Of a stretch of 320 nucleotides of DNA, positions 1 through 320 are shown in pieces. The notes under the pieces were generated by a model. That model was not told where the DNA came from and searched no databases. It saw only the letters and a program-made list of their open reading frames with translations. The stretch lies in NCBI RefSeq assembly GCF_003334255.1, contig NZ_QOWU01000263.1. One strand, given 5' to 3'. The translations under genes were made by a program, and so were the position numbers. This DNA comes from Escherichia coli. GTDB taxonomy: Bacteria; Pseudomonadota; Gammaproteobacteria; Enterobacterales; Enterobacteriaceae. Positions within the stretch are counted from its first letter, which is position 1, and every line of letters begins with the position of its first letter.

Positions 1-4
1 TTTA

Positions 5-16
5 GGGCGCTTTTTT
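5..16. terminator. Possible distal half of an intrinsic terminator, truncated by the window edge: GGGCGC followed by TTTTTT
   Basis: On the + strand, GGGCGC (5-10) is followed directly by a T6 run (11-16). The complementary GCGCCC stem arm would lie left of position 1 and is not visible. On the minus strand the same region reads, just after the tRNA CCA, A6-GCGCCC, i.e. the A-tract side of a possibly bidirectional terminator. Only half the structure is present, so this is tentative. Confidence 0.3.
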
Positions 17-20
17 ACAT

Positions 21-96
21 TGGTGGGTCGTGCAGGATTCGAACCTGCGACCAATTGATTAAAAGTCAACTGCTCTACCAACTGAGCTAACGACCC
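21..96 (-). tRNA. tRNA-Lys, anticodon UUU, 76 nt with genomically encoded 3' CCA
   Basis: Reverse complement of 21-96 is GGGTCGTTAGCTCAGTTGGTAGAGCAGTTGACTTTTAATCAATTGGTCGCAGGTTCGAATCCTGCACGACCCACCA. It folds as a canonical cloverleaf: acceptor stem GGGTCGT/ACGACCC (7 bp), D-arm GCTC/GAGC, anticodon stem GTTGA/TCAAT with loop CTTTTAA (U33, anticodon UUU at window 61-63, A37), T-arm GCAGG/CCTGC with loop TTCGAAT, discriminator A, CCA. Recognised from memory as the E. coli-type tRNA-Lys(UUU) of the lysT family; the specific paralog is not assignable from sequence alone. Confidence 0.96.
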
Positions 97-144
97 ATAC
101 GGGTGTTACCTGAAAGATTTTTACTCGGGGCCAATCTTTAAGAT

Positions 145-162
145 TGGTGGGTCGTGCAGGAT
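145..162 (-). repeat. Orphan 18-nt tRNA-Lys 3'-end fragment (tRNA positions 59-76: end of T-loop, T-stem 3' strand, acceptor 3' strand, discriminator, CCA)
   Basis: 145-162 (TGGTGGGTCGTGCAGGAT) is identical to 21-38 and 243-260, the 3' termini of the two full genes. Identity stops abruptly at 163; the following sequence shows no tRNA body (no T-stem 5' strand, anticodon arm or D-arm). It therefore cannot fold into a tRNA and is a remnant, not a gene. Confidence 0.85.
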
Positions 163-242
163 GACTCGCTTCGCTCGCCCTACGGGCCGTTGCTGGCGCA
201 ACGTTATCCTTCACGCTTAACATCTGAGTTTGATGTTAAAAC

Positions 243-318
243 TGGTGGGTCGTGCAGGATTCGAACCTGCGACCAATTGATTAAAAGTCAACTGCTCTAC
301 CAACTGAGCTAACGACCC
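243..318 (-). tRNA. tRNA-Lys, anticodon UUU, 76 nt with genomically encoded 3' CCA (second copy, identical to 21-96)
   Basis: 243-318 is base-for-base identical to 21-96 (76/76). Same cloverleaf; anticodon at window 283-285. It lies upstream of the 21-96 copy in the direction of transcription. Positions 319-320 are probably the first bases of a short spacer to another upstream gene, which is not visible here. Confidence 0.96.
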
Positions 319-320
319 GA

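What the first reader, a model, noticed from the sequence alone, without database searches (positions are those of the whole stretch)
1..20. Half of a terminator-like hairpin at the window edge
GGGCGC-TTTTTT on the + strand at 5-16 has the form of the distal stem arm plus U-tract of an intrinsic terminator whose other arm lies outside the window. It could terminate a convergent + strand gene to the left, or be one face of a bidirectional terminator closing the tRNA operon. The latter would make the 21-96 copy the last gene of the operon.
Basis: inference. Interest (0 to 1): 0.15.

Follow-up and report, generated by a model that had tools for sequence, protein, structure and literature searches.

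The report
Known terminator of lysT tRNA operon
The half-hairpin at the window edge is real: it is one arm of the already described Rho-independent terminator that ends the E. coli lysT (lysine/valine) tRNA operon, so the finding is correct but ordinary.

Summary
GGGCGCTTTTTT is at window 5-16 (+). It is half of a perfect 27-nt palindrome, AAAAAAGCGCC-TTTAG-GGCGCTTTTTT, whose other arm ends at the base just left of the window. The window matches the E. coli NCTC86 chromosome at 100% and lies in the lysT-valT-lysW-valZ-lysY... tRNA operon, which runs on the window's minus strand.

On that strand the RNA reads CCA-AUGU-AAAAAA-GCGCC-CUAAA-GGCGC-UUUUUU (-19.1 kcal/mol, z = -5.7), four bases after the last tRNA-Lys (window 21-96). 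This is the Rho-independent terminator of the lysT operon studied by Agrawal, Mohanty and Kushner (2014). They report that RNase P removes it, and that it is identical to the terminator after lysV.

All 5,426 complete E. coli genomes carry it. Other Enterobacterales keep the same hairpin position after tRNA-Lys, some with changes on both sides of the stem.

The 'convergent + strand gene' reading is wrong here, because nadA downstream runs in the same direction.

That module varies from 1 to 3 copies among the E. coli strains sampled. The feature is already known and of low interest.

The parts
11..16 (-). A-tract (AAAAAA on the tRNA-sense minus strand; TTTTTT on the + strand). It can pair with the U-tract that lies outside the window and extends the stem to 11 pairs.
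   Evidence: Sequence and fold. 71 of 80 distinct hairpin-bearing sites in other species also have an A-rich 5' flank, although the search pattern did not ask for one.
6..10 (-). Proximal (5') stem arm GCGCC of the terminator RNA. It is the same stretch as GGCGC, the distal arm when read on the + strand. Its partner GGCGC and the UUUUUU tract lie in the 11 bases immediately left of window position 1 (L001 2490-2500).
   Evidence: Covariation at the middle and loop-closing pairs.
1..5 (-). Loop CUAAA of the terminator hairpin on the minus strand. On the + strand it reads TTTAG, where T1 and G5 can form a wobble pair around a 3-nt loop.
   Evidence: Fold results for both strands.
17..20 (-). 4-nt spacer AUGU between the tRNA's CCA end and the hairpin. 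The reported RNase P cut that removes the terminator falls between U (window 19) and G (window 18). It was mapped on the identical lysV terminator and presumed by the authors to apply to lysT.
   Evidence: Sequence; PMC4176162.
21..96 (-). tRNA-Lys(UUU), the last intact tRNA gene of the operon in this strain. Its 5' flank matches K-12 lysZ and its 3' flank matches K-12 lysQ.
   Evidence: ARAGORN; Rfam tRNA, 79.2 bits; annotation; flank comparison.
145..242 (-). RtT-like spacer repeat between the two tRNA-Lys genes. At its 3' end on the tRNA strand (window 145-162) it carries an 18-nt copy of the tRNA-Lys 3' end. This is the same kind of unit that separates the two terminator copies outside the window.
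   Evidence: Rfam RF00391 match at 145-311, 54.4 bits against a gathering score of 45; repeat family D3.
243..318 (-). tRNA-Lys(UUU), the equivalent of K-12 lysY.

Best explanation

RNA polymerase transcribes the last tRNA-Lys (window 96 to 21), then AUGU, an A6 tract, GCGCC and the loop CUAAA (window 20 to 1). Just beyond the window edge it transcribes GGCGC and UUUUUU. The GC stem forms, is extended by A-U pairing, and together with the weak rU-dA hybrid releases the transcript of about 1.1 kb.

RNase P then cuts off the terminator two nucleotides after CCA (U|G, between window 19 and 18). The tRNAs are released one at a time in the 3' to 5' direction.

It has the shape of a terminator, but no + strand gene at this locus would use it.

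A second identical hairpin lies 156 bp downstream, after an RtT-like repeat unit. It most likely acts as a back-up stop that keeps the strong tRNA promoter from reading into the nadA-pnuC genes.

Basis for each step. Shown here: the sequence, the fold, the position, the conservation and the duplication. Taken from the literature: termination in vivo and RNase P removal. Inferred: the back-up role of the second copy.
For: - The window is 100% identical to the NCTC86 lysT operon. K-12 has the same arrangement after lysQ.
- The complete hairpin is read directly from the sequence. It folds at -19.1 kcal/mol, z = -5.7, with 0 of 200 shuffles as stable.
- It starts 4 nt after the CCA of the last tRNA, on the tRNA strand.
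- PMC4176162 reports one polycistronic lysT transcript of more than 1100 nt that hybridises to a terminator probe. It also reports that the lysQ and lysV terminators are identical and that RNase P removes them. I confirmed the lysV identity directly.
- The 55-nt tRNA-end-plus-hairpin module is present in 5426 of 5426 complete E. coli genomes.
- Across other species the search pattern fixed only the tRNA-Lys 3' end and a downstream T6 run. Even so, 81 of 102 distinct sequences have a GC stem abutting the T-run, against 3.7 +/- 2.0 in shuffles (maximum 9).
- Stems differ on both sides: GCGCC/GGCGC becomes GCACC/GGTGC, GCTCC/GGAGC or GGAGAGC/GCTCTCC. In an alignment of 60 sequences, 97.1% of cells are paired against 40-77% when partners are slid, and 28 cells changed on both sides against 6.4 in shuffles.
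Against: - No 3'-end mapping was available to me for this strain or locus. Termination at the first rather than the second copy rests on the published transcript size ('over 1100 nt') and on a probe that cannot tell the two identical copies apart.
- The RNase P cut site was mapped on the valU/lysV transcript and only presumed for lysT.
- The simple consensus terminator scan did not report the hairpin. I read this as a false negative: once the stem is extended through the A-T pairs, no T-run is left after it.
- The covariation is modest. Only 2 of 12 pairs change on both sides, and the sequences are related, so the shuffle counts overstate significance.
Confidence: 0.93

Rival explanations
1. 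The hairpin works in both directions at this locus. Besides ending the tRNA operon, its + strand face stops antisense or convergent transcription arriving from the nadA side, protecting the tRNA genes from head-on polymerases.
For: The palindrome is perfect and the + strand RNA also has the form of a terminator: GCGCCU-UUA-GGGCGC followed by U6, -17.5 kcal/mol, z = -3.2. The A-tract is conserved in 71 of 80 distinct hairpin-bearing sites, although the search did not require it. At the paralogous valU locus the same hairpin lies about 78 nt beyond the stop codon of convergent xapR, so its + face is plausibly used there.
Against: There is no + strand gene for about 2.2 kb to the left; nadA and pnuC run in the same direction as the tRNAs. 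No promoter-like site was found on either strand of L001 2000-3600. A conserved A-tract is also explained by its contribution to one-way termination, a point from general knowledge that I did not test.
Confidence: 0.1
2. The hairpin is mainly a by-product of repeat amplification. The tRNA-3'-end + hairpin + RtT-like module spreads by unequal recombination, and its copies are passengers with no selected termination role.
For: There are perfect 54-bp direct repeats 156 bp apart. Copy number is 1, 2 or 3 at the lysT locus in different E. coli strains, 1-7 places per genome, and 1-4 copies per cluster in other Enterobacterales.
Against: At least one copy is kept in every E. coli genome. The stem is maintained through compensatory changes, and through wholly different stem sequences at the same position, in other genera. 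The published Northern data show terminator-containing full-length transcripts. Repeat dynamics explain the copy number, not the existence of the hairpin.
Confidence: 0.04
3. The palindrome is a DNA-level protein-binding site, for example for a regulator of nadA, and not an RNA element.
For: It is a perfect inverted repeat in DNA, upstream of nadA.
Against: It is about 400 bp from the nadA start, and its identical copy about 245 bp. The same sequence follows lysV at an unrelated locus. In other species the stem sequence changes while the pairing is kept, which is the signature of an RNA or secondary-structure constraint rather than a fixed binding motif.
Confidence: 0.02

Closest known systems
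Rho-independent terminator of the E. coli K-12 lysT operon (after lysQ), described by Agrawal, Mohanty and Kushner, Nucleic Acids Res 2014 (PMC4176162)
   Same: The 27-nt hairpin and its 4-nt spacer after CCA are identical in sequence. It has the same position after the last tRNA-Lys and the same downstream neighbours: an RtT-like unit, a second hairpin and nadA.
   Different: This strain (NCTC86-like) has one tRNA-Lys unit fewer than K-12. The tRNA in front of the terminator therefore has a lysZ-type 5' flank and a lysQ-type 3' flank. The terminator itself does not differ.
[quoted passage not shown]
   Same: The same hairpin, also present twice with an RtT-like unit in between in K-12. RNase P removal was mapped there.
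   Different: It is a different locus. Its downstream neighbour xapR is convergent, so both faces of the hairpin could be used there. At the window's locus the downstream gene runs in the same direction.
Dual terminators at the ends of the rrnA, rrnB and rrnD operons, with a read-through small RNA between them (PMC8144298, abstract only)
   Same: A very strongly transcribed stable-RNA operon ends in two terminators in tandem with a short structured segment between them.
   Different: Here the two terminators are identical copies produced by a 156-bp tandem repeat. The segment between them is an RtT-like tRNA-operon repeat, and no RNA product from it has been shown.
tyrT operon 3' repeats / RtT RNA (Rfam RF00391)
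   Same: These are repeat units after or between tRNA genes that carry a copy of the tRNA 3' end. Rfam matches are above the gathering score.
   Different: The tRNA family differs (Lys, not Tyr). The unit between the two hairpins scores only 46.7 bits against a threshold of 45.

Membership tests
Intrinsic (Rho-independent) terminator | G+C-rich stem-loop in the nascent RNA | tested here: met
   GCGCC-CUAAA-GGCGC, extended by 6 A-U pairs; -19.1 kcal/mol, z = -5.7.
Intrinsic (Rho-independent) terminator | Run of U directly 3' of the stem | tested here: met
   UUUUUU follows GGCGC immediately on the minus strand (L001 2495-2490, just outside the window). The + strand likewise has TTTTTT at window 11-16.
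Intrinsic (Rho-independent) terminator | Lies at the 3' end of a transcription unit, in sense orientation | tested here: met
   It starts 4 nt after the CCA of the last tRNA-Lys of the lysT operon, on the same strand.
Intrinsic (Rho-independent) terminator | Pairing kept in relatives through changes in sequence | tested here: met
   81 of 102 distinct sites have a stem abutting the T-run, against 3.7 in shuffles. GC to AU/UA changes occur at one pair in 10 of 60 sequences and CG/UA at another. 97.1% of cells are paired, against 40-77% when partners are slid.
Intrinsic (Rho-independent) terminator | RNA 3' ends form in the U-tract in vivo or in vitro without Rho | not testable with these tools
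   Literature only. In K-12 a terminator probe detects the full-length lysT transcript of more than 1100 nt in RNase P mutants (PMC4176162). I did not see nucleotide-level 3'-end mapping for this locus.
Bidirectional terminator | Symmetric hairpin with an A-tract 5' and a T-tract 3', so that both strands give stem plus U-run | tested here: met
   Perfect 27-nt palindrome apart from the loop; both strands fold.
Bidirectional terminator | Sits between convergent transcription units | tested here: not met
   nadA and pnuC downstream run in the same direction as the tRNAs. The feature is met only at the paralogous valU/xapR locus.
Bidirectional terminator | Transcript 3' ends mapped on both strands | not testable with these tools
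   No strand-specific 3'-end data were available.
RtT-like tRNA-operon repeat (Rfam RF00391), for the neighbouring spacer units and not for the hairpin itself | Covariance-model score at or above the family's gathering score | tested here: met
   Window 145-311, 54.4 bits against 45. The unit between the two hairpins scores 46.7 bits.

The most novel reading that the evidence does not exclude
The segment between the two identical hairpins (an RtT-like unit ending in a tRNA-Lys 3' fragment) might be made as a discrete small RNA. [quoted passage not shown] The 1-to-3-copy variation of this module among E. coli strains would then tune either the dose of that RNA or the insulation of nadA from the tRNA promoter.
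Probability: 0.12. Interest if true: 0.35.

Novelty: already known. Interest (0 to 1): 0.07.

Why it matters
It matters little beyond correct annotation. The result fixes the 3' boundary of the lysT tRNA operon in this strain. It shows that the tRNA-Lys at 21-96 is the last gene and that nadA is insulated from it. It also shows that a reader without tools can correctly infer a terminator from half a hairpin.

There are two mildly useful side results. The terminator-plus-RtT-like module varies in copy number within E. coli (1, 2 or 3 copies at the lysT locus in the three kinds of strain I read). And a simple consensus terminator scan misses terminators whose A-tract pairs with the U-tract.

Tried and rejected
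- The consensus promoter/terminator scan on the window and on 1.6 kb of context did not report the hairpin. I treat this as a false negative: the stem is extended through the A-T pairs, so no T-run remains after it.
- The + strand sites the scan did report in the window (100-112 and 188-203) lie antisense to the tRNA spacer. The second is the conserved stem of the RtT-like unit. I do not regard either as a terminator.
- The Rfam matches to plastid UTR families and YrlA are far below their gathering scores and overlap the tRNA genes, mostly antisense. I rejected them as artefacts of tRNA-like sequence.
- I tested for a convergent + strand gene left of the window and rejected the idea from the annotation.
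- I searched the Agrawal et al. paper for any mention of read-through, nadA or a second terminator and found none. The role of the second hairpin therefore remains an inference.
Counts from it are a sample, not a census.

Full report
**Observation**

The window reads TTTAGGGCGCTTTTTTACAT at positions 1-20. GGGCGCTTTTTT occurs once, at 5-16 on the + strand, and in none of 200 dinucleotide-preserving shuffles. ARAGORN finds two identical tRNA-Lys(UUU) genes on the minus strand, at 21-96 and 243-318. Rfam confirms both at 79.2 bits and also matches the spacer between them to the RtT family (145-311, 54.4 bits against a gathering score of 45).

**Where the window comes from**

The whole window matches the E. 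coli NCTC86 chromosome at 100%, and it matches every one of 5,426 complete E. coli genomes at lower identity or in part. In the annotated region (L001; window position 1 is L001 2501) the window lies at the distal end of the lysT tRNA operon, downstream of tolB-pal-cpoB.

- The tRNA order is Lys, Val, Lys, Val, Lys, Lys, all on the minus strand of the locus.
- After the tRNAs come an element annotated as 'RtT sRNA' and then nadA and pnuC, on the same strand.
- The nearest + strand gene is zitB, beyond pnuC.

**The missing arm**

The bases left of the window are ...GATAGC AAAAAA GCGCC. L001 2490-2516 therefore reads AAAAAAGCGCC TTTAG GGCGCTTTTTT. The partner arm ends at the base immediately before window position 1.

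G5 is in the loop, or forms at most a G-U pair with T1.

On the tRNA strand the RNA is CCA-AUGU-AAAAAA-GCGCC-CUAAA-GGCGC-UUUUUU-GCUAU.

- The minus strand folds at -19.1 kcal/mol, z = -5.69, with 0 of 200 shuffles as stable.
- The + strand version folds at -17.5 kcal/mol, z = -3.20.

On the strand that is actually transcribed, the window holds the A-tract (16-11), the proximal arm (10-6) and the loop (5-1). The distal arm and the U-tract lie outside it.

**What is known about it**

Agrawal, Mohanty and Kushner (Nucleic Acids Res 2014, PMC4176162) report the following.

- The lysT promoter drives one polycistronic transcript of more than 1100 nt covering all seven K-12 tRNAs.
- That transcript hybridises to a probe against the Rho-independent terminator.
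- The terminators after lysV and lysQ are identical in sequence.
- RNase P starts processing by cutting the terminator off. The cut is between U and G, two nucleotides after CCA. It was mapped on the valU/lysV transcript and presumed by the authors for lysT.
- RNase P then releases the tRNAs one at a time in the 3' to 5' direction.

In window coordinates that cut falls between positions 19 and 18 on the minus strand. I confirmed directly that the 27-nt hairpin and the AUGU spacer after lysV are identical to those after lysQ and to those in the window.

**Conservation**

The 55-nt stretch made of the tRNA-Lys 3' end plus the hairpin is present in 5426 of 5426 E. coli genomes. It occurs at 1-7 places per genome, median 3, and the best copy is at least 99% identical in 4,798 records.

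To test the structure beyond E. coli I scanned one genome per species. The pattern fixed only the last 18 nt of tRNA-Lys and a T6 run 18-48 nt further on, leaving the stem and the A-tract free.

- Of 102 distinct downstream sequences, 81 have a stem of at least 4 pairs with at least 3 G-C pairs abutting the T-run. Shuffles of the same sequences give 3.7 +/- 2.0, maximum 9.
- In the tally, 80 sequences have such a stem, and 71 of those also have an A-rich 5' flank.
- Stem sequences differ on both sides: GCGCC/GGCGC, GCACC(C)/(G)GGTGC, GCTCCC/GGGAGC, GGAGAGC/GCTCTCC, GCCGCTTC/GAAGCGGC and others.
- In a MAFFT alignment of 60 distinct Enterobacterales-type sequences, 97.1% of cells form standard pairs, against 40-77% when the 3' partners are slid by 1-3 columns.
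- The middle pair is G-C in 49 sequences, A-U in 9 and U-A in 1. The loop-closing pair alternates C-G (18), U-A (18) and U-G (10).
- 28 cells carry changes on both sides, against 6.4 +/- 6.6 in shuffles.

The covariation is modest and the sequences are related, but it points the same way as everything else.

**Interpretation**

This is the intrinsic terminator of the lysT tRNA operon.

The first alternative, a terminator for a convergent + strand gene to the left, fails. Everything to the left for about 2.2 kb is on the tRNA strand, and no promoter-like site was found on either strand nearby.

The hairpin has the symmetric shape of a bidirectional terminator, but at this locus the second defining feature, convergent transcription units, is not met. 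At the paralogous valU locus the same hairpin sits about 78 nt beyond the stop codon of the convergent xapR gene. There the + face may well be used. That is an inference.

**Beyond the finding: the terminator is duplicated**

A perfect 54-bp direct repeat occurs twice, 156 bp apart, at L001 2329-2382 and 2485-2538. It consists of the tRNA-Lys 3' 18 nt, ACAT, the hairpin and GCTAT. Between the copies lies an RtT-like unit (46.7 bits). K-12 has the same arrangement after both lysQ and lysV.

The module is present once at the lysT locus in E. coli C, twice in K-12 and NCTC86, and three times in strain GMM076. In other Enterobacterales, clusters of 1-4 copies occur, mostly 155-181 bp apart.

The simplest reading is unequal recombination between the repeats. 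At least one copy is kept by selection for termination, and extra copies act as back-up stops in front of nadA. The back-up role is inferred, not shown. The paper does not mention a second terminator, read-through or nadA.

**Caveats**

- I had no nucleotide-level 3'-end data for this locus.
- The published probe cannot tell the two identical hairpin copies apart.
- The consensus terminator scan missed both hairpins, which I attribute to its stem extension using up the T-run.

**Verdict**

The feature is an already described, ordinary intrinsic terminator, so interest is low.

Noticed in passing
L001 2329-2382 and 2485-2538 (the second overlaps window 1-38); K-12 L002 2158-2184 and 2314-2340: The terminator is duplicated. 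A perfect 54-bp direct repeat (tRNA-Lys 3' end + ACAT + hairpin + GCTAT) occurs twice, 156 bp apart, with an RtT-like unit in between (Rfam 46.7 bits; annotated 'RtT sRNA' by PGAP). Nothing I read describes the second copy.
   Followed up: partly
L004 (E. coli C), L002 (K-12), L005 (GMM076); E. coli genomes survey: The RtT-like-unit-plus-hairpin module at the lysT locus is present in 1, 2 or 3 copies in different strains. The 55-nt tRNA-end-plus-hairpin stretch occurs at 1-7 places per genome, median 3, in 5426 of 5426 genomes. Clusters of 1-4 copies, mostly 155-181 bp apart, occur in other Enterobacterales (Enterobacter, Pantoea, Erwinia, Phytobacter).
   Followed up: partly
L003 634-660 and 790-816 (K-12 valU operon); xapR stop at L003 894: The identical hairpin, also duplicated, ends the valU-valX-valY-lysV operon. 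There the downstream gene xapR is convergent, about 78 nt from the distal hairpin, so the + strand face could terminate xapR at that locus.
   Followed up: partly
window 21-242 compared with L002 1724-2153: This strain has one tRNA-Lys unit fewer than K-12. The tRNA at window 21-96 has the 5' flank of K-12 lysZ and the 3' flank of lysQ, as expected from a deletion by recombination between the identical lysZ and lysQ genes.
   Followed up: yes
window 145-162: An 18-nt copy of the tRNA-Lys 3' end (TGGTGGGTCGTGCAGGAT on the + strand) sits in the spacer where the RtT-like unit ends. The same fragment precedes the second hairpin outside the window. It resembles the tRNA 3'-end fragments in the tyrT repeats.
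   Followed up: partly
window 188-203 (+); also L001 3281-3296: The terminator scan flags CGTTGC-NNNN-GCAACG on the + strand. It is the conserved stem of the RtT-like unit, antisense to the operon. Among the operon's copies the loop differs (GCCA, ATGA, GTCA, GTTA on the tRNA strand) while the stem stays the same.
   Followed up: no
L006 about 639-665 (ST131 strain 4993, valU locus): A natural variant of the hairpin has GGCGT in place of GGCGC. This turns the outermost G-C pair into G-U and lengthens the T-run to seven. This strain has a single copy at that locus.
   Followed up: no
window 1-16 and L001 2334-2360, 2490-2516: The consensus terminator scan misses this published terminator on both strands, apparently because a stem extended through the A-T pairs leaves no T-run after it. 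Symmetric A-tract/U-tract terminators may be under-called in general by this kind of scan.
   Followed up: partly

What the first reader, a model, noticed from the sequence alone, without database searches (positions are those of the whole stretch)
21..318. Two perfectly identical tandem tRNA-Lys copies with a non-repetitive spacer
The two genes are 76/76 identical while the spacer between them is unique sequence. This is consistent with concerted evolution by gene conversion within a multi-copy tRNA-Lys operon, and the tandem copies are substrates for copy-number change by unequal crossing-over. From memory of the E. coli K-12 map, a 146-bp Lys-Lys spacer may correspond to the lysY-lysZ interval, but I cannot verify this without a database search.
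Basis: partly seen in the sequence, partly recalled or inferred. Interest (0 to 1): 0.15.

Follow-up and report, generated by a model that had tools for sequence, protein, structure and literature searches.

The report
E. coli lysT operon tRNA-Lys pair
This is the well-known end of the E. coli lysT tRNA operon: two identical lysine tRNA genes whose spacer is not unique sequence but holds a known "tRNA-linked repeat" that copies the tRNA's last 18 bases, so the finding is ordinary with one correction.

Summary
Two tRNA-Lys(UUU) genes lie on the minus strand at 21-96 and 243-318. They are 76/76 identical and 146 nt apart. The spacer is 146/146 identical to the E. coli K-12 lysY-lysZ spacer.

Two corrections:
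- The window is not K-12. Bases 1-20 are the start of the operon terminator, which in K-12 follows lysQ. The window matches strains such as NCTC86 exactly. Those strains carry six tRNAs (one Lys unit fewer than K-12).
- The spacer is not unique. Window 145-242 is a 98-nt tRNA-linked repeat (TLR, RtT-like) ending in an 18-nt copy of the tRNA 3' end. This family was described in 1978 and 1999 and has no known function.

Among E. coli strains this TLR is a precise presence/absence polymorphism. Gene conversion is not needed to explain the tRNA identity, because the same 76-nt sequence is invariant across Enterobacterales.

The TLR has a four-helix fold supported by covariation. In Photorhabdus, related units are whole tRNA-Lys copies interrupted in the T-loop.

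Verdict: already known, low interest.

The parts
1..20 (-). First half of the operon's Rho-independent terminator (transcript sense ATGTAAAAAAGCGCCCTAAA), cut by the window edge
   Evidence: In NCTC86 and K-12 the full sequence is ATGTAAAAAAGCGCCCTAAAGGCGCTTTTTT. In K-12 it follows lysQ, not lysZ.
21..96 (-). Distal tRNA-Lys(UUU) gene with encoded CCA. It is the last tRNA of a 6-tRNA lysT operon and combines lysZ's 5' flank with lysQ's 3' flank.
   Evidence: ARAGORN; Rfam tRNA 79.2 bits; 76/76 identical to all K-12 tRNA-Lys genes of this operon; annotated tRNA-Lys in NCTC86.
97..144 (-). 48-nt basal spacer, the 5' leader of the distal tRNA. It is the only part of the spacer present in TLR-less alleles. 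Its first bases pair with the pseudo-CCA (hairpin at window 131-147).
   Evidence: The TLR-less Lys-to-Lys spacer in KN13-4, AZ159 and E2348/69 is exactly this 48-nt segment. It is 48/48 identical between TLR-less KN13-4 and TLR-bearing S1-ESP-03-A. The hairpin appears in the fold.
145..242 (-). tRNA-linked repeat (TLR, short-form RtT-like element), 98 nt, starting right after the CCA of the proximal tRNA
   Evidence: Rfam RF00391 scores 54.4 bits on the whole window and 41 bits, model positions 46-130, on the spacer alone. The same module sits in every long spacer of the operon. It is a precise indel among strains. It folds at -32.7 kcal/mol, z = -3.5. Its structure is supported by covariation. 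The family is described in PMC8144298.
145..162 (-). Pseudo-3' end: an exact 18-nt copy of tRNA-Lys positions 59-76 (AUCCUGCACGACCCACCA). The copy starts inside the T-loop.
   Evidence: Direct sequence comparison with 21-38 and 243-260. This is the defining TLR feature according to PMC8144298.
206..215 (-). 5' strand of the TLR outer helix (CGUGAAGGAU). It pairs with AUCCUGCACG in window 153-162 and leaves ACCCACCA (145-152) single-stranded.
   Evidence: Folds. In the Tyr-type TLR the equivalent pairing is GGGGAAGGAU with AUCCUUCCCC.
168..203 (-). Three internal TLR hairpins: A at 188-203 (CGUUGC/GCAACG), B at 177-187 (GCCC/GGGC), C at 168-174 (GCGAAGC)
   Evidence: Compensatory changes occur in hairpins A, B and C across 41 distinct enterobacterial copies.
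217..239 (-). Leading hairpin of the TLR (UUAACAUC...GAUGUUAA), immediately after the CCA of the proximal tRNA
   Evidence: Fold. The hairpin is conserved in the lysW-valZ spacer and in the Kluyvera and Enterobacter orthologues.
243..318 (-). Proximal tRNA-Lys(UUU) gene (position of K-12 lysY)
   Evidence: ARAGORN; Rfam. It is preceded by valZ plus the CTC spacer in NCTC86 and K-12.
319..320 (-). Last two bases (UC) of the 3-nt valZ-lysY spacer CUC

Best explanation
The window is the distal end of the Escherichia coli lysT tRNA operon, read on its minus strand. The operon lies between cpoB and nadA. [quoted passage not shown]

The window contains two identical tRNA-Lys(UUU) genes with encoded CCA, the 146-nt lysY-lysZ spacer, and the first half of the Rho-independent terminator. 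It comes from a 6-tRNA allele, as in strain NCTC86, that lacks one Lys gene plus the 132-nt spacer relative to K-12.

Shown by others in K-12 (PMC4176162):
- The whole operon is one transcript of about 1100 nt.
- RNase P first removes the terminator and then cuts at each tRNA 5' end, working 3' to 5'.
- Each tRNA-Lys is therefore released with the following spacer as a long 3' trailer.
- That trailer is trimmed by RNase II and PNPase and finished by RNase T. RNase E plays a minor role.

Shown here:
- The first 98 nt of the spacer are a tRNA-linked repeat (TLR, RtT-like). It is a conserved four-helix structured module whose last 18 nt duplicate the tRNA 3' end from the T-loop to CCA.
- It is dispensable in nature. 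Whole E. coli lineages lack it precisely.

Inferred:
- The TLR is gained, lost and amplified by exchange between the 18-nt direct repeats, and whole tRNA units by exchange between the identical tRNA genes.
- The identity of the two tRNA genes is maintained mainly by purifying selection, with recombination as a secondary homogeniser.
- The function of the TLR RNA is unknown. My best guess is a structured processing by-product that carries a decoy or second processing 3' end.
For: - Location: 100% identity over 320 nt to NCTC86 and relatives. The annotated context there is pal-cpoB-Lys-Val-Lys-Val-Lys-Lys-RtT-nadA.
- Spacer: 146/146 identical to K-12 lysY-lysZ, but the 3' flank is the terminator that follows lysQ in K-12. 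The window is an exact substring of L001 and L003. K-12 holds only positions 21-320.
- Processing pathway: PMC4176162.
- TLR family definition, and the statement that its function is unknown: PMC8144298.
- K-12 has five pseudo-3' ends in this operon.
- Precise indel: 146 = 98 + 48, 135 = 100 + 35, 149 = 98 + 51, 132 = 99 + 33. Occupancy varies independently at each site among strains, and the operon holds 5-8 tRNAs.
- The occupied 146-nt spacer is found in 4068 of 5426 genomes, and the occupied 132-nt spacer in 1996.
- Structure: z = -3.5. 98.8% of cells are paired, against 27-46% in slid controls. Seven pairs show compensatory changes, with 0 of 500 shuffles reaching that. RNAalifold predicts the same fold.
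- tRNA invariance across genera.
- An orthologous occupied spacer exists in Kluyvera.
Against: - Nothing contradicts the identification.
- The weak points are functional. No experiment on this spacer's RNA was found in the searchable literature.
- The RNase P study never mentions the repeat.
- Precise natural deletions argue against an essential role, whereas covariation argues against pure junk.
- The direction and mechanism of the indels (deletion by slipped or unequal exchange) are inferred from sequence only.
Confidence: 0.9

Rival explanations
1. One reading: the spacer is unique sequence, and the perfect identity of the flanking genes is a signature of concerted evolution by gene conversion within the operon.
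For: TLR cores in one genome are more alike than cores from different genomes (mean distance 0.097 against 0.154; 0 of 5000 permutations). This fits homogenisation or recent duplication of repeat units. Unit number is clearly labile.
Against: The spacer is not unique. The 76-nt tRNA is identical in 187 of 223 copies from many genera, so identity between paralogues carries no information about conversion. In Citrobacter a variant tRNA-Lys with a compensated acceptor-stem change coexists with the canonical one in the same operon, so homogenisation is not obligatory.
Confidence: 0.15
2. The TLR is a functional RNA module under selection. It could be a cis-acting processing element whose pseudo-3' end recruits the enzymes that recognise tRNA 3' ends (RNase E as proposed for the rRNA-linked TLRs, or RNase P, RNase T or the CCA enzyme). 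Alternatively it could be a stable small RNA released from the transcript in proportion to tRNA synthesis.
For: The four-helix fold is conserved, with compensatory changes, across Enterobacterales. The 5' strand of the outer helix matches whichever tRNA end is copied: CGUGAAGGAU for Lys and GGGGAAGGAU for Tyr. The orthologous spacer is occupied in Kluyvera, Enterobacter and others. The rRNA-linked TLRs RrA, RrB and RrF are processed and bind Hfq and CsrA, and their repeat was proposed as an RNase E signal. The tyrT RtT accumulates as an RNA, according to citations of Bosl and Kersten 1991.
Against: Phylogroup-scale lineages such as AZ159 and E2348/69 lack every spacer TLR. The original RtT phenotype was retracted, and tRNA-operon TLRs scored below 0.01 as CsrA binders. 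In wild-type K-12 the spacers behave as 3' trailers that are degraded.
Confidence: 0.3
3. The TLR is a selfish or relic DNA element. It is the decayed 3' remnant of a tRNA gene copy that was interrupted in its T-loop by a structured insertion of about 64 nt. It persists and spreads only through recombination between tRNA-end repeats.
For: In Photorhabdus each 174-179-nt unit is tRNA-Lys positions 1-58, then the insertion, then positions 59-76. Up to 10 such units sit in tandem behind intact tRNA-Lys genes. 85 of 105 long-form units keep the T-stem 5' strand plus the first T-loop bases, against 0.6 expected by chance. Pectobacterium units keep positions 29-58, which gives a decay series. The 18-nt repeat starts exactly in the T-loop. 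The element is dispensable in E. coli.
Against: Covariation in the inserted core implies selection on structure. E. coli Tyr and Lys TLRs show no significant similarity to the tRNA 5' parts. The Photorhabdus form could equally be derived, by exchange between a TLR's T-arm-like motif and a real tRNA. No mobilising enzyme or mechanism is known.
Confidence: 0.3

Closest known systems
E. coli K-12 lysT operon, lysY-lysZ interval (b0747-b0748)
   Same: Both tRNA genes are 76/76 identical and the spacer is 146/146 identical. The upstream context (valZ plus CTC) and the chromosomal neighbourhood between cpoB and nadA are the same.
   Different: The downstream gene is followed directly by the terminator. 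K-12's 132-nt lysZ-lysQ spacer and a seventh tRNA are absent, so the operon has six tRNAs.
tRNA-linked repeats (TLRs; Egan and Landy 1978, Rudd 1999, reviewed in Stenum et al. 2021, PMC8144298)
   Same: It lies inside a tRNA operon. Its last 18 nt equal the 3' end of the upstream tRNA. It shares the conserved core (AACGUUGC...GCAACGGCCCGNAGGGCGAG) with the other TLRs.
   Different: None in kind. It is presumably one of the five TLRs at the lysT locus, which would match the published range of one to five TLRs per locus. The published functional work concerns only the rRNA-linked members RrA, RrB and RrF.
RtT RNA of the tyrT operon (Rfam RF00391; rttR, Bosl and Kersten 1991)
   Same: Homologous core and the same outer-helix logic. 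Rfam gives E = 3.8e-07 on the spacer alone. PGAP annotates the operon's post-terminator copy as RtT sRNA.
   Different: The window's element is a short form. It matches only model positions 46-130 and scores 41 bits, below the gathering score of 45, unless the real upstream tRNA supplies the 5' half. It ends in the Lys 3' end rather than the Tyr one, and it has no tpr-like ORF.
attL/attR repeats left by integrative elements that target tRNA genes in the T-loop (recalled from general knowledge, not tested against a database)
   Same: A direct repeat of the tRNA 3' end that starts in the T-loop and brackets a precisely excisable segment.
   Different: Only about 80 nt lie between the repeats, with no integrase or cargo. 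The same core occurs with Tyr, Lys and 5S ends. It is not a member of this class.

Membership tests
Bacterial tRNA-Lys(UUU) gene | Cloverleaf recognised by tRNA models, with anticodon UUU | tested here: met
   ARAGORN finds both copies. Rfam RF00005 scores 79.2 bits against a gathering score of 29.
Bacterial tRNA-Lys(UUU) gene | Sequence identity to the characterised E. coli tRNA-Lys genes, with genomically encoded CCA | tested here: met
   76/76 identical to K-12 lysT, lysW, lysY, lysZ and lysQ. Both copies end in ACCA.
E. coli lysT operon, lysY-lysZ interval | 146-nt spacer with the K-12 sequence, preceded by valZ plus CTC | tested here: met
   146/146 identity. The context is seen in NCTC86 and K-12.
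E. coli lysT operon, lysY-lysZ interval | Downstream gene followed by the lysZ-lysQ spacer and lysQ, as in K-12 | tested here: not met
   Window 1-20 is the terminator start. K-12 has ATTTAAAGGTGG... after lysZ. The window is a 6-tRNA allele.
tRNA-linked repeat (TLR) | Located in a tRNA or rRNA operon, downstream of a tRNA or rRNA gene | tested here: met
   It starts at the base after the CCA of the proximal tRNA-Lys.
tRNA-linked repeat (TLR) | Last 18-19 nt identical to the 3' end of the upstream gene | tested here: met
   Window 145-162 equals 243-260 and 21-38, 18/18. The definition is from PMC8144298.
tRNA-linked repeat (TLR) | Sequence relatedness to other TLRs | tested here: met
   Alignment with the other four Lys TLRs and three Tyr TLRs. 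Rfam RtT gives E = 3.8e-07.
Rfam RF00391 RtT | Score at or above the curated gathering threshold (45 bits) over the whole model | tested here: inconclusive
   54.4 bits on the whole window, but model positions 1-57 are aligned to the real upstream tRNA across a 44-nt insertion. The spacer alone scores 41 bits and matches model positions 46-130 only.
Rfam RF00391 RtT | Released as a discrete stable RNA from the tRNA transcript | not testable with these tools
   No expression data are available here, and no paper on lysT spacer RNAs was found.
Concerted evolution by gene conversion | Paralogues within a genome more alike than orthologues between genomes | tested here: inconclusive
   The tRNA genes are uninformative because they are invariant across genera. 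TLR cores are closer within genomes than between them, with 0 of 5000 permutations reaching the observed value, but recent duplication explains this equally well.
Integrative-element att scar | Recombinase gene or element cargo between the tRNA-end repeats | tested here: not met
   Only 80 nt lie between the repeats. The only ORFs overlap the tRNA genes or the TLR and have no support.

The most novel reading that the evidence does not exclude
The TLR in this spacer is not inert. It belongs to an Enterobacterales-wide family of structured RNA modules that arose as a roughly 64-nt insertion in the T-loop of tRNA gene copies, as still seen intact in Photorhabdus arrays. The family is kept by selection on its fold, and it acts as a tRNA-3'-end mimic that is produced in step with tRNA transcription. 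It could serve as a decoy or sensor for 3'-end processing or CCA-recognising factors. Under this reading its precise gain and loss in E. coli lineages tunes that function.
Probability: 0.2. Interest if true: 0.5.

Novelty: already known. Interest (0 to 1): 0.2.

Why it matters
As given, the finding matters little. It re-identifies a textbook tRNA operon.

The follow-up adds three modest points:
- The "spacer" in tandem tRNA operons can hide a conserved structured repeat. Identity-versus-spacer arguments for gene conversion are unsafe without looking across species.
- The lysT operon is a natural experiment. E. coli lineages differ by precise presence or absence of each TLR and by 5-8 tRNA genes. 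This could be used to test what TLRs do, a question that has stayed open since 1978.
- The Photorhabdus arrays suggest an origin for the family as tRNA genes interrupted in the T-loop.

Tried and rejected
- Plus-strand Rfam hits (Plastid-ycf2, psbI-rps4, YrlA) and mir-137 and CncR1 are far below their gathering scores. They are antisense or partial images of the tRNA genes. Rejected.
- The two plus-strand terminator-like sites (100-112 and 188-203) lie on the non-transcribed strand. The site at 188-203 is the complement of TLR hairpin A. Rejected as terminators.
- No sigma-70-like promoter was found on either strand. This fits the single-transcript model of PMC4176162.
- The four ORFs of 26-54 aa all overlap the tRNA genes or the TLR. 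There is no tpr-like ORF. Rejected.
- My by-eye impression that the E. coli tyrT RtT unit and the E. coli Lys long-form retain tRNA 5' parts was not significant. Local alignment scores of 8-13 fall inside the shuffle range. Only the 9-10-nt T-arm half is real there.
- An exact count of the window-type junction failed. K-12-type loci reach 82% coverage of the 160-nt junction query, which contaminates the at-least-80% count of 2186. Only a rough estimate was possible: about 5 of 60 systematically sampled records.
- The first literature search on RtT was swamped by Rett syndrome papers. Bosl and Kersten 1991 is not held, and Rudd 1999 was not searchable.
- Three non-enterobacterial MAG hits to the 19-nt pattern lack the core and any upstream tRNA-Lys. 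About six chance hits are expected in a collection of that size.

Full report
**Observation**

The window carries two tRNA-Lys(UUU) genes on the minus strand at 21-96 and 243-318 (ARAGORN). Rfam's tRNA model scores each at 79.2 bits against a gathering score of 29. The two genes are 76/76 identical and are separated by 146 nt at 97-242. This part of the finding is correct and cannot be chance.

The statement that the spacer is non-repetitive is wrong. The repeat finder returns a third partial copy at 137-162. Window 145-162 is an exact 18-nt copy of the tRNA 3' end.

**Where it comes from**

Megablast against 5426 complete E. coli genomes finds a match in every genome. It finds 100% identity over all 320 nt in NCTC86 (two assemblies), B-2207 and one unnamed record. 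In NCTC86 the window lies between cpoB and nadA. It covers the last two genes of the order Lys-Val-Lys-Val-Lys-Lys, which is followed by a feature that PGAP annotates as RtT sRNA.

However, the 20 nt after the downstream gene (ATGTAAAAAAGCGCCCTAAA) are the start of the terminator that follows lysQ in K-12. In K-12, lysZ is followed by ATTTAAAGGTGG....

The window is an exact substring of NCTC86 and SCPM-O-B-7615. K-12 holds only positions 21-320. The window therefore comes from a 6-tRNA allele in which K-12's lysZ-spacer-lysQ unit is collapsed to a single gene.

**What is in the spacer**

All four long spacers of the operon, and a fifth site after the terminator, carry the same module. It ends in CGAGUC-AUCCUGCACGACCCACCA, and its last 18 nt equal tRNA-Lys positions 59-76.

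Rfam matches RtT RNA (RF00391) at 54.4 bits on the whole window. That alignment uses the real upstream tRNA as the model's 5' half. The spacer alone gives 41 bits, below the gathering score of 45, and matches model positions 46-130 only, with E = 3.8e-07.

The literature names these elements tRNA-linked repeats (TLRs). They were first seen in 1978 and catalogued by Rudd in 1999. K-12 has 22 of them at ten loci, with one to five per locus. They are defined by 18-19 terminal nt identical to the 3' end of the upstream tRNA or rRNA gene, and they have no known function. The phenotype originally attributed to the tyrT RtT was later retracted (PMC8144298).

The window's TLR is 145-242 (98 nt). The remaining 48 nt (97-144) are the basal spacer, which is the 5' leader of the distal tRNA.

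**Structure**

The 98-nt TLR folds at -32.7 kcal/mol with z = -3.5. The fold has these parts:
- a leading hairpin;
- an outer helix in which CGUGAAGGAU pairs with AUCCUGCACG of the pseudo-3' end, leaving ACCCACCA free;
- three internal hairpins.

In the Tyr-type TLRs the equivalent strands are GGGGAAGGAU and AUCCUUCCCC. The 5' strand therefore follows whichever tRNA end is copied.

Nearly all are Enterobacterales: Citrobacter, Enterobacter, Kluyvera, Pantoea, Erwinia, Dickeya, Pectobacterium, Serratia, Edwardsiella and Photorhabdus. Three non-enterobacterial hits lack the core and are at the level expected by chance.

On 41 distinct short-form copies, the four-helix structure has 98.8% of cells paired, against 27-46% when partners are slid. 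Seven pairs show compensatory changes, and 0 of 500 shuffles reach that. RNAalifold independently predicts the same fold. The outer helix is invariant within this set, partly by construction of the search pattern. The covariation lies in the internal hairpins.

**Population variation**

Eight sampled E. coli alleles show that each TLR is a precise presence/absence polymorphism. The TLR-less spacer is exactly what follows the pseudo-CCA in the occupied spacer:
- 146 = 98 + 48
- 135 = 100 + 35
- 149 = 98 + 51
- 132 = 99 + 33

Occupancy varies independently by site:
- K-12 has TLRs in all four long spacers.
- S1-ESP-03-A has them in the first and third.
- KN13-4 has one in the first only.
- AZ159 and E2348/69 have none.

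S1-ESP-03-A (occupied) and KN13-4 (empty) have 48/48 identical basal spacers and differ by exactly the 98-nt TLR.

tRNA number ranges from 5 (O157:H7 PV15-279) to 8 (E2348/69). The post-terminator unit of 156 nt (terminator plus TLR) occurs 0, 1 or 2 times.

Across 5426 genomes, the occupied 146-nt spacer is present at 80% coverage or more in 4068, and the occupied 132-nt lysZ-lysQ spacer in 1996. The window-type junction (lysY-lysZ spacer, then Lys, then terminator) appears in about 5 of 60 systematically sampled records. These include some O157:H7 strains, while other O157:H7 strains carry an extra Lys gene. This indicates recent changes in unit number.

Kluyvera genomosp. 3 has the same Lys-Val-Lys-Val-Lys-Lys-Lys order, with an orthologous occupied Lys-to-Lys spacer that shares the leading hairpin and the 3' leader. 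Occupancy therefore predates E. coli, and the empty E. coli alleles are most simply precise deletions between the 18-nt direct repeats. This direction is an inference.

**How it works**

For K-12, Agrawal, Mohanty and Kushner showed the following (PMC4176162):
- The operon is one transcript of about 1100 nt.
- The lysine pre-tRNAs keep the following spacer as a 3' trailer of up to about 150 nt.
- The trailer is shortened by RNase II and PNPase and finished by RNase T.
- RNase E cuts in the long spacers only when RNase P is defective.

That paper does not mention the repeats. For the rRNA-linked TLRs, Stenum et al. proposed that the repeated end is an RNase E recognition element. Whether the Lys TLR RNA accumulates or acts is unknown. 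I found nothing on it in the searchable literature.

**The gene-conversion idea**

The same 76-nt tRNA-Lys is found in 187 of 223 copies over 87 loci from many genera. The variants differ by 1-2 nt. Identity of the two copies in the window therefore needs no more than purifying selection.

TLR cores are more alike within genomes than between them (0.097 against 0.154; 0 of 5000 permutations). This is compatible with homogenisation, but also with recent duplication of units.

**Side finding**

Long-form TLRs of 126-180 nt keep the T-stem 5' strand and the first T-loop bases of tRNA-Lys (CAGGUUCGA) in 85 of 105 distinct units, against 0.6 expected by chance. No short form has this motif.

In Photorhabdus each 174-179-nt unit consists of a spacer, tRNA-Lys positions 1-58, a core of about 64 nt, and positions 59-76. 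It is a tRNA gene interrupted in the T-loop. In P. asymbiotica, two intact tRNA-Lys genes are followed by ten such units. Rfam scores these as full-length RtT at 72-86 bits, while ARAGORN sees only the intact genes.

Between units, the tRNA part (0.91) and the core (0.92) are far better conserved than the spacers (0.52-0.57). Many acceptor 5' strands are broken, however. Pectobacterium units keep positions 29-58. The E. coli elements show no significant similarity to the tRNA 5' parts. This suggests, but does not prove, that TLRs descend from T-loop-interrupted tRNA copies.

**Verdict**

The feature is the known distal end of the E. coli lysT operon, in a 6-tRNA allele, and its spacer contains a known tRNA-linked repeat.
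- Novelty: already known.
- Interest: low (0.2). The open question of TLR function carries a modest upside.

Noticed in passing
L038:8485-10431 (Photorhabdus asymbiotica); also L010, L017, L018, L037, L084, L091, L129: Two intact tRNA-Lys genes are followed by tandem arrays of up to 10 units. Each unit is tRNA-Lys positions 1-58, an insertion of about 64 nt exactly in the T-loop, and then positions 59-76. Rfam calls them full-length RtT (72-86 bits), while ARAGORN misses them. The tRNA part and the insert are about 91% conserved between units, against 52-57% for the spacers. Many acceptor 5' strands are broken.
   Followed up: partly
L001:1865-1990 (NCTC86); L002:2154-2340 (K-12); L008 (S1-ESP-03-A): After the last tRNA-Lys, a 156-nt unit made of the terminator plus a long-form TLR occurs 0, 1 or 2 times among E. 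coli strains. The direct repeat bounding it is 54 nt (18 nt of tRNA end plus 36 nt of terminator), so the operon can end in two or three identical terminators. This parallels the dual terminators that flank the rRNA-linked TLRs.
   Followed up: partly
window 131-147; K-12 spacers in L002: The real or pseudo ACCCACCA end is repeatedly followed, 3-10 nt downstream, by a complementary GGUGG or UUGG segment. Examples are CCAAUCUUAAAGAUUGG in the window and ACCCACCACUAAUGACGGUGGGU in the lysW-valZ spacer. In the precursor, a hairpin would therefore sequester the CCA end. No significance test was done.
   Followed up: no
window 168-174: TLR hairpin C in E. coli is GCGAAGC. From memory, this sequence forms an unusually stable mini-hairpin as DNA. 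In other genera the hairpin is GGCGAAGCC or GACGAAGUC, with compensatory changes.
   Followed up: no
L011, L039, L062 (Citrobacter); L060 (Kluyvera genomosp. 1); L107 (Lelliottia): A second tRNA-Lys(UUU) variant with a compensated acceptor-stem change (GGGGCGU...ACGCCCC) coexists with the canonical gene in the same operon. The adjacent TLR keeps the canonical ACGACCC end, so paralogues are not always homogenised.
   Followed up: no
L007 (O157:H7 PV15-279) versus hits H83-H85 (other O157:H7 strains): Strains of the same serotype differ in the number of tRNA-Lys genes at the end of the lysT operon. This implies very recent unit gain or loss.
   Followed up: partly
summary: Twelve of the 35,095 matching places are on plasmids, so tRNA-Lys-like sequence occasionally sits on E. 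coli plasmids. These were not examined.
   Followed up: no

What the first reader, a model, noticed from the sequence alone, without database searches (positions are those of the whole stretch)
131..147. Perfect 17-bp palindrome (8+1+8) overlapping the pseudo-CCA end
CCAATCTT-t-AAGATTGG at 131-147 is a perfect inverted repeat with a single central base, and it includes the TGG (CCA on the minus strand) of the orphan tRNA fragment. In RNA it could form a 6-bp stem with a 5-nt loop that sequesters the pseudo-CCA. As DNA, a dyad of this size is typical of a dimeric protein binding site. A further AAAGATT copy at 113-119 can pair with AATCTTT at 133-139, giving an alternative 7-bp stem with a 13-nt loop. 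The palindrome could be coincidental given the AT-rich sequence.
Basis: seen in the sequence. Interest (0 to 1): 0.3.

Follow-up and report, generated by a model that had tools for sequence, protein, structure and literature searches.

The report
Conserved RNA hairpin masking tRNA-Lys CCA
The palindrome is real: it encodes a small RNA hairpin in the spacer between two lysine-tRNA genes of E. coli, kept by compensatory mutations across many enteric bacteria, that pairs the (pseudo) CCA end with the start of the spacer and probably affects how the multi-tRNA precursor is processed.

Summary
The 8+1+8 palindrome at 131-147 is confirmed. The window is the E. coli lysT tRNA operon with its genes on the minus strand: tRNA-Lys, a 146-nt spacer, tRNA-Lys. 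The palindrome begins exactly at the CCA of an 18-nt orphan tRNA-Lys 3' end that closes an RtT-like repeat.

It is not a coincidence and not a protein-binding dyad. In 21 distinct orthologous spacers from about 15 enterobacterial genera, a hairpin always starts at this CCA. Its inner pairs change by compensatory substitution (AU, UA, CG), its length varies from 13 to 27 nt, and G.U wobbles outnumber A.C mismatches 10 to 1 on the tRNA-sense strand. More than half of E. coli genomes carry an imperfect version. Most of those sampled have a U.G wobble.

In E. fergusonii, S. bongori, P. vulneris and about a quarter of E. coli genomes, the same hairpin follows a real tRNA-Lys. It is therefore a genuine 3'-trailer element.

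Most likely it is a cis-acting RNA structure that masks the ACCA end during processing of the precursor. That mechanism is inferred, not shown. The hairpin is absent from Rfam and from the papers searched.

The parts
131..147 (-). The palindrome, which is an RNA hairpin of the lysT-operon precursor. RNA 5' arm 147->141 (CCAAUCU), loop 140-138 (UAA), 3' arm 137->131 (AGAUUGG). The first three paired bases are the pseudo-CCA.
   Evidence: fold; covariation
145..162 (-). Orphan 18-nt copy of the tRNA-Lys 3' end (AUCCUGCACGACCCACCA: T-stem 3' strand, acceptor 3' strand, ACCA).
   Evidence: family D2; identical to 21-38 and 243-260. Searches show one such copy in every long spacer of the operon.
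153..215 (-). RtT-like structured module. The closing helix CGUGAAGGAU (215->206) / AUCCUGCACG (162->153) encloses three small hairpins. Only ACCCA (152->148) separates it from the hairpin.
   Evidence: Rfam RF00391 hit of 54.4 bits (gathering 45); consensus structure
217..239 (-). First trailer hairpin (UUAACAUC/GAUGUUAA), starting 4 nt after the real CCA of the upstream tRNA-Lys. It also covaries across genera.
   Evidence: I6; pairs 4-12/21-29
97..130 (-). Mostly unpaired tail, which is the 5' leader of the downstream tRNA-Lys. It has an invariant GAGU (126->123) 4 nt after the hairpin and a semi-conserved AUCUUUCAGG.
   Evidence: invariant columns
243..318 (-). Upstream tRNA-Lys(UUU), the lysY position.
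21..96 (-). Downstream tRNA-Lys(UUU), the last gene of the operon in this strain.
1..20 (-). Start of the operon's Rho-independent terminator (AUGUAAAAAAGCGCCCUAAA...).
   Evidence: full hairpin visible in L001/L002

Best explanation
The palindrome encodes a small RNA hairpin in the polycistronic lysT-operon precursor (minus strand of the window). It belongs to a conserved 48-nt inter-tRNA-Lys spacer module: hairpin, 4 nt, GAGU, then an A/U-rich leader. The first nucleotides of the trailer fold back on the CCA, and in most genera on the whole ACCA, of the preceding tRNA-Lys 3' end. In K-12-like and window-like E. coli an RtT-like repeat carrying a duplicated 18-nt tRNA 3' end lies between the real tRNA and this module, so the hairpin sits on a pseudo-CCA. 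In E. fergusonii, S. bongori, P. vulneris and about a quarter of E. coli genomes it sits on the real CCA. SHOWN: the location in a transcribed spacer, the predicted fold, pairing conserved through compensatory and wobble changes, and strand specificity. INFERRED: it acts in cis during precursor processing by holding the RCCA motif and the AU-rich bases after it in a duplex. That would hide them from enzymes that need them single-stranded: the RNase P L15 loop, RNase E (which usually cuts 1-3 nt after the CCA), and the trimming 3' exonucleases. The duplex would also give processive 3'->5' exonucleases a stopping point. In the RtT-containing form it would additionally help neutralise a decoy 3' end that is complementary to the 5' acceptor strand of the neighbouring tRNA-Lys genes.
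For: Identity and transcription: tRNA-Lys genes on the minus strand; 100% match to the E. coli NCTC86 lysT operon between cpoB and nadA. The operon is made as one ~1100-nt transcript. RNase P cuts it 3'->5', and the long 3' trailers are removed by RNase II/PNPase and then RNase T (PMC4176162).
Fold: the hairpin is in the MFE and centroid of the whole spacer and forms locally at -7.1 kcal/mol, z = -4.0.
Covariation: in 21 distinct spacers, 90% of cells are paired against 17-52% when the partner is slid by 1-3 columns. There are 14 double-change cells and 0/500 shuffles reach the observed values. Pair 4 is AU/UA/CG/GU, pair 5 is UA/CG/UG, pair 6 is UA/CG/AU/UG. RNAalifold finds the same helix independently. 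The discriminator A pairs with the base after GG in 18/21 sequences, so ACCA pairs with UGGU.
RNA level: within stems there are 10 G.U against 1 A.C. More than half of E. coli genomes carry an imperfect version, which was CCAAUUUUAAAGAUUGG (U.G) in most of those sampled.
Hairpin length varies from 13 to 27 nt.
The same module lies behind real tRNA-Lys genes: E. coli ZLWT type, E. fergusonii with the identical 17-mer, S. bongori with a UUCG loop, P. vulneris, and L039.
Predicted probability that the CCA is paired: 0.97 in this tail class against 0.32 for shuffled tails.
Pairing of the 3' RCCA is a documented anti-determinant for bacterial RNase P (PMC9433436).
Against: There is no experimental mapping at this site. 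The only processing study of the operon does not mention the hairpin and gives no ends inside this spacer in its text, and no supplement was available.
Masking the CCA is not a general rule in these operons. Class-B tails (P = 0.07), the hairpins 4 nt after the CCA (0.09) and terminators (0.01) leave the CCA free.
Three class-A-like tails lack the hairpin (L008, L021, L038). The one S. enterica strain examined lacks the module. In Kosakonia the stem is shifted off the CC. The hairpin is therefore dispensable in some lineages.
The stem is weak, at -3.8 to -7.9 kcal/mol. The sampled compact E. coli allele has an internal U.C mismatch.
In the window's own context the CCA belongs to no tRNA body, so any RNase P effect is indirect.
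The shuffle control ignores phylogeny (a caveat stated by the tool). Transcription-associated mutation bias could contribute to the G.U excess.
Confidence: 0.55

Rival explanations
1. The hairpin defines and stabilises the 3' end of a spacer-derived RtT-like small RNA. After RNase P cuts at the downstream tRNA, 3' exonucleases stop at the hairpin, and the resulting RNA has a role of its own, such as an sRNA sponge like other tRNA-spacer RNAs.
For: The hairpin lies 5 nt after the closing helix of an RtT-like module. Trailers in this operon are removed by RNase II/PNPase, which by general knowledge stall at stems. The tyrT RtT RNA is a stable processed spacer RNA, according to the annotation notes.
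Against: The same hairpin is conserved where no RtT unit is present: E. fergusonii and S. bongori, P. vulneris, and compact E. coli. The tyrT RtT repeats have no CCA-containing hairpin. The other RtT-like units of the operon, those with class-B tails, have none either. No paper in the library reports a stable RNA from this spacer.
Confidence: 0.15
2. The hairpin has no function. It is a relic of the tRNA-Lys trailer that keeps its palindromy through DNA-level template-switch ('quasipalindrome correction') mutation or through gene conversion among operon repeats.
For: The operon is highly recombinogenic. It varies between 6 and 7 tRNAs, and RtT units are present or absent within E. coli. Some lineages have lost the hairpin. 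The stem is small and AT-rich.
Against: Template switching produces perfect complements, yet imperfections are almost all G.U on the transcribed sense, 10 to 1. Stems of different sequence and length are kept at exactly the same anchor (CCA ... GG-N4-GAGU) in about 15 genera, while loops and the neighbouring tail diverge. The UGG partner is invariant in 21/21 sequences although it is not part of any tRNA gene.
Confidence: 0.18
3. It is a DNA-level dyad: a binding site for a dimeric regulator or recombinase, for example one acting at the boundary of the duplicated tRNA 3' end.
For: It is a perfect 17-bp dyad in this strain, and it abuts the end of the 18-nt repeat at which RtT units are gained and lost.
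Against: The inner half-site bases are not conserved and the spacing of the invariant CCA/TGG varies from 13 to 27 bp. More than half of E. coli genomes have an imperfect dyad. No promoter-like site is found in the window. The site lies inside a transcription unit. In metagenomes the 17-mer occurs only in unrelated, non-recurrent contexts.
Confidence: 0.04
4. It is a switch between two mutually exclusive stems, 131-138/140-147 against 133-139/113-119.
For: In E. coli 9 of 10 bases can pair (I1).
Against: 62.7% of cells are paired against 47-54% in slid controls, and 62/500 shuffles do as well. Most pairs are broken in other genera. The stem is absent from the MFE and centroid folds.
Confidence: 0.03

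Closest known systems
RtT RNA / tyrT-operon repeats (Rfam RF00391)
   Same: Both are spacer repeats in a tRNA operon that end with a duplicated tRNA 3' end including CCA. The window's spacer matches the model above threshold, and PGAP annotates a further copy downstream of the operon.
   Different: The Rfam model ends at the CCA, so only 145-147 of the palindrome lie inside it. The tyrT repeats have no hairpin that includes their CCA. The hairpin also occurs without any RtT unit.
5'-leader / 3'-RCCA pairing as an anti-determinant for bacterial RNase P (PMC9433436)
   Same: The RCCA of a tRNA 3' end is held in a duplex by flanking precursor sequence. This is known to slow formation of the active RNase P complex.
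   Different: Here the partner is the 3' trailer, not the 5' leader. In the window the CCA is a pseudo-end. No kinetic data exist for this case.
3'-trailer and terminator stem-loops of E. coli tRNA precursors (lysT/valU operon terminators, leuX; PMC4176162, PMC2811032)
   Same: They are stem-loops immediately downstream of a CCA that must be removed by RNase P, RNase E or PNPase before final trimming.
   Different: They are GC-rich, followed by a U-tract, and leave the CCA unpaired (P = 0.01). This hairpin is AU-rich, has no U-tract, is internal to the operon and includes the CCA (one search finds no terminator-like site here on the minus strand).
Functional tRNA-spacer RNAs such as 3'ETS-leuZ (from my own knowledge: Lalaouna et al. 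2015; not checked here)
   Same: It is a conserved, structured piece of a tRNA operon spacer.
   Different: No evidence was found here for a stable product or for pairing with sRNAs.

Membership tests
RtT RNA (RF00391) | Covariance-model match above the gathering score that covers the element | tested here: not met
   The spacer scores 54.4 bits (gathering 45), but the match ends at window 145. 14 of the 17 palindrome bases are outside the model. The 5' third of the alignment is borrowed from the upstream tRNA.
RtT RNA (RF00391) | The hairpin accompanies RtT units generally | tested here: not met
   The tyrT RtT copies lack it, class-B RtT-like units lack it, and it occurs without RtT in E. 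fergusonii and S. bongori.
Rho-independent terminator | G+C-rich stem followed by a U-tract | tested here: not met
   No terminator-like site at 131-147 on the minus strand. The stem has 3 G-C pairs of 7 and is followed by CCCCGAGUAAAAA.
Dimeric-protein DNA operator (dyad site) | Conserved half-site bases at fixed spacing | tested here: not met
   Only the outer CCA/TGG is invariant. The inner bases covary and the total length ranges from 13 to 27 bp.
Conserved cis-acting RNA stem-loop of a pre-tRNA spacer | Lies in a transcribed spacer, on the transcribed sense | tested here: met
   The tRNA genes are on the minus strand. A single polycistronic transcript spans the spacer, which was probed with oligonucleotides 8 and 9 (PMC4176162).
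Conserved cis-acting RNA stem-loop of a pre-tRNA spacer | Base pairing maintained by compensatory and wobble substitutions | tested here: met
   G.U to A.C ratio of 10:1.
Conserved cis-acting RNA stem-loop of a pre-tRNA spacer | Measurable effect on processing (cleavage sites, order, kinetics) | not testable with these tools
   Needs mutants with Northern blots or end mapping. The published study gives no ends in this spacer.
RNase III substrate | Roughly 20 bp or more of duplex (general knowledge) | tested here: not met
   The stem is at most 7-8 bp.

The most novel reading that the evidence does not exclude
The trailer-RCCA hairpin is a built-in timer for precursor processing. While the spacer is attached, the ACCA of the upstream tRNA-Lys is locked in a duplex and is a poor RNase P and RNase E substrate. 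Only after RNase P has cut the downstream tRNA and exonucleases have eroded the 3' arm is the RCCA released. This would produce the unexplained 3'->5' order of RNase P cleavage reported for the lysT operon. In RtT-containing spacers the same hairpin, together with the RtT closing helix, would disarm a decoy acceptor strand that could otherwise mispair with neighbouring tRNA-Lys 5' ends.
Probability: 0.17. Interest if true: 0.55.

Novelty: new member of a known kind. Interest (0 to 1): 0.38.

Why it matters
Structured elements in bacterial pre-tRNA spacers are known, but this one is in no Rfam family and is not mentioned in the only processing study of the operon or in any paper found here. [quoted passage not shown] It also shows that the tails after the orphan CCA ends are genuine tRNA trailers, and that RtT-like units are gained and lost by recombination at the 18-nt tRNA 3' repeat. 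That bears on how tRNA gene copy number varies within E. coli. If the hairpin has no effect on processing, it remains a well-documented case of structure conservation of unknown purpose.

Tried and rejected
1. The alternative stem 113-119/133-139 was counted on the alignment and is no better than the slid controls.

2. I tested whether masking of the CCA is a general design of every tRNA-Lys or pseudo 3' end in these operons. It is not. Only the class-A tail, and some GGUGG trailers, pair the CCA.

3. I tested whether the hairpin is a general RtT feature. The tyrT repeats lack it.

All but one (L064) were in unrelated contexts, which is chance in a very large database. The scan says nothing about other copies in the E. 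coli genome. A whole-genome scan of E. coli for the bare 17-mer could not be run, because BLAST E-values are too high for 17 nt. The 66-nt segment occurs once per genome (median 1).

5. The allele of locus L004 (CCAATCTCCAGGATTGG) is absent from the 5,426 complete E. coli genomes.

6. I tested whether the tail 97-127 is a degenerate second copy of the pseudo 3' end. The alignment score is not significant (p about 0.06).

7. Literature searches for a stable RNA, Hfq target or mapped cleavage in the lysY-lysZ spacer found nothing. No supplement of PMC4176162 was available.

8. The long-range helix GUGAAGGAU/AUCUUUCAGG in the single-sequence MFE fold is not in the consensus structure.

Full report
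WHAT THE WINDOW IS. ARAGORN and Rfam find two identical tRNA-Lys(UUU) genes on the minus strand, at 243-318 and 21-96. The 320 bases match E. coli NCTC86 at 100% and lie in the lysT tRNA operon between cpoB and nadA. This strain has six tRNAs (Lys-Val-Lys-Val-Lys-Lys), whereas K-12-like strains have seven. In transcript sense the window reads: tRNA-Lys; a 146-nt spacer (242->97); tRNA-Lys; and the beginning of the terminator. According to Agrawal et al. (PMC4176162) the operon is made as one ~1100-nt precursor. RNase P cuts that precursor in the 3'->5' direction. This leaves lys pre-tRNAs with trailers of up to 150 nt, which RNase II/PNPase and then RNase T remove. RNase E cuts inside the long spacers only when RNase P is inactive.

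THE OBSERVATION. CCAATCTT-t-AAGATTGG at 131-147 is a perfect 8+1+8 inverted repeat. Its TGG (145-147) is the CCA of an 18-nt orphan copy of the tRNA-Lys 3' end (145-162, family D2). Perfect arms of at least 8 nt with a gap of at most 1 nt arise in 0.7% of dinucleotide-preserving shuffles of the window and 0.26% of shuffles of the spacer. With gaps up to 8 nt the figures are 3% and 1.3%. This is suggestive but not conclusive.

ANATOMY OF THE SPACER. A consensus fold of 21 orthologous spacers gives four parts:
- a trailer hairpin 4 nt after the real CCA (window 217-239), which itself covaries;
- an RtT-like module (153-215) closed by CGUGAAGGAU/AUCCUGCACG, which uses up the T-stem part and the first bases of the orphan acceptor strand;
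- five unpaired bases (ACCCA) followed by the hairpin of interest, whose first three pairs involve the CCA;
- a mostly unpaired tail of about 30 nt, with an invariant GAGU four bases after the stem, which doubles as the 5' leader of the next tRNA-Lys.

The E. coli hairpin is present in the MFE and centroid structures of the whole spacer. Locally it folds at -7.1 kcal/mol, z = -4.0. Rfam's RtT model (RF00391) matches the spacer at 54.4 bits but stops at the CCA, so the hairpin belongs to no described family.

COMPARATIVE EVIDENCE. One scan of species-representative genomes used the pattern RtT core, then 55-85 nt, then the tRNA-Lys 5' end. It returned 41 loci of Enterobacterales. The tails after the orphan CCA fall into two classes. 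Class B (UCCUGAAUGAUUAAAGCAG...) is conserved in sequence and is unstructured at the CCA. Class A, the window's class, always has a stem that starts at the first C of the CCA and ends with GG four bases before GAGU, but the stem sequence differs between genera:

| Organism | Hairpin |
|---|---|
| E. coli (window) | CCAAUCUUaAAGAUUGG |
| Enterobacter cloacae | CCACUUUaAAAGUGG |
| Citrobacter koseri | CCAAUUUuAAAUUGG |
| Citrobacter MGH106 | CCAAUUUAuUAAAUUGG |
| Kluyvera georgiana | CCAUCUaaAGAUGG |
| Citrobacter 18056 | CCAUCUuugAGAUGG |
| Klebsiella spallanzanii | CCAAUuucgAUUGG |
| Silvania | CCAAUCauuaGAUUGG |
| Huaxiibacter | CCAGUuauAUUGG |

On a MAFFT alignment of 21 distinct sequences (A1), the 7-pair helix has 90% of cells paired, against 17-52% when the 3' partner is slid by 1-3 columns. 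It has 14 cells with changes on both sides, and no shuffle out of 500 reaches the observed pairing or covariation score. Pair 4 occurs as AU, UA, CG and GU; pair 5 as UA, CG and UG; pair 6 as UA, CG, AU and UG. RNAalifold recovers the helix on its own, both in the tail alignment and in the full spacer. In 18 of 21 sequences the discriminator A also pairs with the base after GG, so the whole ACCA is paired with UGGU. The window's allele is one of the three exceptions.

The predicted probability that the CCA is paired is 0.97 for class-A tails against 0.32 for shuffled tails. It is 0.07 for class-B tails, 0.09 for the hairpins that start 4 nt after a CCA, and 0.01 for terminators. Masking the CCA is therefore a specific property of this module, not of all 3' ends in these operons.

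RNA OR DNA? Three observations point to an RNA structure on the tRNA-sense transcript.
- Within the stems there are 10 G.U pairs and 1 A.C mismatch. On the opposite strand, or in duplex DNA, those G.U pairs would be mismatches.
- The distance between the invariant CCA and UGG ranges from 13 to 27 nt. A dimeric DNA-binding protein would not tolerate that.
- The perfect dyad is not fixed even in E. coli. Of 5,426 complete genomes, 5,331 carry the 66-nt segment. About 2,430 match the window at 95% identity or better, and the three such variants sampled keep the perfect palindrome. About 2,900 match at 90-95%. Four of the six variants sampled from that group carry CCAAUUUUaAAGAUUGG, with a U.G at pair 6. 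One has the pseudo-CCA changed to CUA, which gives another U.G. One is the compact form described below.

No promoter-like site is found in the window. A caveat is that transcription-linked mutation bias could add to the G.U excess, although it is unlikely to produce a ratio of 10 to 1.

THE TAIL IS A GENUINE tRNA TRAILER. In the E. coli ZLWT type the RtT unit is missing, and the same tail follows a real tRNA-Lys with a 48-nt spacer to the next gene. There the stem has one U.C mismatch. From the coverage statistics, roughly 1,270-1,330 E. coli genomes appear to have such compact forms. This estimate is indirect.

Loci fetched by synteny through CpoB show the same arrangement in other species. 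E. fergusonii has no RtT units at all and carries the identical 17-mer directly on a real CCA. S. bongori has a real tRNA-Lys followed by CCAAUUuucgAAUUGG. P. vulneris has a real tRNA-Lys followed by CCACuuucugGUGG. C. rodentium and Leclercia have the pseudo-CCA form with CCAAUuuuuAUUGG.

The module is not universal. The S. enterica strain examined lacks it, in Kosakonia the stem is shifted off the CC, and three class-A-like tails (L008, L021, L038) have lost it.

The simplest history is that a tRNA-Lys, a 48-nt spacer and a second tRNA-Lys form the basic unit. RtT-like units, each carrying a copy of the 18-nt tRNA 3' end, are then inserted or deleted by recombination at that repeat.

MECHANISM. 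Shown: this is a transcribed, strand-specific RNA hairpin that has been maintained by selection and that pairs the (pseudo) CCA. Inferred: it acts in cis on precursor processing.

The facts that make this the best reading are as follows. The 3' RCCA must be single-stranded to pair with the L15 loop of RNase P, and pairing of the RCCA with flanking sequence is a documented anti-determinant (PMC9433436). RNase E normally cuts 1-3 nt after the CCA in single-stranded AU-rich RNA (abstract of PMC2190699), and that is exactly the sequence buried in this stem. The trailers of this operon are removed by processive exonucleases, which by general knowledge stall at stems.

In the RtT-containing form, the RtT closing helix and the hairpin together leave only ACCCA of the orphan acceptor strand free. 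This would stop the orphan strand from pairing with the GGGUCGU 5' strand of the adjacent tRNA-Lys genes. RNAalifold predicts that misfold readily when the first 7 nt of the next tRNA are included.

None of these effects has been measured. The published study does not mention the hairpin and reports no ends within this spacer in its text. I put 0.55 on 'a selected cis-acting processing hairpin that works by masking ACCA', and less on any single enzyme.

RIVALS. There are four.
- A 3'-end stabiliser for an RtT-like spacer RNA (0.15). This is weakened because the hairpin persists without RtT units, and other RtT units lack it.
- A functionless relic kept palindromic by template-switch mutation or gene conversion (0.18). 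This is weakened by the G.U excess, the invariant UGG, and conservation of the anchor while the surrounding sequence diverges.
- A DNA operator or recombination site (0.04).

COMPARISON WITH KNOWN ELEMENTS AND NOVELTY. The closest described elements are:
- RtT repeats, which are adjacent to the hairpin but do not contain it;
- leader-RCCA pairing as an RNase P anti-determinant, where the same motif is masked but by a different partner;
- trailer and terminator stem-loops of tRNA precursors, which occupy the same position but have a different composition and leave the CCA free.

Nothing in Rfam or in the searched literature describes this hairpin. I class it as a new member of a known kind, namely conserved stem-loops in pre-tRNA spacers. 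Its distinctive feature is that its 5' arm is the ACCA end itself.

VERDICT. 'Coincidence' and 'protein dyad' are rejected. The RNA hairpin that sequesters the CCA is supported and extended to real tRNA ends. Its function is plausible but untested. Interest is 0.38: not surprising in kind, but a clean, covarying and easily testable element that could explain a published and unexplained feature of lysT-operon processing.

Noticed in passing
window 217-239 (minus strand): A second hairpin (UUAACAUC/GAUGUUAA) starts 4 nt after the real CCA of the upstream tRNA-Lys. It also shows compensatory and G.U changes across genera, for example UUAAUGUCU/AGAUAUUAA in Enterobacter.
   Followed up: partly
window 153-215; L001 2365-2490; L002 spacers: Every long spacer of the lysT operon contains an RtT-like structured unit ending in an 18-nt copy of the tRNA-Lys 3' end. 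PGAP annotates only the copy downstream of the last tRNA as 'RtT sRNA'. The Rfam alignment for the window's copy borrows its 5' third from the upstream tRNA.
   Followed up: partly
window 123-126 (GAGU in RNA sense): GAGU lies exactly 4 nt (3 nt in C. rodentium) after the hairpin and is invariant in all 21 class-A tails, although the bases around it vary. No explanation was found. It does not fit the RNase E RN|WUU motif well (judged by eye from my own knowledge of the motif, not tested with a tool).
   Followed up: no
whole window against L002, L050, L175: The operon varies in copy number and structure within E. coli: 6 or 7 tRNAs, and RtT units present or deleted so that two tRNA-Lys genes are 48 nt apart. 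E. fergusonii lacks all RtT units. This is consistent with recombination at the 18-nt tRNA 3'-end repeats.
   Followed up: partly
window 110-119 with 206-215: In the single-sequence MFE fold, GUGAAGGAU (the 5' strand of the RtT closing helix) pairs with AUCUUUCAGG in the tail instead of with the orphan T-stem strand. This helix is not in the consensus structure. The tail also resembles the orphan 3' end weakly (p about 0.06).
   Followed up: partly
L002 2300-2583 and many loci (trailers of type ..GGUGG): Several real tRNA-Lys trailers carry a conserved (U)GGUGG 6-9 nt after the CCA that can pair with CCACC(A) of the tRNA end. In Chimaeribacter and Enterobacillus the real trailers form 9-10-bp stems that include the CCA (CCAUCAUUU.../...AGAUGAUGG).
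   Followed up: partly
L033 (record titled Chryseobacterium sp. 18061) and protein P0086 (Vagococcus sp. WN89Y): Records labelled as a Bacteroidota and a Firmicutes species carry an enterobacterial lysT-type operon and a CpoB protein 88% identical to that of E. coli. These are probably mislabelled or contaminated assemblies.
   Followed up: no
L040 (Citrobacter MAG), class-A tail: The hairpin is expanded to 27 nt (CCAAUUUAACAUCGAAUAUUAAAUUGG) with about 11 pairs. It looks like a fusion of the CCA hairpin with part of the UUAACAUC trailer hairpin.
   Followed up: no
L001 2270-2520 (downstream of the window): The terminator after the last tRNA-Lys is duplicated. The order is terminator, RtT-like unit with an orphan CCA, then a second identical terminator. 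[quoted passage not shown]
   Followed up: no

What the first reader, a model, noticed from the sequence alone, without database searches (positions are those of the whole stretch)
145..162. Orphan tRNA-Lys 3'-end fragment inside the inter-tRNA spacer
The last 18 nt of tRNA-Lys, including CCA, occur a third time in the spacer with no tRNA body attached. The flank on the far side of the fragment (135-144, tctttaagat) also resembles the trailer of the full gene at 21-96 (11-20, ttttttacat) at 7/10 positions, hinting that a tRNA 3' end plus trailer was duplicated. Such remnants are the expected footprint of unequal recombination between tandem tRNA copies. From memory, the E. coli tyrT distal region has a comparable arrangement of repeats carrying a tRNA 3'-end segment. 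In a transcript the fragment would give a second ACGACCCACCA 3' end that cannot be matured by RNase P, so it could matter for spacer processing. It is probably native spacer sequence, not a recent insertion.
Basis: partly seen in the sequence, partly recalled or inferred. Interest (0 to 1): 0.35.

Follow-up and report, generated by a model that had tools for sequence, protein, structure and literature searches.

The report
RtT repeat with tRNA-Lys tail
The 18-base copy of the tRNA-Lys 3' end is real, but it is the tail of a known structured spacer repeat (RtT family) that follows the lysine tRNA genes of E. coli and its relatives, so it is ordinary and not an orphan scar.

Summary
TGGTGGGTCGTGCAGGAT occurs exactly three times (21, 145, 243), with none expected by chance.

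The window is the E. coli lysT tRNA operon, with its genes on the minus strand. The copy at 145-162 is not an orphan. It is the 3' module of a ~71-98 nt RtT-type element (Rfam RF00391), the family first seen as the tyrT 178-bp repeats.

- **Operon-wide:** every tRNA-Lys gene of the operon is followed by one such element.
- **Anatomy:** a 10-nt 5' arm pairs with the tRNA-derived tail. This stem encloses conserved hairpins and leaves ...ACCCACCA single-stranded.
- **Other tRNAs:** across 120 loci the same core is followed by the 3' end of whichever tRNA lies upstream (13 tRNA species), and the 5' arm co-varies with it.
- **Photorhabdus:** each repeat unit there is a full tRNA-Lys copy with the ~64-nt core inserted in its T-loop.
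- **Polymorphism:** about a quarter of complete E. coli genomes lack the window's element by a precise 98-bp deletion between the 18-nt repeats. The operon holds 5-8 tRNA genes depending on the strain.

The "no body attached" reading is not. The kind is already known and its function is still unknown.

The parts
243..318 (-). tRNA-Lys(UUU) gene (lysY-equivalent), the gene directly upstream of the element in the transcript
   Evidence: ARAGORN; Rfam tRNA 79.2 bits; annotated tRNA-Lys in NCTC86
216..242 (-). 5' part of the 98-bp insertion/deletion unit: a trailer-like AU-rich hairpin (GUUUUAACAUCAAACUCAGAUGUUAAG). This segment differs between copies of the operon but is orthologous in Klebsiella.
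   Evidence: The RNA fold pairs 232-240 with 216-224. Comparison of E1-E4 in K-12 and Klebsiella.
206..215 (-). 5' arm CGUGAAGGAU, complementary to the first 10 nt of the tRNA-derived tail (9 of 10 standard pairs, one A.G)
   Evidence: Fold. Pair counts on 27 short forms: 88.5% of cells paired, with compensatory GC/UA/AU at one pair. RNAalifold predicts the stem independently.
188..203 (-). Core hairpin P1, CGUUGC-GCCA-GCAACG
   Evidence: Aligned to Rfam RtT model helix CGucGC/GCgaCG; 98% paired with two compensatory pairs
177..187 (-). Core motif GCCCGUAGGGC (P2, or junction), the most conserved part of the family
   Evidence: Invariant GGCCC..AGGG in alignment A1. Used as the search motif that recovered 155 copies in 120 loci.
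163..176 (-). Core 3' segment GAGCGAAGCGAGUC: a small variable hairpin (GCGAAGC) between the conserved GAG and CGAGU(C/A)
   Evidence: Alignment A1 and RNAalifold pairs 46-57 and 47-56 with compensatory changes. Stem variants across loci.
145..162 (-). The reported fragment, AUCCUGCACGACCCACCA: an exact copy of tRNA-Lys from the last two T-loop bases to CCA. It forms the 3' strand of the closing stem plus an 8-nt single-stranded ACCCACCA tail. It is also one of the two direct repeats that bound the 98-bp insertion/deletion unit.
   Evidence: Precise empty sites in other E. coli strains.
110..142 (-). AU-rich hairpin (CUUAAAGAUU / AAUCUUUCAG, 13-nt loop) just after the pseudo-CCA. It belongs to the original lysY-lysZ spacer, which is retained in strains that lack the element.
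   Evidence: Inverted repeat I1. The same 48-nt spacer follows lysY directly in strain GN03551.
21..96 (-). tRNA-Lys(UUU), the last gene of the operon in this strain. It carries a lysZ-type leader and a lysQ-type trailer, so it is a recombinant of two K-12 genes.
   Evidence: compared with K-12
1..20 (-). Trailer and first half of the rho-independent terminator of the operon (AUGUAAAAAAGCGCCCUAAA...)
   Evidence: The sequence continues as aaaggcgcttttttgct in L001. Agrawal et al. describe a Rho-independent terminator on the lysT primary transcript (PMC4176162).

Best explanation
The 18 nt at 145-162 are the 3' module of a short-form RtT-type element (Rfam RF00391, the family of the tyrT 178-bp repeats), which lies in the lysY-lysZ spacer of the E. 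coli lysT tRNA operon.

**Shown here**
- The element is co-oriented with the tRNAs and recurs after every tRNA-Lys gene of the operon.
- It has a conserved core of two or three hairpins.
- The core is closed by a stem between a 10-nt 5' arm and the copied tRNA tail. This mimics part of the acceptor/T-stem stack and leaves ACCCACCA single-stranded.
- The tail is always that of the neighbouring tRNA, and the 5' arm co-varies with it.
- The two 18-nt direct repeats (real tRNA end and copy) mark the endpoints of precise loss of the element.

**Inferred**
- The element is transcribed with the operon and released when the tRNAs are cut out.
- Its tRNA-like helix plus CCA makes the 3'->5' trimming enzymes stop at the pseudo-CCA, as they do on tRNA. 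This would leave a stable ~70-100 nt by-product RNA, as is annotated for RtT RNA in tyrT.
- Whatever the RNA does resides in the core. Older work on tyrT suggested modulation of the stringent response.

**Origin (inferred)**
The element descends from a tandem tRNA-Lys copy whose T-loop carried the ~64-nt core and whose 5' body was later lost. Homogenisation with the neighbouring tRNA keeps the tail identical.
For: **Rfam homology**
- The RtT hit at 145-311(-) scores 54.4 bits against a gathering score of 45.
- The spacer alone scores 41.0 bits, E 2.7e-7, over model positions 46-130.
- Four RtT hits lie in the NCTC86 operon. One is already annotated 'RtT sRNA' by PGAP, 10 bp outside the window.
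- Five RtT hits lie in the K-12 lysT operon and four in K-12 tyrT.

**Structure**
- The fold is -32.7 kcal/mol, z = -3.5, and the arm/tail stem appears in both the MFE and centroid structures.
- Across 27 short forms from Lys and Arg operons of about 10 genera, 93.7% of cells are paired, against 31-52% when the partner columns are slid.
- Compensatory changes are present, including Serratia AGGAGGAU/AUCCUCCU against GGGAGGAU/AUCCUCCC elsewhere.
- Rfam's own consensus structure pairs the 5' arm with the tRNA-derived tail.
- Published covariation analysis supports the RtT structure (PMC7657543).

**Tail tracks the upstream tRNA**
- Of 102 core copies with an intact upstream tRNA, 85 have a tail identical to that tRNA through CCA, and 11 have 1-2 mismatches.
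- These cover 13 tRNA species.
- The tail follows species-specific acceptor changes in Citrobacter tRNA-Lys and in an Enterobacter tRNA-Tyr.

**RNA end**
- The K-12 rttR annotation ends exactly on the tyrT pseudo-CCA.
- RtT RNAs next to Asn and Lys tRNA genes were detected on Northern blots in Actinobacillus pleuropneumoniae (PMC4986893).

**Origin**
- Photorhabdus units are full-length tRNA-Lys copies with the core between TTCGA and AT of the T-loop.
- Other long forms keep the cognate T-arm 5' half directly upstream of the core.

**Loss and gain**
- Strain GN03551 lacks all five elements exactly.
- IMT16316 keeps only the first, and O157:H7 F3113 keeps only the window's.
Against: - No RNA data for the lysine-operon elements were found. 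The one detailed processing study of this operon does not mention repeats or a stable spacer RNA, and proposes that the long 3' extensions are degraded by RNase II and PNPase (PMC4176162).
- The spacer alone scores below Rfam's gathering threshold (41.0 against 45). The above-threshold hit borrows about 13 bits from the real tRNA gene upstream.
- The Lys closing stem has an internal A.G mismatch and an 8-nt tail, not the 4-nt tail of a true tRNA end. The protection argument is therefore weaker than it is for the Arg form, which has a 12-position helix (10 standard pairs) and an ACCA tail.
- About a quarter of E. coli genomes do without the window's element. Any function is therefore dispensable, and the stem complementarity could be inherited from the ancestral tRNA helices and not selected.
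- Bosl & Kersten 1991, the primary RtT paper, could not be read here.
Confidence: 0.72

Rival explanations
1. Plain duplication scar. Unequal crossing-over between tandem tRNA-Lys genes left a stray 18-nt 3' end plus trailer in otherwise unrelated spacer. It has no structure or function of its own.
For: The trailer similarity extends the repeat to 26 nt at 92%. tRNA-Lys copy number and spacer content vary between strains, so unequal recombination does occur here.
Against: The sequence directly 5' of the fragment is a conserved core shared with the tyrT, proK, argV and many other tRNA loci. A 5' arm pairs with the fragment and co-varies with it. All five K-12 copies have the same architecture.
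Confidence: 0.05
2. Selfish insertion module. The ~60-64 nt core is, or was, a mobile element that inserts at T-loop-like TCGA^A(A)TCC sites. The 18 nt are then simply the target flank downstream of the insertion point, and the RNA has no cellular role.
For: The same core sits at the same T-loop position next to 13 tRNA species in distant Proteobacteria. It interrupts full-length tRNA-Lys copies in Photorhabdus. It also lies inside a dispersed, non-tRNA palindromic repeat. That repeat has at least 17 copies in one MAG, and copies in Pluralibacter and Photorhabdus. E. coli members of the repeat family lack the core exactly at GCTCGA|AATCC. Filled and empty alleles in E. coli have exact boundaries.
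Against: No transposase, integrase or reverse transcriptase is linked to it. Every filled/empty pair seen can equally be a deletion between short direct repeats. Klebsiella has the elements at orthologous positions, so the E. coli empty sites are losses, not unoccupied targets. Covarying hairpins and conserved junction bases look like a selected RNA or single-stranded DNA structure (PMC7657543). The short form also needs extra events, such as loss of the tRNA body, to be explained.
Confidence: 0.18
3. Scar of an integrated phage or island. Integrases that target tRNA genes duplicate the 3' end of the gene, so the 18-nt repeat would be an attL/attR pair around a decayed element.
For: The geometry matches formally: an intact tRNA, an intervening segment, then a direct repeat running from the T-loop to CCA. 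The T-loop is a known crossover site (for example mycobacteriophage Ms6, PMC1762012).
Against: The intervening segment is only 80 nt and holds no gene. The same arrangement repeats after each of five neighbouring tRNA-Lys genes. BLAST of the element against 50,697 phage records and 72,556 plasmid records returned mostly large records that look like mislabelled chromosomal sequence (the three opened were tRNA clusters); no attP-like context was seen. One conserved core would need integrases specific for 13 different tRNAs.
Confidence: 0.02
4. Chance match or assembly artefact.
For: None.
Against: No matches appeared in 200 shuffles. The window is 100% identical to four independent complete E. 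coli assemblies, and 4,097 genomes hold a place covering at least 80% of the window, at about 98-100% identity in the rows sampled.
Confidence: 0

Closest known systems
RtT RNA / tyrT 178-bp repeats of E. coli (Rfam RF00391; rttR, Bosl & Kersten 1991 as cited in PMC3318445 and PMC4986893)
   Same: It shares a homologous core (P1 hairpin, GGCCCGNAGGGCGAG, small 3' hairpin, CGAGU(A/C)). It lies downstream of a tRNA within the tRNA transcript. It ends in an exact copy of that tRNA's last 18-19 nt including CCA. A closing stem joins a 5' arm to that copy. The trailer is duplicated after the copy.
   Different: The window's element is a short form of ~71 nt from arm to CCA. It lacks roughly model positions 15-60, the T-arm-like segment, and carries a tRNA-Lys tail in place of a tRNA-Tyr tail. 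Alone it scores 41 bits, below the gathering score. There is no tpr-like ORF. No RNA product has been shown for it.
Duplicated tRNA 3' ends at integration sites of phages and genomic islands (att sites; for example Ms6 in the tRNA-Ala T-loop, PMC1762012)
   Same: It has a direct repeat of the tRNA gene from the T-loop to the 3' end, an intact tRNA on one side, and a precise 'empty' allele in other strains.
   Different: The intervening DNA is 80 nt with no integrase or cargo. The arrangement is repeated at five adjacent genes. The intervening sequence is a conserved structured core shared across tRNA species.
tRNA acceptor/T-arm minihelices and tRNA-like 3' domains (tmRNA tRNA-like domain, viral tRNA-like structures); from general knowledge
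   Same: A helix built from acceptor- and T-stem strands ends in a single-stranded NCCA. In the tRNA-Arg short forms the helix has 12 positions (10 standard pairs and two mismatches) with a 4-nt ACCA tail.
   Different: In the Lys form only 9-10 pairs remain and the tail is 8 nt. A large structured insert replaces the T-loop. No aminoacylation or RNase P cleavage is known or expected.
Functional tRNA spacer RNAs of E. coli (3'ETS-leuZ and the metZ-metW spacer acting as sRNA sponges; recalled from memory, Lalaouna et al. 2015, not checked here)
   Same: These are by-products of tRNA operon processing that persist and may act in trans.
   Different: They have no sequence or structural relation. 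They act by base-pairing with Hfq-bound sRNAs, and nothing of that kind is shown for RtT elements.
Small palindromic intergenic repeats / MITE-like elements of Proteobacteria (REP/BIME, ERIC and similar)
   Same: The RtT core also occurs inside a dispersed palindromic repeat with long flanking inverted repeats, in several Proteobacteria.
   Different: The window's copy is tRNA-linked and tandemly organised. Its flanks are dictated by the neighbouring tRNA. Rfam's RtT model does not reach its threshold on the dispersed copies.

Membership tests
RtT RNA (Rfam RF00391) | Covariance-model score at or above the curated gathering score (45 bits) | tested here: inconclusive
   The hit at 145-311(-) scores 54.4 bits. 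However, model positions 1-58 are aligned onto the real tRNA-Lys gene, with a 44-nt insert in between. The spacer alone (145-242) scores 41.0 bits, E 2.7e-7, as a 5'-truncated match to positions 46-130.
RtT RNA (Rfam RF00391) | Lies within a tRNA operon, downstream of and co-oriented with a tRNA gene | tested here: met
   It lies between two tRNA-Lys genes of the lysT operon on the same strand. The operon is one polycistronic transcript (PMC4176162).
RtT RNA (Rfam RF00391) | 3' end is a copy of the last ~18-19 nt of the upstream tRNA, including CCA | tested here: met
   The match to tRNA-Lys is exact over 18 nt. The same rule held in 85 (plus 11 near-identical) of 102 copies next to 13 tRNA species.
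RtT RNA (Rfam RF00391) | Closing helix between a 5' arm and the tRNA-derived 3' segment (the outer stem of the Rfam consensus) | tested here: met
   CGUGAAGGAU/AUCCUGCACG forms 9 of 10 standard pairs and appears in the MFE and centroid folds. Covariation and slide controls support it, and RNAalifold predicts it.
RtT RNA (Rfam RF00391) | Conserved core hairpin and GGCCCGNAGGGCGAG junction | tested here: met
   Aligned with high posterior probability to model positions ~66-100. Invariant columns in alignment A1.
RtT RNA (Rfam RF00391) | Full-length 5' half (model positions ~15-60, T-arm-like AAGGUUCGA segment) | tested here: not met
   This segment is absent from the spacer. The 5' arm abuts P1 directly. 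The element is therefore a short-form variant of the family.
RtT RNA (Rfam RF00391) | Released from the primary transcript as a discrete stable RNA | not testable with these tools
   There are no expression data for this copy. Indirect support: the rttR annotation ends on the pseudo-CCA in tyrT, and Klebsiella RNA-seq counts reads on Rfam-annotated RtT features of 166-170 nt. From their size and locus numbering (an inference) these are the lysine-operon hits and would overlap tRNA-Lys.
Integrative-element att scar | Integrase or other element genes, or their remnants, between the direct repeats | tested here: not met
   Only 80 nt separate the repeats. There is no credible ORF. No phage or plasmid relative was found apart from mislabelled chromosome pieces.
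Integrative-element att scar | Direct repeat of the tRNA 3' end flanking the inserted DNA, with a precise empty allele | tested here: met
   The 18-nt repeats lie at 145-162 and 243-260. Exact empty sites occur in GN03551, IMT16316 and others. This feature alone is not specific to integrative elements.
tRNA gene or pseudogene | Recognisable cloverleaf (acceptor, D, anticodon and T arms) | tested here: not met
   ARAGORN and the Rfam tRNA model find nothing at 145-242. Only the Photorhabdus relatives retain a full tRNA-Lys body.

The most novel reading that the evidence does not exclude
The RtT core may be a discrete ~60-64 nt insertion module specific for T-loop-like TCGA^A(A)TCC sites, whether a mobile element or an intron-like insert. 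On this reading RtT 'repeats', including the window's 18-nt tail, are what remains of tRNA genes that were hit by it.

Three observations fit this reading:
- Photorhabdus arrays hold up to 14 full-length tRNA-Lys copies, each split in the T-loop.
- The same core lies at the same position next to 13 tRNA species.
- The core sits inside a dispersed palindromic repeat whose E. coli members lack it at exactly that site.

I found no description of this reading in the literature I could search.
Probability: 0.25. Interest if true: 0.7.

Novelty: already known. Interest (0 to 1): 0.3.

Why it matters
For the scan, this closes the finding. The 'orphan' tRNA end is a member of a catalogued family (RtT), not a new feature.

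For biology, the family itself is still unexplained more than 30 years after its description. Three facts assembled here make it easier to test:
- Natural E. coli strains carry exact scar-free 'empty' alleles of each lysine-operon element. This offers ready-made controls for any function in tRNA processing, tRNA-Lys supply or the stringent response.
- The tail always matches the neighbouring tRNA and the 5' arm co-varies. This points to the tRNA-like helix plus CCA as the feature under constraint.
- The Photorhabdus units show that the family can be read as tRNA genes with a structured insert in the T-loop. This raises the question of whether the core is a mobile or intron-like module.

Tried and rejected
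- **Phage or plasmid origin.** BLAST of the 98-nt element against the phage and plasmid collections returned mostly large records that look like mislabelled chromosomal sequence. I opened three: a Salmonella 'phage' contig, an E. coli 50-kb 'plasmid' and a Klebsiella 14-kb 'plasmid'. They turned out to be the proK, valU-lysV and serV-argV tRNA clusters. These were useful as extra RtT examples but give no support for an attP origin.
- **Viral contig scan.** Every one of the 124 pattern occurrences I examined in the fetched stretches was a chance match, many of them in collagen-like G-P-Q-G-E coding repeats. The pattern was too unspecific, so the scan is uninformative.
- **Promoter, terminator and ORF checks.** The window has no sigma-70-like site, no sense-strand terminator, and only short ORFs that overlap the tRNAs. 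I rejected an internal promoter and a tpr-like peptide.
- **Coupled loss of RtT elements.** Strains without the window's element still show one partial RtT-type match at about 1.2-1.3 Mb, which is probably (by position only, not checked) the tyrT locus. Loss of the lysine-operon copies therefore does not look like genome-wide loss of RtT elements; this was not tested per genome.
- **Literature.** I found no paper describing the lysine-operon spacers as repeats or as RtT. The RNase P study of this operon is silent on them. Bosl & Kersten 1991 (PMC329039) is not held. A CCA-selective tRNA library paper does not report spacer reads.
- **Naming the E. coli ~121-bp repeat.** It has no annotation in K-12 and no Rfam family, and the repeat survey I read does not list it. 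I left it unnamed.
Full report
**What is in the window**

The 320 bases are 100% identical to the E. coli NCTC86 chromosome. All 5,426 complete E. coli genomes hold matches to the window (mainly its tRNA-Lys genes), and 4,097 hold a place covering at least 80% of it. They lie in the lysT tRNA operon between cpoB and nadA, and the genes are on the minus strand of the window. ARAGORN and Rfam find tRNA-Lys(UUU) at 243-318 and 21-96. Bases 1-20 are the trailer and the first half of the operon's terminator.

**The observation**

TGGTGGGTCGTGCAGGAT is the reverse complement of the last 18 nt of tRNA-Lys including CCA. It occurs exactly at 21, 145 and 243, and none of 200 shuffles gave a match. It extends the repeat to 26 nt at 92%.

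**The fragment is not alone**

It matches 145-311(-) at 54.4 bits against a gathering score of 45. In that alignment the 5' half of the model is laid over the real tRNA gene, followed by a 44-nt insert. I therefore searched the spacer alone. It still gives 41.0 bits (E 2.7e-7) as a 5'-truncated match to model positions 46-130. The homology is real, and the element is a short form that lacks the first part of the model.

Reading the whole operon shows that the element recurs:
- In NCTC86 every tRNA-Lys is followed by such an element ending in the same 18 nt. The copy after the terminator is already annotated 'RtT sRNA' by PGAP, 10 bp outside the window.
- K-12 has five copies, which I call E1-E5. 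The window's copy is E3, in the lysY-lysZ spacer.
- The K-12 tyrT locus has four RtT copies at 133-137 bits. The annotated rttR RNA ends exactly on the pseudo-CCA.

**Anatomy (minus strand)**

| Window position | Feature |
|---|---|
| 242-216 | AU-rich hairpin, different in each copy |
| 215-206 | 5' arm CGUGAAGGAU |
| 203-188 | Hairpin CGUUGC-GCCA-GCAACG |
| 187-177 | GCCCGUAGGGC |
| 176-163 | GAGCGAAGCGAGUC |
| 162-145 | The tRNA-derived tail |

The arm pairs with the first ten bases of the tail (9 standard pairs and one A.G). This encloses the core and leaves ACCCACCA single-stranded. The fold has -32.7 kcal/mol and z = -3.5.

I aligned 27 short forms from Lys and Arg tRNA operons of about ten genera.
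- 93.7% of cells are paired, against 31-52% when the 3' partners are slid by 1-3 columns.
- One pair of the closing stem switches between GC, UA and AU.
- RNAalifold predicts the same closing stem and hairpins without being told.
- Within the tRNA-Arg context, Serratia has AGGAGGAU/AUCCUCCU where the others have GGGAGGAU/AUCCUCCC.
- In the Arg form the arm reads GCACCAG|GGAGG, against the tRNA's GCAUCCG (acceptor) and GGAGG (T-stem). This gives a 12-position minihelix (10 standard pairs, two mismatches) with a 4-nt ACCA tail.

One caution applies. Complementarity could be inherited from the helices of an ancestral tRNA and not selected. The compensatory cases argue for constraint but are few.

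**Generality**

- 102 copies had an intact same-strand tRNA upstream.
- In 85 of these the sequence after ...AUCC is identical to that tRNA's 3' end through CCA. In 11 it differs by 1-2 bases, and in 6 it is unrelated.
- Thirteen tRNA species are involved: Lys, Tyr, four Arg, two Pro, two Gln, Glu and two Ser.
- The hosts are Enterobacterales plus Thioalkalivibrio, Alishewanella, Salinisphaera and several gammaproteobacterial MAGs.
- The tail follows species-specific acceptor-stem changes in Citrobacter tRNA-Lys and in an Enterobacter tRNA-Tyr.
- Identity usually runs a few bases into the trailer, with a median of 5.

**Origin**

In Photorhabdus caribbeanensis the same cpoB-linked locus carries two intact tRNA-Lys genes followed by 14 tandem RtT units. 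Each unit is a full-length tRNA-Lys copy with a 64-nt insert between TTCGA and AT of the T-loop, then AUCCUGCACGACCCACCA and a trailer. ARAGORN even calls some of these units tRNA-Lys in related Photorhabdus loci (L149, L232).

A local alignment test shows how much tRNA body survives in each type:

| Form | tRNA sequence retained upstream of the core |
|---|---|
| Photorhabdus-type loci (6 loci) | Full tRNA-Lys body, z > 30 |
| Other long forms | Only the cognate T-arm 5' half, directly upstream of the core |
| Short forms | None |

I therefore read RtT elements as tRNA gene copies with a structured insert in the T-loop, in various states of 5' decay. The window's 18 nt would be the surviving 3' part. 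This is an inference. A chimera formed by recombination in the Photorhabdus lineage is not excluded.

**Dynamics**

Strain GN03551 has the same seven tRNA genes, but its spacers are 35/51/48/33 nt, against 135/149/146/132 in K-12. At each site the tRNA's CCA is followed directly by the sequence that follows the pseudo-CCA in K-12. The post-terminator copy E5 is also absent. The window's element is thus an exact 98-bp insertion/deletion unit bounded by the two 18-nt repeats.
- 1,329 of 5,426 complete genomes lack a place covering at least 80% of the window. In the evenly spaced sample, most of these rows are the low-coverage class to which GN03551 belongs.
- Intermediate alleles exist. IMT16316 keeps only E1. 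O157:H7 F3113 has five tRNA genes and keeps only E3. MS 110-3 has eight tRNA genes and no element.
- The window strain has lost the lysZ-E4 unit: its last tRNA has a lysZ leader and a lysQ trailer.
- Klebsiella pneumoniae has E1-E4 at orthologous positions, some with decayed tails. Citrobacter and Pluralibacter also carry short forms after tRNA-Lys genes. The E. coli empty sites are therefore losses.
- tyrT-type RtT is present in 4,726 genomes. Strains that lack the lysine-operon copies still have a single partial RtT match at about 1.2-1.3 Mb, so the losses do not look like a genome-wide event.

**How it most likely works**

The element is shown to be part of the polycistronic lysT transcript region (PMC4176162). 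It has a conserved, covarying structure whose 3' strand is the tRNA tail. It is inferred that cleavage of the flanking tRNAs releases it, and that 3' trimming stops at the helix-plus-CCA as on a tRNA. This would give a stable by-product like the tyrT RtT RNA.

The role of the core is unknown. Secondary sources report that RtT RNA modulates the response to amino-acid starvation. Against this model, no RNA evidence exists for the lysine copies, and the processing study assumes that the long 3' extensions are simply degraded. The element is also dispensable in many strains.

**Rivals**

- A bare duplication scar is contradicted by the conserved core and arm.
- An integrase scar is contradicted by the 80-nt size, the fivefold recurrence, and the absence of phage or plasmid relatives.
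- A selfish T-loop-targeting insertion module is not excluded. It is the most novel reading and is described under the next heading.

**The core also occurs away from tRNAs**

At least 17 dispersed copies in one MAG, plus copies in Photorhabdus cinerea and Pluralibacter, carry the core inside a larger palindromic repeat. Every E. coli genome holds a median of 4 copies (range 1-7) of a related repeat, about 121 bp in the copy I examined, in the pheS-pheM spacer. That E. coli copy lacks the 60-nt core precisely at GCTCGA|AATCC, a T-loop-like site. The repeat is unannotated and has no Rfam family.

**Comparison with what is known, and novelty**

The finding is a short-form member of the RtT family.
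- Rfam-based pipelines already label such copies. PGAP does so in this genome.
- A Klebsiella study lists RtT features of 166-170 nt. Their size and interleaved locus numbers suggest they are the lysine-operon copies.
- Published covariation work supports the family's structure.

I rate the finding as already known, with low to moderate interest. The T-loop-insert reading and the exact filled/empty alleles may be new, but I could not check the older tyrT literature.

Noticed in passing
L010 (NZ_CP147535.1, E. coli GN03551) 1092-1795; also L251, L252, L253: All five RtT-type elements of the lysT operon are exactly absent in GN03551, with spacers of 35/51/48/33 nt. Other strains keep only E1 (IMT16316) or only E3 (O157:H7 F3113). 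The operon holds 5-8 tRNA genes. 1,329 of 5,426 complete genomes lack a place covering at least 80% of the window.
   Followed up: yes
window 1-96 compared with L004 (K-12) 1070-1390: The window strain (NCTC86) has six tRNA genes in the operon, against seven in K-12. Its last tRNA-Lys has the lysZ leader and the lysQ trailer, so one tRNA-Lys/RtT unit (lysZ-E4, 208 bp) was removed by recombination between identical tRNA genes.
   Followed up: yes
L151 (Photorhabdus caribbeanensis) 5238-7990; also L149, L150, L232, L233: Downstream of cpoB, two intact tRNA-Lys genes are followed by 14 tandem ~175-bp RtT units and a truncated 15th. Each unit is a full-length tRNA-Lys copy with a 64-nt insert in the T-loop (TTCGA|insert|AT). 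Some units show decay of the acceptor 5' strand.
   Followed up: partly
L132-L148 (MAG 'Proteobacteria bacterium SZAS LIN-96'); L162; L202; L204; L236-L250: The RtT core also occurs away from tRNA genes, inside a dispersed palindromic repeat with long flanking inverted repeats. One MAG holds at least 17 copies. Rfam's RtT model does not reach its threshold on the copies tested.
   Followed up: partly
L254 601-721 (E. coli pheS-pheM spacer); alignment A2: An unannotated intergenic repeat (about 121 bp in this copy) is present 1-7 times (median 4) in every E. coli genome. It is the same family as the Pluralibacter and Photorhabdus dispersed element, but lacks the 60-nt RtT core exactly at GCTCGA|AATCC, a T-loop-like sequence. 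I could not put a name to it.
   Followed up: partly
L001 2334-2520 (just outside window position 1); L006 2890-3080: The terminator plus trailer (atgtaaaaaagcgccctaaaggcgcttttttgct) is duplicated on both sides of the long-form RtT that follows the last tRNA-Lys. The same arrangement follows lysV in the valU operon.
   Followed up: partly
window 254-311 (minus strand) within Rfam hit 145-311: The above-threshold RtT hit aligns the 5' half of the model to the genuine tRNA-Lys gene. Rfam-based annotation of these short forms (166-170 nt features) therefore overlaps real tRNA genes. Read counts on such features may be tRNA reads.
   Followed up: yes
window 110-142: An AU-rich hairpin (10-bp stem, 13-nt loop) lies directly after the pseudo-CCA. 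It belongs to the ancestral 48-nt lysY-lysZ spacer and is kept in strains without the element. Its role, perhaps as a processing site, was not examined.
   Followed up: no
window 167-173 (GCGAAGC); variants in L131-L250: The small 3' hairpin of the core is often GCGAAGC, which I recall as the very stable mini-hairpin described for single-stranded DNA. Its stem varies with compensatory changes across loci (GCGCAGC, CCACGCAGUGG, GCCGCAGGC, CCGCGGAUGCGG).
   Followed up: partly
L009 (Salmonella Infantis) 1157-1690; L005: tRNA-Pro(CGG) (proK) is followed by two and a half tandem long-form RtT units. Each contains a copy of the terminator and ends in the tRNA-Pro tail, and the last unit is cut short. 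In L005 the tail lacks CCA.
   Followed up: partly

What the first reader, a model, noticed from the sequence alone, without database searches (positions are those of the whole stretch)
217..239. AU-rich 8-bp hairpin immediately downstream of the upstream tRNA-Lys 3' end
TTAACATC (217-224) and GATGTTAA (232-239) are exact reverse complements with a 7-nt loop (225-231). On the transcript this hairpin begins 4 nt after the CCA of the 243-318 tRNA. A stem-loop at this position in a polycistronic tRNA precursor is a plausible determinant for endonucleolytic separation of adjacent tRNAs or for protection of the 3' trailer. It is not followed by a U-run, so it is not a terminator.
Basis: seen in the sequence. 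Interest (0 to 1): 0.22.

Follow-up and report, generated by a model that had tools for sequence, protein, structure and literature searches.

The report
Conserved hairpin opening a tRNA-linked repeat
The hairpin is real and has been kept as an RNA structure across enteric bacteria, but it is the first stem-loop of an already catalogued "tRNA-linked repeat" that fills the spacer between two lysine tRNA genes of E. coli, and that repeat family still has no known function.

Summary
There is an exact 8-bp inverted repeat at 217-224/232-239, which extends to 9 bp with U240·G216. It starts 3 nt after the CCA of tRNA-Lys 243-318 on the minus strand, folds at about -7.4 kcal/mol (z -4.6), and has no U-run.

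The window is the E. coli lysT tRNA operon, and its spacer is identical to the K-12 lysY-lysZ spacer. Positions 145-242 are one unit of the known tRNA-linked repeat (TLR / Rfam RtT) family. The unit consists of the hairpin (P1), a closing helix (P2), small core hairpins and an 18-nt copy of the tRNA-Lys 3' end.

I compared 45 distinct homologous trailers from about 40 Enterobacteriaceae genomes. P1 is paired in 96.8% of cells and 7 of 9 pairs show compensatory changes. G·U outnumbers A·C 42 to 5, so the structure is maintained in the tRNA-sense RNA.

P1 is not required for tRNA-Lys maturation. Other Lys trailers in the same operon lack it. Published work shows that RNase P, cutting at tRNA 5' ends, separates the tRNAs. 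A viable strain lacking all 22 TLRs is also listed.

The most likely role, which is inferred, is a boundary and 5'-cap stem-loop next to an RNase E-type motif just after the CCA. The element is already known and of low to moderate interest.

The parts
243..318 (-). Upstream tRNA-Lys(UUU) gene, the lysY equivalent. Its CCA is at 245-243.
   Evidence: ARAGORN; Rfam tRNA 79.2 bits; identical to K-12 lysY context.
240..242 (-). Linker G-U-U between the CCA and the hairpin. Together with A243 and U239 it reads AG|UUU, which fits the RNase E core motif RN|WUU.
   Evidence: Sequence. Motif definition from PMC5222698. The motif sits 1-2 nt after the CCA in 38/40 class-A trailers against 12/53 others.
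216..240 (-). P1, the hairpin of the finding. The exact 8-bp stem is 239-232 with 224-217, there is an additional U240·G216 pair, and the loop AAACUCA is 231-225.
   Evidence: single sequence; 96.8% paired, 7/9 pairs with compensatory changes, G·U 42 vs A·C 5, 21 of 28 arm haplotypes fully paired.
206..215 (-). 5' strand of the TLR closing helix P2 (CGUGAAGGAU). It directly abuts the 3' end of P1.
   Evidence: RNAalifold consensus on 45 class-A units; MFE of the isolated unit; the 5' strand changes with tRNA identity in other K-12 TLRs.
163..205 (-). Conserved TLR core: P3 CGUUGC/GCAACG (203-198 with 193-188), P4 GCCC/GGGC (within 177-187), then GAGCGAAGCGAGUC (176-163).
   Evidence: Rfam RtT RF00391 alignment; near-invariant across Enterobacteriaceae; shared with the Tyr, Arg, Ser and Pro TLRs of K-12.
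145..162 (-). 18-nt exact copy of the tRNA-Lys 3' end (AUCCUGCACGACCCACCA), the TLR hallmark. 162-153 is the 3' strand of P2 and ACCCACCA is left as a tail.
   Evidence: Direct repeat family D2; TLR definition in PMC8144298.
97..144 (-). Distal, non-repeat part of the spacer leading to the next tRNA. It contains a hairpin CCAAUCUUAAAGAUUGG (with 145-147) that overlaps the pseudo-CCA.
   Evidence: (I1, I5).
21..96 (-). Downstream tRNA-Lys(UUU), the last Lys gene of the operon in this strain. Its 5' end (96) is the RNase P site that separates it from the upstream precursor.
   Evidence: RNase P processing model in PMC4176162.

Best explanation
SHOWN. The hairpin is helix P1 of a tRNA-linked repeat (TLR, RtT-like) unit that occupies 145-242 of the lysY-lysZ-type spacer of the E. 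coli lysT tRNA operon. The unit is CCA, a 2-3 nt A/G-UU linker, P1 (9 bp, AU-rich), P2 immediately after it (CGUGAAGGAU paired with the first 10 nt of an 18-nt copy of the tRNA-Lys 3' end), the inner hairpins P3 and P4, and a single-stranded ACCCACCA tail. In one subclass of Lys-linked TLRs ('class A') P1 is maintained across Enterobacteriaceae by compensatory substitutions, and it is maintained on the tRNA-sense RNA strand. INFERRED. P1 most likely acts in cis in the precursor as a boundary element. By folding locally it leaves only the U-rich 2-3 nt after the CCA single-stranded. This presents an RN|WUU RNase E-type site 1-2 nt after the CCA, so that only a very short 3' extension remains for RNase T or RNase PH. 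After that cut, the released TLR fragment starts with at most 2-3 unpaired nt followed by a stem-loop that can stack on P2. That arrangement is known to shield RNAs from 5'-end-dependent RNase E attack. P1 is therefore an accessory processing and stability module of the repeat. It is not the determinant that separates the tRNAs, which is RNase P, and it is dispensable for making tRNA-Lys.
For: Identity and context: 100% match to E. coli NCTC86 between cpoB and nadA, and the spacer is identical to K-12 lysY-lysZ. RtT RF00391 scores 54.4 bits against a gathering score of 45. There is an 18-nt tRNA 3'-end copy. The TLR definition and the 22 catalogued K-12 TLRs, five of them in the lysT operon, come. 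Structure: the isolated unit folds into P1+P2+P3+P4, and RNAalifold on 45 units gives the same structure with P1 abutting P2. Covariation was measured on 45 distinct trailers chosen by sequence clustering, not by fold. 96.8% of cells are paired, against 35-44% for slid registers. 7/9 pairs and 17 cells change on both sides, and 0/500 shuffles reach these values. There are 42 G·U against 5 A·C cells, and 21/28 arm haplotypes are fully paired. Boundary and RNase E inference: RN|WUU lies 1-2 nt after the CCA in 38/40 class-A trailers against 12/53 others (motif). RNase E does cut in the long lysT-operon spacers and 'stimulates' processing. 5' stem-loops protect RNAs from RNase E 5' sensing, and AU-rich tRNA trailers are conserved in RNase E-containing bacteria.
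Against: No experiment addresses P1. In rne-1 cells mature tRNA-Lys falls only from 0.95 to 0.89, and the authors assign trailer removal to RNase II and PNPase, then RNase T. The class B (lysT-valT) and class C (lysZ-lysQ) trailers of the same operon have no consensus hairpin although they follow identical tRNA genes. One orthologue (E. hormaechei subsp. hoffmannii, L031) has a degenerate P1. A viable strain lacking all 22 TLRs is listed. The U-rich linker may simply be part of an AU-rich stem base. The copies evolve in concert, so there are fewer independent compensatory events than covarying cells.
Confidence: 0.45

Rival explanations
1. P1 belongs to a stable, trans-acting RNA cut out of the spacer. 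This would be a TLR-derived small RNA comparable to RrA/B/F of rrn operons or the 3'ETS-leuZ sponge. P1 would protect its 5' end or contribute to a protein-binding or RNA-binding fold, for instance a tRNA acceptor-arm mimic made of stacked P1-P2 plus an ACCCACCA tail.
For: The whole unit is strongly structured (z -3.5) and its core is almost invariant across genera. Other TLRs (RrA/B/F) are processed, accumulate and bind Hfq and CsrA. tRNA spacers can act as sponges.
Against: Few processing intermediates from the lysT operon are seen in wild type. The 19 tRNA-operon TLRs scored below 0.01 as CsrA binders. The P1 loop is only partly conserved. No phenotype is reported for the TLR deletion strain in the text I could read. 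No partner was identified here.
Confidence: 0.17
2. P1 is a folding insulator. By stacking on P2 it would help lock the 18-nt copy of the tRNA 3' end into the repeat's own fold, so that the copy cannot replace the true 3' strand of the upstream tRNA during folding.
For: P1 abuts P2 with no intervening nucleotide. The copy is identical to the true 3' end over 18 nt. Non-class-A trailers instead often carry GGUGG, complementary to CCACC of that copy (31/53 against 3/40), which could be an alternative way of sequestering it.
Against: Equilibrium partition-function folding of tRNA plus spacer gave no support. P2 probability was 0.44 with P1, 0.39 without it and 0.41 with swapped arms. The true acceptor stem was predicted better without P1 (0.62 against 0.24). 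Such predictions for long unmodified precursors are unreliable, so this test is weak either way.
Confidence: 0.1
3. P1 has no RNA-level function. It would be a palindromic passenger of a repeat family that spreads and is homogenised by recombination and gene conversion among tRNA-Lys/TLR copies, with pairing preserved through DNA-level processes.
For: TLRs are repeated and vary in copy number (4 Lys genes in NCTC86 against 5 in K-12). Copies within a genome resemble each other. TLRs are dispensable for viability. Some lineages have lost or replaced P1.
Against: Compensatory changes occur at 7 of 9 pairs in different genera, with G·U intermediates present. The strong G·U over A·C asymmetry (42:5; still 24:5 after leaving out the terminal pair, derived) is expected for selection on the sense RNA, not for a DNA palindrome. 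P1 evolves in sequence while the flanking core is nearly invariant, yet it stays paired.
Confidence: 0.1
4. The hairpin is a transcription terminator or attenuator, or simply a chance inverted repeat.
For: In other TLR-bearing trailers (lysQ, lysV, serX, proK) the position just after the CCA is occupied by a real Rho-independent terminator hairpin.
Against: P1 has only 2 G-C pairs, no U-run follows it, and the terminator scan makes no call there. Downstream tRNA genes are co-transcribed. Chance is excluded.
Confidence: 0.02

Closest known systems
tRNA-linked repeats (TLRs) of E. coli, first described by Egan & Landy 1978 and catalogued by Rudd 1999 (both as cited in PMC8144298). They include the RtT RNA (rttR) of the tyrT operon, Rfam RF00391.
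   Same: The element lies directly downstream of a tRNA gene in the same operon. It ends with an 18-nt copy of that tRNA's 3' end. It shares the core AACGUUGC-N4-GCAACGGCCCGNAGGGCGAG...CGAGU.AUCC and a closing helix whose 5' strand matches the tRNA-specific copy. This very spacer is one of the five lysT-operon TLRs among the 22 listed for K-12.
   Different: The Rfam RtT model does not contain P1. In the window it aligns its 5' half to the real tRNA and treats the hairpin as a 44-nt insertion. The module between the CCA and P2 differs between TLR subfamilies: class-A hairpin, GGUGG-containing segments, other hairpins in the Tyr and Arg TLRs, terminators in Ser, Pro, lysQ and lysV.
RrA, RrB and RrF, the TLRs downstream of 5S rRNA in rrnA, rrnB and rrnD (PMC8144298)
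   Same: They belong to the same repeat family. They are transcribed as part of a stable-RNA operon, and their 3' end mimics the upstream mature RNA.
   Different: They sit between two terminators, accumulate as sRNAs and bind Hfq and CsrA through GGA motifs. The tRNA-operon TLRs scored below 0.01 as CsrA binders. Nothing comparable is shown for the Lys TLRs.
RNase E sites 1-3 nt downstream of the CCA in E. coli tRNA precursors
   Same: There is an AU-rich single-stranded RN|WUU motif directly after the CCA, flanked by structure.
   Different: In the lysT operon RNase P, not RNase E, makes the separating cuts, and RNase E is only stimulatory or a backup. Cleavage at this linker has not been mapped.
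5'-terminal stabiliser stem-loops (ompA and papA type; cited in PMC3985628)
   Same: A stem-loop lying within a few nt of a 5' end blocks 5'-end-dependent RNase E attack. A cut after the CCA would leave P1 in that position.
   Different: Those are at primary 5' ends of mRNAs. Here the 5' end would be produced by processing, and the stability of the fragment is unknown.
3'ETS-leuZ and the metZWV internal spacers, which are tRNA-precursor-derived sRNA sponges (Lalaouna 2015 as cited)
   Same: They are non-tRNA segments of a tRNA operon transcript released during processing.
   Different: They work through Hfq and base pairing to RyhB and RybB. No such complementarity or binding was tested or is known for this spacer.

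Membership tests
tRNA-linked repeat (TLR) | Located immediately downstream of a tRNA (or rRNA) gene within the same operon | tested here: met
   The unit at 145-242 follows tRNA-Lys 243-318 and precedes tRNA-Lys 21-96 in the lysT operon.
tRNA-linked repeat (TLR) | 18-19 nt at its 3' end identical to the 3' end of the upstream tRNA | tested here: met
   145-162 equals 243-260 (TGGTGGGTCGTGCAGGAT on the + strand), 18 nt exact (D2).
tRNA-linked repeat (TLR) | Shares the conserved core sequence of other TLRs | tested here: met
   The core aligns to RtT model positions ~62-130. The same core is seen in the K-12 Tyr, Arg, Ser, Pro and lysV TLRs.
tRNA-linked repeat (TLR) | Listed among the 22 K-12 TLRs | tested here: met
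   The spacer is identical to K-12 lysY-lysZ. The strain table lists five TLRs (T, W, Y, Z, Q) in the lysT operon.
Rfam RtT RNA (RF00391) | Covariance-model score above the gathering threshold | tested here: met
   54.4 bits against 45, E 3.9e-10. Three comparable hits and one annotated RtT lie in the same operon.
Rfam RtT RNA (RF00391) | The hairpin of the finding corresponds to a helix of the family model | tested here: not met
   The hairpin falls in a 44-nt insertion of the alignment, and the model's 5' half is aligned to the real tRNA.
Rho-independent terminator | G+C-rich stem followed by a U-run | tested here: not met
   The stem has 2 G-C pairs out of 8 and is followed by GCGUGAAGG. 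The scan makes no call there.
RNase E processing site after a tRNA CCA | Single-stranded AU-rich RN|WUU motif 1-3 nt after the CCA | tested here: met
   A243 G242 | U241 U240 U239. The motif is present in 38/40 class-A trailers.
RNase E processing site after a tRNA CCA | RNase E-dependent cleavage in vivo at that position | not testable with these tools
   Published Northern blots show RNase E cuts somewhere in the lysY-lysZ spacer when RNase P is defective, but no nucleotide-level site is given in the text.
RNase III substrate | About two turns (~20 bp) of continuous double-stranded RNA (my own knowledge) | tested here: not met
   P1 is 9 bp. P1 and P2 could only reach ~19 bp as a stacked, discontinuous helix with a mismatch.
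tRNA-spacer-derived sRNA sponge (3'ETS-leuZ type) | Stable released fragment that binds Hfq and pairs with sRNAs | not tested
   No expression or interaction data were available here. Few intermediates are seen in wild type.

The most novel reading that the evidence does not exclude
The class-A Lys-linked TLR would be a selected, autonomously folding RNA domain. P1 would stack on a truncated acceptor/T-arm mimic (P2) that carries a free ACCCACCA tail. This domain would act as a decoy or substrate for enzymes that act on tRNA 3' ends (RNase T/PH/II, the CCA-adding enzyme, RNase P, poly(A) polymerase) or as a stable regulatory RNA. That would give the 45-year-old TLR family a function tied to tRNA 3'-end metabolism.
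Probability: 0.12. Interest if true: 0.55.

Novelty: already known. Interest (0 to 1): 0.2.

Why it matters
TLRs were first seen in 1978 and 22 copies are catalogued in E. coli K-12. For the copies in tRNA operons, no function is known. Showing that the first helix of the Lys-linked units is kept by compensatory evolution on the RNA strand argues that at least this part is under RNA-level selection rather than being inert repeat DNA. It also gives a precise, easily mutable handle for testing what TLRs do in tRNA precursor processing: the P1 arms, compensatory swaps of those arms, and the U-rich linker. For genome annotation, the Rfam RtT model mis-registers on Lys-linked units, overlapping the true tRNA and skipping P1. 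If P1 has no measurable effect, the finding is just a well-conserved detail of a known repeat.

Tried and rejected
1. Terminator reading: rejected, because there is no U-run and the scan makes no call.

2. Chance inverted repeat: rejected.

3. A general 'hairpin after the CCA' in all Lys-linked trailers: RNAalifold gave no consensus helix for class B (26 sequences) or class C (9 sequences). Only about half of all 102 variable segments fold better than their shuffles. P1 is therefore class-specific.

4. Insulator hypothesis: partition-function folding of tRNA plus spacer with P1 intact, disrupted or arm-swapped gave no support.

5. DNA-level or antisense structure: the antisense strand would be paired in only 87.7% of cells against 96.8% for the sense strand.

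6. Literature searches for a described role of lysT-operon spacers, rttR or TLR RNAs beyond PMC8144298 and PMC4176162 found nothing relevant. Vogel 2003 RNomics is not held.

7. No phenotype of the delta-22-TLR strain was found in the main text.

8. No protein-coding reading was pursued, because the region is a tRNA operon spacer. No protein tools were used.

Full report
**Observation**

The window carries two tRNA-Lys(UUU) genes on the minus strand, at 243-318 and 21-96. TTAACATC (217-224) and GATGTTAA (232-239) are exact reverse complements separated by 7 nt (I6).

On the transcript the order is CCA (245-243), G242-U241-U240, then the hairpin. U240·G216 can add a ninth pair.

The 29-nt RNA folds at -7.4 kcal/mol, against -1.27 +/- 1.33 for dinucleotide shuffles (z -4.6, 0/200 as good). 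A perfect 8-bp inverted repeat with a 3-10 nt loop arises in 1.0% of shuffles of the spacer and 2.8% of shuffles of the window. No U-run follows and the terminator scan is silent there.

**Where the window comes from**

The window matches E. coli NCTC86 at 100%, between cpoB and nadA. This is the lysT tRNA operon. The 146-nt spacer (97-242) is identical to the lysY-lysZ spacer of K-12 MG1655. NCTC86 has four Lys genes in this operon where K-12 has five. The K-12 lysZ gene and its trailer are missing.

**What the spacer is**

Positions 145-162 are an exact 18-nt copy of the 3' end of tRNA-Lys (D2). The stretch upstream of the copy matches Rfam RtT (RF00391) at 54.4 bits, above the gathering score of 45. 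Every Lys gene of the operon is followed by such a unit.

This is the tRNA-linked repeat (TLR) family. As summarised in PMC8144298:
- it was first described in 1978 and catalogued by Rudd in 1999;
- there are 22 copies at ten K-12 loci;
- each copy ends with 18-19 nt identical to the 3' end of the upstream tRNA or rRNA;
- the copies in tRNA operons have no known function, and the early claim for the tyrT RtT RNA was withdrawn.

The strain table of that paper lists five TLRs in the lysT operon and a strain lacking all 22.

One technical point concerns the Rfam alignment. It places the 5' half of the RtT model on the real tRNA and treats the hairpin as a 44-nt insertion. The family model does not describe this helix.

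**Anatomy of the unit**

The isolated unit (145-242, minus strand) folds as follows (z -3.5):
- P1, the hairpin;
- P2, immediately after P1, in which CGUGAAGGAU pairs with AUCCUGCACG, the first 10 nt of the tRNA-end copy, with one A·G mismatch;
- inside P2, P3 (CGUUGC/GCAACG) and P4 (GCCC/GGGC);
- a free ACCCACCA tail.

RNAalifold on 45 homologous units gives the same architecture.

In the other K-12 TLRs (Tyr, Arg, Ser, Pro, lysV) the core is shared. The 5' strand of P2 changes together with the tRNA-specific copy: GGGGAAGGRU for Tyr, GGGAGGAU for Arg, GGGGGGAU for Ser and GAGGAU for Pro. This supports P2 by covariation between paralogues. In all of them some hairpin lies within 0-7 nt of the true CCA. 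It is a Rho-independent terminator in serX, proK, lysV and lysQ, and a non-terminator hairpin in the Tyr and Arg units.

**Comparative test of P1**

I scanned one genome per species with CACGACCCACCA-N35-65-AACGGCCCG. These anchors lie outside the hairpin. The scan returned 78 loci, about 68 of them Enterobacteriaceae and the rest chance hits in high-GC genomes.

The roughly 27 nt between the CCA and P2 are the variable part of the unit. Clustering by sequence, not by fold, gave three main groups:
- class A, 45 distinct trailers from about 40 genomes in many genera, which includes the window;
- class B, of the form ATCGYT..GGTGGAA..;
- class C, of the form ..AGGTGGTWACTGGTAGAG..

On the class-A alignment the 9-bp helix is paired in 96.8% of 405 cells, against 35-44% for registers slid by 1-3 columns. 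Seven of nine pairs and 17 cells show changes on both sides, and none of 500 shuffles reaches the observed values.

Examples of compensated stems:
- TTAACGTC/GACGTTAA in Pluralibacter;
- TTAATGTC/GACATTAA in Enterobacter mori;
- TCAACAT/ATGTTGA in Pseudescherichia and Escherichia sp. ESNIH1;
- AACACC/GGTGTT in Kosakonia and a gut isolate;
- TTAACGCT/AGTGTTAA in Kosakonia sp. S29.

G·U intermediates are present in other species. Of 28 arm haplotypes, 21 are fully paired.

G·U cells outnumber A·C cells 42 to 5. The helix would be paired in only 87.7% of cells on the opposite strand. The structure is therefore maintained in the tRNA-sense RNA.

Caveats: copies within a genome evolve in concert, the sampled loci had to keep both anchors, and the shuffle control ignores phylogeny. 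The number of independent events is thus smaller than the number of cells. However, compensations at seven different pairs in different genera cannot be a single inherited event.

**Limits of conservation**

Classes B and C give no consensus helix. In K-12 these are the lysT-valT and lysZ-lysQ trailers, which follow tRNA-Lys genes identical to lysW and lysY. One class-A orthologue (E. hormaechei subsp. hoffmannii) has three mismatches, and one (RIT691) has a register-shifted hairpin of its own. P1 is thus selected within one TLR subclass but is not a requirement for producing tRNA-Lys.

**What is known experimentally**

Agrawal, Mohanty and Kushner (PMC4176162) studied exactly this operon. They report:
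- RNase P removes the terminator and then works 3' to 5', cutting at the mature 5' end of each tRNA.
- This leaves Lys pre-tRNAs with 2-150 nt trailers. The authors assign removal of these trailers to RNase II and PNPase, with RNase T finishing.
- RNase E 'stimulates' processing and cuts within the long spacers, including lysY-lysZ, when RNase P is defective.
- Inactivating RNase E alone lowers the mature fraction only from 0.95 to 0.89.

The text gives no nucleotide-level site in this spacer and does not discuss the spacer's structure or its repeat nature.

**How it most likely works (inferred)**

In 38 of 40 class-A trailers, against 12 of 53 others, the nucleotides after the CCA form the RNase E core motif RN|WUU (PMC5222698). 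The motif is placed for a cut 1-2 nt after the CCA. In the window this reads A243 G242 | U241 U240 U239.

P1 confines the single-stranded part of the trailer to this short U-rich linker. A cut there would have two effects:
- it would leave a 1-2 nt extension for RNase T or RNase PH;
- it would release a TLR fragment that starts with at most 2-3 unpaired nt followed by a stem-loop stackable on P2. That configuration is known to shield RNAs from 5'-end-dependent RNase E attack (background in PMC3985628).

I therefore rate a boundary and 5'-cap role as the best-supported mechanism, with about 0.4 confidence for the mechanism and above 0.9 for the identity.

Rivals, in order of my confidence:
- P1 is part of a stable trans-acting TLR RNA (0.17).
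- P1 is a folding insulator that helps sequester the tRNA-end copy (0.10). Equilibrium folding with P1 intact, disrupted or arm-swapped gave no support.
- P1 is a functionless palindrome homogenised at the DNA level (0.10). The G·U asymmetry and multi-site compensation argue against this.
- P1 is a terminator or a chance repeat (0.02).

**Comparison with known systems and verdict**

The element meets every defining feature of a TLR that I could test, and it is one of the catalogued copies, so the finding is 'already known' as an element. In the literature available to me I did not find the observation that P1 of the Lys-linked class-A units is covariation-supported, sense-strand specific and directly abuts the closing helix. 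I could not read Rudd 1999 or Egan & Landy 1978, so I do not claim priority.

The structure is real and selected. It is not the determinant that separates the tRNAs, and its role in trailer processing or protection is untested.

Interest is low to moderate (0.2). It is a tidy structural detail and an experimental handle for an old, unexplained repeat family, not a surprise.

Noticed in passing
window 131-147 (with 110-119): Right at the end of the repeat unit, CCAAUCUUAAAGAUUGG forms a hairpin that includes the pseudo-CCA of the tRNA-end copy. Its 3' arm (AAGAUU) can alternatively pair with AAUCUUU at 110-119 (I1/I5, 6).
   Followed up: no
window 1-20; L001 2334-2520: The last Lys gene is followed by a Rho-independent terminator (AAAAAAGCGCCCUAAAGGCGCUUUUUU), then a fifth TLR (annotated 'RtT sRNA' by PGAP), then an exact second copy of the terminator. 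The arrangement is terminator-TLR-terminator, like rrnB T1-RrB-T2.
   Followed up: partly
L001 vs L081 (K-12 781369-781576): There is copy-number variation in the operon. NCTC86 has 4 Lys genes and lacks the K-12 lysZ gene plus its class-C TLR, consistent with recombination between repeated tRNA-Lys/TLR units.
   Followed up: partly
variable segments of non-class-A Lys trailers in L003-L080; K-12 L081 331-360 and 1146-1175: GGUGG, complementary to CCACC of the tRNA/TLR 3' end, occurs in 31/53 non-class-A variable segments against 3/40 class-A ones. In Kosakonia it sits in the P1 loop. It may form a loop-tail pairing with the ACCCACCA tail.
   Followed up: no
L082-L086 (K-12 tyrT/tyrV, serX, argVYZQ, lysV, proK loci): Across TLRs linked to different tRNAs, the 5' strand of the closing helix changes to match each tRNA-specific 3' copy, while the inner core (AACGUUGC-N4-GCAACGGCCCGNAGGGCGAG) stays the same. 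The repeat therefore looks like an acceptor/T-arm minihelix with a conserved insertion in place of the T-loop.
   Followed up: partly
window 145-311 (-): The Rfam RtT hit spans the real tRNA body and skips the hairpin as a 44-nt insertion. The model's 5' half is tRNA-like, so RtT hits on Lys-linked units are mis-registered. PGAP annotates only the terminal unit.
   Followed up: yes
L073, L033, L010: Contigs labelled Chryseobacterium sp. 18061, Hylemonella sp. UBA6679 and an unclassified Proteobacteria MAG carry typical enterobacterial tRNA-Lys plus TLR units. This is probably contamination or misbinning.
   Followed up: no
L038 (Enterobacillus tribolii), L016 (Enterobacteriaceae RIT691): These lineages have a different hairpin at the same place, directly after the CCA (UCAUYUG-AUA-CAGRUGA and GACAUUG-AACU-CAAUGUC). 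The structure appears to have been replaced rather than lost.
   Followed up: no

What the first reader, a model, noticed from the sequence alone, without database searches (positions are those of the whole stretch)
163..205. GC-rich structured core of the spacer with two adjacent short hairpins
The segment between the orphan fragment and the 217-239 hairpin is much more GC-rich than the AT-rich flanks. It contains CGTTGC-TGGC-GCAACG (188-203, 6-bp stem, 4-nt loop) and GCCC-TAC-GGGC (177-187, 4-bp stem, 3-nt loop), plus a direct TCGCT-TCGCT repeat (166-175). The compositional contrast and compact structure suggest a distinct module, such as a processing signal or a small stable spacer RNA, but nothing here identifies a function.
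Basis: seen in the sequence. Interest (0 to 1): 0.2.

Follow-up and report, generated by a model that had tools for sequence, protein, structure and literature searches.

The report
RtT-type repeat in tRNA-Lys spacer
The GC-rich segment is the inner part of a known repeated element (RtT family) that sits after lysine tRNA genes in E. coli and folds into a small multi-hairpin RNA ending in a copy of the tRNA's own tail, so it is real and conserved but not new.

Summary
The window is the E. coli lysT tRNA operon read on its antisense strand: two tRNA-Lys(UUU) genes (243-318 and 21-96, minus) flank a 146-nt spacer identical to K-12 lysY-lysZ.

Segment 163-205 is the core of a ~71-nt unit (145-215, minus) that matches Rfam RtT (RF00391): 54.4 bits in context, 41 bits for the spacer alone, against a threshold of 45.

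On the transcribed strand the unit forms four helices:
- P1: 5' arm 206-215 paired with an exact copy of the tRNA-Lys 3' end (153-162).
- An ACCCACCA tail follows.

Unit copies are 92-97% identical across spacers and genera, while the flanks are near random. P1, P2 and P4 covary, and G.U wobbles outnumber A.C mismatches 14 to 1, which points to selection on the tRNA-sense RNA.

Related units follow seven different tRNA species, each carrying that tRNA's own 3' end.

No function has been shown for this copy. By analogy with rtT RNA of tyrT, I infer a nuclease-resistant trailer domain with a tRNA-like 3' end. Verdict: already known, low interest.

The parts
243..318 (-). Upstream tRNA-Lys(UUU) gene (lysY equivalent). 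The element lies in its 3' trailer.
   Evidence: ARAGORN; Rfam tRNA 79.2 bits; RefSeq annotation in NCTC86 and K-12.
217..239 (-). 5' flanking hairpin UUAACAUC-AAACUCA-GAUGUUAA, between the tRNA 3' end and the unit. It is present in some lys-lys and lys-val spacers and absent from others.
   Evidence: Present in the MFE and centroid folds. The stem changes but stays paired in other genera: ACAUU/GAUGU in C. youngae, ACGUC/GACGU in P. gergoviae, CAACAU/AUGUUG in P. vulneris (sequences). It is replaced by unrelated sequence in the lysT-valT and lysZ-lysQ spacers.
206..215 (-). P1 5' strand, CGUGAAGGAU. It pairs with 153-162.
   Evidence: 9 of 10 pairs, with one A.G mismatch at 211/157. RNAalifold predicts the helix independently. 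Column 3/64 of alignment A1 shows U-A 11, G-C 7 and A-U 1. P1 is in the unconstrained MFE of 4 of 6 spacers. In the window's copy it loses by 1.8 kcal/mol to a spacer-specific alternative.
188..203 (-).
   Evidence: Invariant stem with variable loops in the 19 short-type units. In the wider family the stem is CGUUGC/GCAACG, CGUCGC/GCGACG, CGCCGC/GCGGCG or CGUUGC/GCGACG with a U.G pair. G.U 11 against A.C 1.
177..187 (-).
   Evidence: The three C-G pairs are invariant in all units, and the loop is GAA or GUA. Because the pairs never vary, pairing is inferred, not shown by covariation. The closing pair occurs as G-C, G.U, A.C and A-U.
166..176 (-). P4 mini-hairpin G-A-[GC-GAA-GC]-G-A, with two possible sheared G.A pairs (176.166 and 175.167).
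   Evidence: 29 distinct sequences occupy this position. 25 form end-to-end stems, with a mean of 3.1 bp against 0.56 when shuffled. Columns 42/51 and 43/50 of A1 show changes on both sides. A tandem GA motif in RtT is reported by the CaCoFold paper (10.1101/2020.02.04.933952).
145..162 (-). Pseudo-tRNA 3' end AUCCUGCACGACCCACCA. Positions 153-162 form the P1 3' strand and 145-152 form a single-stranded ACCCACCA tail.
   Evidence: Exact 18-nt copy of the 3' end of both flanking tRNA-Lys genes. In 48 related units the equivalent fragment is an exact 14-16-nt copy of the 3' end of a same-strand tRNA in the locus, covering seven tRNA species.
131..147 (-). Spacer-specific hairpin CCAAUCU-UAA-AGAUUGG that overlaps the pseudo-CCA.
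   Evidence: MFE and centroid folds. It is not conserved in the other spacers.
21..96 (-). Downstream tRNA-Lys(UUU) gene, the last tRNA of the operon in this strain.
1..20 (-). Start of the operon's intrinsic terminator (AUGUAAAAAAGCGCCCUAAA...), cut off by the window edge.
   Evidence: The full sequence AAAAAAGCGCCCTAAAGGCGCTTTTTT is visible in L001. Terminator removal by RNase P is described in PMC4176162.

Best explanation
Window 163-205 is the inner part (helices P2, P3 and P4) of a ~71-nt 'short-type' RtT repeat unit at 145-215. The unit is read on the minus strand and lies in the lysY-lysZ-type spacer of the E. coli lysT tRNA operon.

Shown:
- The unit is co-oriented with the tRNA genes and sits between two genes that are transcribed as one operon.
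- It is homologous to the 3' two-thirds of Rfam RtT (RF00391).
- It is conserved as a block while its flanks are not.
- Its helices keep pairing through sequence change, with a wobble bias that fits the tRNA-sense RNA.

Inferred fold: a four-way junction. A closing helix P1 forms between a 5' arm and a duplicated tRNA-Lys 3' end. This resembles a T-stem plus 3 bp of acceptor stem, a truncated 'minihelix'. In place of the T-loop it encloses three small hairpins, and it leaves an 8-nt tail ending in CCA.

Inferred mechanism, by analogy with rtT RNA of tyrT, whose annotated 3' end is exactly this pseudo-CCA:
1. RNase P cuts at the 5' end of the downstream tRNA-Lys.
2. 3'-to-5' exonucleases remove the AU-rich 48 nt.
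3. They then meet a compact GC-rich domain with a tRNA-like ...CCA end.
4. This gives a transient, nuclease-resistant trailer or by-product of about 70-100 nt before tRNA-Lys is fully matured.

My confidence by step: identity as an RtT-family unit about 0.95; RNA-level structure about 0.8; the roadblock or defined-3'-end role about 0.35. No trans-acting function is shown for this copy.
For: Locus:
- 100% match to E. coli NCTC86, between two annotated tRNA-Lys genes in the cpoB-(tRNA cluster)-nadA region.
- The spacer is identical to K-12 lysY-lysZ.

Family:
- RtT scores 54.4 bits against a gathering threshold of 45 in context.
- The spacer alone scores 41 bits, E = 3.8e-7, over model positions 46-130.
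- There are four RtT hits in the NCTC86 cluster and five core copies in K-12.
- PGAP annotates the terminal copy as 'RtT sRNA'. A Salmonella record annotates a homologous unit as 'RtT RNA'.

Conservation:
- The unit is 0.92-0.97 identical, against 0.44-0.57 for most flanks and 0.48 for the shuffled baseline.
- The 66-nt unit is found in 5313 of 5426 complete E. coli genomes, with a median of 7 places per genome.

Structure:
- 93.9% of cells are paired, against 87.7% in shuffles (0 of 500 shuffles reach the observed value) and 27-48% when the 3' partners are slid.
- RNAalifold recovers P1, P2 and P3.
- P2 variants covary.
- P4 stems average 3.1 bp against 0.56 when shuffled, over 29 distinct sequences.
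- The P1 5' arm follows the tRNA it is attached to: Lys CGUGAAGGAU, Tyr GGGGAAGGAU, Arg CAGGGAGGAU. It also follows a within-type change, CAAGGAGGAU/AUCCUCCUGG in P. vulneris.
- G.U 14 against A.C 1 in P2 and P4.

Analogy:
- K-12 rttR (L004 1067-1237) ends exactly at the pseudo-CCA of an RtT unit and starts 7 nt after tyrV.

Processing context:
- RNase P generates lys pre-tRNAs with trailers of up to 150 nt, which RNase II and PNPase then shorten (PMC4176162).
Against: - No stable small RNA from this spacer is reported. Spacer probes 8 and 9 detected only operon-length species, and only in RNase P mutants. Wild type showed 'surprisingly few' intermediates (PMC4176162). The probe positions relative to the core are not known to me.
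- The 43-mer does not fold better than shuffles.
- P2 and P3 never vary within the short subtype, so their pairing there is not tested.
- P1 has a conserved mismatch: A.G in the Lys type, and A.G at another position in the Arg type.
- In this spacer's MFE the 5' arm pairs with a downstream AUCUUUCA instead, which is 1.8 kcal/mol better.
- The own-versus-cross-type advantage of P1 is moderate: 8.4 against 7.2 of 10 positions.
- The spacer alone falls 4 bits short of Rfam's threshold. It lacks the 5' 45 positions of the model.
- High identity among copies could reflect gene conversion between tandem repeats, not selection.
Confidence: 0.7

Rival explanations
1. Selectively neutral or selfish DNA repeat. 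On this view the unit is a by-product of repeated unequal crossing-over and gene conversion among tandem tRNA genes. It is carried along in the spacers and homogenised at the DNA level, and its RNA does nothing beyond being degraded.
For: - Copy number varies: NCTC86 has 6 tRNAs and 4 units where K-12 has 7 tRNAs and 5 units.
- The terminal unit sits in a tandem duplication that repeats 54 nt, made up of the tRNA 3' end plus the terminator.
- tyrT carries a tandem array of near-identical units, three after tyrV and one between tyrT and tyrV.
- Some copies are degenerate in P1, for example two of the three K-12 Arg-type units.
- No stable RNA is reported from this spacer.
Against: - Gene conversion explains identity within a genome. 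It does not explain 95% identity of the unit next to random-level flanks between Escherichia, Citrobacter and Pluralibacter.
- It does not explain compensatory changes in P1, P2 and P4.
- It does not explain the G.U over A.C bias, which is specific to the transcribed strand.
Confidence: 0.2
2. Cis-acting folding or processing organiser. The pseudo acceptor strand (ACGACCC) and P1 act inside the polycistronic precursor. They could transiently pair with the 5' strand (GGGUCGU) of a neighbouring tRNA-Lys, or insulate identical neighbouring tRNAs from mispairing. Either way they would help impose the reported 3'-to-5' order of RNase P cleavage.
For: - The 18-nt fragment is fully complementary to the 5' acceptor strand of both flanking tRNAs.
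- Units occur specifically between repeated, identical tRNA genes.
- PMC4176162 reports ordered 3'-to-5' RNase P processing. It also reports that nascent transcripts are protected until transcription is complete, possibly by secondary structure.
Against: - This is pure inference and no experiment links the unit to processing order.
- P1 occupies part of the fragment.
- The valU operon shows the same ordered processing. I did not check whether its spacers carry RtT units.
- Terminal units, after the last tRNA and after the terminator, cannot act this way.
Confidence: 0.07
3. Scar of a tRNA-targeting integrative element. The duplicated tRNA 3' end would be an att-type repeat left by site-specific integration into tRNA-Lys, and the core would be what remains of the element.
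For: - A duplicated tRNA 3' end downstream of an intact tRNA is the classic signature of integration at tRNA genes (general knowledge).
- The same core is attached to seven different tRNA 3' ends and, in Siccibacter, to a 5S rRNA 3' end.
Against: - Only about 50 nt lie between the tRNA and the unit, and no integrase or cargo is present.
- The unit is essentially absent from phage records. There are 4 hits: three are large Salmonella chromosomal contigs and the fourth is a 7.4-kb unannotated record labelled 'Salmonella phage'.
- It is absent from mobilizable plasmids. All 21 hits are predicted non-mobilizable, and the ten records listed range from 280 kb to 5.4 Mb.
- The 5' arm complementary to the fragment is not explained by integration.
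Confidence: 0.02
4. Transcription terminator or attenuator hairpin, or chance hairpins in a GC-rich patch.
For: The consensus scan lists 188-203 on the plus strand as terminator-like. The 43-mer's folding energy is within the range of shuffles.
Against: - The scan hit is on the non-transcribed strand with a weak tail (TTATCCTTCA). Two hits against 0.5 +/- 0.8 expected is not compelling.
- No U-run follows any hairpin on the tRNA-sense strand.
- The downstream tRNA must be transcribed through the unit.
- Chance cannot give 92-97% conservation with covariation.
Confidence: 0.01

Closest known systems
RtT RNA / rttR of the E. coli tyrT operon (Rfam RF00391; Bosl & Kersten 1991, cited from PMC3318445)
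   Same: - The core sequence is shared: ACGUUGC-loop-GCAACG-GCCCGAAGGGCGA, then a variable hairpin, then GAGUNAUCC.
- Both lie downstream of a tRNA gene on the same strand.
- Both end in a copy of that tRNA's 3' end including CCA.
- Both have a closing helix between a ...GGAU arm and the AUCC... fragment.

   Different: - The window's unit is a short form. It lacks Rfam model positions 1-45, the GAGAAC-hairpin-GGUUCGAGUCGAGCG...AGCGAGA domain.
- It carries a tRNA-Lys fragment instead of a tRNA-Tyr fragment.
- P4 is only 2 bp.
- It has no tpr reading frame, only a TTG-started 26-codon remnant.
- It scores 41-54 bits, against 133-138 for the tyrT copies.
- It lies between two tRNA genes, not distal to the last one.
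- No released RNA has been demonstrated.
Arg-type short units of the serV-argVYZQ operon (E. coli K-12 L126, and Citrobacter, Brenneria, Pseudescherichia, Enterobacter)
   Same: Same short architecture, with the P1 5' arm directly followed by AACGUUGC. P2 and P3 are identical, and the unit length is the same.
   Different: The P1 arm and the 3' fragment are those of tRNA-Arg(ACG): CAGGGAGGAU/AUCCUCCCGG...GCACCA. The linker is GUA, not GUC, in most copies.
tRNA acceptor/T-arm minihelix (general knowledge of tRNA architecture)
   Same: P1 is the continuous helix that the T-stem 3' strand plus the first acceptor 3' nucleotides would form with their natural partners. It is followed by a single-stranded end terminating in CCA.
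   Different: - Only 3 of the 7 acceptor pairs are present, so the tail is 8 nt rather than 4.
- The 7-nt T-loop is replaced by about 46 nt forming three hairpins.
- ARAGORN does not call it a tRNA or tmRNA.
- Recognition by RNase P, the CCA-adding enzyme or RNase T is untested.
Functional tRNA-spacer RNAs such as 3'ETS-leuZ (Lalaouna et al. 2015, cited)
   Same: Both are pieces of a tRNA precursor outside the mature tRNAs that could persist after processing.
   Different: 3'ETS-leuZ acts as an sRNA sponge. No base-pairing partner or Hfq dependence is known or tested for this unit, and there is no sequence similarity claim.

Membership tests
RtT RNA (Rfam RF00391) | Covariance-model score at or above the curated gathering threshold (45 bits) | tested here: inconclusive
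   In its natural context the hit at 145-311 (minus) scores 54.4 bits and passes. However, the model's 5' half is then aligned onto the neighbouring tRNA body, with a 44-nt insertion and several non-standard pairs. The spacer alone scores 41.0 bits, E = 3.8e-7, over model positions 46-130 only. That is 4 bits below threshold. Homology is clear. Full-length membership is not.
RtT RNA (Rfam RF00391) | Lies in a tRNA operon, downstream of and co-oriented with a tRNA gene | tested here: met
   The unit lies between two tRNA-Lys genes on the same (minus) strand.
RtT RNA (Rfam RF00391) | Ends in a copy of the 3' end of the adjacent tRNA including CCA (model positions about 113-130) | tested here: met
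   Positions 145-162 are an exact 18-nt copy of the tRNA-Lys 3' end. The same rule holds in 48 related units across seven tRNA species.
RtT RNA (Rfam RF00391) | Conserved core hairpin plus the GCCCGAAGGGCGA segment (model positions about 66-95) | tested here: met
   This region is aligned with posterior probability near 1. It differs from the consensus at the loop and at one compensated stem pair.
RtT RNA (Rfam RF00391) | 5' domain of the tyrT-type unit (model positions 1-45) | tested here: not met
   This domain is absent. In the short type the ...GGAU arm is directly followed by AACGUUGC. The window's unit is therefore a truncated variant.
RtT RNA (Rfam RF00391) | Released from the primary transcript as a discrete stable RNA (the property that defined rtT RNA) | not testable with these tools
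   No RNA data are available here. Published Northern blots with lysY-lysZ spacer probes do not report such a species (PMC4176162).
Intrinsic (Rho-independent) terminator | GC-rich stem-loop followed by a U-run on the transcribed strand | tested here: not met
   No site was found on the minus strand within the spacer. There is a weak plus-strand match at 188-203 with the tail TTATCCTTCA. The total number of hits is within the chance range.
tRNA / tmRNA gene | Cloverleaf or tRNA-like domain detectable by ARAGORN or the Rfam tRNA and tmRNA models | tested here: not met
   Only the two flanking tRNA-Lys genes are called. Nothing is called in 97-242.
att site / scar of a tRNA-targeting integrative element | Duplicated tRNA 3' end bounding an inserted element that carries an integrase, or homology to phage or plasmid DNA | tested here: not met
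   The duplication is present. However, the two copies are only 80 nt apart and no gene lies between them. The unit is essentially absent from phage records and from mobilizable plasmids.
Tpr (protamine-like protein) coding region of tyrT repeats | ATG-initiated 29-codon ORF (MRSFDQGSTRAPARERCRRQRPEGRSAQR) | tested here: not met
   There is only a TTG-started 26-codon frame at 121-201, which shares QRPxGR through nucleotide homology. The tpr start region belongs to the missing 5' domain.

The most novel reading that the evidence does not exclude
The three-hairpin module (P2-P3-P4) may be a portable structured element of gammaproteobacterial stable-RNA operons, not a peculiarity of tyrT. In the truncated scan it was found in several settings:
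- inserted into duplicated 3' ends of seven tRNA species, in the long type apparently within the T-loop, between ...GGUUCGA and AUCC...;
- inside a duplicated 5S rRNA 3' end in Siccibacter;
- immediately 5' of 5S rRNA in Brenneria;
- as at least 20 dispersed or tandem 74-nt repeats in Alcanivorax that Rfam does not recognise.

The novel reading is that it is, or once was, a mobile or copy-and-paste element that targets the 3' portions of stable RNA genes. Alternatively it could be a general protective or processing cap for stable-RNA precursors.
Probability: 0.2. Interest if true: 0.5.

Novelty: already known. Interest (0 to 1): 0.15.

Why it matters
For genome annotation the point is practical. 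RefSeq labels only the terminal copy in this operon as 'RtT sRNA', with a note that wrongly says it is processed from the tyrT transcript. It leaves the three or four internal copies unannotated, because the Rfam model reaches threshold there only by borrowing the neighbouring tRNA.

For biology, the unit shows that the 'orphan' tRNA fragment and the GC-rich core are one folded element. Its closing helix co-varies with whichever tRNA it follows.

If the inferred roadblock or defined-3'-end role is right, these units shape how the long trailers of five of the six E. coli tRNA-Lys genes are matured. If the wider reading is right, they are one face of a broader and largely uncatalogued family of structured repeats attached to stable-RNA genes.

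None of this overturns current knowledge.

Tried and rejected
- Thermodynamic significance of the two hairpins alone: not significant.
- Terminator or promoter reading: rejected.
- Tpr-like ORF: rejected.
- TRIP1 repeats (PMC10888264): I suspected 'tRNA-linked repeats', but they are unrelated triple repeats at non-tRNA loci.
- Literature searches for a description of the lysT/tyrT spacer homology or of RtT as an intergenic repeat family found nothing in the held library. Bosl & Kersten 1991 is not held.
- 'RttR' searches gave mostly unrelated hits. The RepRanger paper merely lists rttR as REP-containing.
- Supplementary probe sequences of PMC4176162 are not held, so I could not place probes 8 and 9 relative to the core.
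- Phage and plasmid searches to test an integrative-element origin: essentially negative.
About half of those were chance matches inside GC-rich coding regions of Actinomycetes and others. The taxonomic picture is therefore a sample, not a census.
- MAFFT mis-registered P4 in the three rows with a 2-bp stem, so I assessed P4 by script instead.
- A kink-turn reading of the G.A pairs was considered. I dropped it because the strand order of helix, G.A pairs and 3-nt linker does not match a standard k-turn (my own reasoning, not tested).

Full report
**What the window is.**
ARAGORN and Rfam find two identical tRNA-Lys(UUU) genes on the minus strand, at 243-318 and 21-96. The whole window matches E. 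coli NCTC86 at 100%. It lies in the tRNA cluster between cpoB and nadA. The 146-nt spacer (97-242) is identical to the K-12 lysY-lysZ spacer.

**Checking the observation.**
The two hairpins, the TCGCT-TCGCT repeat and the compositional contrast are all at the stated coordinates: 67% G+C in 163-205, against 39% and 35% in the flanks. Taken alone the 43-mer does not fold better than dinucleotide shuffles (z = -0.92 minus strand, -0.24 plus strand). The whole spacer does (z = -2.9). Thermodynamics alone does not lift the hairpins above chance. Comparison with other copies does.

**What it is.**
Rfam's RtT model (RF00391) matches 145-311 on the minus strand at 54.4 bits, against a gathering score of 45. 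The alignment shows that only model positions from about 46 to 130 fall in the spacer. The model's 5' half is stretched over the neighbouring tRNA.

Scoring the spacer alone gives 41 bits, E = 3.8e-7, for model positions 46-130. The element is thus a clear homologue of the 3' two-thirds of RtT and lacks its 5' domain.

The NCTC86 cluster has four such hits, one after each of four tRNA-Lys genes. K-12 has five copies of the core. RefSeq annotates only the terminal one as 'RtT sRNA'. The tyrT copies, where RtT was defined, score 133-138 bits.

**Extent and conservation.**
I aligned whole spacers from K-12, Citrobacter youngae, C. werkmanii and Pluralibacter gergoviae. The stretch from CGUGAAGGAU to CCACCA (window 215 to 145) is 92-97% identical to the window. 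The 5' and 3' flanks are mostly 44-57% identical, against a shuffled baseline of 48%. The exception is the 5' flank of the paralogous K-12 lysW-valZ spacer, at 89%. The 66-nt unit is present in 5313 of 5426 complete E. coli genomes, with a median of seven places per genome.

**Anatomy on the RNA strand.**
- P1: CGUGAAGGAU (215-206) pairs with AUCCUGCACG (162-153), the first ten bases of the 18-nt copy of the tRNA-Lys 3' end. There is one A.G mismatch.
- P2: 203-198 with 193-188, loop GCCA.
- P3: 187-184 with 180-177, loop GUA.
- P4: G174-C168 and C173-G169 with loop GAA, flanked by G176.A166 and A175.G167.
- A GUC linker (165-163) follows P4, and the tail ACCCACCA (152-145) follows P1.

The 'direct repeat' is P4.

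**Evidence for the fold.**
I used 19 distinct short-type units (Lys and Arg types, seven genera).
- 93.9% of cells form standard pairs, against 87.7% after shuffling the partners (0 of 500 shuffles reach the observed value) and 27-48% when the partners are slid by 1-3 columns.
- RNAalifold independently returns P1 (in part), P2 and P3.
- P2 and P3 do not vary within this subtype, so they are untested there.
- In the wider family the P2 stem occurs as CGUUGC/GCAACG, CGUCGC/GCGACG, CGCCGC/GCGGCG and the U.G intermediate, with free loops.
- P4 has 29 distinct sequences, of which 25 make end-to-end stems. The mean is 3.1 bp, against 0.56 when shuffled.
- The P1 5' arm follows the tRNA: Lys CGUGAAGGAU, Tyr GGGGAAGGAU, Arg CAGGGAGGAU. 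Where P. vulneris tRNA-Arg has U for C, the arm has A for G.
- The own-versus-cross-type advantage is moderate: 8.4 against 7.2 of 10 positions.
- G.U pairs outnumber A.C mismatches 14 to 1 in P2 and P4. This favours selection on the tRNA-sense RNA over a strand-symmetric DNA hairpin. My inclusion rule slightly favours G.U.
- The CaCoFold study also lists RtT among RNAs with covariation support and a tandem GA motif.

Caveats: in this spacer's MFE the 5' arm pairs with a downstream AUCUUUCA instead, which is 1.8 kcal/mol better. P1 is in the MFE of four of six spacers.

**The wider family.**
I scanned one genome per species with the core pattern. It returned units next to tRNA-Lys, Tyr, Arg(ACG), Arg(CCG), Pro(UGG), Pro(CGG) and Ser(GGA). 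These were in Enterobacterales, Orbaceae (Gilliamella), Oceanospirillales-type genera and unclassified Gammaproteobacteria.

In 48 cases the core is followed by an exact 14-16-nt copy of the 3' end of a same-strand tRNA in that locus. Two architectures exist:
- the short one of the window (Lys and Arg(ACG));
- a long one (Tyr, terminal Lys, Pro, Arg(CCG)), in which extra sequence, including a ...GGUUCGA piece resembling the T-arm 5' half, precedes P2.

Rfam recognises the Pro- and Lys-linked long units at 75-95 bits.

**How it most likely works.**
Shown: the unit is part of the operon transcript, and it has a conserved, strand-specific, covarying fold ending in a tRNA-type CCA tail.

Known from the literature: RNase P separates the lys pre-tRNAs from the 3' end of the transcript backwards. 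This leaves trailers of up to 150 nt, which RNase II and PNPase shorten before RNase T finishes (PMC4176162).

Known from annotation: the tyrT family member RttR starts 7 nt after tyrV and ends exactly at the pseudo-CCA of an RtT unit.

Inferred: in the lys spacers the unit gives the trailer a compact GC-rich domain with a tRNA-like 3' end. Exonucleolytic trimming would pause there, giving a transient 70-100-nt trailer or by-product. I rate this step at about 0.35. The published Northern blots with lysY-lysZ spacer probes do not report such a species in wild type, and I could not place the probes.

**Rivals.**
- A neutral repeat homogenised by gene conversion. This is supported by copy-number variation and tandem duplications. 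It is opposed by cross-genus conservation, covariation and the wobble bias.
- A cis-acting organiser of precursor folding or RNase P order. This is inference only.
- A scar of a tRNA-targeting integrative element. It is opposed by the 80-nt spacing between the two copies, the lack of any gene between them, and near-absence from phage and mobilizable plasmid records.
- A terminator, or chance hairpins.
- The tpr reading frame of the tyrT repeats is not preserved.

**Comparison with what is known, and novelty.**
The element works like, and is homologous to, RtT. As a strict member it passes the Rfam threshold only in context and lacks the 5' domain, so it is best called a short-type RtT unit. 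The family, its tRNA-operon location and its pseudo-tRNA end are established, in Rfam RF00391 and in Bosl & Kersten 1991 as cited. The locus is in the best-studied bacterium. I therefore rate it already known and of low interest.

What I did not find described in the held literature:
- the short/long distinction;
- the co-variation of the closing helix with the host tRNA;
- the occurrence of the same three-hairpin module in a duplicated 5S rRNA 3' end in Siccibacter;
- the module directly 5' of 5S rRNA in Brenneria;
- the module as at least 20 dispersed or tandem 74-nt repeats in Alcanivorax that Rfam does not recognise.

These observations underlie the 'novel case'. They rest on a truncated scan and remain unproven.

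Noticed in passing
L105-L119 (Alcanivorax sp. 24), e.g. L109 755-902, L112 606-753, L116 3679-3826: There are at least 20 dispersed copies, some in tandem with a 74-nt period. The unit reads AAAAAUUGCC-GGGA-GCAAUUUUU / AACGUUGC-UGU-GCGACG / GCCC-GAA-GGGU / GACCGCC-AUGGA-CGGCGGUC / AUAAAAAA. It shares the P2-P3 module of RtT but is not next to tRNA genes and has no pseudo-tRNA end. Rfam gave no hit at E <= 0.1 for the three loci tested. Similar units occur in Pseudomonas subflava (L079), Aliiglaciecola (L018) and Alishewanella (L064).
   Followed up: partly
L086 205-350 (Siccibacter colletis); also L083 and L085: Downstream of a complete 5S rRNA (89-204) lies a second copy of the last 23 nt of 5S. 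It is split by the module: GAGAGTAGGA | hairpin + P2 + P3 + P4 | AAACTGCCAGGCAT. A tRNA-Asp follows. This extends the rule 'the unit carries the 3' end of the upstream stable RNA' to 5S rRNA. Rfam RtT gives only 34 bits, below threshold.
   Followed up: partly
L073 14525-14592, minus strand (Brenneria roseae): The same module, with a 5' hairpin AAAAUCGUC-GGGA-ACGAUUUU and a P4 flanked by CGA...GAG, sits immediately 5' of a 5S rRNA gene and has no pseudo 3' end.
   Followed up: no
L001 1834-1864 and 1990-2020; window 1-20: The operon terminator (AAAAAAGCGCCCTAAAGGCGCTTTTTT), together with the preceding tRNA-Lys 3' end, occurs twice as a 54-nt direct repeat. One copy follows the last tRNA-Lys and the other follows the terminal RtT unit. 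The terminal unit therefore sits in a tandem duplication and lies beyond the first terminator.
   Followed up: partly
L001 versus L003/L005: NCTC86-type strains carry six tRNAs (Lys-Val-Lys-Val-Lys-Lys) where K-12 has seven. One tRNA-Lys-plus-spacer unit (the lysZ-lysQ type) is missing. Only 4097 of 5426 complete genomes have a place covering at least 80% of the window.
   Followed up: no
That note cannot be right at this locus. The internal units, which score higher, are not annotated.
   Followed up: yes
L126 1152-1223, 1425-1498, 1840-1913, minus strand (K-12 serV-argVYZQ): There are three short-type units carrying the tRNA-Arg(ACG) 3' end. Two of them have a mismatch in the P1 arm, which suggests decay.
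   Followed up: partly
window 217-239 (minus): The hairpin upstream of the unit keeps its pairing with different sequences in Citrobacter, Pluralibacter and Pseudescherichia lys-lys spacers. It occupies the position of the 5' hairpin of the Alcanivorax and Brenneria units. It is absent from the lysT-valT and lysZ-lysQ spacers.
   Followed up: partly
window 115-122 versus 206-213 (minus): In this spacer only, UGAAGGAU can also pair with a downstream AUCUUUCA (8 bp including one G.U). This gives an MFE 1.8 kcal/mol below the P1 fold. It could be a chance alternative or a switch.
   Followed up: partly
L005 384-440; L012, L045, L062, L120 (terminal Lys-type long units): The 5' region of the long units contains a palindrome of the form GAACCUGC-N-GCAGGUUC, made of a T-arm 5' half and its reverse complement (e.g. 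GATTCGAACCTGCAGCAGGTTTGAG). The tyrT units have GAACCUUC...AAGGUUC. It changes with the tRNA type.
   Followed up: no
window 23-96 and 245-318, plus strand: There are sub-threshold Rfam matches to plastid UTR families (Plastid-ycf2, Plastid-psbl-rps4) on the antisense strand of the tRNA genes. I take these to be artefacts of tRNA-derived sequence in those models.
   Followed up: no
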